Shown here: one piece after another, positions 1 through 64,000 of the stretch
How positions within the stretch are numbered: the first letter of the stretch is position 1
How the letters are laid out: each line of letters starts with the position of its first letter
Assembly (NCBI GenBank): GCA_965240325.2
Contig: OZ251223.1
Span: forward strand, 2,728,001 to 2,792,000
From: Rebecca billardiae RCC1528
Lineage: Eukaryota > Protista > Haptophyta
Length of the DNA stretch: 64,000 nt
Direction: 5' to 3'
Translations under genes and position numbers: made by a program
The notes under the pieces: model-generated
The model's database searches: none
Seen by the model: the letters and a program-made list of their open reading frames with translations, nothing else
Told to the model about the DNA's origin: nothing

Positions 1-897
1 CATCCGCCACACCTCGTTCGCGCTGAAGAAGCCGGCATTCGAGGGCGGCGCGGGCGCGCCTGGCGCTCCCGACAAGGGTGCTGCGGAGCCGGCGGCGGGC
101 GGGCCCACGCGCCCAAGCCGGGGCGGCAGCGCAGCGTAGAGTGCGCCCAAGGAGATGCGCGCCTCAGCATCCGTGGAGCCCTCCGTGAAGATGTGGCCTC
201 GCGAGCTCATGCGGCCAAGCTGCTGCCGGGCCGCCCACAGCTCCGCAATCGTCTGCCGATCACTGTCGGACAGAGCCAGGCTCCCCATGCCGCGAAGGTC
301 CGTGACAAACTCGGCATCATCCTCGGCCGCGGCAAGGCTGTCCACAGGAGAGCACGGCGGCCGAGCCAGGCACTCCTCGCGCTCGCGCTGCTCTTCGCGC
401 GCGTGCTCGGCCTCGAGCTCGCGGCTCTCCTCCGGGAAGAGGAGCTTGATTGCCGTCCACATCGCTGCGTTGACGACTGGCTCGCCCGACGTGCGTGGGA
501 GCTCACAGCGACAGAGCGGGCAGTGCATGCCGCAGCGGCGCGCCGAACGAGCCATGCACAGCGCGCAAAAGTTGTGGCCGCAGCTTGTTGTTGTTGGCTT
601 CACGCACACCTCCATGCACACGCCGCAGGTAAACTCGGCGCGTAACTTTGAGAGGATCAGCATGCGCCCGGGGCTCGCCGCCTTCGCTGACGAAGCCGGC
701 GGCAGTCGGTTTGTGTGCGCGCTGGGTGTGAGCACGGGCGGAAGGCTCAGTCCAGCTTTTGGCGGCTCAGCCTCACGCGGTACGAAGTGGGGGTCCTCGC
801 GCTCGATTTGCTCCGCCATATGTGCCATGTCCCAGCCGGCCCGCTCCGCGAGGGCCTGGAACGTCGGCGTACCGGGGGCGCCGCCCGTCAGCGTCAT
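1..897 (-). CDS. C3HC4 RING-finger E3 ubiquitin ligase (runs off window start; start codon uncertain)
   Basis: Manual minus-strand translation is open to base 1 and contains FTCGVCMEVCVKPTTTSCGHNFCALC...CPLCR...VNAAMWTAIKLLFP. The listed + ORF 155..1207 is its antisense shadow. Confidence 0.85.
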   Translation of the reverse strand, partial: MTLTGGAPGTPTFQALAERAGWDMAHMAEQIEREDPHFVPREAEPPKAGLSLPPVLTPSAHTNRLPPASSAKAASPGRMLILSKLRAEFTCGVCMEVCVKPTTTSCGHNFCALCMARSARRCGMHCPLCRCELPRTSGEPVVNAAMWTAIKLLFPEESRELEAEHAREEQREREECLARPPCSPVDSLAAAEDDAEFVTDLRGMGSLALSDSDRQTIAELWAARQQLGRMSSRGHIFTEGSTDAEARISLGALYAALPPRLGRVGPPAAGSAAPLSGAPGAPAPPSNAGFFSANEVWRM

Positions 898-1118
898 CGT
901 CAAGACGTCGACGACCGGCTCGGTGGTGCAGAGCCGCAGGGGAGAGCAATCTGAGGAGAGTTCATGCGCGCAGCCGTTTCGAGAGTCCGGGCGACGAGCG
1001 CGCGCGACAAGCCAACTGACGCTCGGCTTTCGCAACCATTGCTCTCCACACCTCCGGCTCCCGATCGAGAGACCCAGCCTGCAAAGAATCATCAGGGTCC
1101 AACTTCGAGAATCGCGCG

Positions 1119-2863
1119 ATGGCGTCGCTGTCGCGGCTGACGCGAGCTGCCCTCGGGACGACAGCCGGGGTGGCTGGCGTCGCCTTCGTCGCGTACGAGC
1201 AGGATGAGGGCGTTCGGCGTTCGATGATCTTTTGGAGCCGCGTGCTGCCGATCTACGCGCACTACCGCTGGCTCCAGTACGTGGAGCTGCCGGCGCGAGG
1301 GATCGACAACTCGAGCGATGAGTGCATGCGCGCGTATGACGTGCTTCACGAGCGGTACGCGCCAATCGTCGAGCGCTCGGCGCTCGAGCTCCGGGGCTTC
1401 TACCTTAAAGCGGCGCAGCTCGTGTCCACGCGCGACGACTTTGTGCCACCCGCGTACCTCGTGTGGTGCAAGCGCATGCAAGCGGAAGTGCCCACCCCTT
1501 TCCGCCCTGGCGAGGGCCGCCGGATCGTCGAGAAGGCGCTCGGCGGTGCGGAGGAGTTCGCGCGCACCTTTGCGCACTGGGAGGAGCAGCCGTGCGGCTC
1601 GGCGTCCATCGGCGTGGTGCACCGTGCCCGGCTGGCGGGAGACGGGCGCGAGGTGGCGGTGAAGGTAATGATGCCAGGCATTGAGTCCAAGTTCCGCTCC
1701 GACCTGGGCACGATCCGCCGCTTCTGCGCGCTCGCGATGCCGCAGCACGTCTCTGGGCTCGACGAGATCGATGCACAGTTCTTCACCGAGTTTGACTACA
1801 CGCTCGAGGCGCGCTCGATGGAGACGATCCACGACAACCTCGCGCGCACCCGCTGGACGAAGAAGGTGGTCGTGCCGAGGCCTGTCCCCGAGCTGTGCTC
1901 GCAGCACGTGCTCGTGATGGAGTACCTGCCGGGCGTCAAGCTGGACGACGGGCTGCGCGCGCAGTGGAGCCGGGTCGCCGAGCGTCGCGGCGTCTCGCTC
2001 GACAAGCTCGAGGCCATCGAGCGAAGCCGCCCACCGCGCGAGCTCTCGGACTCGCACTGGCGGCACCTGGCGGTCCGGCTGTGGCTGCGCATCTTCGATC
2101 TCGCGGCCAACGCGCCGCGGCTCGCGTTCAACTGGACGGTCGGCGCGCTCGTGGGCGTGCGGCTCCGGACGGAGTGGACGGAGGTTCCCATCGATCTGGC
2201 TGCAGTCATCCGCACGATCTGCGACGTGCATGCGCACGAGCTGTTTGTCGACGGCTGCTTCAACGGTGCGCCGGCCGCCGCGCCCTCGCCCGCGCGATAC
2301 TTAAGCGAGCCGGGCGCCCGGCGCTCACATGCTGCGCCCCGCCCACATCCCGCACATCCTCGGCACTCCGTGCTGGTTGGCTGCACCGACGCGCAGGCGA
2401 CCCCCACCCCGGCAACATCCTGCTGCTCCCCGACGGGCGCATCGGGCTGGTCGACTACGGGCAGGTGAAGCACATCCCAAAAGACTTTCGGATAAAGTAT
2501 GCGCGGCTAATTCTGGCGATCGCCGACCGCGACAATGAGGAGGCCGTGCGGATCGCGCGCGACGAGATCGGGCTGCGCACCCGCTACTGCGATCCGGAGA
2601 TCATGTGGCGCATTCTCGCGTTCAACCATGACCGCGACACGCCCGACGTGACGAATGGCCTCAACCTGCAGCTCTTCAGCGAGTGGGCGGAGGCGCGTGA
2701 CCCCATGGAATTCGTGCCGCGCGACCTGGTCTTCCCGGGGCGCGTGACCCTCATCCTACGCGGGTATGGCAACGCGTTTGGCCTAAAGCTGAGCGTCGCG
2801 CAGCTGTGGCGACCACACGCCGAGCGACTACTGCGTGAGGAGGGCCTGCTCGCCCCGGCGTGA
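1119..2863 (+). CDS. ABC1/ADCK/UbiB atypical protein kinase, 2 exons (intron 2266-2396)
   Basis: Motifs GFYLKAAQ, SASIGVVHRA, VAVKV, EFDY, LVMEY. Splicing GTGCGC...GCGCAG joins FNG|DPHPGNILL...LVDYG. Confidence 0.93.
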
Positions 2864-3480
2864 TGACGAATCTATATATATATATCAGTGTGTACTGTGT
2901 GGCGGCGCGCGCGTCGACGGCAACCGGGTGAACGGACTACGACGACAGCACTCAGCAGTATGCCCGAGTATGCGGATATATCACTCGGGTAGTAGTCGCG
3001 TCGATCTTTGGCGCCCTGACGAGTCTCATCATCAGACTAGCTATAACTGCTATAAGTAGTCATCGTCACTAGCAGTCGACACTATACTACTGAGTCATCG
3101 TTACTCGAGTCTGATCCGTTCTGAACCGGGGCCGGGCGACTGCTTCACTAATAATAAGCTAGCAGTTACGGCAGCGCTACTGGCACATCATCAATCGTGG
3201 GCGCTGCGCTGCCTGCTGCAGGCAGCAGGCGATATATATATATAATAAGTAATAACGCTTTTCAGACAGAGAGTTCAGATTAATCAGAAGCCTGATCGAA
3301 GCCCCGGCGGCGGAAGGAACAGTCGACGGACGCGGCATCTCGAAGGGGGGCCACGCATGCAAGGGAAAGTCGGCGGAGACCTATAGCCCATCATGGTCCA
3401 CACGGTCCTGGGGAGATGTTGATGAGTGATGGCGGCACTGGCAGTGTGAGTGACGCAGGCTCCGCTGACCGCTCAGTGAG

Positions 3481-6472
3481 TCAGTCCAACGGCGGGTAGT
3501 GCTCCCAGACGGACGTCTTGAGGAGGCTGCTGCCGATGGTCATGATGAGGACGAGCGAGCCGAGGTCGATCAGTACGGCCGCCCACAGCGGCATCAGGCC
3601 AATCAGGGTGACGACGATCGCGCTCACCTTGATCACCGCGGAGATGCCGATGTTGAGGTAGATCACGCGCCGGGCGTGGCGGCAGAGCTCGATGGCCTGC
3701 GGAAGGCGCTCGAGGTTGTCCGTGAGGATCACGATGTCCGCCGACTTGCTCGCGAGCGCGGTGCCCGACGCGCCCATGGCCACGCCTACCGTCGCCTCGG
3801 CCAGCGCGGTCGCGTCGTTGATCCCATCGCCGACCATCGCCGTGAAGCGCTTGCGCCCGTGCTTGGAGCCGCCGCCCAGCGGGTTCGCGTCGCCGAGCTC
3901 GCGCACGCCGTCCAGCTTGTCCGACGGAAGCAGCCCGGAGCGCACGGCCGAGATGCCGACGACCCGGGCGAGCGGCATGGCGGAGGCCTCGGTCGCGCCA
4001 GTGAGCATCGTCACCTCGCACCCGAGGCCCACGAGCCGGCTCACCGTGCGCCGCGCCTCCGAGCGCACCTCGTCGTTGAGCGCGAGCGCGAGGACGAGTG
4101 CGCCATTCACGAGCACGGCGAGGTTGGTGTCGTTCTCGTGCGACGCGCAGAAGGCGCCGAACCAGTCGACGGAGTCCTTGGAGGCGTGGTGGGCGGCGAG
4201 GGCGCGCGCGTTGCCAACGACGATGTCTTGCGTGGGGCCCGCCCCCTTGCCGCCCAGCGCGAGCAGGCCCTCGAGCGCGCGGCGCGGCGCGGCCGCGCCG
4301 CCGCTGCCGGCCGCGCCGGCGTGCGCGAGCACCCGGCCCTCGAGCCCGAGGCCGTCGACCTGATGGAAGTCCGTGACGTGCGGCAGCTCGTTGGCGCCGG
4401 ACTCCGCGGCCTCGCCCACGCAGCCCAGCGCCTCGGCGACGATGGCGTGCGCGAGCGGGTGCGTCGAGCGCGCCTCGATGGCCGCCGCTGCGCGAAGAGC
4501 GTCGAGGGCGACCGCTGAGAGCGGCGCGCCGCGCGTCGTGCGCGCCGCCGGCTGCCGGCCGCCAAAGCCGCGCGGCGCGCCGGCGGCGGCGGGCGTGCCG
4601 GGCGGGGCGCGCGCGGCGAGGGACGCCGCGGCGCCCGCGCCGGCGGTGTACTCGTCGATGGCGATCACCGAGAACTCACCCGTCGTCAGCGTGCCCGTCT
4701 TGTCCACGCCGACCTGCGAGACGCTCGCGAGCTGCTCGACCGCGTCCGCGCGCTTGACCAGCACTCCGTGCCGCGCGGCCGACGCGATGGTGGCCATCGT
4801 CGGGATGGGCGAGGCGAAGATGAGCGAGCACGGGCACGCGAGCAGCAGAAGCACGAGCGCGCGCTCGCCCCACACGTCGATCCCCTGCGGCGTGACGAGC
4901 GGCCCGACCACGACGATGGCCACAGCGAGCGCGAGCGTGACGGGGGTCCACCAGCGCGCAAAGCTGTCGACCGCGCGCTGCGTCGCGCCGCGCTGCGCCT
5001 GCGCTCGGCGCACAATCTCGGCGATCGCGGCGAGCTCCGAGTCGTCCGGGTCGGCTGTGAGCTTCACGGTGGCGAAGCCGTGCAGCGCGATCGAGCCCGA
5101 CGCGACGCGATCGCCGACGAGCTTGCCGACTGGCTCGTGCTCGCCCGTGACCGCCGCCTCGGAGACGACGACCGAGCCCGCCGCCACCTCGCCATCCACG
5201 ACGCACTGCTCGCCCGCGCGCAGCTCGATGCGGTCGCCGGCCACCAGCGTCGAAATCGCGACCGCACCGCCGCCGTCGGCGAGCGTCGCGGTGCGCGGCA
5301 TCGTGAGGTGCGTAGCCACGGAGAGCGAGCGGTTGACGCGCGCCAGCATCCAGCTGCGGGGATGGCGCAGTCGGTCGCGCCGGCGCAGGAGGGCAGCCGA
5401 GTGGCGATCAGAGGGGAGAGGGCGGGGCCGACGCCGGCTGGCGGGCGCGCGCCCTCGGCCGCGCGCAAAGGGGCGCCGCGCGCACGCGGGAGCGCGGCGC
5501 GGAGGGCGCGCGCGCGCACCGCTCGACCAGCTTTGCCGACGCCCACAGAGCGACGAGCAGCCCTGCCTCGATCCACTCGCCGAGCGCGATCGCGCCACCG
5601 ATCGCAATCAGCATCAGGAATCGCATCTCGAGCCGGATCACGCGCAGCCCGATCCACTCGCGCAGCATCTCGACGAGCATCGGCAGCGCGCCCACCACGG
5701 CGCACGCGCAGAGCACGACGAGGGCGGTCACGTGGAGCGCCTCCGCGTCGGCGCCGCCCCCGACGCCGTGCTCGCTGCCGAGGCCGCCGCCACTGGCGAT
5801 GTGGAGCGCAGCGCCCGCCACGAAGAGCAGCCACAGCAGCAGCGCGTGCAGCACCGCCGCATGCGCCCGCACGCGCTGCAAGAGCGTGGTCGGAGCAGCG
5901 TCGCCGTCGGCGACACCGCCAGCGCTGATGAGCGATGCGCCTAGATTCGCGTGGTTGAGCGCCGAGGTGATCGTGTCCGGCGCCAGGCAATGGGTGTCAG
6001 AGCAGTGCTGCACGTACATGGTGCGGGACACAATGTTGATGTCTGTCGACTGCACACCCGGCATCGGGTCGAGCAGCACGTGCACGAGGCGGACCTCCGC
6101 CTCGCAGCACACGTTACGCACGCGGTATGCGCTGGTGACCATGCTGTGCTCGTGGTCGAGCGCGCTGCGCTGCAGCTTGGCGACTGGCACGGCGACGTGG
6201 CCGCTCGTGTGCTCGCCGCCGCGGCCGTGCCCATGGCCGTGCCCATGGCCGTGCTCGTGCTCGTGCTCGCGCTTGTCATCGTGCTTGTGCTCGTGCCCGT
6301 GCCCATGCTCATGCCCGTGGTCGTGGCCGTGTTCGTGGCGCTCGTGGTGGTTTCCGTGGTCATGGGCGTGGGGGTGGCCATGGTCATGGTGATCACAGCA
6401 GTCGTCGTCATCATCGCAGTCGTCGTGCGCATGGCCGTGGCCGTGATGGCCCATTGTGCCGTGGCCTCCCAT
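3481..6472 (-). CDS. P1B-type heavy-metal (Zn/Cd/Co-like) ATPase with His-rich N-terminus and HMA domain, 2 exons (intron 5354-5519)
   Basis: CPC, DKTGTLT, TGE, HPLA and GDGINDA motifs; CCEAE HMA motif; Lys and Asp-x-Gly in the last TM helices as in P1B-2 pumps. Confidence 0.93.
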
Positions 6473-6829
6473 TCGGAGGGCGGCACCCCCCCTCTTGTTG
6501 CGTGCAAACGACGAGCGTCACCCGATCGACACCCGTCCGCCCGGCTCTCGAGCGCCGAACTCACCCGCGGACCCGCCCCAGTTCGGCGAATAATTATCGG
6601 TCGTCCAATCAGAAGCAACTGACAATGGCCTGATGGGTGAGGCCGGAATAATACGTGATGCAAGAGCCCGCGAAAGAGGCCCTCGGGAGCTTCGGTTTGC
6701 GATCTCCTTTGGTGGGCGCTCATCAAGGCGCGCACTTTCTCCCGCCGCGCCATCGGCTGCGGAGCGCGCCGATCTGTGTCACTCCGACCTCACGAGTCCT
6801 CGACAAGCTCATCAGCGACTCTGACTCGA

Positions 6830-8437
6830 TCACCCGACTTCTGCCGTCACGCGAGCCGAGATCTCCGCGAACGCGGCGTTGCAACGCGCGAGCGCCGCGG
6901 CCGACAGCGGCAGGGCACCTGCTCGTCCGCCCTGCCCCGCCGGCAGCGGCGCGAGCGCGCATCGCAGGCTCGGGTGCAGGCTGAGGCGCGCGCCTGTGCT
7001 CGAAGGCACCTCCTCGTGTGGCCGGCACCGGAACAGCGCGGGCTTGAGCTTCTCCTTGATGCGCGGGTCGTATGCGCGCAGCTCGGTGGCCCAGCCGTGC
7101 CCATCGGTGGGGCACGCGCAGATGCTCCTCAGCCCGTAGAGCTGCACCTTAGGCCCGACCTGGTCGTGGTTGCACCCCTTGCGCCACAGGCAGCCGTCGC
7201 ACACGCGCGAGACGAGACCGTTGCCCTTCACCTGCTTGCGCGGCGTCGCGGACGGCCGGTGCCAGCTCGGGCGGTAGGCGGCCGCAAGGCGCGGTGCGAG
7301 CGAGCTGACAAGCGCCGCCTCGTTCGGCGTGTACGACTTGAGCCGCGGCTGGTAGAACGGCACGTCCGTGCGGTTGGCGCGGTCGATGTACGCGTTGCCC
7401 GTGCCGTACCGCACAGGGTTGCCCTTGCCGTGCCGCGCGTCCGGGCGCTTCGCGGTCGGGTGGCGCACGTCGCCTCCCCAATGGTAGCCCAGGGCCTGGT
7501 TGCTCCGCGCGAGCACGCGATGCGCGCCGTCGAGCCACACCGCGATCGACCCCATCGGTCGAGGCGCGAGCCCCACAGCCGGCGTGCCGAGCAGCTCGCC
7601 GAGCGTGCGCACGAGCGCGGGCGCGTCTGCCATGTCCTCCGCGTGCAGCACCGCGTCATAGTAGGGGCGTTCAGCGCGGAGCTCGCGTGCGAAGAGGTGG
7701 TCGGCAAGGAGGAACTTGGCGCGCATGCCGCCTCCTGCCTCGCAGAAGCGCTTGATCCTCAGCGACAAGTAATTCTGCAGCGGATCGCGCACAAACAAGA
7801 TGCGCGCCGTCGGCCGCACGCGCTCCCACGAGCGCCAGGTGAGAGTCTCCCCGTCGAACTCACAGGGAGGGTGAGGCGAGTCGCTACCGTCCGCAGACGC
7901 CCAGAGATGGGCCATCTTCATCTTGCCAACGTAGTGGTGGTCGCGCACGCCCGCGGTCGACGTCTCGTTGATGCGCTCTGGGAGCGCAACCTGCGCGTCA
8001 AAGATGTCGGGGAAGCACGCCACGTGCCGGCCCGGCCGGCTCAGCTGGCTACACAAAAAGAGGGTGAAGAGCGTGCAGCCCGAGTTGGGCATGCAGTCGA
8101 TCTGTATGGTGTGGAAGCCCAGCGCGTTGGGCGAGGTGCGCCGGAAGACGCGCGAGCGTGGCCTCGAAGCGGCCGCCGACGCCATGGCTGGGGGAGAAAT
8201 GTGAGTAAATGTCAAAACAATGCCGGTCATTCGAACCGGTGACACCGGACACGCCGTCCGTTCGCCACGCAGTCTGGGCGAGACTATCTGGGCGGGGAAG
8301 GTCGGGGCGACAAAGGAGATCGGGGGCAGAGATCGTCGACGTCGGACTCGACCGTCAGACTCGGACTCCGAGTCCGAGTCCGACCACGCCGACCGGGCGA
8401 CTTGAGGGAGACTGGGCACCTCTGACGACTTCTGCAT
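6830..8437 (-). CDS. Sulfotransferase-like protein (start may be 8185)
   Basis: PNSGCTLF resembles the 5'-PSB loop; ILFVRDPLQNYLS matches the 3'-PB motif (RdP..xxS). Confidence 0.6.
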   Translation of the reverse strand: MQKSSEVPSLPQVARSAWSDSDSESESDGRVRRRRSLPPISFVAPTFPAQIVSPRLRGERTACPVSPVRMTGIVLTFTHISPPAMASAAASRPRSRVFRRTSPNALGFHTIQIDCMPNSGCTLFTLFLCSQLSRPGRHVACFPDIFDAQVALPERINETSTAGVRDHHYVGKMKMAHLWASADGSDSPHPPCEFDGETLTWRSWERVRPTARILFVRDPLQNYLSLRIKRFCEAGGGMRAKFLLADHLFARELRAERPYYDAVLHAEDMADAPALVRTLGELLGTPAVGLAPRPMGSIAVWLDGAHRVLARSNQALGYHWGGDVRHPTAKRPDARHGKGNPVRYGTGNAYIDRANRTDVPFYQPRLKSYTPNEAALVSSLAPRLAAAYRPSWHRPSATPRKQVKGNGLVSRVCDGCLWRKGCNHDQVGPKVQLYGLRSICACPTDGHGWATELRAYDPRIKEKLKPALFRCRPHEEVPSSTGARLSLHPSLRCALAPLPAGQGGRAGALPLSAAALARCNAAFAEISARVTAEVG

Positions 8438-8823
8438 GCACAGGCCTCGTTGGAGTCAGTCCAGAGACTTCAAGGGCAAGGCAGAGGCACTCGGCACGCA
8501 GGGACTTCACGGGCAGTGAGACTTATTCTTACAGCTTTGTCATTAGTGCTTACGTAAGTCGTTAAGAAATTCCCCATCAAGTTTATTATAACGCCATTAA
8601 CGGGCTCCGGGTAGTCGAGTATAGTCTCTGGCCCGAGTCTGGGTTTACCGAATTACTGTTTCAAAGAGAGTAATGAGACTCGGTATCGTAGAACCCGGAT
8701 ACTCCCAGCACCCTATGCTTTCTTACCAGGGCACTGGCATATGTATTTGGCAGATCGCATGCAGCCACACTCCACAGGCTGCACGGTTGAGAGCTTCTGC
8801 GGAGCTTGTCACTCGTGACGATG

Positions 8824-9522
8824 TCACGTGTACAGGAAGAAGCCGTTCGTCTCCACAAGCGCATCTGTGTATTTCTTCGGGGTGTAGTCGGCCTGCAGCT
8901 GGTCCAAGGGTACCACTGCATCCGTAGGCTTGCCAAAGGCTGGAGCGACAGCCCGAGCGAGCGCCCTTGATGCTGCTTCGGGTGATTCTGCGGTGATGCT
9001 GCTCACCGCCAGGAGGGTGCATGGCACGCCCTTGGCTCGCGCGAGCATGAGCAGCATGCTGATGAGCGAGTCCTGGATCCGGACGTTGCCAGCGAGCCGC
9101 GGGAAGGTGACGAACTGCCCTGCGTGCCCGTCGGCAGCCTCGACGACCAGGGCAACGTGCACGTCGTGCACGTGAGAACTTGCGGGCGTGAATCGCAGAG
9201 CACTGGCGATGACGAGGTGTCCGCCCGGCGCACGCTCTTGAAGCAGCTCAAGGATCTGCAGTGCACGTGGCATGACGTCGCTGCCAGAAAGCTCCGTGTT
9301 GACGGCGATCGCCACGGCACCCTTGCCAGTCGAGAGCCCTTCGACGTGTGCTAGTGGTCGGTGCGCAGCGCGATGCGAGAACGCTGGCGCCTTGCAGCCG
9401 GTCCACTCCAGTGACCAGCGCTCGTGCTCGCCGCCGGCACTACCGCTCTCGACGACATGCGCAAGCACCGCATGGCATCCGGCGAAGGCCGAGTCGCAAG
9501 TGCCCAGGACGACGGTCGACAT
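8824..9522 (-). CDS. Hypothetical protein, possible proteasome assembly chaperone 1 (PAC1/PSMG1)-like
   Basis: 232-aa ORF ending in LYT (HbYX motif); segment DSLISMLLMLARAKGVPCTLL resembles the PAC1 core; head-to-head with MED31. Confidence 0.45.
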   Translation of the reverse strand: MSTVVLGTCDSAFAGCHAVLAHVVESGSAGGEHERWSLEWTGCKAPAFSHRAAHRPLAHVEGLSTGKGAVAIAVNTELSGSDVMPRALQILELLQERAPGGHLVIASALRFTPASSHVHDVHVALVVEAADGHAGQFVTFPRLAGNVRIQDSLISMLLMLARAKGVPCTLLAVSSITAESPEAASRALARAVAPAFGKPTDAVVPLDQLQADYTPKKYTDALVETNGFFLYT

Positions 9523-9707
9523 GCTTGCTTGAGCCGGAGGTCGTGTGCGCGCCGCCGCGCGCTCGCTCGCCCGTGGCCGTGACGGTGCCGGTGGGGCGTG
9601 GGCAGTGGGGATCCGGATTGCACTATTATCCTGATCCGGTACGTCTACGTGCGCCACCCGCACGATGGCGGCTCGGTCTTGCGCAGGGTAGGATTTCTTG
9701 TGGCCGA

Positions 9708-10124
9708 ATGACGGTGTCCGAGCGCTTTCAGGTGGAGCTCGAGTTCGTGCAGGCGCTCGCAAATGTCGACTACCTCGCACATCTCTCGCGTTCGGACGTT
9801 CTCGACGAGGATGACTTCATACGATTTCTCGACTATTTGCAGTACTGGCACGAGCCACAGTACGCAAAACACATTGTCTACCCCCAGTGCCTGCGCATGC
9901 TGGATCTGCTGCAGGAGCCAGGCTTCCGCCTGGCACTGAAGAACCCCATCTTCGTCGAGTACGCGAGGCGACAAACCACGCTGCACTGGTTCCATCGCAG
10001 CTCGGCGTTCAGAGCTCATCCTGCGCCTGCAGCAGCAGCTAGTGCTGACAATGACATTGTGAAGCCAGAAGAGGACAATGCTGAGGTGGGCGCCAAGCGG
10101 CCCAGATTCCCTCCAGCCGACTGA
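9708..10124 (+). CDS. MED31: Mediator complex subunit 31 (SOH1)
   Basis: RFQVELEFVQALAN..YLAHL...FIRFLDYLQYWHEPQYAKHIVYPQCLRMLDLLQ is the family signature. Confidence 0.96.
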   Translation: MTVSERFQVELEFVQALANVDYLAHLSRSDVLDEDDFIRFLDYLQYWHEPQYAKHIVYPQCLRMLDLLQEPGFRLALKNPIFVEYARRQTTLHWFHRSSAFRAHPAPAAAASADNDIVKPEEDNAEVGAKRPRFPPAD

Positions 10125-10385
10125 GCACACTACCTTGCGCCTCTTCGCTCGGCCGCCCCAACAGCGGTCCAACCCTGGCGCTCCGACGCCTGAGACAGCC
10201 ACACGGCCGGTACCGGTACCACCTGCTGCGACACGCCGGGCTCGGTGCTCCGTGCTGTCGAGCTGAGAGTGCTGCGAAGCGGAAGCGGACGCCCGGCGAC
10301 CGATGATGGGACCGTCCGAGTCGACTGGGCACTGTCAGACGAAGGACCAATGGAGCATCGCTTCGTAGAATCTTCGTCCGTCGTC

Positions 10386-10610
<225 letters not shown>

Positions 10611-10700
10611 GTCGCCCATCACTCCATCGCCGAGCGGAAGCTCGACGCACCGTCTGGCGTCGACGCGCACGCGCCACCGCGGTGGTCATATATTTGTGTA

Positions 10701-12657
10701 AACTTTTCTGAGGATAGCGCACCAGCAAAATCCCTTGACCGCCATCCGGATTTTACGGAGGCCGCGTTTGGACGCAGAAACGCGCGATGGCGAGGCCCGC
10801 CCTCGCACCACCGCTCTCGCGAGATCGCGACCGTGCGACCTGCGGCGTTGCGCTCGACGCGCTCTTTCTGCTCGGAGGCCGCGAGGACTCCCAGGTGCGC
10901 CAGCTCGCGAGCGCGCACCTTCCTCCTCGCCGCGCTCGCCGAGCACGAGCCGATCTGCAGCAGATGTGCAAGGAGCCGCATGTGGCCTTCCTCGCGCGCG
11001 CGGCACGGCTGCACACGAAAATCGTTAGAGGGCACTTCTCCGCGCATTCTACATTTTGGGGAAAGAACGCCTGAACTGCACAAAAAGTGCCCTCTAACGC
11101 TTCCGCTCCTCGCCGTTGCGTGCACGCGCAAAGGAGCACTGCAAAGGGTGCGACTGGGAGCATTCCTTCTCCCGGGCGGCCACCACGGCCTCGGAGGTGG
11201 TGAGGAACGCGTCGGCGACCACGGCGTGGACCACCTCCGTCGCGCCGGACACTCCGGTCGCCCCTCGCCGGACTCCATCCTCGCTGCGCGCTGACCGTTT
11301 GCCGAGCGGGCTGCCCCGCCGCCTGCCCGGCGTGTGCCCGCGTGGTGACACAAGATGGTCGAAGGCGTGGCAGCGCGGTGGTGCGTGCGATCGGGGGACC
11401 CCACCTGAGCTACGACACGGGCGCGCGCGCTCATCCGTGCTCATCACGGTGGTGCACGCGCGCGTCACGCGCTCGTCGGCTGTCGCGCGCTGACGGCTGG
11501 GCTGCTTTGGGGTGTCGGCGGCGGCCACAGCTCGCTGGTACGGGCGCGATGGTGGCTGCGAGTGGTACGCGGCGTTGCACCAGGTCCGTGTGCGTCACGC
11601 ACGACGCTCGGCCGGCTCGCCCTCGGACCATTGGCTGAGCCCTACTCGCCGCGCGCACTGCGCGCGGCAGCCGCTCCGCAGCTGCTCCGGGCACGAAGCG
11701 CGCCCCGCGCGCTGCACGTGGGCGCGACGAGGTGGTGCAGCGAGCATGCGCGAGAGTGTGCGCGTGATGGGCACCACCATGACGATACTTGCCATGCACA
11801 TCTGCCTCTCGCCACGCCTTCGTCACGATAGCTGCGACTGCTGCCCGGAGGTGCGCTCGAGCGCTCGCGCGCGTTTGAATCTGGGCTCGGCGGCGATCGC
11901 GTGGACGAGGGGCAGCGCGGTGCACGGTGGCGGAGCGCGTGCGGAGCGCAGCCTACACCTCCTACACGCTCCATCCAGACACATCGCGCATGCTCGCGCG
12001 GCCTCCTCGGTCCATCACGTGCGCGTGCGCGCGCGAGCAGGTGTGCATTCGCCGGGCGCGTTCACGGCGCGCCGCGTTGGCGCGCGCGCACCGATACCCG
12101 TGCGCAGCTCGACGAGCGAGCGCGGTGTGTTTCGATGCGTATGGGGAGGCTCGAATTTACGCGCGCGCACGCGCCGGCCCTCGCCGCCCCTTCGCTCGCC
12201 CACGCCTCATCTGCGCGCTCGGCGTTTGCAGGCAGCTGCGCATTCTTTCCGACACGTGCGCAAACGAGCAGATGGCGCTGGGCGAGGTCGATTGGTGCGT
12301 CAGATATTCGGCAACGACCAGGCCCGCTTGTGTGCCGCCGCTCGTGCTACTCTCGACGACCACCTCTGGCTCGGTCGCGCGCACGAGGCTGCTCGCGGCC
12401 GAATCGTGCCGTGTACCGTCAAGCTGTACCGTGCGCAGCGAGGCGCACTCAGACGTCGGCATGGGCTCGCATGCGAGGGCCCGGCAGTGCGACGCGTCGA
12501 TGGAGCATGCTCCGGATACGCTTCGGCGCACTTCCCGACGCGCACGAGCCGCTCGAAGGCGCGGAAGGGCGCCCAAACGGGGCAACCGCCATTTTGCGCC
12601 ACTTCGGCCCGGATGGCGGTCAAGGGAAATTGCTGGTGCGCTATCCTCAGAAAAGTT
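10701..12657. mobile_element. Non-autonomous DNA transposon, ~50-bp TIRs, TA-flanked
   Basis: AACTTTTCTGAGGATAGCGCACCAGCAAAATCCCTTGACCGCCATCCGG at the left end and its near-perfect reverse complement at the right end; no recognisable transposase. Confidence 0.85.
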
Positions 12658-12659
12658 TA

Positions 12660-12694
<35 letters not shown>

Positions 12695-13835
12695 CTATAT
12701 GTAACTCTCTCTCTCAGTCTCTCTCTGACTCTCCGTGTCGTAACGCGCACACACACACTCACCGTCTCTCAGTCTCTCTCTCTCTAGTTATTGTAGTCTC
12801 GGCGCTTACATGCACTAATACATCAGTCTGTGAGTCAGTCGGTAAGTGACTCAGTGTGAGCGCCGCCACCCGATAAGTTGTGACTGTGCCAGTATGAGAG
12901 TCTGACTCAGTATGTTACTACGAGTACGGAGTCAAACTAGCAGTGTGACCAGCATTGACATCTGACGTGAGTCCGAGCCGGAATATATATCGGCGCAATT
13001 GCGGCGGGCACACTGATACGAGTCACTGCGCGGCACATACCAGGCTGATCATCGACATCATGCGTGCGATCAGTCGCCGGGTCTGGACCGCTCGCCTGCC
13101 CAGTGCATGGCGCCTTTATCCGCCGCCGCTGAGCCTGCTCGCCGGATCGGGAGCTCGACGAGGCCGACGAGCGCAGTCCGAGCCTGATGATGTCGTCCGC
13201 TAGCTTGCTCCGCGGTTCCGGAGCGGACAAGTTGAATCGCGCCCGGGGCCGCGGGCGTGGCGGGCGCCGCCAGTGGCGCTGCCGATCGGGCGGCACTTGT
13301 GAGTCGTATCGTATACATCATTGAGTATGATGATGCTTGACGAGCTGGCGCACGTACGACTTGCTGACGCGACTAGCGCCGCGCAGTGGTCACTGTCACC
13401 ATACTAGTACTACGACTCGATCCGATCCAAGTTCCGGACGATTAGATTCATTCGAGCCATCACGCCAGCCGCCACGAACAATTCATGCGCATCACTAGCT
13501 TATTAAGTGGCGAGTCACGCACGCGAGTCAGAGACTAGTATATTACAGCAGTAATAGATAGAGTAGCAGCAGACGACAGTGCATCAGAGCTGCTTGCTGA
13601 GGACGACGATTCTTGCGGCGGGCATGCGGCGGGCATGCCCATATCATTCAGCCGCCGCATTCAGTAGCAGTAAGCTATATATATAGCACAGAGTCTGAGA
13701 CTCAAGTTTCATTGACTAGTTATACGGTCCGAACGACGACGACCGAAGGATAATATATCCGATGATCATCCGTCGCATGCCTGCGGAAGTCGTCGCGAGC
13801 GTCGGCACGCTTAGCACAGTCGTGAGTGAGCATCA

Positions 13836-16199
13836 TCATCTGAACGCGGGCGCGTCCTCGTGCGGTCGGGATATGAGCGCGCCGATTACCGCGACGACGA
13901 CGCAGATGGTGAGCAGCGCGAGCAGCCTCGGGCATGGCACGCGACCGTCGTCGGGGAAGAGCGAGTCGAGACCTTCCAGCACGCCCGAGCACGGCGGCGC
14001 GTGCGCGCTCGTGCCCTCCTCGATCGGCTCCACAGTGGCCGCGCGAGAGCGGCAGCACCACACCAGCGACGACCGGGCGGAGCGACCGGCCGCGCGGGTC
14101 TCGCCGTTCTCGTGAGCCAGCTCCGTCTTGGGCTCGGCAGCTCGCGCGCGGCCTGAGGCGTCACGCGCCGCAAGCGGCTCGCCGCGGCTGCCGTCCGCCC
14201 AGCCGCTCGCGGCAGCGAACGCAACCAACCGCACGGCGCGCGCGCTCACGCACACGAGGAGGAAGCAGAGGAGCAGCGCGCCAGCAACGACGGCGAACCA
14301 GCGCAGGAGCACGTACCAGCTCAACCCGTCGTCCGCTGCGCCGCCGGCCGCGTCGCCGGCCGCACCTCTGCTCGAGCCCGTCGCGCCGCTCGCGCCCAGC
14401 TCCGTGCGCACTGCGCTGAGCGAGTACGCGCGGATCAGGCTCACGCCGTCGCGCGCGTCGACGAGCTCGACGCGAAGCAGGTTGGTGCCGGGGCCCAGAG
14501 CCCAGCTGAGCTGCAGCGGCGGATCCCAGGGCCCCGTCATGCGCAGCGCAAGCGGGGCCCCGGAGTGATACGCGCCCTGTGCCGCGCCGCCACCGCTGCC
14601 ACTGCCAGCTTCGCCGGCCGGGGCACGCAGCCCTCCAGGTGCCGCCAGCTCCGGCCCGACGCGCACGATGCACGTGCGCGACACGCCGAGCTGCAGGATC
14701 AGGATCGGCTCGTCTACCGGCGCGCTCAGCGAGTACGCCGTGACGTGCGGGCCGACCGCTGGGCTGAGCGCGAGCGCGGCCCCCCCGCTCGCGCGGCTGA
14801 GCTCGAGCCGCGAGAGCCAGGACTCGCACTCAGCCGGGGGCGGCAGCGACGCGATCAGAGTCACGGGCGCCGATGCAGCCTCGGGCTGGTCAGGGGGCGC
14901 GGCGACCCACAGCTCGAGCGTCGGGCTCGAGCCCGCCACGCCCGACGCCGAGCCGATCCGCCAGCTCACGCGCAGCTCGCCCGCGCCGCTGCCCAGCGCC
15001 GAGCCATCGGCCGCGAGCGCGCGCACCTCGGCCGTGCCATCGGCCGCAATCGCGTGCACGCTGACAGACTCGGCGTCGCAGCCGACGAGGACGTGGTACA
15101 CGGTCACGTCGGGGCTAAGCTCGGGAGAGAGGCGCGCCTGGTCCGAGACCGAGAGCCACGACAGCGGCGCGCTGCTCGATGCGGCGCTCCCGACCGCCGC
15201 AGCTGGCTTCTCAGCCGGCGGTGTCCGGGTGTGGTCGCCCTTGGCAGCCGAGCCGACGGCCGACGGCGGCGCGGGCTCGGGCTCGTGCGGCGGCGGCGCA
15301 GACGGGGACGGCGGCGGCGGGTGGGGCGAGTGTGGCCAGAGCACGCGCACCACGTACGCTGGCGCGGCGCGCGCTGCACGCACGCGGATGAGCGCGCGAG
15401 CGCCCGTCTCACGTGCGGCATCATCCAAGTCCAGCCTCACAAGGGCCTGCGCGCCCGCGGCGAGCGGCGTGTCGTCGAGCAGGGCGGGCTGGTCGGCGCG
15501 GTGGCCCTGCGCGTGGACAACGACGGCGTCGATCGAGACCGGCGCGACCACCGTGTAATGCCGCACTTGCGGGCTGAACGGCGGGCTCAGCTCCAGCTCG
15601 CGGTAGTCCCAGCGCGTGACGGAGAGCGAGCTGAGAGAGGCGGCGTCCGAACCGAGTGGTTCGGGCGCGGGCGTCACGCGCGGGGGCTCGTCGGTGCGGC
15701 CGGCGGCACCGAGCGGCGTTGGCTGCGTGTCGCTGAGGGCCGTCGCGGCGTCCACGTCGATCGCGATGCGCACTCTCAAACGACCGATCAGGCCGTTGCG
15801 CGCGACCTCGCCAGGCAGCGCCTGCAGCGTCAGCCACCGCTCGCCCCCGGTCGCGGCGGTGGTCGCGCGGCCGATGGCCTGGTCGCGCTGCAGCACGTCG
15901 ACGTCGAAGACGTCGAAGACGACGTCGTCGGACGGGCCGAGGACGCCCAGCTCGCAGCACTCGCGCCACACTGGGTTCGCACTGTTTGGGATCGTCGCCG
16001 TGCGGCAGTGCGCGCGCGACGCGTGCGCGCTCACGCGGACGTAGGCGTCGTCGCCGTCGCCGATGCGCGCATTGTCCCGATCAGCGAGGGACTCCGCGTG
16101 CAGCACGCACGCCACAACTTCCTGCGCGCGAGCGCCTCCCGCCGCCGCGCATGCGAGGGCGAGGGCGAGCAACAAAGCGGCTGCTCGTCGCACCGCCAT
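13836..16199 (-). CDS. Membrane-anchored secreted protein: signal peptide, C2 domain, three cadherin-like beta-sandwich repeats, C-terminal TM segments
   Basis: MAVRRAAALLLALALACAAA signal; C2 motifs DAYVRV, RTATIPNSANPVW, FDVFDVD..DQAIG; three LSxLxV/L...LSPxxxPxVxxY repeats; hydrophobic WYVLLRWFAVVAGALLLCFLLVCV. Confidence 0.8.
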   Translation of the reverse strand: MAVRRAAALLLALALACAAAGGARAQEVVACVLHAESLADRDNARIGDGDDAYVRVSAHASRAHCRTATIPNSANPVWRECCELGVLGPSDDVVFDVFDVDVLQRDQAIGRATTAATGGERWLTLQALPGEVARNGLIGRLRVRIAIDVDAATALSDTQPTPLGAAGRTDEPPRVTPAPEPLGSDAASLSSLSVTRWDYRELELSPPFSPQVRHYTVVAPVSIDAVVVHAQGHRADQPALLDDTPLAAGAQALVRLDLDDAARETGARALIRVRAARAAPAYVVRVLWPHSPHPPPPSPSAPPPHEPEPAPPSAVGSAAKGDHTRTPPAEKPAAAVGSAASSSAPLSWLSVSDQARLSPELSPDVTVYHVLVGCDAESVSVHAIAADGTAEVRALAADGSALGSGAGELRVSWRIGSASGVAGSSPTLELWVAAPPDQPEAASAPVTLIASLPPPAECESWLSRLELSRASGGAALALSPAVGPHVTAYSLSAPVDEPILILQLGVSRTCIVRVGPELAAPGGLRAPAGEAGSGSGGGAAQGAYHSGAPLALRMTGPWDPPLQLSWALGPGTNLLRVELVDARDGVSLIRAYSLSAVRTELGASGATGSSRGAAGDAAGGAADDGLSWYVLLRWFAVVAGALLLCFLLVCVSARAVRLVAFAAASGWADGSRGEPLAARDASGRARAAEPKTELAHENGETRAAGRSARSSLVWCCRSRAATVEPIEEGTSAHAPPCSGVLEGLDSLFPDDGRVPCPRLLALLTICVVVAVIGALISRPHEDAPAFR

Positions 16200-16306
16200 C
16201 TTTCGTCGATCGCGATCCCGCAATTCGCGTCCGGCAAACAGTGCCTCCGCTCCGCTCCGGACTTCTCCTCGCTTTTTCGTAGTCCCGTCCGCCGCTCGCG
16301 GGCGAC

Positions 16307-16876
16307 ATGGACGACATCATCCGCTGGTGGGGCACGTTAGAGGAGGACAAGCAGCGCGCATACGTCGCGGGAGCCGTCGCGCTGCTCACCGTGCGGGCGC
16401 TGGGCGCTGGGAAGGCGCTTCTGCTCTGCGCATGTGCGTGGTACCTCTCCACTCGAGTGCCGACCGAGGCGTCCTTTCTGCCATGGTTCGAGCGTTGGTT
16501 CAAGGCTGAGTACTTCCCTGGGCTTGCAGAGCGGCTGAAACACGAGCTCTCGCAGCGCGCCGCGCGCCGGACGTCGATATTAGACCGGCTAAGCGACAAG
16601 GTGAACTCATGGCTGGTCGGCTCGACGAAGGGGCTGCAGGCGAGCTTCGTGTACGAGCTCCTCGACAAGCGAGTCATGTTCAGCAGCCTCGTCGTGCTGA
16701 GACTTGCCAGCGTGAACCTGGGCAGTCGCGCGAGCCCGTCGCACGTGTCGTTTGTGGGCGTGCACGATACGTGGATGCTCGCGCCGTGGCATCGCCTCGA
16801 CTTTGACAACATGTCCATCCTCGACGAGGTGGACCCGTCGGTGCGGCCATCTGCTGGGAGGGGTGGCGCGCGTTAG
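16307..16876 (+). CDS. Small membrane protein of unknown function
   Basis: ATG-initiated 189-aa ORF with N-terminal hydrophobic helices and a C-terminal FVGVHDTW motif; head-to-head with the C2 gene (107 bp apart). Confidence 0.7.
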   Translation: MDDIIRWWGTLEEDKQRAYVAGAVALLTVRALGAGKALLLCACAWYLSTRVPTEASFLPWFERWFKAEYFPGLAERLKHELSQRAARRTSILDRLSDKVNSWLVGSTKGLQASFVYELLDKRVMFSSLVVLRLASVNLGSRASPSHVSFVGVHDTWMLAPWHRLDFDNMSILDEVDPSVRPSAGRGGAR

Positions 16877-17148
16877 ATGATTCACGTCACAGCGGCGTGC
16901 TGATCTGCGCCGCGACCGATTTCTCTCCCACATGCGCACGTTAGCTACCACTGACTGGGACAGTACGGCTATCAGACTGCCAATAGCAGGCACCGTTGGG
17001 TGATTGGCGGGTCGATGCCTCTGGACGGGGAGCGCCTTCATAGTCGATCCCTGCAGCATTACAGCGGCAGCCATCGTGCGGCCTCGCACGGAGCCCAGCA
17101 CCGTCAAGTAGCCAACGACATCTCGGCCCCACGGCACGACGAGAGCCG

Positions 17149-18477
17149 ATGGCAGGGATGATGCATCGGGTTCGGCGAGCCCTTCACGCAGCCCCCAAGG
17201 CGGCGGTAGCGTCCCTCCCGCAAGCACTCGTATTCGCTAAGATGACGCAGCTGGCGGCCGAGCACGGAGCCGTCAACCTGGGGCAGGGCTTCCCGTCATG
17301 GCCGACGCCCGACTTTGTGCTGGCGGCGGCCGAGGACGTGCTGCGCTCGCCGGGGGCAGCGAACCAGTACTCTAAGCCGGGCGGCCACCCGGTGCTGCTC
17401 GACGCGATCGCGCGCTTCACCAGCCCGCGCTTTGGCCGCGCGATCACGCCGGCCAACGTGGTCGTCACCAGCGGCGCGCAGGGCGCGATTTTCGACATCT
17501 TCGCCACCTTCTGCGAGCAGGGTGACGAGGCGGTCTGCATCGAGCCCGCGTTCGAGATGTACGGGAAGATCGCGCGCGTGCTCGGATCGACGGTGCGAGG
17601 CGTGCCCCTCGGCAACCTCGAGCGTGCGCGCACCTCGGAGGAGCTCAGCCTCGACGTGGCCGCGCTCGAGGCCGCGATCAACGAGCGCACGCGGTTGCTG
17701 ATCCTGAACACGCCGCACAACCCGACGGGCAAGGTCTTCTCGCGTGCGGAGTACGAGGCGATCGCCGAGCTGGTGCGCCGGCACCCGCGCCTCGTCGTCG
17801 TCGCCGATGACGTGTACGAGTGCATGGTCCTGGGCGACGGCCTCGCCCACGTCAACTTTGCGTCGCTGGACGGCATGTGGGATCGGACTGTGAGCGTGTA
17901 CTCGGCGGGGAAGGCGTTCTCGTGCACGGGCTGGCGGATCGGGTACTGCGTGGCGCCGGCTGAGCTGGTTGGCCCGCTCTCGACCGTGCAGTCGTGCGTC
18001 TCCTTCTGCGCCGCCGCGCCCTTCGAGCTCGCGCTCGCGCGCGCGTTCGACGAGGGCACTGCATCCGGCTACTTTGGCGAGCTCGAGGCGAGCTTGCGCG
18101 CCAAGCGCGACGCGCTCACGGCCGGGCTGGCGGCGGGCGGGCTCCGCCCGATCGTGCCCGGCGGCGGGTACTTCGTGGTGTGCCACACAGGGAGCGTGCC
18201 GGCGGGCGGGCCCTCGCCGCCTGACGCGCTCGCGGACGACACCGCCTTCGCACGTCGGCGCGACTACATTGCGTGCAGCCACCTCACGACCGAGGTGGGC
18301 GTGACGGGCCTGCCCATCGGAGGCTTCTTCTCGGCCGAGCACCGCCACCTCTCCGACAGCGTGCTCCGGTTCGCGTTCTGCAAGACGGACGACGAGATCG
18401 CGGAGGCGTCGCGGAGGCTCAGCGCCGCGGCGCTGTCGCGTGGTGCGCCGCCGTCGGGAGCGACGCCTGCTGCATAG
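17149..18477 (+). CDS. PLP-dependent class I/II aminotransferase, kynurenine/glutamine transaminase-like
   Basis: AVNLGQGFP, NQY..PGGHP, LNTPHNPTGKVF, DDVYE, SAGKAFSCTGWRIG, LRFAFCK. Confidence 0.93.
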   Translation: MAGMMHRVRRALHAAPKAAVASLPQALVFAKMTQLAAEHGAVNLGQGFPSWPTPDFVLAAAEDVLRSPGAANQYSKPGGHPVLLDAIARFTSPRFGRAITPANVVVTSGAQGAIFDIFATFCEQGDEAVCIEPAFEMYGKIARVLGSTVRGVPLGNLERARTSEELSLDVAALEAAINERTRLLILNTPHNPTGKVFSRAEYEAIAELVRRHPRLVVVADDVYECMVLGDGLAHVNFASLDGMWDRTVSVYSAGKAFSCTGWRIGYCVAPAELVGPLSTVQSCVSFCAAAPFELALARAFDEGTASGYFGELEASLRAKRDALTAGLAAGGLRPIVPGGGYFVVCHTGSVPAGGPSPPDALADDTAFARRRDYIACSHLTTEVGVTGLPIGGFFSAEHRHLSDSVLRFAFCKTDDEIAEASRRLSAAALSRGAPPSGATPAA

Positions 18478-18763
18478 CACTGTGACAATAGTTATAGTAC
18501 GAACTAACTATGATGGATGTCCGCCGTGCAGGGCGAAGAGCACGAGCGCCCACTGGCGGGTGACGCGGGTCGCCACGACGGCGCACCACCGCTGCTAGCT
18601 TACTGCTGGGCAGGTTGTCAATGCCACGGACGAACAGAACCGAACTGATACTACCCGCATGCGGCCGCATGGCTGCATACATGCAGCAGTTATTGCTGTT
18701 TACTAGTATATAGTACGTAGTAAGAATAAGAGACGACGCAGTGATCATCAGTCGTATGTTAAT

Positions 18764-19262
18764 AAATTCCCCTTTATAACGGGCTCCGGGTGATCAGACT
18801 GGCGGCCGAAGCCCTCCAGCCCTACAGTCGACGCGGCGTCGCTCACAGCGCAGGCAGGTGTTTGGTGCGGCTGTGCTCTCGAGGTGGCTGGGATACGACA
18901 TCCAGGTGCAGCACCCTCCCCGTGTGGTGTCAGAGCGCGCTCTCGAGCGCGTGCCTCCGAGCGCGGGGCGGCCGCTTGCTGCAATGGCCGCCTCGACGAC
19001 TGGTGCGGCAACGCGCCCCTCACCTGCCTGCGCCGGTCTGTTTTGTGGCGGTGTCTTCGTGCAGTGTTGGATGGCGTCAAGGTCTCTCACTCAAGTGTGC
19101 ACGTTAAAACATAGTAAACTGTACCCTGGCCAGCCCCCAACCAACCACCACCCCCACCCAACCTCAAACCACCGACCGATACACCTAGTCCTTGACACCA
19201 CGGCCACTGTGCCTGGACAGCCCGCCTCCAGAGGGGGCGGGGTATGCCACTGCCAACAGCAT
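18764..19262 (-). mobile_element. Terminal fragment of the 'AAATTCCCC' repeat family (retroelement-like end), interrupted by a nested insertion
   Basis: Aligns to ~37855-38050 once 18825-19123 is removed; related ends at ~8567-8611 and ~34665-34721. Confidence 0.75.
18825..19121. mobile_element. 297-bp Tc1/mariner-type non-autonomous element with TA target duplication
   Basis: TA|CAGTCGAC...GTAAACTG|TA. The empty site CCCTACCC is present in the paralogous repeat at ~37910-37918. Confidence 0.88.
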
Positions 19263-19283
19263 GAGGCGGCCGCAGCCCTCATC

Positions 19284-19422
19284 CAGGCCTCGCAGGCGGA
19301 CGGCTGAACGAATTTTCCGGCGGCGCAGCCATCGGCGACGGCTTCATGGGCGGTGACAGTTGGCGGGCGTCGATCTCGCCTGCCTGAGCTGTGTGCGTCT
19401 CTTATTCTTTCTTAGTAAACTG
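19284..19422 (-). mobile_element. End fragment of the CAGTTTACTA element family
   Basis: Matches 32618-32721, ~32944-33073, ~27997-28045, ~37172-37260 and 37670-37714; ends ...TAGTAAACTG|TA. Confidence 0.85.
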
Positions 19423-19495
19423 TACTGGTACAACCCAACACGGCGGGGTGGTCGTGCTGAAATTGCATGGCGGCAATACTGTACCATATCGCGTC

Positions 19496-20980
19496 ATGAC
19501 GCCCTTGATGGTGATAGCGTGCTCATCGTCGGCCGTGGCGGCGTGGAGTGGAAGGAGCGCGGGCATCGCGTGCGCCGACCTGCGCCGCTGGATGCACCAG
19601 CCCGACGCCCCCGACGCGCCACCCTTCGTGCTCACCACAATCCTAACTCACATGCCCAGGGGCAGGGATCCGCAGATGTGGACGCTCGGCCTCACAGCCG
19701 CTGCGCACGGGATGCCTCTGGTCCTCATCGGCGAGGGCTCGAAGTGGGCGGGCACGACAGGGACCAAGCAACGCCTGATGGGCATTGCAGCGCCTCTCTT
19801 CTTCCACCCCGCGCAGCGGGTCGTCCTGCTCGATGGGCTGGACACGCTCGTGATCGCGGACGTGCCTACGGCCGCCCGGGCGCTCGACCGGCTTCTGGCG
19901 GGGAGGGCGAAGGGCGGCGGAGCTGAAGCCGAGCCGGTGGGGCAGGTGGTGTTCAGCGCGGAGTGCAATGGCTACCCAAACATTCTGTGCCCATTGTACG
20001 GCTCGCGCAGCTCCGACCCCATCGGCCGAATGACGCGCGAGGCCTTCTGGCGGTGCACGCGGCGCTCGGCCACGTGCTACCGGAACGCTGGAATGTACGC
20101 TGGGCATGCGGGCGCGCTGGGAAGGCTCGGGACGTACGTGTACGGGCTGTACACGCGCCACCGGTTTCTATTCGTCCAGCCGGGCGTGGTGGAGCAGCCG
20201 GCGATGCTCTCGCACAAGCGCAAAGGAGGACCACCCTTGGCCACCAGAGCGCAGCGCGTGACGGAGCAGGGGCTCATGTCCGCGGTCTATCTCGCGCTGA
20301 ATGGGACGCGCAGGCACGAGTTCAGCCTGCCCAGCAGCACTCCAGAGTCTGGCGCTGTGCCGCCACCACTCCCACCAGCCAAGCTCGACGAGCACTCCCA
20401 GCTCTTCCTGAACCTCTTCGAGTGCAATGAGCCCAGCAACGGCAGCGCAGCCATCGAACTGCGCACGCACAGGTGCCGGCCGATCAGCAATTACGTGCCA
20501 TCGTGGCTCCTGAAGGGAGGCCTGTCCAAGGGCTTGGTGTATCGACCCGCGCCGGTGGGCATGTTTGGCCCGTCGTACTCGCTCGGGGAGCGCGAGGAGC
20601 TTGGGAAGAGCGTGCATTCGGCAGCCTCTGGAGAGCCCGCGCCCCCACCACCAACAAGACCAGCATTCCTGCATGCGAGTGGGTGGGCGGGGAAGAGTGT
20701 ATTCGATTGGATGAGCAAGATGGAGCTTTCTCGGCTCTTTTTGAATGGGTCTGCAACCCGACGCCAGCCGGGCACCAGCCTTATTCGTGATGCACACGCC
20801 GCTGGTATGGCTGCCTTCGGAGAGTATCGCGTACCCGTGCTGCGTGAGTTGGCTGTGGCCGGCACGACGTTGACCGGCTTGACCGCAACGCCAACAGGCA
20901 GCGCTGCTGATGAGAGGCAGATGATCTGCGAGGACAGCACGCTTGCAACACTGCTGCACTATGCAAGGGCTAGCTTCTAG
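19496..20980 (+). CDS. Glycosyltransferase, PLOD/procollagen GT-domain-like
   Basis: LVLIGEGSKW, VVLLDGLDTL (DxxD), VVFSAECNGYP, YRNAGMYAG, EQGLM, LDEHSQLFLNL, FLHASG follow the PLOD-GT motif order. Confidence 0.75.
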   Translation: MTPLMVIACSSSAVAAWSGRSAGIACADLRRWMHQPDAPDAPPFVLTTILTHMPRGRDPQMWTLGLTAAAHGMPLVLIGEGSKWAGTTGTKQRLMGIAAPLFFHPAQRVVLLDGLDTLVIADVPTAARALDRLLAGRAKGGGAEAEPVGQVVFSAECNGYPNILCPLYGSRSSDPIGRMTREAFWRCTRRSATCYRNAGMYAGHAGALGRLGTYVYGLYTRHRFLFVQPGVVEQPAMLSHKRKGGPPLATRAQRVTEQGLMSAVYLALNGTRRHEFSLPSSTPESGAVPPPLPPAKLDEHSQLFLNLFECNEPSNGSAAIELRTHRCRPISNYVPSWLLKGGLSKGLVYRPAPVGMFGPSYSLGEREELGKSVHSAASGEPAPPPPTRPAFLHASGWAGKSVFDWMSKMELSRLFLNGSATRRQPGTSLIRDAHAAGMAAFGEYRVPVLRELAVAGTTLTGLTATPTGSAADERQMICEDSTLATLLHYARASF

Positions 20981-21076
20981 CAATAGCTGCGCTCGGATGA
21001 TGAGTCGTCGAAACTGCGCGCAATATAGTATATACTGCTCAGTAGTACGTGCTCTCGGTCTCGGACTGCTGACTGA

Positions 21077-21166
<90 letters not shown>

Positions 21167-21168
<2 letters not shown>

Positions 21169-21279
21169 CGACGTGGTATGCAACGGGCAGGCGTCAGAGT
21201 CAGCAAGCTGTAGCAGCAGATCGAGCAGCAGAGACAAACACCAGGATCAGCGCTCCTCGCCGTCGTCCCCCCCCTCATA
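21167..21279 (-). repeat. 113-bp dispersed repeat abutting (TTA)n(TA)n, copy 2
   Basis: Identical to 10498-10610. Confidence 0.93.
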
Positions 21280-21482
21280 ATATATAATATATATTACACG
21301 GCGGTGTAACGAGTAAACGACACGCCGAGTTATTATTTATAATAATAATAATAATAATAAGCTATCGCCTGCATCACGATGACTCTCGATCTATGGCGCC
21401 TACGCCCGATACGAGCAACAGCTTGAAACGGCCGTGCCCGTGGCCGTCGCGCGCGGTTCGACGGCGACGGCGGGTGCCGGTG

Positions 21483-22324
21483 CTGGCTGGTTCAGACCCA
21501 GCCGTTTCGTGGTACCCACGAACAATAAATTGCTCCGTGCGGAGCGGCTGGGAAAGTCCAGCAAGGGCCTGAAAGGAGATCCGGCCACGAGGGCTTCGGC
21601 GTGCCGCCCGCCCGCGTGCCGACGCGCCGTCGCGCTCGCGGCTGTGACGCGTCGGCGGTCGCGCGCGCGGCTCTCGCGCGAGTCGGATGGACGTGGATCC
21701 CTCTTCGCCGGCGCCTCCACCTGGTGAGCGGTGCTCTCCCCCCCTTCGCGCTCGCCGCGCACTGCTTCTGTCCCAGAGTGCGGTCTGTGGGGCACCGCGC
21801 GTACGCGTGGCCGGGCACCTCGCAAAACCTTCGCGGGCAACACTTTTGAGTGGCTGGCATGGGGGGGGACAATGTGTACCGTGAGCTGAGTGGCTACCCG
21901 TGTGCGAGCGCGGAGGGGCCAGCCCTCTTTTTCGGCCACACGTCTCACACTGTTCCATGGCCCGTTCTACCTTGTGTCCGTGTGCACGTACAAGTGGAGC
22001 AGGGCGGGGTGGGCGGCCCTTATCGCCGTCGGATGAGACCCAAAGATAGCATGTGCCACGCCGCACCGCGCTGCACCACCAGCCAACAATCTGGGCGGGC
22101 GGTACCGGCGATCTGCGCGGCGCGATGGGCACGGGCAGCATGCCTGCCAGCATGACGGCGAACACGGCAAACCGCCTGCAAATCAGGTTCAACGCGGTCT
22201 GAACTCCGCGAATCCGGATTTCACGCACGGGAAGACCGAAACGCTTTTCCACTGGATATCGCTAGCCGCTCCGCGGGGCCGCGGAGCGGCCTCCCAAAAG
22301 GAGCGGCGGGTCTGAACTAGCCAG
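21483..22324. mobile_element. 842-bp non-autonomous element, 17-bp TIR, 9-bp TSD (Mutator/Merlin-like)
   Basis: GTGCCGGTG|CTGGCTGGTTCAGACCC ... GGGTCTGAACTAGCCAG|GTGCCGGTG. Confidence 0.85.
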
Positions 22325-22558
22325 GTGCCGGTGATGGCCGTGTCAGCAGACAATAATCAGTACCGTTGTCAGTCGCAGCAGCAGTCGCTGACGCTGTGTC
22401 ACGCGGACCGTACGAGTACGACGGCGCTCCGGCGGCGCGCCGTCGTCAGAATATCATCGTCAGTCGTCATCAGATGATGATACTGATGAGTATTGGCGCT
22501 ATTGCGCGCTAGTCGCTACTCGGCCAGTAAGTGTAACGTACTACTATGACGAGTATGA

Positions 22559-22648
<90 letters not shown>

Positions 22649-22803
22649 TCATATGTCTAAGAGTAAGACTCAGACGACTGAGTATGATGATAGCATATCG
22701 TGATCGTGATGGACATCATGCCAACTTCGCCGCCGCGCGCACACATCACCATCCTATCAGCTCACCGAGTCCGCAGCCTGTCCTCTCAAGACTCGAGCTA
22801 CGC

Positions 22804-25800
22804 CTACTGGCGGCGCTGCTGCTTGAAGCGCTCCAGCGCGCCGAGGGGCGCGGCGTCCTCAGCATCGCGCTTGGCGCCCGCCGCCGAGCCGAACACGGCG
22901 TCCGGGATCGTGCGCTGCTGAATCGCGGGCTCGACATCTGCGCGCGTGCAGGGTGGGGGCAAGCGCGCATGAGGTGAGCTCCGGAGCGGGCTTCGCGCGC
23001 CCACGCACGCGCGAGAGCCGAGGCGCGCGAGATAGCTGGGCGGCGAGCCGCGCGCACCGTCCGGCTCAGCAGCAGCCGCCGCGTGCGCTCCGCCGTCGTC
23101 GGCCGCAGCGCCCTCGGCGTCGGCGGCGGCTGCGCCGTCGGCGGCCGCGCCGTCGGCGGCCGCGCTGTCGTCGGCCGGCTCTGCGCCGCCGTCCGCGCCC
23201 GCGCCCCCGCCCGCCGCCAGCGCGAGCGGCTGGTGGCGCGCGGCCAGCGCGTCCTGGTAGTAGCCGAGGCCGTACGGCCCGCGCTTGAACACGTGGCCGC
23301 GCCGCACGCCCACAAACGTCGGGCTGGGGAGGAAGCCCTCGGCCGCGCCGCCCGCGCCGGCCTGCTGCTGCTCGAGCAGCGACATCTGGTCCGCCGGCCC
23401 GCCCGCGCCCGGCGCGGCGGGCTGCGCGGCCGCGGCCGCGGCGGCGGCGCCGCCCACGGCCGCGTACTGCGCGCGCACGGCACGTTTGATTCTGAGCATC
23501 TCGCGGAAGGAATCCTCCGATCCCTGCTCGACCTCGAAGTCGTTCCACGCCTGCCACACGCGCTCATCGCTCTGCGGGTCGTACACTTGGGCGGCGTGCG
23601 TGTACAGCGCGCGCGCGCGCTCGATCTGCGCGCGCGCGGCGTCGAGCGGCGGGCGGGTCGGCGCGCGCGGCACGCACGCCGCGCGTCAGCCGCCGCTCCG
23701 CCCAGCCCGCGCGCCGCGCTGGCGTGCGGGCGCGCGCGCGCGCACCTCGCCGAGCTTGGTCTCGAGCGTGGCGTACTCGAGGCAGATGAGGCGCGAGGCG
23801 GCGTCGGGCAGCGCGTCCACCGCCTTCTCGTAGATCTCGCGCGTGCGCGTCACGCCGTACGCCTCCGCCGCGCGCTCGATGTACAGCCGGTACAGCCCGA
23901 GCCGCTCGGCGGGCGCCACCTTGTCCACGCCTTTCTCCAGGATCGCCATCGCGCGGCGCGCGAGGCCGTGCTGCAGCTCGAACTCGGCGTACGAGCGGTA
24001 GAGCGGCGCGGCGTGCTCGGCGGGGCACTTCTCGAGCGCCTGCTCGAACAGGTCGCGCGCGCGCTCCAGCTTCTCCCCGCCGTACCGCGCGACGAACTTG
24101 CCGAGGTACGTGCGCCACAGCTGCAGCGCCCACGGGAAGGCAAAGGTGGCCACGCCGCGCTCGTACGCCTGGAACGCCTGCTCGAAGTACTTGCGCTCCT
24201 CGAGGAAGGCGGCGAAGTTGAGCACGAGCTGCGGCGTGATCACCTTCAGCTCGAACATCCGCTCGTACGCGCGCTTCGCCGAGTCGAACGTGCCCACCGA
24301 CTCCTCGAGGTCGGCGTACATGGCCCAGAGCGAGGTGACGCGGAAGAGGCGGCAGCGCGCGGGGCCGGCCTCGAGCGCGCGCTTCGAGCGCTCGGCGGGC
24401 GGCGGCGGCGTGGTGGCCTCGCGCAGCAGGGCGAGCGCGGCCTGGAACTGCTTGTGCCGCAGCTCGAGCTCCGCGCGCTCGAGCCACACGCCCGCCAGCT
24501 CGTCCACGCTCCTGAACTCGACGTCGGCCGCCTTGCGCAGGATGGCGCGCGCGTTGGGCACGTCACCGTGCGCCTCGTAAAACTTGGCGAAGGCGAGCCA
24601 GATGGCGGAGAGCCTGCCGTGCGTGGCGTGCTGCGGGTCGACGGACTTGACCGCGGTGGCGAACGTGTGGATCGCGCGCGCGGGCTCCCCCTTGAACAGC
24701 TCCACCCGCTTGAGCCACTCCTTCACGGAGTGCGGGTTCTGCCGCAGCAGCACGGAGGACAGCAGCTCGGGGCGGCGCTCGGTGAGGCGCTCGAGCCGGG
24801 CGAGGCGGATGTCGAGGTCGGCCTGCGCCTCGGCGAGGCGCGCGGCGAGGGCGGGGGGCGGCTCCCCGCCCGCCTCGCGCGCCGCGCCCGCCTGCGCCTC
24901 CAGCGCCTCCACCCCCTCCATCTGCGTGCCGATCATGCTCTCCTCAAACTGCGCGTACGCGTCGAACACCATCGAGAAGTCGCGCACGGTCGGCACCGAC
25001 GTGGCCGCCTCCTCGTACACGTCGCGCGCGCGCTCGAACTGGGCCTGCCGGATGAAGAAGTCGGCGAGGCTCGTCCAGATGTGCCCCGTCTCGTTGCTGA
25101 ACTCGCGCAGCCCGCCGCGGATGATCGCCTCGCCGCGCAGCTTGGGCGCGCACTCGGCCGGGTGCTCGGAGATGAGCGCGCACAGCCGCAGCCACATGGC
25201 GTGGCGGGTCTCGCCGCGCGGCGAGCTGAAGCTCTCGCGGTTGAGCAGCTCGGCGAGGCGCGCGGCGGCCTCGCCCACGCGCCCCGCCGAGAGCAGGAAG
25301 TCGATGTACTCCTCCGCGCCGTCGGGGTCGAACTGCGCGCGGCGCGTGCGCGCGGCGCGTGCGCGCGGCGTGTGACGTGCGGTCAGCGGCGCGCGAGGTT
25401 CGGGGCGCGCGCGCGCGCAGCGCGCGGTCGGGCGGCGGGAGCCGGCGGCGCACGCACCTTCAGGTACCGCCGGTACACGCGCACCGCCGTCTCCGTCACC
25501 CCGAGCCTCGAGACGAAGGTGAGGTACAGCGGCCACACGCGCTCGTGCTGTGTGAGCGGCAGCGCGCGCAGCGCGCGGTCAAACGCGTGGCGCGTGTGCG
25601 TCGGGCGCGGCAGCTCGCACAGGAGCTCGAGGTAGTCCAGCCAGATCCGCGGCATCTTGTGCATGTACACCAGCGCGCGCTCGTGCACGTTCACCAGCTC
25701 GTCGTGCGCGCGGCCTGCGCGGCACTTGGCCTTCACCTGCTCGCGCCGGTCGCGCAGGTACATGCGCCACAGCTTGTACGAGCCGGGCAGGTGCTTGAGC

Positions 25801-26095
25801 GCGCGCTCGTACACGACGTTCCGCGACGCCGGCGCCGAGCGCCGCTTCGCGTCCAGGTAGCGCAGCCAGTACTTGAGCGAGTACGAGTTGCGCAGCAGGT
25901 CCTCCTCATAGAGGATGTCGTTTGCATCCTGCGCGCGCGTTCCGGCAGGGGGGGGGGAGCGGCCCGCAGGGGCGCGAGGGCGTGAGCAGCGGGCGTCGGG
26001 CGCGCGTCGGGCGGCGGTGCGCGGTCGTGCCACTCGCCAGCGGCGCCCGTCGCGCTCGCGGGCGCGCGCACCTCGATCAACGGCGCGGCCACCAT
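22804..26095 (-). CDS. SYF1: Pre-mRNA splicing factor SYF1/XAB2 (HAT repeats); introns 25929-26071, 25333-25457, 23626-23745 and probably 22938-23057
   Basis: YEEDLLRNSYSLKYWLRY, YERALKHLPGSYKLW, HKMPRIW, VLLRQNPH, FREMLRIKR. Confidence 0.96.
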
Positions 26096-26250
26096 GCGGC
26101 CGCGTGAGCGTCGACGCGCGGGCCTACGCGGGGCGCCGGCCTCGCGGAGCGCTCACGATGGCTGCCTACCGCGCCGCCGAGGTTTGGTGCCGGACGTGAC
26201 CCCGATTGATTGACGACGTTGTTTGCATCGCCCCGCGTGGCCGCGCTCCG

Positions 26251-27828
26251 ATGACGGACTCGGCGCTGGCAGACCCGGACCTGCGGAACGCGATGCTGAT
26301 CGTGACGGTCCTCTTCACCGCCTCCCTCGTCCTCACACGCCGCCTCCTCTGGCCGCGTGACGAGCCGCACGCGTGCCCGTGCGCGCCGACGTCCGCATGG
26401 GCCAACCTTGCCGGCCTCACGAGCCCGTGGGCGCCCGAGTACGTGCTCGACCTGACGCGCCGGCTGGGCGACAGCCATGCGTTCCGCGTGCGCCTGCCCT
26501 TCCTCTCGTGGCAGCTGTACGTGCTCACCGACGTGGAGGCCGCGCGCGCGCTGCTGGACGACCCGGCCGCGGCCAAGCCGGCGTGGTATTACGCGCCGCT
26601 CAACGGGTGCACGGGCTGGGCGTCGACGGTGTTCACGGCGCCGACGCTGGCGGCGTGCGAGCGCGACCGGCGGCTTGCGGCGCCCGCGTTCAACGCCACG
26701 GGCCTCGCGCGCGCGCGCCGCGCGTGCGCCAAGCACGCCGCGGCGCTCGCGGCGAGCACCGTCGAGCGGGCGTGTGGCACGGATGGCGGCGTGGACGTGA
26801 GCCAGCTGTCGCTGCGGCTGTGCGCGGGCGTGGTGTGCGAGGCGTGCTTCGGGTACGAGCTCTCGTTCGCGGAGACGGAGGTGCTCATCGAGGCCGTCAC
26901 CTGCCTGGCGCGCGAGTACGCGCAGCGCCGGCTCGCCAACCCGCTGCGCGCGTACGCCTCAGCGCTGCTGCCGGAGGCGCGGCGCGCGGCCGCCGCCTCC
27001 GGGCGGGTGCGTGCGCTCTGCGCGCGCATGCTGCAGCAGCACCGCGCGCAGGGCACCGCCGCGCCGCGCGACTCGCTGCTCGCCGCGCTGGACGGCCCCG
27101 CCGCTGCCGCCACGCCCGATCGCGCCAAGCTCTCCGAGCTCAGCGGCTGGCTGCTCGCCGCCGTGGACACGAGCGCGCACGCACTGGGCTGGTTGCTCTG
27201 CGAGCTGGCGGCGGCGGGCGCGGACGGGCCGCAGCGCGACGCGCGGGCGGAGGCGCGCGCGAGCGCGGGCGGGCAGCGCGGCGCGCCGGCCGCACCGCTC
27301 CTCGACGCGTGCGTGCGCGAGACACTCCGCCTCCACCCCCCGACCGCCTTCCTCGTGCGCACCACGGCGAGCGCGCTCCCGCTTCGCGCCCGGCGCGGCC
27401 CCGGCGCGCGCGCGCCCGCGGGCGGTGGAGGCGCTGCGGATCCGAGCACGGCCCCGGCCGCGGCCGTCCCGGCCGGCGCGCACGTGCTCGTGCCCATCTT
27501 CGCGCTGCAGCGCTCGGCGGCGGCGTTCGAGGAGCCCGACAGCTTCGTGCCGGAGCGCTGGCGTGCCCAGGGCGGCGTGTCCTCCGCGCCGCACTCGCGG
27601 CTGGCGCAGAGCTGCCTGCCGTTCGGCGCTGGCCGGCGCGCGTGCCCGGGCGAGGCGTGGGCGCGCGCGAGCGTCGCGGCGCTCGCCGCCGAGCTGCTCG
27701 CGCGGTACGAGCTGAGCGCGCTGCAGCCGCCGCTGCCGTACACCGTGCGCACGCGCATGCCGTTCTGCGCGCGCCTGCGCGTCGAGCACGCGCGCAGCGC
27801 TGACGCTAGTGCCCCGCGCTCGGAGTAG
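26251..27828 (+). CDS. Cytochrome P450
   Basis: N-terminal TM anchor, I-helix AAVDTS, ETLR (ExxR), PERW, heme motif PFGAGRRACPG. Confidence 0.92.
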   Translation: MTDSALADPDLRNAMLIVTVLFTASLVLTRRLLWPRDEPHACPCAPTSAWANLAGLTSPWAPEYVLDLTRRLGDSHAFRVRLPFLSWQLYVLTDVEAARALLDDPAAAKPAWYYAPLNGCTGWASTVFTAPTLAACERDRRLAAPAFNATGLARARRACAKHAAALAASTVERACGTDGGVDVSQLSLRLCAGVVCEACFGYELSFAETEVLIEAVTCLAREYAQRRLANPLRAYASALLPEARRAAAASGRVRALCARMLQQHRAQGTAAPRDSLLAALDGPAAAATPDRAKLSELSGWLLAAVDTSAHALGWLLCELAAAGADGPQRDARAEARASAGGQRGAPAAPLLDACVRETLRLHPPTAFLVRTTASALPLRARRGPGARAPAGGGGAADPSTAPAAAVPAGAHVLVPIFALQRSAAAFEEPDSFVPERWRAQGGVSSAPHSRLAQSCLPFGAGRRACPGEAWARASVAALAAELLARYELSALQPPLPYTVRTRMPFCARLRVEHARSADASAPRSE

Positions 27829-27855
27829 CACACGATACTCGTTGATGGAGCTGTA

Positions 27856-28045
27856 CAGTTTACTATGTTTTAACGTGCACACTTGGTTTAGGCGTGATTG
27901 ACGCCATCCAACACATCACAAAGACACCGCCACAAAACAGACCGGCGCAGGCAGGTGAGGGGCGCGTTGCCATGTACTACCGTAGTATGAATACCGTCAA
28001 TCTCGCCTGCCTGAGCTGTGTGCGTCTCTTATTCTTAGTAAACTG
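27856..28045. mobile_element. 190-bp MITE-like element, 10-bp TIR CAGTTTACTA, TA-flanked
   Basis: TA|CAGTTTACTA...TAGTAAACTG|TA. The left arm matches the right end of 18825-19121 (reverse complement) and the right arm matches the end of 19284-19422. Confidence 0.85.
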
Positions 28046-28208
28046 TAGTTAATGAATTCGAAACCACGATGTCGTTACGTGCGTCTTTCCTGGCCCGCAC
28101 GCGTGGACGTTATCGATTCGCGTTGTTAGGGTCTCGAGTCAGACGTTTCGGTCGCCATCGTAGCGCGCCCGGGCGGTCGTTCTTGCCCGCGCGAGGGCGA
28201 GGCGCGCC

Positions 28209-29583
28209 ATGCCTCCGAAGAAGGGGGGCGGCAAGGGGAAGGGGAAGCAGAAGGAGGACCCCGTCGAGGCGTCGCGCCGCGCCATCGAGGAGCGCGCCGA
28301 GCACGAGCGCCAGATCAAGCAGCTGCACGGCGAGCTGCGCGAGCAGCTCGTGCTCGTCGACGCGGCCGAGAACCGGCTGCGCGACGCGCGGGCCGACCTG
28401 GAGCACCAGCGCGCGGACCACGAGGACATCAACACGTACCTCGAGCGCCAGCTGCAGGAGAAGAAGAAGCTCGTGGAGGACATGCAGGAGAAGTTCAACG
28501 AGCAGCAGGAGATGCGGCTGCGCCGGCGCGCCGAGCTCCGGTACGGTCTCGACTTTGAGGAGCAGAGCGCCGAGTCGCGGCGCGAGCGCAACCGGAAGCA
28601 GCTGGAGAACAACGAGCAGGCGCTCGCGTTCATGCCCGAGTACACCAACCTGCTCGAGCGCAACGCCACGGCCGACGAGGCGTACACGCAGCTCGAGGCG
28701 CGGCTCGAGGCGGCGAGCGCCGAGCTCGCGCTCAAGCAGACGTGGGCGTCGATCATCGCCGCGTGCAAGACGGGGTCGGACGAGGCGGGGCTCGGCGGGA
28801 TGCCGTGCCTGCTGATCGAGGCGATGCGCGCCTTCCCCGACCACGCCTTTCTGCAGGAGCAGGCGCTCACCATGCTCGCCGCGCTGCTCGCCGCCGACGA
28901 GGCGGACAACGCGCGCATGATCCACCGCAGCGGCGGGGTGCCGGCGATCGTGCGCGCGCTCAGCGAGCACGGCCCGCACTCGCGCGCGCTGGCGACGCAC
29001 GCGTGCGGCCTGCTGTGGGGGCTCGCCGTCGCGTCGGCCGCGGTGTGCAACGACCTCGCCGAGAACGACGTGCTCCCGCTCGTCATCCGCACGCTGCGCG
29101 AGCACACCGCCTCCTCTCGGCTCTGCTACAACGCGTGCGGCGCGATCGCCTACTTACTGGTCACGCGCCCGCAGCAGTTCACCGTGGCGTCGCAGATCGA
29201 GTCGCTGCCGCCGATCGACCGGGCGGCGGTGCAGGCGCACCCGGCGCTCACGCGCAGAACCAAGCCGCCGCCGAGCGACCCCGCCGAGCTGCGCCGCCAG
29301 ATGGAGCTGCTGCGGCTGCAGACGGGCGCGGGCGTGCGCGCGAGCATGCGCCAGTCGCAGTCCATCACGGTCGGCGGCACCAAGCTCACGGGCAGCGCGG
29401 CGTGGCACCGCGAGCTGCTGGTCGCGGCGATCTCGAAGCACACGCGGAAGGAGCGCTCCGAGCTGCCCATCGCCCCGGCGCGCGAGCTCTCCCTCTCGCC
29501 GCGCGGGCGCACGGCCGCGGGCGTGCGCACGGGCGGCAAGCTGGCTGACGCGGTGCTGAGCAGCTTGGGCGATCCTGGGGAGT

Positions 29584-29620
<37 letters not shown>

Positions 29621-31642
29621 GCCCAGCCCGGCGAGGCGTGCCGGGCAGTCGATCTCGCGCGCGTCGATGGACAGCAGCTTCCTCGACTTCCCCGACGGCC
29701 CCGTGGACACGACCGAGCGGCTCAAGGTCGCGCCCGAGGCCCTCGACGCGCTGCTGGAGGCCGTGCGCAGACACCCGGCCGAGGCCAAGGCTGTCGAGTA
29801 CGCGCTGTGCGCGGTGTGGAATGTGCTGCTGCACGCGCCGCCCGACGTGGCGCGCGAGTTCGTGACGGACTCGTCGCTCGACGGGCTCGGGCTGGTGCTC
29901 GAGATGATGAGAACGCACGCGCGCGTCGCCGGCGTGCTGCTCTACTCGGTCGCCATCCTCCTCATCGCCGTCGACGTGCCCGGCGGCGCGGAGCAGCTGC
30001 TCGTCGCAAAGGCCGCGCCCCTCGCGCAGGTGCGGCCGCGCGCGCGCGCGGCGCCCTCGGAAGGGCGCGAGCGAGCGCCGCGCGCGGCGCGCCCGACGGC
30101 GCGGCTGACGGCGCGCGCCGCCGCGGCCCCACCCGCGCCGCGCGCCGCGCCCGCCCGCGCAGGAGGTCGCGCGCGCGCACCCGCACAACGAGCGGCTGCA
30201 GGAGGGCGTGGTCGAGCTCGACGACGCGCTCACGCACGCGCACCTGCAGCCGCTGGCGGACAGGGGCGCGCCGCCCGACGGCTGGAGCGCGGCGACGCAC
30301 GCGCACTGGCTGCAGCTCTCCGCGCACCTGCACGAGGTGTTCGCGGACATGTCGCCGGACAAGACGGCGCTGTACCGAGCGCTGCACGCGCTGCACGGCG
30401 GGTACCACCGGCTCGCGCAGATCTTCCGGTACTACGCGTCGAGCGGGGGCACCGCCGAGACCTCGATCGACGCCTACTCGCTCGACGTGCGCGAGTGGAA
30501 CACGCTCGCCAAGACGTGCAAGCTGGCGACCCGCTCGTACGACCGCACGCAGATCAACCGCGTGTTCCTCGAGACCTCGGCCACGCCGAAGGACGGGCTC
30601 ACCGAGCACGTCCTCGACTTCTCAGGCTTCATCGAGGCGCTCGTGCGCGTCGCGTTTGAGCGGCTCAACCCCTTCTACACGGCGTGGCTGCTGGGCACGG
30701 CGAGCAGCGACGTGGGGATGGTGCCGATCGACGAGGCGGTGACGCACCTGCTGCAGGAGAACATCTTCCCGCTCTCGGACGCGCCGGAGATGGACGTCGC
30801 GCTGCGCCTCGTCAAGAACGAGCAGGTGCGCCGCGCACGCGCCGCGCGCGCACGCGCAAGAGCGAGCGAGCTCGCGCGAGCGCGGCGCGCCTTTGCCGCT
30901 CCTCACCGCCGCCGCCGCCGCCGCCGCGCCGCGCCGCGCGGCCCCGTCGCGGCCCCGTGCGCAGGTGGACATCATCGTCGCGCAGCACCGGCCGACGCTG
31001 TTCAAGCTCTTCAAGAAGTTCGCCTTCCGCACCGCCAGCGCGATCGAGGTGGTGCGGCAGGCGGACTTCGTGAGCATGGCGCGCCAAGCCAACATCATCG
31101 CCCCCGGCAAGGGCGGGCTGACCGCGCGCGAGGCGAAGGCGGCATTCGCGGAGTCGCAGTCGGACAAGGCAAACGCGGTGGCGATGGACGACGGCGAGGG
31201 CGGCGGCGTCGAGACGACGACCGCAGACTTTGACGAGTTCGTCGAGTGCCTCTGCCGCTGCGCCGTCGCGCGGTACGTCTCGTCCGGCACCGAGCCGCTG
31301 CTTGTGAACGAGGCGGCGGGACTCATCAGCAACATCTTTGCGCAGCTCAACCGCGGGCTGCAGAACGCCATCTTCAAGGCCTCGATCGCGCCCGGGCCGC
31401 CGGGCGGCGCGCAGCCGGCGAGCCGGATGACGGGCGTGTCGGCCTCCGAGGTCGCGGCAGCGGCCGCCGCGACCGCCGCGGGGGCAGCAGCGGCGCCGCC
31501 GCAGCAGACGACGACGACCGTGCGGCTCGTGCCCGTGCCGGTCGGCCAGGCGGGTGCATTGGGCGCTTCTGCCGCGGGCGCGGCCTCGGCCATGCCGAAG
31601 CCACAGCAGCAGACTGTCTCCGCAGTGGGCGGCGCCTTGTAG
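28209..31642 (+). CDS. Coiled-coil plus armadillo-repeat protein with EF-hand/p25-like C-terminus, probably flagellar or basal-body associated; introns 30030-30162 and 30826-30964
   Basis: MPPKKGGGKGKGK start, heptad-rich N-terminus, ARM-like GGVPAIVRAL...ACGLLWGLA, LDFSGFIEALVRVA and DFDEFVECLCRCA motifs. Confidence 0.75.
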
Positions 31643-31704
31643 CATCCGCGTCATCAGTATCGTCACCCGATAGACTTTCACATCGTCAGTACACGGTTAC
31701 TTCC

Positions 31705-32617
31705 GGCCTGTTTTATTTCTACGAGAGCCCAACGGCGACATTCGCCAAAACCGGGTAAAATGGCGGCTTGCCCGCTGGTGGTGGGTGCCGGCGCGATTGC
31801 GGAGTAGGGATGGCACGTCGTTGGCGCATGTTCGTACTAGGGCGCTGAGCTGTAGCGAAAGGTGTTGCCAAGGCATGCTGCTTAGCCTTGCCATGGTGCT
31901 TCGCCATGACACAGAGGTCACTCGCAGCGCACGGCGGTGTGACGATCGCCGCGCCGCGGCGGCAAACCGCAGTTGCGGGCGCGCTGCGAGCTGCAAGCAC
32001 TCTGCCTTGGCTGCGTCGCGCCCGTGTCAGTTGTTGAACCAGGATTGTTGAACAACCGATGGGCTGCAAACGATACCAGCTACACTCGCTCCGCCGCCAC
32101 TTCCTTGTCGAGCGTGAGATGCTTCCGTTGCGTGCGCTCGCATGCAGCTTGCCGCCTGCATTTGAACGTGGTCACGGCAGGTTGGTGGGCTGGTTGCTCA
32201 GGCCTCCTCGGCGTAGATGACGACAGGGTGCGTGCCACGCGCACCCATGACGCGGGAAAGGCGTGCACACGCGTCCTCGCGCATCTGGCAGGCTGCAGTC
32301 TTGGCCAAGATGATGCCAGAACAAGCCTGCCAGTGCCTCGCCGCGCGGGCGCGAGCGCGCAGAGAGATCTGGCTTCTGACCCGTGCTCTTCAGTGTACCT
32401 CGTGTGCGACGACGACGAGGCGGACGAGCGCCGCAACTGGATTCCTGCACTCACCGGTCACCGAGGAGTGCAGGAATCGCATTCCTCGCGCACGCCGGGG
32501 CCGCCATCGGCCGTGAGAGGAACACTGAACGGGGCGTGACACCGATTCCCACTGGCGGGCACGGGTTTGTCGCCGTGACATAGTAAATGGAATCTGGTAG
32601 ATGAAATAAAACAGGCC
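31705..32617. mobile_element. 913-bp element with perfect 15-bp TIR and candidate 4-bp TSD
   Basis: TTCC|GGCCTGTTTTATTTC ... GAAATAAAACAGGCC|TTCC. Confidence 0.7.
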
Positions 32618-32723
32618 TTCCGGCGGCGCTACCATCGGCGACGGCTTCATGGGCGGTGACAGTTGGCGAGCGTCAATCTCGCCTGCCTGAGCTGTGTGCG
32701 TCTCTTATTCTTAGTAAACTGTA

Positions 32724-32774
<51 letters not shown>

Positions 32775-33073
32775 TAAAATTATTATAAATACTACCGCGG
32801 GCCGGCGCCGCCTCCGCCGTCCGATCTGCTGCCAGATTCATGCATTCGTCAGATATTGACATCGCTACCGCCACGCCCACGTCCGCCACTCACCGTGGTC
32901 ACGGGCTACAGATATACTACGACGAGTACAGAACTTCCACGCGACTAAGAATAAGAGACGCACACAGCGCTCAGGCAGGCGAGATTGACGCCCGCCAACT
33001 GTCACCGCGCATGAAACCGTCGCCGATGGTAGCGCCGTCGGAATATTCGTTCAGCCGTCCGCCTGCGAGGCCT
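32618..33073. mobile_element. Two oppositely oriented CAGTTTACTA-family end fragments flanking a (TA)n tract
   Basis: 32618-32721 (-) and ~32944-33073 (+) match 19284-19422. Confidence 0.8.
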
Positions 33074-33309
33074 GTACGAGGGCTGCGACCGCCTCGCGGC
33101 GCGCCAGCGCCCGTCGTCCTCGCCCCACCGTCGTCCACAAAACGTCGTCGTCCGAACTCTCCGACTGGGCGCCGTTGCGACAGCGCGCCGACAGGGTGAG
33201 GATGTAGTATACGGAATGTTGAGCCCCACTGTCGGTTGGGGAAGGTGTGTATCAAGCGGCATGACTGGGGTAGCATAGTAGTCGGAGGCTGATGACTGAT
33301 GGCAGCCCT

Positions 33310-33355
33310 GACTGATCCGACCAGGTCCAGGAGACTGATCCGACCAGGTCCAGGA
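33310..33355. repeat. 23-bp tandem duplication
   Basis: GACTGATCCGACCAGGTCCAGGA x2. Confidence 0.9.
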
Positions 33356-34873
33356 CCCGCCAGCCGCCCCTGGAGACCGGCGCCGAATCGCGGATCGGAT
33401 CGAATGGGACAGGCGTGGGACCCATTCTATGCTTTAAGACACATATACGACGGCGCAGGTGTCCTGATAATGATTTGTCGTCGGCAGTAAGTCCCCGATC
33501 GTCGACAAGCCGCGGCGTCATGGTGCGGCCTGAAATACTACGGACCGCGTAGACGCTCCGCAGCCGCGCGTTTTTGAAACGGCAGAGTGATGCACGGGGC
33601 TGGCGCGCACTGACGCGTGCCACTGACGTGTCTAAACTACTGCTGCTAGTACGTAGCTAGCTTAGTACTAACGGGAATCCCACTGCTATCGGTCGGCTCA
33701 GTTTCAGAGTGGCTATTCACGGCGCCTCTCCCAGCTTGCCGGTTTTGCACGCGACGACTGCGGTCTTCCTGCCAATGTGGCTGCAGGGGAGCTCTTCCAG
33801 GCTCGGCAGCGGGCGATACTGCACAGGGCGAGGAGCGCGCGGGTGGGACGGTGGGCATCGAGTGCTCCGGCTCTGCGTCTCCGTCAGCTGTTTCGGTGAC
33901 ACAGACTCGTTTCACGTTTGCGCAGGAGAAATGGGCAAACACGTGCTACAGGATGATGGAGGAGAAGCGCTCGGGGGGCGGCTTACACGTCCGGTTGAGC
34001 TTGCCCACGTGTGTTTTGGATCTCGAATTACTGCTCCGACGAGCCCGCGCGCCTGCCACGTCTGGCGTGGTCCGCGAGTGGCCGTCCACGCCGCATGAAG
34101 CACGACCTTCCACGCGGGAGCTCGGGGGGGGGAACCCTACAGTTTACTAAGGGGTTAAGCCACTATAACTGTCAGGCAGCGCCATCGTGCCGACGTGCCC
34201 ACGGCCCACGTACGCGAATTTGTGCGACATTCACAGCGACGAGGTCGCGGTCCCCGGCCGCTCCGACGCGCTCTTGACTTCCGCGTGGGACGTGCGGAGG
34301 TCAAGAACCCATCCTACTCGTCGACGGTGCCGACCTCGCCGCCCTGAATGTCGCACAAATTGGAGATTGGCACCTCGCGCGTGCAGGCCGCGACACGCAT
34401 GCCAGGTCCGCGCGGCGCTCTGTGGGCAAGCGAGCCAAGGGGCGCAGCGAGTCCGGTGCGGCTGTCGTACGGGTCGAGCGCGAGCGCCGAGTCGCAGCCG
34501 CGCGCGCGCCGCGCCGCTGGCGCCGGGTCGCCCGGGGGAGAAGGCGCAGCTGCAGTGCTCCTCTGCCATGTACATGAGTGTCGGCAAAGGCGGTACACCG
34601 GTAGTTCGTATTGGTACGGTACCGGAGTGACCGGAATCTGCTCTCTGATTTCTACCGATTCATCGGCCACCAGTCTGATCACCCGACGACGACACCCGGG
34701 ACCCCTAATGAATGGGAATTTGTTATTACCGGTTCGACTGATGGATTCATACGAGCCGACCGAGCGAGCCTATTATAAAGTACCTCCTCATCCGAGGGTG
34801 GACTCTTGATTCTCAATGATCATACCGCTCAGTGTAGCAGCGTCCCCCTTCGCCCGATTGCAGTGTGGGTGTC

Positions 34874-36878
34874 ATGAGGTCTGGGGTGCGCACGCACCCT
34901 GGCGACCGCCCCGGGCCGAATGCGGACGGCGAGCGGGCACCTAGGGCGCACCCTCTTCGAGGGACGCCGCGCTCGGCGATCGCCGACGCGCTCACTCGCG
35001 CGCGCGAAGAGGTGTGTGCCCTTGCGCGCACGCCCTCGCCGCTCGCACGCGCACGCATGCCCTTCTGTCTGACCGCTGCCTTTGTGGCGTCGCACGATCA
35101 CAGGGCCGCCGGCGGCAAAGGGCGATTCAGGCTCCTCTCCTCGCGGCTGGCCTGCTCTTCATCGTGGTGACCATCCTATCCCGGTTCGCTTGGTCGCACG
35201 CCCTGTGGGCCGTGTCTGAATACCTTGCACCCGAAGTGACGGTCATCTACTTTCTAACCCTTGGCTCACTCTTCATGATGCTTGCGCTGATGCCGTCCCA
35301 GCCGCGCGGCGTGCTGATCGGTGCGACGATACTGATGCTGTTGGACGCCTTCGTCGTCGCGGTGTACATCCCCGGCCACGTCGTGCCGCACGCGCACGAG
35401 GTGTATGCTCGCGCGAGAGCGTCCCGCGCGCAGAGCCCCGAAACGATCATCCGCTTGGCTGGAACGAGCGTGATGACGAGCGTGTACATCGGCGCCGTCC
35501 TGGTGCTGCTCCATCTGATTTGCTCGAGACGCATGACTGCGCGCGCGCGGCTCGACCGTATCTGGCGCGCGTACGCGTCGACGCAGCTCGTGATGGGCGC
35601 CATCGCCCTCGCCGAGGACATCCGCTTTGCAGTGGGCGCCCGGCCTACGCGGATGGCGCCCTTCTCGTTCTCGCTGCTCCAGCTCGTGTGCGGCGTGGCT
35701 GCCGCGTCGGGTCGCCTGCGCGAGCTCGTTCACACGTGGCTCGCGTCGCGTGGCGAGGGCATCAGCTCGGCGACTACAATCAGCGTGCTGGTCAACGGGC
35801 GCTCGAGCGATGACGTGCTGCAGCTGGCGCAGGCGACGTTGCGCTCGGTCAGCGCGGACAAGGTGAATGCCGCAGGGCTGGGCGGCGTGGTGGACGAGGA
35901 CGACTGCTTCAGGCATTCGCAGCCCGCAGCGTTCGGCAGCGTGGACGCGTTTGTGTGCCACTCGCACCACGACAGCGGCGTGGAGAAGGCAGAGCAGCTG
36001 CGGCTGTGGGCGGCCGAATTCAGTCGCACGCACGGGCGCGCGCCCCGACTGTGGATCGACAGCTACTGCCTCATGTCGGCGTCTCCTGAGTCGAGCTTGT
36101 CATGCCTGCCGGTGTATCTCGCCTCCTGCGATCGCGTGCTCGTCCTTCACGGCCCGACGCTACTCGACCGCCTGTGCGCGCTCGCATGCGCGCGCGACGC
36201 GCCCGGTGGTGCTCCCACCGCCAGCGCGCCCAGTGCACAACAGCCCACGCCTCACTCACACCCGGCCCGTGTGGCTCCCCGCCGCCCCTGCACGCCCCGT
36301 TCCCCGCCATGGCGTGCAGCTGGTGCGTCGTCGAGCTGTTCGTTCACCTCATCATCGGCACCGATCGCCGTCGCAGCGTGGATGTGCTGCGGCTGCCGGG
36401 CGTGGAGTCTTACGCCGAGTTCAAGAGCTTTGACGCGCGCCAGGCGCAGTGCGCGTACAGCCAGGACCGCCAGCTGCTCCTCACGGTGATCGAGGCCTTC
36501 CCGGGTGGCATCAGCGCCTTCAACGGCGCAGTCGTGCGCTCACTGGCGGAGCAGTTCGAGTCGTGGCGGACATCGTCTGGCGCCTCCGAGCGCCATGTCG
36601 TGGTAGACGTCGACCCACTGGGCCAGGACGACCTTCTGGATCCGGCAGTCGCCACCGCTCCGTCGGAGGATCTCACGTCGACGGAGCTGCTGGCTGCAAC
36701 GGCCGCAATCACGGGCCGGGCGGCAGCCAATGGCGACGACTCCGATCATGCTGGTAATCCCAGCGCCGTCATTGACGACGTCGAAACGGGCCCATCGGCA
36801 TCAGCCCGATCAGGGGCGGCGCGGAGCGGGGCTCCTGCCGAACGGGCTGAATGGCGTCGGATCACTCGGAGTGTGTAG
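34874..36878 (+). CDS. Multi-pass membrane protein with C-terminal TIR/HET-like domain; introns 35012-35103 and 36174-36319
   Basis: About six hydrophobic helices, then DAFVCHSHHD...LWIDSYCL...LPVYLASCDRVLVLHGPTLLDRL|WCVVELF after splicing. Confidence 0.8.
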
Positions 36879-37280
36879 TCTAGGTGATGATGAGCTAGTG
36901 ATCCTGGCGGCTGATGAAATCCCGTTTGTTCATCAGCGACAGCAGGCTAGTGCCGGCGGACCGCGCACGCGTTCTGCAATACGCGAACGAGCGGATGACG
37001 TCTTGACGACGATGCGCGCTATGATAAACCCCAGCATATATACATTAGACTTATAGTAATAGTTAGTAGCGGATGTCTGCCGTAGCCAACTCCAACTTCT
37101 GACCAGGACCCCGGACCAATTCTATGATTTCTGGGAGCGGATGAAAGCCGGATTCTACATTTGTACTTCTGGCGCCTGCCTGCTGATTGCTGTGTGCGTC
37201 TCTTATTCTTAGTGCTGTACTCTCGCCTGCCTGAGCTGTGTGCGTCTCTGATTCTTAGTAATCCCTAAACGGGTAGATCG

Positions 37281-37819
37281 ACCAAACCGAGCTCAGAACC
37301 GGCCGTGTACCGAGCTCAGGCGATGTACCATGGTACGTTTTGGTACACTTTGGTACAGGTTGGTACATTTTTCAAGTGTACCAACGTGTGCCAAAATGCT
37401 GTACCAAATGTATCGAAATCAGTACCAGTTCGCACCGAGATATGTACCGGGTGTACCAAATCCGACCAAAATGTACCAACTCGTCCAAAGAATGTACCAA
37501 CGTATCCTAAAAGGTACCAAAATGTACCAAATGTACCAACTCTCCCAAATGTACCAGCAACGGAGCGATGGCGTCGCAAGCGGCGCATTCCACGCCCGCA
37601 TTTGGTACATTGTCAGGATGCGTTGGTACACATTGGTACATAATTGGTACACCATTGGTACATTTGGTACAGTTTACTAAGAATAAGAGACGCACACAGC
37701 TCAGGCAGGCGAGATACATCTCTGACATGTACCAATAGTGTACCAATTCTGTACCAAAGTGTACCATGGTACATCCGCTGAGCTCGGTACACTCCTCATT
37801 CTGATGAGCTCGGTTTGGT
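37281..37819. mobile_element. ~540-bp foldback/MITE-like element filled with GTACCAA repeats
   Basis: ACCAAACCGAGCTCA...TGTACCGAGCTCAG is mirrored at the right end; dozens of TGTACCA/TGGTACA units in both orientations; nested 45-bp CAGTTTACTA fragment at 37670-37714. Confidence 0.85.
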
Positions 37820-37854
37820 GCCAACTCCCAACTGAGTAAACTGTAAACTGTTTT

Positions 37855-39065
37855 AAATTCCCCTTTATAACGGGCTCCGGGTGATCAGACTGGCGGCCGA
37901 AGCCTCCAGCCCTACCCTGGCCAGCCCCCAACCAACCACCACCCTCACCCAACCTCAAACCACTGACCGATACACCGAGTGCCTTGACACCACTCCGCTG
38001 TGGACAGCCCGCCTCCAGAGGGGGCGGGGGTATGCCATTGCCGACAGCATACAAGCCCAACACTGTGGGGTGGTCCCAGGTACCAGCAGTGCACTGCCTT
38101 GCAATTCGAGATCATCGAGTTTGAGCCGAGTCGGCAGACTGGGCACCCCCTAGGGCGCCCCAGTGTGGGCAGAGGGCCAGCCACTAGCCGATCCCTGCGC
38201 GGGGGAGGGGACGGAGGGGGCTGTCAGCGAGCCCAGTAGCTGGGCCGGGGTCTGGGCCACTGGTCCTGGCAGTGAGGCGCCTGTATTTCACTCGTGCTGC
38301 TATGGAGGCAGATGGTGTCATGTCAGACATGTGTGCGATATCGGGCATCAAGTCAGGGCGTGGGCCGCTGTAGGACGCAAGCAGAGTGGTGGCGATGGCT
38401 AATACGCCTGGGGAGGTGTCGTTTGCGCGCCTCTTTCTGCTGCTCTTTGCAGGGGGTTGCATACTTCGTTGCGCAGGCTGAGCCTGCCTGCCAGTTGGTG
38501 TTAGGATAGGCACATTTGCCTGGTGGGGTGGGCAGTGTCGTTTGGGCGGGGGGCTGTCTTGCTGAGCTTGACTAGGAGGAGGCAGCCTGCGCCTGGGGGC
38601 TGCCAGTGTCTTGGCAGAGCCAGCAGGTGGCTGTGTGGCCTGCTGTCCAGTGTCTGACTGTGTAATGCCGTTGTGAGCTCCGTGACCAGTGCGACTGCCC
38701 GCAGCAGGGTCTGCCTCAATCTCAGGGCCCCCATGTGTCAACACATTGTCCGACGGACGCACATCGCTGCGAGCCAGTGGGGTAACATATTGGAGCGGCC
38801 ATGCCACAAGAGGTGTGGCAGGCTGCAGAGGCCACGCAATCACCATAGGGAGGGGGCGAGCACGCTGTAGGGGCCATGCCCGCAAGAGTAGCTGAGGGCG
38901 CACGTGGTGACCGCGCGCTATTGGCTGGTGCAGGTTGGCCTGCCCCGCGCCTGCCTGCCAGCCCTGGCCAGCCTGGGCAGGGGGTTGCTGCTGGATGACA
39001 GGTGGTCCCTGTAACTGATTATTCATGGCAATCACCCCTCCTGGGCCTGCCTGTGCCTGTGGGGG
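37855..39065 (-). mobile_element. Longer copy of the 'AAATTCCCC' repeat family, decayed and visibly CpG-poor (far boundary approximate)
   Basis: First ~200 bp align with 18764-19262; the remainder is TG/CA-rich with a low-complexity ORF containing AWPLQ three times. Confidence 0.55.
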
Positions 39066-39092
39066 CGTACGGTACACGAATTGGCGGATGCC

Positions 39093-40779
39093 ATGGCGTC
39101 GCCAGCGCGCCTGGACGTGCCCGAGCTCGGCGGCGATGCGGCAGCGACGGCGAGCGCGTGCACGACCGAGCTCCTGAAGATCTTTCTGCGTGACATTGAT
39201 GGCCGGCGGGCGCGAGCGGCGCTTCACGCGCGGCGCGCAGAGGCCCATGAAGCGATGGGCGACTTTAACAAAGCGCTGTCTGACGCGCGCGCTGCACGCC
39301 ACCTGGACCCGAGCCTAGAGGGAGCGCGTGTGGTGCACGCCCGAGCGCTGATGCGCCTTGGCCGCGCCGGTGACGCTCGCTCCCTGCTGGATCGTGCGGA
39401 GCCATCCCCCGCCGCCGCTGAGCTCGGGCTGGAGGTCGATGCGCAGCTGGCATCGGCGAGCGCGGCCTCCGAGGCGCGCGTGAGCGAGGAGTCGGAGGCC
39501 GGTGCCGCCGCGCGCGCTTCGGTGTGGCTCTCGGACGAGCTGATCGGCGTTGTGGCGTCGAAGCTGGCGCCTGACATCGGCTCCCTGGCGCGCCTCGCCG
39601 CAGTGAGCCGCGCCTGCCGCGTGGCCGCCCACCAGCCGCGGCTATGGCGCGACCTGGACCTGCGGCCGTTCCGGCGTGCTCTGAGCTGCGCGCATGTAGC
39701 CATCCTCGTGCGCCGCGCGTACGCGCCCCAAGGCGACGGGCACGGTGTCTTTCGGCTCGTGCTAGACGGTTGCCGCGGTCTGGGCGCCACGGGCTCCGCG
39801 GATTTCGCCCCGCTCCTCGAGCTCGCGCGCGAGGCGGAGGGCGGCGGCCCGCTGCGCTCGCTGCGAGCACTGCGCATGCGCGAGCTGGGCGAGCTGGACG
39901 CGGCTGCGCTCGGCGCGTGGCTCGGCGCGCTCCCCGCCGCCGGCCTGCGCGAGCTCGACCTGAGCTACACGGCGACGATGAGCGACACGCTGCTGCCCAA
40001 GCTGTCCAACCAGACCGAGCTGCGCGTGCTCAAGCTGCGAGGGTGCGAGATCAACGACTCAGGCTTGGAGCAGCTGCTGCCGCAGCTGAGCGCACTCACC
40101 GAGCTCGATATCTCCATCTGGTGCGTGTGCGCGCACATCCGCGTGCGCGTCCGCCGCGCCGAATGCGGCGTGGTGCACCGAGCGCTTGAGTGCCAGCCGT
40201 ACCTACGCGATGAGACACGGGCGTCCCTGCCGCCGGCGCTGCTCACGCGCCCTTGTGCCTGCCGCGTTTGCCTGCCGCTGCAGGCCGTACCACCGCATGC
40301 GCCGATTTGGCCGTGTTGGGGACGGAGCGCTCCGCGCGTGCGCCAAGATCGAAAGTCTGCGCACGCTCAAGGTGTGTGGGCGGCGGGGCACGTCGCCCGC
40401 AGGCCTGGCGGCCCTGCTGGTGCGCCGCAGCGCGGTTCGCGTGGATGTGCGGCACAACCTCAGCCTCAACAACGCCCGTGCGCTTGCCGCCGTGCTCGGC
40501 GCGGCGGCCGAGGCCGGCCTCCCGGCGCCCACCCTCATCACAGACGACGACACCATCTCGGATGACGAGCTTCCGTTGTGCGACGAAGGAGATGAGGGCA
40601 TGCCCATCTTTCCCACTCCTGCTGGCTCGCAGGCTGCTGCGTACTCCGCGCTCGGCGTTGCGCCACCAAATGAGACCGCGATGCTGGCGCGCTGCACGTG
40701 CGCCGACGCTGTCATGCTGCCCCTGCCCCCGCTCGTGGCCTGGCACGCGCCTGAAAATAGCAGCATGATCGATGATTAA
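39093..40779 (+). CDS. TPR + F-box + leucine-rich-repeat protein; intron 40121-40283
   Basis: TPR RAEAHEAMGDFNKALSDARAA..LDP; F-box LSDELIGVV...LARLAAVSRACR...LWRDLDL; LRRs LRELDLSY, LRVLKLRGCEINDSGL. Confidence 0.88.
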
Positions 40780-41924
40780 GCAGATGGAGATGATGACAGG
40801 ACGCACACGCCAATGGATAGTATGCCGGCAGCATATATCTATCAGCATCACATACGAACGAAGGTCTTATAGGCTTCAGTCTGACCCGGTGTGATGCATA
40901 CTCTGTCACTGATACTCCGGCGGACCCGTGCCGCCTCCGGCTCCGCGCCGCGCGTGACCCGGAGTCCCAGTTCTCAAGTTCTGAAGTGCGTTCTGACTTC
41001 CGCCCGTGGACACTAGGGGTGCCGAGTGTCGTGACTCTGGTGTCATTCACAGGTCGCCAATGGTGAATGGGGTGCCAACCATCCGAACCAGAGCGCATAC
41101 GACCGTGGAAGCCACTCGAAGCGAGGGCCGCAGCTTGCTGTCACAGGCCAGCGAGCTGTGCGGTTGAGGCAGACTCCCATGACGCAGAGTGAAGTGACTC
41201 AATCAAGAGTCATAAGTACGACTGGGGCTAAAACAGGACGCAGACCGCGTGGTGATCTTTCTCGACGCACTACCGTGACTGCCTGCACTTCGAAGCGATC
41301 TGGCCATCTGTGGCAGCAAGGGAGACCTCCCTTGGTGGCAGGCTTGCCCGGTGCCCATCGCCCTCTCCAGCTCGGGTCGGCCCGATGGCAGTCCGGTGAC
41401 AGCAAGGTTTGGGAATACCCATTGCCGGAGCAGTCCTGGAATACTGTACGAGCTTCAACGCTTCGTTTTGCCGCATATGAGACATGTAGTAATGGGTAGT
41501 CCTGATAGCAATGTGGGTAAACTGCCCGTTTTTTGTGAATTGCAAGGGCGACTTGCCGCCTATCATATTTTATGAGGTATTCAAGACGCCGTGCAAGCGC
41601 ACTGATTGGTAATGCCCACTTTGGGGCACAATCAGGCTGCGCGATTATTCTACGCTTCAGCCCGCTTTCGTCGACGCATCGCCACGAAGTTAGCGACCTC
41701 GGAGCCCAGCGGAGGTACCACGCGCTTGCATGCTGGCGGGCGCGCCCGCCGCGGTTCCCCATTCAGGTCCCGTGGCGGGCCTTACGCCGGCGGATCACAT
41801 CGACGGCGAGCACCTGGACTCGACGCCCAGTGCACGTGACCTCAGCGCGACGGGTGGCTCCTCCTCGTCAACAGCTACTGACCGCGTCGCGCGGCTCGCT
41901 GTCGCTCGGCCTCCGCGAGCCGCG

Positions 41925-43166
41925 ATGGCGGACACGCAGTCGAGCCTGGCCGAGGGTGCCCCGGCGGCCGCCGCGCCGGCCGGGCCGAAGGCACCAGCTG
42001 CGATGTTGGCGGCCGTCGCAGAGGCGACCGGGCCGAAGGCACCAGCTGCGATGTTGGCGGCCGTCGCAGAGGCGACCGCCACCGTTGGTGGCGGTGCCGT
42101 GCAGCCAGGGCGGAAGCGCAAGCATGCCATCCCGTACAAGGGTGTCTACCAGTGCCGGATGTCAGGCGGGCAGTACTGGCAGGCGCAGATCTCGATCGAC
42201 GGGACCACGTACCACCTGGGCGTCTTCGAGTCGATCGTCGACGCAGCGCGCGCTTACGATGCCCAGGCTCGTGTCCTTGGCCGTCGCCTCAACTTCCCTG
42301 CCGATCCACCGACCGAGCCGCTCATGCCTGCGCTAGCGCCGCCAGCGCCGATGCATCTGCGCGACACGCCGGACGTGATGAACGACATGACCCACGAGAA
42401 GTGCGCGGCATTTTGGAACGGCTTCTGTGGGCGCTACCGTCCGGAGGACGCCTCCGCGCCCACACTGGCCGTCCCGTCGCATCTGGTCCCCATCCCAGCG
42501 GCGGGAGTGCAGGCCGTCGCGTGCGGCGAGCCATCAGCGAGGAGTGGGCCCTCAGGCGAGCCGCGCCAGGGCGGCCCCGGTGCGGGCAGCGCGCAAGCGT
42601 TTGGGTTCGCGTGCCCGTGGCCGATGCCGCAGTCCGGCCCGTGGTGTGGCGTCCAGCCCTCGCAGGGCTTTCCATCGCCCGCTTGCAGCGCTCCTGTCGA
42701 AGCACACTCGCTGGTGGAGGTGAGCGCGGCGTTTGCAGGCGCTGCTGGCGGCGGAGGCAGAGTGAGCTGCAGCGGCGGCAGTGGCGGCAGCGGCGGCAGC
42801 GGGATTGCGACACTCGCAGTGCCCTCCGCAATGTTCTGCACGCCCGAGCTTGAACCGCAGCCGCTCGCGTCCGTCCCGATCCCACAGACGATCGGAATGG
42901 CTTCGCTGACAACACCGGCGGGGACCACCGTGCCTACGCCAACGACGGCGGTTGGGCACCACGTGCTCACCAGCGCGCCGTCCCCCTGCGCAGGTCTGCC
43001 GCCTCGGTTGCTGCCGGCGGAAGATCCACAAGATGCTTGGGATGCACAGTGCATCACTGCCAGCGGGATCCGGATCACGTCCCTGCCGCCCAGGCCGGGC
43101 GCGCAGAAGACTCTGGCATCTGAGGCAGCCGGGTCCTCACTGCCATCGGCCGAGGAGGCGGAATAA
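41925..43166 (+). CDS. AP2/ERF-domain transcription factor
   Basis: YKGVY...WQAQISIDGTTYHLGVFESIVDAARAYDAQARVLG..LNF with an upstream RKRK NLS. Confidence 0.9.
   Translation: MADTQSSLAEGAPAAAAPAGPKAPAAMLAAVAEATGPKAPAAMLAAVAEATATVGGGAVQPGRKRKHAIPYKGVYQCRMSGGQYWQAQISIDGTTYHLGVFESIVDAARAYDAQARVLGRRLNFPADPPTEPLMPALAPPAPMHLRDTPDVMNDMTHEKCAAFWNGFCGRYRPEDASAPTLAVPSHLVPIPAAGVQAVACGEPSARSGPSGEPRQGGPGAGSAQAFGFACPWPMPQSGPWCGVQPSQGFPSPACSAPVEAHSLVEVSAAFAGAAGGGGRVSCSGGSGGSGGSGIATLAVPSAMFCTPELEPQPLASVPIPQTIGMASLTTPAGTTVPTPTTAVGHHVLTSAPSPCAGLPPRLLPAEDPQDAWDAQCITASGIRITSLPPRPGAQKTLASEAAGSSLPSAEEAE
41980..42078 (+). repeat. Perfect in-frame 48-bp tandem duplication inside the AP2 gene
   Basis: GPKAPAAMLAAVAEAT encoded twice by identical DNA. 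Confidence 0.95.
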
Positions 43167-43623
43167 CCCGCGCGCGCCGGGCACGTCACACTCGTGGCGA
43201 TCCCGTCACGAGTAACCGGGAGTAAGACTGTAACAGTGACGAGTGAGGCCCTCGTCCCTCGACCGGTCCCGGTCTCATGCACTGATGCAGTGCTGACATG
43301 CCAGCTGTAAGCGGCGTCTAATAAATAATAACTTATATTATAATAAGCAGGGGCACTCTATTAGTCTATTATGGATGCGCGGCGCGATACTAAAGAGTGA
43401 CGAGAATTCTCACCGAGTCTAAGACTACTGAGTCACTCACGGCCGGTCGGCACGCTGCGGCGACTCGCTGCCACCGCTGCCCGGCAGCGGGCAGGCCTGA
43501 GGCCGAGATTCATATACTCAGTGATAATAATAATTCACTGTGCGCGTCCGGTTCCGAGGCGACCGGAGCAGACAATCTCAGTATATATGTTGCCAATGAG
43601 CCTCTCGGGCTCCGGCTTCGAGT

Positions 43624-45344
43624 TAGGGGGGCCAAACCGCCCATCATTTAAAAATGAAAAGCAAAGTCGCGTCGCATTTTCGCTCCGCCCTCGGCCTTTT
43701 AGGGTGGCGCGGAGCCTTTTTCTCGGACCCCGCTCGAAAATCGAGCTCCGACGCCGTCGGACGCTCAGAGCTCGGTTCCGCTCCAGCGCGAGCGGCCGGA
43801 GGCAGTGGACCGCCGCGCGCTCGCGACCTTTGAGACGCCGAGATGGTCTCGGGTGCGCGCGCGCGTGACGCTGGTGTGCGCTACTGACCCGTGCCTTTGC
43901 GCCACCAGCGGCTCACCACCCGCTTCTTGGCCATCTCGCGCCGTGCGCGGCGCGCGTCGGCCGGCTTGAATTGGCGCGCTGCGTGCGCCCGTCACGCTAC
44001 CGCACGGTGTGGCTCATGATCAACTCGCACAGTTGAGATCGATGCTCGCACCAAGTGCCCATGTATGTATGTGGATGCCCAGCTCGCCTAACCTGCCCTG
44101 CTGCGCCGGAATCGCCGTCAGCAGACCGGCGCGAGCTCGCGCGCAACACCTCCGCGGAGCTCGCAACTGTCATGTTCCGCTTGTAGGGCCCGTGTTTGCA
44201 CCTGCCGTGGCACTTGCGATGGTCAGTACGTTGGGTATGGGTCACGTGTGCCCTCTGATGGCGTCTGGGCGCCTCCCATTCGCCTCTCAGGACGTCGCGG
44301 GGCGTGCTCGCAGGCAGCGGTTGGCTCATTCGACAGGTCCGACGTGCACTCGACCGTGCCTGCAAGCGCGCCCCTGTGACGCTCATGCCTGCAGAAGCAG
44401 ATGCAGATGGGCCCTCATGCACCCTGGTGCGCCCAAGACCGGCGGGAGCGTCAGAGACCGTCTCAATCTTGACACCTTGCACACGCCGGCGCTTGCCGGT
44501 GGGCTCCGCGCAGCCAGCCAGGAGCGCCGAACAGCGCCGGATCAGCCTCTGTAGGCCGAATATCCGCCCCTAAGCCCAGAAATAGCGCGGAACAGGGTAG
44601 TGCGTACCTATATGGACCAATCCCATCCAGCCTGGTTTGGTGCAGACACGCCAGCCACCGCCTGGAGCAGACGTTTGCTGCCGAATCGCATGCTCGGCAC
44701 TGTGCCGCACTGCGACGACGACAGATTTGACCTGCCTCGTAGGTCTCGGCCAGGGAGCGGTGACGGTTGGCTCGAGTCACTTTAAACCTTGACTATGACC
44801 GAGAGCACTCCCGGGCTAAGGACGTGGGGCCGGTGCTTTGGGTCTACTATGTCTGCAATACGCCGTACGCGTGGCCGTATACACAGTCTGAAAACGTATC
44901 TCGCAGCTCGAGATCAGACGAGGCTGTATTCATCAGCATGGCGCCTATATACACAGTGGGTATGTAACGATCGGTGGCTTCTAGGAAACTACATATTTGA
45001 CAGCCTGCCAGTACACAGCCTATATCGCATGTTGGGACCTGCTGCTGCTGGGGACTCAGAACGATCTCGCTGAGATGCTCTATCAAAGTGAGGTCGACAT
45101 GGTCTATATGTCACATATAGAACGACCGTTACATACCGTTTCCAATAAGTTCAGGCTCATTCTAATAAGTAAATATGCTAGCCGTTACGCCCTATATTCA
45201 GGGTATGTGCACCTGATTTTTTTACATGGCCGGCCCAGACCCCTCCAGAGGGCAAATGATCCAGCCCGAAATCAGCTCTAAACACTCGCTAGGACCCGCG
45301 CTCGTGGCCGTCAGTAACGCTACAGTGCCACTTTGGCCCCCCTA
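43624..45344. mobile_element. 1721-bp non-autonomous element, 13-bp TIR with hAT-like TAGGG ends, 7-bp TSD
   Basis: TTCGAGT|TAGGGGGGCCAAA ... TTTGGCCCCCCTA|TTCGAGT. Confidence 0.88.
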
Positions 45345-45535
45345 TTCGAGTCCCCCCCTCCCCCCCCCCCAGTCCGGTCAATGGAGCGTTACATCTTGAG
45401 ACTCATCAGACTTGACACTGCCGAATGGCGAATTGGCGAGTGATCGCTGCCTCTCGGGACGGGGCGCAGCGTACTGCGTAGCCCGTCGTACAGACAATGC
45501 TACCTCCAGTTTCGCTCCTCCAATGAGAGCCCACG

Positions 45536-46198
45536 TTAGCAGCGATGGGTGCTGAGCGTCCGGCCGCCCAACGTCCTGCCGCCCGAGGAGAAGAATTCGA
45601 GGTCATCGATCACAACCTTGCTGTGAGTGATGGTGATGGTTGCATGTGCTGACTTGCGTGTGACAAGCGCGTCGCCAATCGTCCCACGCATGGCTCGCGC
45701 GGGGCCCGTGTCAATCTCGACGTCAGACTGTGAGCATTGGAACGTACCACCACCAAGTGGCGTCACGCGTGCACCCTGAGGGTCACGGTACTGCAACTCA
45801 AAGGGCGGTAGCAGCCGGTCGATGATGTGCGCAGCGAGGGTGGCTGCTGACATGTCGCCGAGAAGGAAGCTCATCAACGTCTGCCTGCCAAGCAGCTCGT
45901 GCAGGTCGATATCGACTGCGAGTAGAGCGCCATATTCGCTGCGTGTTGCCCGAGGAAAGCGCTCGACCGCCATGAGGGCTGCGACCACGCGGCGCCGCCA
46001 CTCCTCGTCTTCTTGTCTCACGGTTGCGGGGAGCTCCACGCCGGATATCGCGGCTCTCTTGCGCAGCGCTCCCGCGACAGCCGCTCGAAACGCTGTGCAT
46101 AGTCTGCCAAGGCGAACGATGTCACAGGGTACGCTCACGCCGCGAGCGATGACCTTCACGAGGAGGTCGGCGGGAAGCGCGCAAAGGGCCGCGTCCAT
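45536..46198 (-). CDS. F-box-like protein
   Basis: LCALPADLLVKVI...DIVRLGRLCTAFRAAV at the N-terminus. Confidence 0.6.
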   Translation of the reverse strand: MDAALCALPADLLVKVIARGVSVPCDIVRLGRLCTAFRAAVAGALRKRAAISGVELPATVRQEDEEWRRRVVAALMAVERFPRATRSEYGALLAVDIDLHELLGRQTLMSFLLGDMSAATLAAHIIDRLLPPFELQYRDPQGARVTPLGGGTFQCSQSDVEIDTGPARAMRGTIGDALVTRKSAHATITITHSKVVIDDLEFFSSGGRTLGGRTLSTHRC

Positions 46199-46390
46199 GT
46201 CCCCCGTTACTCGTTCATCGGACGACGATAACGACGAATCCCGCCGCGCCCCGCTCCGCGCCGCTCCGGAGAAATCGTGATTTATTGTTTGTGTCATGAT
46301 TGTCCATGGGAAGCAAGTGTAACGGCCCCGGTCGCCGGTCGACGCCGGCGGCCGCTGACGACGACGGCGCAACCGGTACGGGGACTGCCC

Positions 46391-48109
46391 ATGTCGAGCT
46401 CACAATCTGGACCCTACGCGTCCACGGTCTCGCCGCCACCGCAGACTCCAGCTTCCCAAGGCACGACGACGAGCACTCCCGGCGCATGTGCAGCCAGCTC
46501 CAACCTGGACTCCACCCAGCTCAGGTCGATCTGCATGTCGCTTGGCCTCTCGACTGCGGGATCGAGGGATGAGCTCATGGGGCGGATCAAGGGCACCTGG
46601 TCGAGCGCGTACCCGCCCGACACGGGCGGGTCGCTGCGCGGCGTGCGCTCGACGCCTGAGCAGCCCGAGGCAGCGCTTCGTAACGTGCCCGCCTCCGCCT
46701 TGGCGCAGCACCAATCCCAGCTGGCAGGCGCTGCGGGAGCCGAGTGTAACGCGCTGCCATACTCGTGCGCACAGGTGGCTGCGCCACCTATGCAGCGCGC
46801 GGCCACGGGAGCGATCCGGCCGGCGGTGCAGCCCTCGCCGATGTCTACACTTGAGCGTTTCTACGCAGTGGCCCCAGTGTCGCAGCCGCCACCCCCATCT
46901 GCCCAGCAGGAGTACACCAAAGGGCCGCCGCCGCCGCCACCACCCGAGGCGTCAGCCGACGCTCCGCCGCAGCTGAGCACGCAGGGCGCAGCGGCGCCCG
47001 CGGCCGCGACGCCAGCGCGACCCAAAGCGAGTGGGTCCGTGTCACCCGCCGTGACGAGCGCGCCGCGCTCTGCGGATCGCAACCAGCGCGAGCGGATGGA
47101 GCGCCTAGCGGCGAGCTCGATCAACAAGTCGGGCGTGCCCCCCCGCGACAAGCCGTCGCCCGCAGTCCAGTCGGTGTGGAGGTACCTCGGGCTGGTCGCG
47201 GGCACGCTGGGCTGCGTCTTCGGCGCGTTGCGCCGCTTCTACTCGACCGCGCCGATCAAGCTCATCCACGCCATCTTCGGCGCGTGCCTCGCCTTCTTCG
47301 GCGGCTCCTTCCCCGCGTCGCTCGCTGCGGTCGAGGCGTTCCGCAACATGGGCCTGTTCAAGCTGAGGGAGGAGGCGGACGCGATCGTCGCGGTGTGGAG
47401 GGAAGCGGGGGCGGCGAACGCCGCGGACAACGCCCTCGACGCCGATGCGGACGGCGTGCCCGACGTGCAGCAGATGGCGCCATCCGAGCTGCTCGCGCAC
47501 AAGGTCTCGATGGTGTTCGCCGCGGTGAAGCAGCCGGTGCGCGCCCAGCGCGCGGTTGGCACGCTGCTCTCCGCCTGGCTCGCCGTGCTCGCGACGATCA
47601 AGTTCGAGTTCGCGGCGTCGATCGCGATCGGCGTCGGGCTGGCCAACTACGTGGCTCGGCCATTCGTCGTGCTGCTTGCACCCCAGATTGCGCAGGCCCT
47701 TGGCTCGCACCACCACCAGTGGATCCCAGTCGTCATCGAGACGGTGCTGCACGCGATCGGGATCACGATCGCTCTCACGCTGCAGACGGTCGTGACGGCC
47801 ATGTACGCGGCCGTCGCTGGCGGCCTGCTGTGCTCGCGGTCGCTCTTTGAGCTCGCGCTCATCGCGGTAGCTTCCGAGGCGAACGACGCGTGCCGCCCGG
47901 GGGGGCTCTTTGCGCGCGTCGCTGGGGGCATCAACACCCTCGACGACACGCTCTTCGATGAGGCAGTGGGCTTTGCGATCGCTTTCGCAGGCTTCCTCTT
48001 CCAGCTGCTCAACGGCTTCGAGCTGCCCTTCCCAGAGAACCTGCTGCTCTTGCCGCTGCTGGTGATCGAGTGGCTCATCCAGTGGCAGCTCATCTGGTTG
48101 CCATTATGA
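46391..48109 (+). CDS. SAP-domain multi-pass membrane protein
   Basis: SAP LDSTQLRSICMSLGLSTAGSRDELMGRI, Pro-rich linker, several TM helices and a DADADGVPD loop. Confidence 0.8.
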   Translation: MSSSQSGPYASTVSPPPQTPASQGTTTSTPGACAASSNLDSTQLRSICMSLGLSTAGSRDELMGRIKGTWSSAYPPDTGGSLRGVRSTPEQPEAALRNVPASALAQHQSQLAGAAGAECNALPYSCAQVAAPPMQRAATGAIRPAVQPSPMSTLERFYAVAPVSQPPPPSAQQEYTKGPPPPPPPEASADAPPQLSTQGAAAPAAATPARPKASGSVSPAVTSAPRSADRNQRERMERLAASSINKSGVPPRDKPSPAVQSVWRYLGLVAGTLGCVFGALRRFYSTAPIKLIHAIFGACLAFFGGSFPASLAAVEAFRNMGLFKLREEADAIVAVWREAGAANAADNALDADADGVPDVQQMAPSELLAHKVSMVFAAVKQPVRAQRAVGTLLSAWLAVLATIKFEFAASIAIGVGLANYVARPFVVLLAPQIAQALGSHHHQWIPVVIETVLHAIGITIALTLQTVVTAMYAAVAGGLLCSRSLFELALIAVASEANDACRPGGLFARVAGGINTLDDTLFDEAVGFAIAFAGFLFQLLNGFELPFPENLLLLPLLVIEWLIQWQLIWLPL

Positions 48110-48359
48110 GCGCGGGGAACGCCCCTGGCGGGCATGCACAGCAGCGCGGTTGATGCCGGGTTGGCGCGCGGGTGTTTTTCATATATCATATTTTTTGTTT
48201 GGCTTATTCCCGCTTTATGGCGGGCCGTATTATTTTTGCGCTTTTTGCGGGGCGGGAAAATGCCACAATATGGCCGGCGGCAACGACGACCGCGGTCGCT
48301 CGTCGGCCGTCGGCCGTCCGAATCGCAATTATCGTCGAGGCAATCGCCGTCCTGCTCCG

Positions 48360-49499
48360 ATGCAGCAGCCATCCAGCCGTGTGCATCGTGCCCTTGCACT
48401 ACTCGTTGCGATACGCAGGTCGGCCGGCATGGTCGTCACGGACCTGGCTTGCAGGCCGCACCTCCACCATTGGCTCTCGTCCGCCACGACGGATCATGAG
48501 CTTGCCACGACAGTTGCTGCAATTGCATCTTCGGCCGTGGAGCTCAGGCAGTTGATCGAGCGCGCGCCGCTCGATGGCCTTTTGGGTAGTGCCGGCTCAA
48601 TCAACGTGCAGGGCGAGGCGCAGAAGCCACTCGATGTGCTCGCGAATGATCTCTTCGTGCGCTCACTCAGCGCGTGCGCGTGCGTGTCCATCATGATCAC
48701 GGAGGAGGAAGCCCAGCCGATCCTCGTCGACGGCGCGCGGGGCTCGCTCGTCGTGGCGTTCGACCCGCTAGACGGCTCGTCAAACCTTGACTGCTCAATC
48801 CCCGTCGGCTCCATCTTTGGAATCTGGCGGTCTGTACCCGAGCAGGATGGCGGAGCCAGATCGGCACTGGCAGGGCGCAACCTGCTCGCTGCTGGCTATT
48901 GCCTGTATTCGAGCGCGTGCCATCTAGTCCTTACACTCGGGCAGCAGACTCACGGCTTCACGCTGAACAGCGCGCGTGGAGAGTTCGTGCTGACACATCC
49001 GTCGATATGCTGCCCATGTCAGGGCGCGTACTACTCGCTCAACGAGGGCCGAGAAGCGGACTGGCCAGACGGCCTGAGGCGTTACATCCAAGACGTGAAG
49101 AATGGGCGAGGAACTAGCGGCAACCGGTATTCATCGCGCTACGTTTGCTCACTAGTTGCAGACGTCCACCGCACGCTCCTTTACGGCGGGTGGGCGGGCA
49201 ACCCCCGCGCACACCTCCGGCTGCTTTACGAGGCGGCGCCCATCGCCTTCCTGGTGGAGCAGGCTGGTGGCAGCGCGACAGATGGAAGCAAACCGATTCT
49301 GGATGTTGCGGTGCCACTGCTGTCCATCGCCGACCAAGCTGGTCCGCCGGAGTTTCCCGCAAGCAGTGGCCGAGTAGACCTCCGCTCGCTCGACGTGCAT
49401 GCCCGCACGCCACTGTTCGCAGGGTCGGCCGAGGACATTGCGGAGCTCCACGCGTATGGAGACGTCGCACAGCTGGGCAGCTTTCGCTACGAGGTGTAA
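48360..49499 (+). CDS. Class I fructose-1,6-bisphosphatase, cpFBPase II-like (start may be 48429)
   Basis: NVQGEAQKPLDV, EEE, FDPLDGSSN, RYVCSLVADVHRTLLYGG..NPR.HLRLLYE. Confidence 0.92.
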   Translation: MQQPSSRVHRALALLVAIRRSAGMVVTDLACRPHLHHWLSSATTDHELATTVAAIASSAVELRQLIERAPLDGLLGSAGSINVQGEAQKPLDVLANDLFVRSLSACACVSIMITEEEAQPILVDGARGSLVVAFDPLDGSSNLDCSIPVGSIFGIWRSVPEQDGGARSALAGRNLLAAGYCLYSSACHLVLTLGQQTHGFTLNSARGEFVLTHPSICCPCQGAYYSLNEGREADWPDGLRRYIQDVKNGRGTSGNRYSSRYVCSLVADVHRTLLYGGWAGNPRAHLRLLYEAAPIAFLVEQAGGSATDGSKPILDVAVPLLSIADQAGPPEFPASSGRVDLRSLDVHARTPLFAGSAEDIAELHAYGDVAQLGSFRYEV

Positions 49500-50119
49500 T
49501 AGTGAGACGTATCGCGGCGAGCTGCAGGGCCGAGTGCGACAGATACGTAGCAGTCCGTCCCATCACCAGCACGTCGACGAACAGCGTGCCGTGGCAGGCC
49601 CCGATCGGCGGGCCAGGCGCTGCCACTAGGCGCCAGCGGCCAGAGCCCGAGCAGGGCTGCTGCCTGAGTGCCTGGCGAATTATGCGCCCGCGAATGGCGC
49701 CCGCGGCGCCCGCAGGCTCCGGCCGGCCCGCACGACGAGCCGCGACCGCGTCCAGTGCCCAAACCCCGGAGTGGCCGAGCTAGTGGGTATAGTAGCTAGG
49801 GCGGACCGTGTCATGAGAGTCTTGAAACACTTGATGGCGCAGCAGTGAAAATATGCTGACTACTTATTAGCAGACTATAAGCAGTGAAATCACGTACGAG
49901 CCAGTCATCAGTGAACTAGTAAGTAGTATATGATAGATCATGATTCAGTAATGCTCCACACCGCTCGGCCGTTATTAAGGCTAAGCATTATTAAGCAATG
50001 CGCAGCACTTGTCAGACTACGAGTGAATAATGATCGTCCATCCGAATTCATCGCCACATTCGCCGCCGACGACGACCCTCCAGGCTGTCCAGGCACGCCT
50101 GGTCCAGGGGCCGCCTGGA

Positions 50120-51688
50120 TCATGACTGAGCAGCCTGCTGCTGACCGTAGTGACGCATGACGACGCCCGGATGCGGACGGGCTGGACGGCCGGGGCGAGG
50201 GGGACGCGCTCCCGGTGGTGGGTGCGGCACGGATGTCCCACTGGGTGGCACGCTCGGCGTCGTCAGCAGCATCGCCGTTGCGCGCATCGCCGGTGGCACA
50301 GGGCGGCGGCCGCGCACGCCCGGGCCAGCCCGTGGCGGCTGGGTGTGCGGTGGTTTGGCCCTGTTGGGCGGCACCGGCGCTCCGAGGTTCCCCGTGACGA
50401 ACGTCTCAAGCTGAACAAGTACCGGTGCAAGGCGGCACACTATCTCCTGCATGCTCGGCTCGCCGCGCGCACCGCTGTCGGGGCGCGCATCGCGGGCCGC
50501 CGACGCCTCTGCGGCTGTCGCCAGCACGATGAGCAGAAGGCGTCGGCGCAGAAGCAGGAAGCGCGGATGGCCGTCGCTCCACGCGCCCACGGTGCATGCC
50601 ACGTCGGTTAGCGCGTCGCCGCCATCAGCGCGTCCAGAGTGCGCACCGAGATGGGCGAGCATCGAAGGCAGGTGCTCGAGACGCGGCATGTGTGCCAGAC
50701 CGTCACCCTGCGTGTCTCGCGAGGCGTGGGCCATGTCAGTGCGCCCTCGCGGCAGCCGCGGCACAGCTGGTCCATTGCGCTTGCCGGGCGCGGCAAGGTC
50801 GACGAGCCACGGACCGGTCACGCGCGCCTCGAGTGCTGAGCGGGCTATGGACCCTGTCCTTCCACGCTGGAGAAGGAGAGGCCGTCGCCCCCAGCTCGGG
50901 CTCGCGAGAGGCGGAGGATGCGGCGCGGCCTCGTGCGGCTGGCTCAGCGGCTGATGTCCAGCCCAGGCGCTCCGCGACGGCTGGCCCCCCAGCATTTCCG
51001 CGTGCGAGCGTAGCCGAAGAAGCATGTTCGAGCGGCGAGGTGTCAAAGAGCGTCGAGCGCCCCTGACGCCCATGGGCGGTGGAGGCCATGCCGGACCGTC
51101 CGTGGACCGCCACGCGCCCAGCGTCTGCACCTGGTCCACCCCGCCATGCCCCAGGCAGACGGCCCACGCCCACGCGGGCGGCTCGGGGGGCACATCGGCG
51201 CACGCACGCACGAGCTTGTACGGCGTGACGAAGAGTAGTACTCCGTGGACCACCGACGCAATGCGCGCACGCGAGAGCGCGACACGTTGCGGCTGGCCCT
51301 CCTCGCGCCAGGAGTCGTCGCCAGCGTCGCCCACGAGCGTCCCATCGTGACACGCAAGCGCAATGTCGCGGGCGATCGCGCCCGCGTGCGCGTCCGAGAC
51401 GGCCTGCGCGACAATCACGACGACCAAAAGTGGTGCGAGCCCCGCGGAAGCATAGTGTACGGCGACATCGCCGAGTTTGTAGGCTCGAAGTGCCGGCTCT
51501 TGTGTGTCTGCACTCGAGGCGCCGTCCACTTCTGATGCATTGAGATGCCATGCGAAGAGGAGGGCGCCGAGCTGCAGCTCGTCGACGGGTGGGCCGTCTG
51601 CATCCGATGGGAGCCCAAAGTTGGGCTCGTACGCACGGGCGAAGAGCACCTGCCCGGAGTGCGCGTGGATGCACAGCACCCCATTCAT
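50120..51688 (-). CDS. Protein with N-terminal longin-like domain
   Basis: MNGVLCIHAHSGQVLFARAY...LGALLFAW...YKLGDVAVHY...LLVVVIV fits the longin pattern; the remainder is low complexity. Confidence 0.55.
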   Translation of the reverse strand: MNGVLCIHAHSGQVLFARAYEPNFGLPSDADGPPVDELQLGALLFAWHLNASEVDGASSADTQEPALRAYKLGDVAVHYASAGLAPLLVVVIVAQAVSDAHAGAIARDIALACHDGTLVGDAGDDSWREEGQPQRVALSRARIASVVHGVLLFVTPYKLVRACADVPPEPPAWAWAVCLGHGGVDQVQTLGAWRSTDGPAWPPPPMGVRGARRSLTPRRSNMLLRLRSHAEMLGGQPSRSAWAGHQPLSQPHEAAPHPPPLASPSWGRRPLLLQRGRTGSIARSALEARVTGPWLVDLAAPGKRNGPAVPRLPRGRTDMAHASRDTQGDGLAHMPRLEHLPSMLAHLGAHSGRADGGDALTDVACTVGAWSDGHPRFLLLRRRLLLIVLATAAEASAARDARPDSGARGEPSMQEIVCRLAPVLVQLETFVTGNLGAPVPPNRAKPPHTQPPRAGPGVRGRRPVPPAMRATAMLLTTPSVPPSGTSVPHPPPGARPPRPGRPARPHPGVVMRHYGQQQAAQS

Positions 51689-51771
51689 GGCGCCAGCCGC
51701 CTCTCCACCGCCATCTTTGAACCTCCTATTAAAGGCCCAACGGCCAACGGTCCCCGAATCTTAATTATTTA

Positions 51772-52376
51772 TGGAGCGCTCGTTGGAACTTGGCGGGGCT
51801 TGGAACTTGACACCGCATTTCCCAGCGAAGTGCCCCATCTCGGCGGGGCTGGCACGGTCGGCACACGCTCCTGAGCGCTCGCTTCGCGGTGCGGCAGGCC
51901 TTGGGCAGCCCAGACAGACATGCCGCGACCGAATTACCGGGCCATGCGCGCACCACACCCGCGCCACATGGCCTGCGCGCTGGACGACTGAGAGGCAACG
52001 CCGAACCACTGCATTCCACTGCCCCGCATGCACCCCAAGTCACCTTCAGAGGGCGTCGACGAGCGCAGAGCGGGTGCGTGGGAGTTCGACCAGCTCGTGT
52101 ACCTTCTTGCTAGCACCAGCGGCGAGGTCGCAAGCCGAACCTTGACCAGCCGTGGAACTTGAGCTGGTCGGCAGCAAAACCACCGTTTAACCCGGATCAA
52201 GTTAGCAGCGTGCGAGGAGGAGGCGCGGTGCGCGTCCGCGGCTGGCGAGAGGCGTCCGGACCGTGCCGTTCTCGGCCGCGCCCACGCGCTTCCCGCCGCC
52301 GCGGGCCCCGTGTACGCCCGTCGTCGCCCTCGCCGCGCGGGCGCCAAACCGGCGTCAAGTTCCAACGAACGCTCCA
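51772..52376. mobile_element. 605-bp MITE, ~24-bp TIR, TA TSD
   Basis: TA|TGGAGCGCTCGTTGGAACTTGGCG ... CGTCAAGTTCCAACGAACGCTCCA|TA; internal GGAACTTG repeats. Confidence 0.85.
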
Positions 52377-52605
52377 TAGGCCTCATGCAGTTCTGGCTTT
52401 TAATTTCGCAACCTGATTACCCCCATACACGGCCTTTGTGCTCGGCTTATGGGCTTATCACAGAGGGGGGTATGATATGGTAACGAGCTCGTATCGGCGA
52501 ACTCGTCGGGTTCCGGGAGCGACGCCCGGAACCACTGCGTGCATCTCGTGCCCGAGGACCTGCGCAGCCTGATCCCGCCTAGCGCGCAGTGTGATTGCGG
52601 GGGAC

Positions 52606-53307
52606 ATGTGGGCGTGCTTCTACACGGCGCTGTTCGTGGCTGTGCCCACTTTGAGCTTGTGGGCTGCGCACCATGTGAAGCACCAGGCAGCCTTCTTCAA
52701 CTGGCCGTACCTCCTGCTCTCGCTCTTCTGTATGATCAACGCGATGATCTCCGTGTGGGAGATCTCGCTGTTTGTGAACATCCAGTGGATCGCGGAGAAC
52801 TTTCAGCGCCTAAAAAAGAAGCACGAGAAGGGGACGCTCCCACCGGTGTTCATGTTCCAGCACGTGCCTGTCGCGGAGGCCTTGAGCATGAAGTACTGGG
52901 CCAACGTGTGGCTGCTCTACGCGTTTTACGACTCGAGCTACGCGGACGACAAGAGCTACGGCTTCTGGGTCGACACAGGCAACGGCCTCGTCACGCTGCT
53001 GCCTTCGATCCTCTTCGCCCTGGGCATGACGTTCGACATCATGCCCGCCCGACATCTCGGGCTGCTGGGCTTCGTGACGTTCTGGCAGATGCTGTACGGC
53101 ACATGCCTGTACTTCTGGCAGTTCTTCCACCACAAAAGGCTGTCGGAGCACGGCTGGCGCAACCGCGGCTTCCGCAACGCCATGATCCTCGTGCTCGTAT
53201 CGAACGGCATCTGGATGGTCTTCCCTGCGCTCGGCATGTACAATGCGTACCGTCTCGCCATCGAGGGACAGCCTGCGCTCGATCAGCTGCGCAGCCTGAG
53301 CGTATAA
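52606..53307 (+). CDS. EXPERA/emopamil-binding-protein-like membrane protein (sterol isomerase-like)
   Basis: WEI...WLLYAFYDSSYAD...LYGTCLYF...NGIWMVFP pattern with about five TM helices. Confidence 0.75.
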   Translation: MWACFYTALFVAVPTLSLWAAHHVKHQAAFFNWPYLLLSLFCMINAMISVWEISLFVNIQWIAENFQRLKKKHEKGTLPPVFMFQHVPVAEALSMKYWANVWLLYAFYDSSYADDKSYGFWVDTGNGLVTLLPSILFALGMTFDIMPARHLGLLGFVTFWQMLYGTCLYFWQFFHHKRLSEHGWRNRGFRNAMILVLVSNGIWMVFPALGMYNAYRLAIEGQPALDQLRSLSV

Positions 53308-55449
53308 GACGACACGCCGTGGCACGCTGCCGGGGGAGAATGGCAGCGCGCCTGTGCTGAGCGCAGCTCGGCTGCGCGCGCTCGAGCAGGTTTTCGAGCC
53401 CGGGCGGCATGACGAGGCAGCTGGCACGCGGGTGAGAGCCCCGCGATGCCCGATGACGGCGGCTCGCGCGTGGCAGCTGCTCGCGTAAGTCTGCTGAGCA
53501 GGCCTCCGTTCCTCTGTACCTGCGCAGCAAACATGGCGCCGCGCATCCGCCTCGCGCAGGTGCAGGCAGGCTTCCTGCCGCGACGCTCGCTGACTTCGAG
53601 TCCCGGGTCAGCGAGCGAGATGTATCGGAGAGCGCGTCGGAAAGCGCGAGCCAGCCTCGTGGGACCGCAGCGCAGGAGCAACACTCCGAATCTTGCCATC
53701 GCTCCGGGACTCGGCCAGAACCCTGGGCCGTCCAAACATATCCGGATCCGCGATTGTATTCGTAACAATTCGACAGGTTGGTCTTGGCACTTGCCAGGCA
53801 GACATCAGCATTGATGGCATCACTGACGCCGGTGACTGGCGTCTGGTCCCAGGCCTGGGGAGGGCTCCCTCCAGCGCACTATATATTCAGTAATATATTC
53901 CGACGACCACAGCTTTACTAATAATAAAGAGCAGTATGTTTCAAAAATAAAAATGCGAACTTGAAGTGAGTTCATATGATTTAAAATTAAATACTTTCTT
54001 ATTAAGTACAAGCGGTCCTCGTCTTGGCACCGCTTCTCTAGGGGCTGATCGTATGTGTATCCCGACGACATCATGATGAACATTAGAGTCTTATTTAGAG
54101 CAGCGCCCTTTGCCGCACCGTCACCAGAAGGCGCCAGGCGGGCAAGGCGGCGACGTCGTCGACAGTTGGGATCAGTCGAGTGGTAGTCGCTGGCGTCGGC
54201 GCTGCTGAGGGGGCTGCTGCGAGTCCCCTTGGTGCCGAGCTGGTTACCTCGGGGGCATCAGCTGACGAGCCCGGCTGTGCCAGTGATATCCGGACCCCTT
54301 GTGAGCTCCGCGCCAGGCCCACCAAAACCAACTGCGCAACAATGCAGGCCCGGCTGCTGACGGCTCAGCTGCCAAATCCCGAACTGATGATGATTCAGAT
54401 GATGAGTGATGTGAGGCCCACTTTGATGAGTACTTTGACTTGGTCTTGAGGGACCGTTACAAACTAACTACCACTGGGGGCGAATTAGACGCGGTAGTCG
54501 TATACAGAGCAGGCTCCGCGAAAGTCCCTCGTGGCACGAGTAGAGGGTGGCCAAGATCGCAGCCGGACTTGCGCTCGGCCGCCTGCCTCAGGCCGAATGG
54601 CAGGCAGGTGTTGATACGGCGCATTGCGCTCCCACCGGCCACCACTATGCAGACCTCGATTACTACAGGGTCCCCAACAATTGTTCGGACACTGATTTTT
54701 GCTGACTACGGCTGCTGACGATGAGATGGGCCAAGAGGCTCACAGTAGCGCCATGGACCTTACTTCTCGGATGACGACAGGATGTGGTTGCAGCGAGCGG
54801 CGCGCTCAGCGTTTGGCCAGGGCTGGCTTGGATGTACAGCTCAACCGACTAGCGGTTGGCTCTGAACAGGTCCACGGAGCCCCCGCAGGTGGCATGCCTG
54901 CTAAAATTCGTATCTGGCGCACGGTTGCATTTGTCGGCGGGCGGGTTGGTGCGCGCACTGGTGGACCTCCAGCGTTCGCTGCGGGTAGTGGCGCCGACTG
55001 TAGCCCTTGCCTGCACGGCCAGAGCCGATCGACTGGCTGTGCAGCAGCTGTGCAAGAGAGGTGCGCAACTGGTAGCCTGGTCCGATCGGGCCGTATATAC
55101 TCCTGGTGTCGCGCTACGCCCGGGCTTGCCCAGGGCTGTCGAGCGCATGTCGCATAGTCACCGACCATGCCACGTAATAATATCTGCGCGGCCTTGAGCG
55201 GGCTTGCTGGCTACAGACATGCGCAGAAGCCACACGGCTGCTTCACGGCCCTCACGACCAGCCTTGTGCCGACTGTCCGCATGACCTAGAGGGGTGCTCA
55301 ACGCGGGCTGCCCGGCTATGCGCGGTCGCAGACAGACCTAGTGGGGTGCACACGAACCGAGCTGGCCGCTCCTGACCCCGCTCGAGGCAGCCACAGGCCG
55401 TACGCTGAGCTGCTGCCCAAAGTGTCCAGTTAATGTTGGAGACCCTGTA

Positions 55450-55776
55450 CAATCAGTTATATTGTGCCAATAACCCCACACATATACACGGCTGCCGTCT
55501 GCCGCAGCTGCTCGCCGCTAGGTCGGCGGGCGGCGACATTGACTACGACCTCACCCTCATCCAAGTGCTCCGGAAGGCGCTCGGCCGCGGCGGCATCTGC
55601 CGTCGCCGCCGCGTGCCCCAGGCCGAGGCGGTGCTCCATCCCGCCCCCGGCCCTGCTCCCTCAGAGGGGCAGGGCTGCGGGTGGCGCACTGCCTGACCTG
55701 GTTGGAAGGTGCGGACGCATTCTATGTGTCTGCTGCACTCTGAGCCTGACGCTTGCCCGTTGCATACCACGTCGTT
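55450..55776 (+). repeat. Diverged, probably longer copy of the (TA)n-associated repeat (5' boundary approximate)
   Basis: Ends CTGACGCTTGCCCGTTGCATACCACGTCGTT followed by a TA-rich tail; reverse complement of the start of 10498-10610. Confidence 0.6.
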
Positions 55777-55925
55777 TTTAGATATATATATAGATAGATA
55801 GATATGTCAGCCGAGGCCGTATATACTATATATTAACCGTTATGTTATAAGTTAATATATATATATATATATCGTGAATTATTTATTATGCATCAGCGTC
55901 AAATTCCAAATAGGCTAGCTGAGTG

Positions 55926-64000: not shown

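Follow-up and report, generated by a model that had tools for sequence, protein, structure and literature searches.

A three-exon haptophyte gene predicted to join a six-helix membrane module to a TIR/HET-like domain

What kind of protein is encoded at positions 34874-36878 of the window, a stretch of 64,000 nucleotides from the haptophyte Rebecca billardiae, and could it act as an immune receptor or an NAD+-cleaving enzyme? TIR-type domains are a shared element of immune and cell-death pathways in bacteria, plants and animals alike. A preliminary description of the locus had proposed a membrane sensor coupled directly to a TIR enzyme, part of its motif set appearing only once an intron is removed.

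Reading of the sequence gives a three-exon gene on the + strand, with a predicted product of about 588 residues, organized as follows:

34874..35011, + strand: exon 1, 46 codons from the ATG at 34874; a poorly conserved N-terminus, probably cytosolic
35012..35103, + strand: intron 1, 92 nt, GT..AG, phase 0
35104..36173, + strand: exon 2, which encodes the membrane module of six helices, the linker that follows it and the first half of the TIR/HET-like domain
35107..35720, + strand: six-helix membrane module, from hydropathy and an AlphaFold2 model
~35107-35196, 35230-35286, 35302-35418, 35437-35523 and 35539-35634, + strand: helices 1-5 of the AlphaFold2 model
from 35662, + strand: helix 6 of the AlphaFold2 model
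35713..35907, + strand: juxtamembrane linker (RLRELVHTWLASRGEG ... LAQATLRSV), conserved and helical, between helix 6 and the TIR-like domain
35908..36173, + strand: N-terminal half of the TIR/HET-like domain, matched by the A2 family profile
35944-35973, + strand: motif DAFVCHSHHD, in translated exon 2
36049-36072, + strand: motif LWIDSYCL, in translated exon 2
36174..36319, + strand: intron 2, 146 nt, GTGCGC..GCAG, phase 2, inside the Leu codon preceding WCVVE
36320..36878, + strand: exon 3, with the C-terminal half of the domain, the tail and the TAG stop
36320..36557, + strand: C-terminal half of the TIR/HET-like domain, matched by the A2 profile
36321-36335, + strand: motif WCVVE, in exon 3; the conserved Glu codon is 36333-36335
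36558..36878, + strand: C-terminal tail, acidic and of low complexity, ending in TAG

The locus is almost certainly a real gene. Exon 2 aligns over 100% of its length with an orthologue (P0001; 56% identity, E 7e-120), and in the orthologue locus (L001) both intron sites of the window gene are occupied by GT..AG introns. The motif IADxLxRAR at the end of exon 1 is common to that locus, where a GT..AG intron immediately follows as well, and no in-frame ATG is present in exon 2 upstream of the second membrane helix. At the DNA level, the two domain exons are 74% and 67% identical to L001 and the introns 58% and 47%; the 47% belongs to intron 1, and the exon after it is 68% identical. The C-terminal tail is unconserved in the orthologue (40% identity, mainly gaps).

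Removal of the intron at 36174-36319 had been claimed to complete the domain, and this was upheld by a profile match in two frames and by introns at L001 and two more remote loci (L005 and L003). The A2 profile was made from 62 relatives whose domains align without interruption, and searches with the window protein were run exon by exon. Positions 4-93 of the profile match the exon 2 frame (E 2e-27) and positions 93-174 the exon 3 frame (E 6e-15); as one match ends and the other starts at 93, the exon halves join exactly at the proposed junction. The same two-part pattern is found on L001, which downstream of its second intron reads WCVTELFIHLIIGTDR. Equivalents of intron 2 occur at the same codon in L001, at +1 codon in L005 and at +2 codons in L003, the latter two falling inside the RLWC codons, both in phase 2 and both starting GTGCG. 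Comparison of sequences gives strong support to the gene model with both introns. All three motifs named in the preliminary description (DAFVCHS..D, LWID and WCVVE) were found at the coordinates listed above. One detail needed correction: WCVVE had been called invisible in the track of open reading frames, and it is present in the listed ORF 36102-36878, though in a different frame from the domain's first half. What intron 2 conceals is the in-frame continuity of WCVVE with the domain begun in ORF 35014-36489.

The gene is set among ordinary host genes, which include an Arm-repeat ORF along with the following neighbours, and is flanked by MITE-like inverted-repeat elements:

26206-27828: cytochrome P450, neighbouring host gene
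32618..33043, no strand assigned: MITE-like element, upstream flank, with 88-nt inverted arms; not part of the gene
37221..37804, no strand assigned: MITE-like element(s), downstream flank, sharing the terminal repeat of the upstream element; outside the gene
39081-40565: TPR/F-box/LRR ORF, neighbouring host gene
48150-49499: fructose-bisphosphatase, neighbouring host gene

The 33-nt MITE terminus occurs five times in the window, versus zero expected. A position between two transposon islands, as first described, holds in part, in the form of these flanking inverted-repeat elements at 32618-33043 and 37221-37804. No link was seen between them and the function of the gene. The A2 profile found no further copy of the domain within the 64-kb window.

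Relatives were collected in two ways. A word search with the whole of exon 2 recovered the orthologue alone, words from the membrane segments dominating, and a region-restricted word search gave P0002-P0004, of which P0004 carries the domain without an intron. With the P0004 domain as query, marine metagenomes, MMETSP and EukProt then yielded 76 relatives. In most of these the domain is preceded by 4-8 hydrophobic segments, and nine of the 76 also have a C-type lectin domain. In a local iterated search, most of the relatives have a single stretch to which residues 1-261 of window exon 2 align (the database held 79 sequences, and membrane segments inflate its E-values). Because relatives share the module, what recurs is a cassette: six helices followed by the linker and the domain, to which some members add an ectodomain. 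In the window gene the homologous six-helix module and the conserved linker stand directly before the TIR/HET-like domain (FxSHSW / RLWCxxE in the family), and the gene is the bare, ectodomain-less form of this cassette. The closest ESM Atlas clusters are haptophyte and auto-named HET- or TIR-domain proteins; searched by shape, the Atlas gives the same domain joined to H-NOX in haptophytes and, in oomycetes and ascomycetes, to TPR repeats. Searches of PDB sequences with exon 2 and the P0004 domain as queries gave no match.

To which superfamily does the domain belong? The window exons match neither Pfam TIR nor TIR_2 (PF01582, PF13676) at E up to 10, and have no match to HET (PF06985). Among the 62 profile members, TIR_2 matches 34 (best E 3.8e-4), TIR five (best E 0.004) and HET 34 (best E 8.8e-3), the scores shown lying below threshold in each case, and a few match ThsB_TIR, again below threshold. 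For P0004 the TIR_2 score is 12.5 bits (cutoff 28) and the HET score 13.8 bits (gathering score 22.5), the latter covering only profile positions 46-64. A profile search of PDB sequences placed the TIR domains of SIGIRR (E 0.23) and SNC1 (E 0.53) at the top, aligning the family's YasRLWcvmE opposite YASSTWCLNE of SNC1.

Structure was more telling. A model of the intron-free relative (P0004:390-596, built from 62 sequences) has a pLDDT of 87.2 and a pTM of 0.84; P0004 is 45% identical to the window protein across the N-terminal half of the domain. Foldseek gives this model nothing but TIR domains as its first 47 PDB matches, with SPARTA (3.6e-4), RUN1 (8.4e-4) and RPP1 (1e-3), and the TIR matches also include SNC1, TIR-1/SARM1, MyD88 and AbTir. 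In a wide VIA-align search nine chains reach Z >= 8, and all nine are TIR: MyD88 (9.1), RPP1 (9.0), SARM1 (8.6) and SpbK (8.5), followed by IL-18Rbeta, Hydra TRR-2, RPS4/RRS1, IL-1RAcPb and ThsB. The next tier consists of nucleoside 2-deoxyribosyltransferases (Z 7.2-7.8), with unrelated Rossmann-like folds at 6.8 or less, so that the TIR values of 8-9 are only modestly above generic Rossmann-like folds (6-7). For the family, the TIR-type fold is firm because the structure matches are consistent and the motif alignment agrees with them; for the window domain, tied to the modelled relative by its profile match, such a fold is very likely. The TIR fold claimed at the outset is thereby sustained through the P0004 relative, by structure prediction and Foldseek.

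The family consensus FxSHSW, LWLDKACIDQ and RLWCVME follows the three-block pattern of fungal HET domains (blocks as in PMC4986451). In the window protein block 2 reads LWIDSYCLMS, with S where HET has Q, and block 3 is R-L-WCVVE. The kinship with fungal HET domains that had been claimed is seen at the Pfam level only through sub-threshold matches, the gathering score being reached by neither the window exons nor the relatives. The domain belongs to a HET/TIR-like branch (FxSHSW / WxDxxCIxQ / RLWCxxE) that is abundant in marine protists.

Eleven columns are invariant across the 62 members (F18, H21, D25, W52, D54, L67, P71, R91, W93, E97 and F172), and the window protein retains all of them, including W93 and E97 of WCVVE. 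The TIR-like WCVVE motif is thus intact as described: its W-x-x-x-E is kept, is invariant in the 62 relatives and aligns with WCLNE of SNC1. The Glu sits four residues beyond the Trp, where helix C begins, an arrangement that marks NADase-type TIR domains. Signalling-only animal TIR domains are not known to conserve the catalytic-type Glu. In enzymatic TIR domains the catalytic glutamate is conserved, as established for SARM1 and plant TIRs and restated in PMC12489294, and HET domains are without an established biochemical activity (PMC10890737, PMC12881547).

Six positions that are near-invariant in the family are changed in both the window protein and its orthologue: S20C, W23H, K55S/T, A56Y/H, Q60S and Y88L. 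These are assigned to the SHSW and WLDKACIDQ motifs, which probably line the pocket. Compared pairwise with the orthologue, the N-terminal half of the domain has a dN/dS of 0.24, the C-terminal half 0.45 and the membrane part 0.61, with dS at 0.6-0.9 near saturation; as judged from these coding sequences, the domain is evidently under purifying selection. These values (0.24-0.61, from one orthologue and with dS near saturation) show no excess of replacements such as diversifying selection would leave. NADase activity of the window protein is plausible, and Glu-dependent NAD+-type chemistry may be put forward for it as a tentative proposal, with the balance tilting somewhat against.

The membrane part was read from hydropathy, which gives five strong hydrophobic segments and one weaker, and from an AlphaFold2 model of exon 2 residues 1-262 (ma6f45c8b834e, 44 aligned sequences, pLDDT 84, pTM 0.77), which has six long helices; the two agree with the roughly six transmembrane helices first reported. 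In the model, TM6 continues unbroken into the linker helix, whose residues R206, A223, A224 and F246 are nearly invariant (alignments A3 and A4). Loops between helices are short. Positively charged stretches, RRRQR ahead of helix 1 and RRMTARARLDRIWR following helix 4, suggest an N-in/C-in topology with both ends cytosolic. No Pfam family matches the membrane module in the window exon translations; an STT3 match (E 0.034) was dismissed as a chance membrane match. Nor did the membrane model find a specific fold match, the best Foldseek E being 0.27 and VIA-align giving nothing beyond hairpins of helices and designed bundles. These matches, and weak ones to ZnT (probability below 0.5), were not accepted as a sign of a transporter or GPCR fold, and the ESM Atlas neighbours of this part, generic prokaryotic multi-TM clusters at ~0.9, were judged uninformative. 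The six-helix and linker module is a conserved family in its own right, with no recognizable fold, which is a modestly new point.

A joint reading that we regard as somewhat probable is that of a six-helix anchored TIR-fold effector, activated by oligomerization, which would carry out Glu-dependent cleavage of NAD+ or a nucleotide in a stress, infection or cell-death pathway. The gene would be a nuclear one of a GC-rich alga, and its protein would have a short cytosolic N-terminus, a six-helix bundle, a linker that continues helix 6 without a break and, on the cytosolic side, a C-terminal domain of TIR fold. Membrane modules would gather several copies and the effector domain would switch on; once active, it would use its glutamate to cleave NAD+ or a related nucleotide, and the cleavage would produce a signal molecule or deplete NAD+ in one of these pathways. 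The term membrane sensor, by which the protein was first described, finds no support in the sequence: the window protein has no ectodomain, and its six-helix module has no known fold match. As an ectodomain-less copy it is more likely to be a membrane-anchored effector, or the partner of another receptor, than a ligand sensor itself, and a sensor role proper is unlikely for it.

A further reading, doubtful but worth stating, sees in the bundle, the rigid linker and the TIR/HET-like domain a separate and so far undescribed class of receptor-enzymes embedded in the membranes of marine protists. A signal within or across the membrane would then pass along the continuous TM6-linker helix and turn on a TIR-type nucleotide-cleaving domain. 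In relatives the source of the signal could be the C-type lectin ectodomain, and for the bare window copy it could be the lipid or membrane state or a partner protein. If this were so, the membrane module would be the real novelty, a fold without a solved relative.

Set against the anchored effector, the rival that survives best is a non-enzymatic adaptor, in which the TIR-type domain would assemble homotypically with TIR/HET-like proteins, in the manner of TLR/MyD88, and the membrane module would merely localize it. The TIR domains of MyD88, IL-18Rbeta, IL-1RAcPb and TRIF are among the top structural matches, and HET was first proposed as an adaptor by Dyrka et al. 2014 (PMC4986451). However, the enzyme TIRs RUN1, RPP1, SARM1, SPARTA, SpbK and ThsB rank equal or higher, and the Glu, the Trp four residues earlier and the polar residues H21, D25, D54 and R91 are invariant in 62 diverse members. 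Such invariance fits an active site better than an interface, and we hold the adaptor to be well on the unlikely side.

A HET-type cell-death effector with chemistry other than NAD+ cleavage (acting on another nucleotide, nucleic acid, membranes or proteins), its likeness to TIR reflecting shared ancestry only, is distinctly improbable. The WxDxxCIxQ block matches Pfam HET and not TIR, a neighbouring Atlas cluster is auto-named a HET-domain protein family, the literature assigns no activity to HET (PMC12881547), and the similarity of HET to TIR fades beyond helix C (PMC4986451). Yet TIR_2 matches cover strand A to helix C, while the HET match shown, that of P0004, spans 19 residues, and the entire domain of the P0004 model superposes on TIR structures over 115-140 residues.

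The window copy might instead be a catalytically weakened paralogue, a regulator or decoy paired with active family members. It has replaced the six near-invariant motif positions, and lacks an ectodomain whereas nine relatives have a C-type lectin domain; the same replacements are found in the orthologue, which points to a stable, diverged subfamily. Against this, all 11 invariant residues are retained, W93 and E97 included, the N-terminal half of the domain has a dN/dS of 0.24, and changes of S to C and W to H are not obviously inactivating, making such a role very unlikely. A pseudogene or chance ORF, of the long spurious kind plentiful in GC-rich DNA, is exceedingly improbable given an orthologue 56% identical with both introns conserved, profile E-values of 2e-27 and 6e-15 for the exon halves, intact frames and dN/dS below 1.

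An intron through the catalytic motif and sub-threshold Pfam scores hide such genes from routine annotation, again a modestly new point. As the cassette is missed by Pfam and its motif is split by an intron, algal TIR/HET repertoires may be under-counted by standard annotation. Members of this family are simple candidates for a first biochemical test of a HET-like domain; the window copy, diverged and ectodomain-less, is a poorer first target than its canonical relatives.

How does the window gene compare with known systems? (i) Toll-like and IL-1 receptors are likewise membrane proteins with a cytosolic C-terminal TIR-fold domain, but the window protein has six membrane helices versus one and no LRR or Ig ectodomain. 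The Toll-like architecture of LRR ectodomain, single TM and cytosolic TIR is thus not that of the window protein, in which six helices, no ectodomain and no LRR match were found. In most TLR TIR domains, unlike in the window protein, the catalytic-type Glu is not known to be conserved. (ii) The NAD+-cleaving TIRs (SARM1, RUN1/RPP1/SNC1, AbTir, SpbK, ThsB and SPARTA) appear alike in fold, as modelled and compared by Foldseek and VIA-align, and in the family's Trp-x-x-x-Glu at the start of helix C, aligned with WCLNE of SNC1. They differ in that sequence identity is just 10-18% and Pfam TIR models have no significant match, and in that the family domain is about 180 residues long and carries an insertion as well as additional helices at its C-terminus (model residues 125-182).

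(iii) Dyrka et al. 2014 (PMC4986451) aligned HET domains with TIR and detected them in haptophytes, Emiliania among these; non-fungal homologues of PF06985 occur in haptophytes, stramenopiles and choanoflagellates (PMC4986451). They share with our family the order of the blocks (strand-A block, WxDxxC(I)xQ, RxWxxxE), a remote homology to TIR, and use as an effector module joined to varied sensor parts. Here, in contrast, the domain lies C-terminal to a membrane module and not N-terminal to a NACHT/WD40 or lectin part, all family members stay below the gathering score of Pfam HET, the HET match shown is confined to the middle block, and the Q of block 2 is S in the window protein.

(iv) The nearest counterparts come from Gephyrocapsa (Emiliania) huxleyi, in which 15 TIR genes are differentially expressed (PMC12489294, New Phytol 2025) and multi-TM and single-TM TIR proteins are induced early in EhV infection (PMC12489294). 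These have multiple N-terminal TM helices and a conserved Glu (PMC12489294), so that the architecture, proposed at first as unusual, was already known in that alga. They belong to a haptophyte-type alga, carry the conserved putative catalytic Glu and are without NBS or LRR, as here; they differ in being defined by HHsuite hits to Pfam TIR families, and are likened to the window gene by their published description. The window gene is one plain member of a large family of a kind already described in haptophyte algae.

Within the codons for RLWC(V/I)xE, the family motif with the conserved Glu, the TIR-like gene and three related genes (the orthologue at locus L001 and those at the more distant loci L005 and L003) are each interrupted by an intron, which occupies three different sites spaced one codon apart, such that the split codon specifies Leu, Trp or Cys depending on the gene:

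window 36173/36174, intron site of the TIR-like gene
L001 ~3253, intron site of the orthologue
L005 ~1400, intron site of a related gene
L003 ~1717, intron site of a related gene

In every case the intron is in phase 2 and starts with GTGCG. The exon sequence TGGTGCGTC is itself similar to the donor site, a resemblance that points to sliding of the intron from one such look-alike site to another.

Upstream of the TIR-like gene, ~95 nt 5' of its start codon, a TATA-like TATTATAAAG (34771-34780) lies in an AT-richer patch and is a possible core promoter. A family of small MITE-like elements occurs five times in the window (0 expected), with the common terminal repeat CTGCCTGAGCTGTGTGCGTCTCT.ATTCTTAGT. 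These elements and the neighbouring genes are:

19380, 28007, 32683, 37227, 37676, 33-nt termini of the MITE-like family
32618-33043 and 37221-37804, MITE-like elements
26206-27828, +, cytochrome P450 (E 1e-33)
39081-40565, +, ORF weakly matching TPR, F-box-like and LRR, in each case under the Pfam cutoff
48150-49499, +, fructose-1,6-bisphosphatase (E 6e-45)

The P450 and the bisphosphatase are ordinary housekeeping neighbours, so the setting is no obvious immune-gene cluster; the ORF at 39081-40565, which follows the TIR-like gene at a distance of 2 kb, may encode an F-box/LRR protein. The upstream neighbour of the orthologue is a 451-residue ORF of methyltransferase-like look (L001 39-1394, +). 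Since neighbours differ between the two loci, local synteny is not established.

Nine relatives, all from outside the window and including P0005, P0012, P0029, P0033, P0041, P0045, P0048 and P0066, add a C-type lectin domain to the membrane helices, linker and TIR/HET-like domain; judged by this domain composition, they would be lectin receptors with a TIR-type output.
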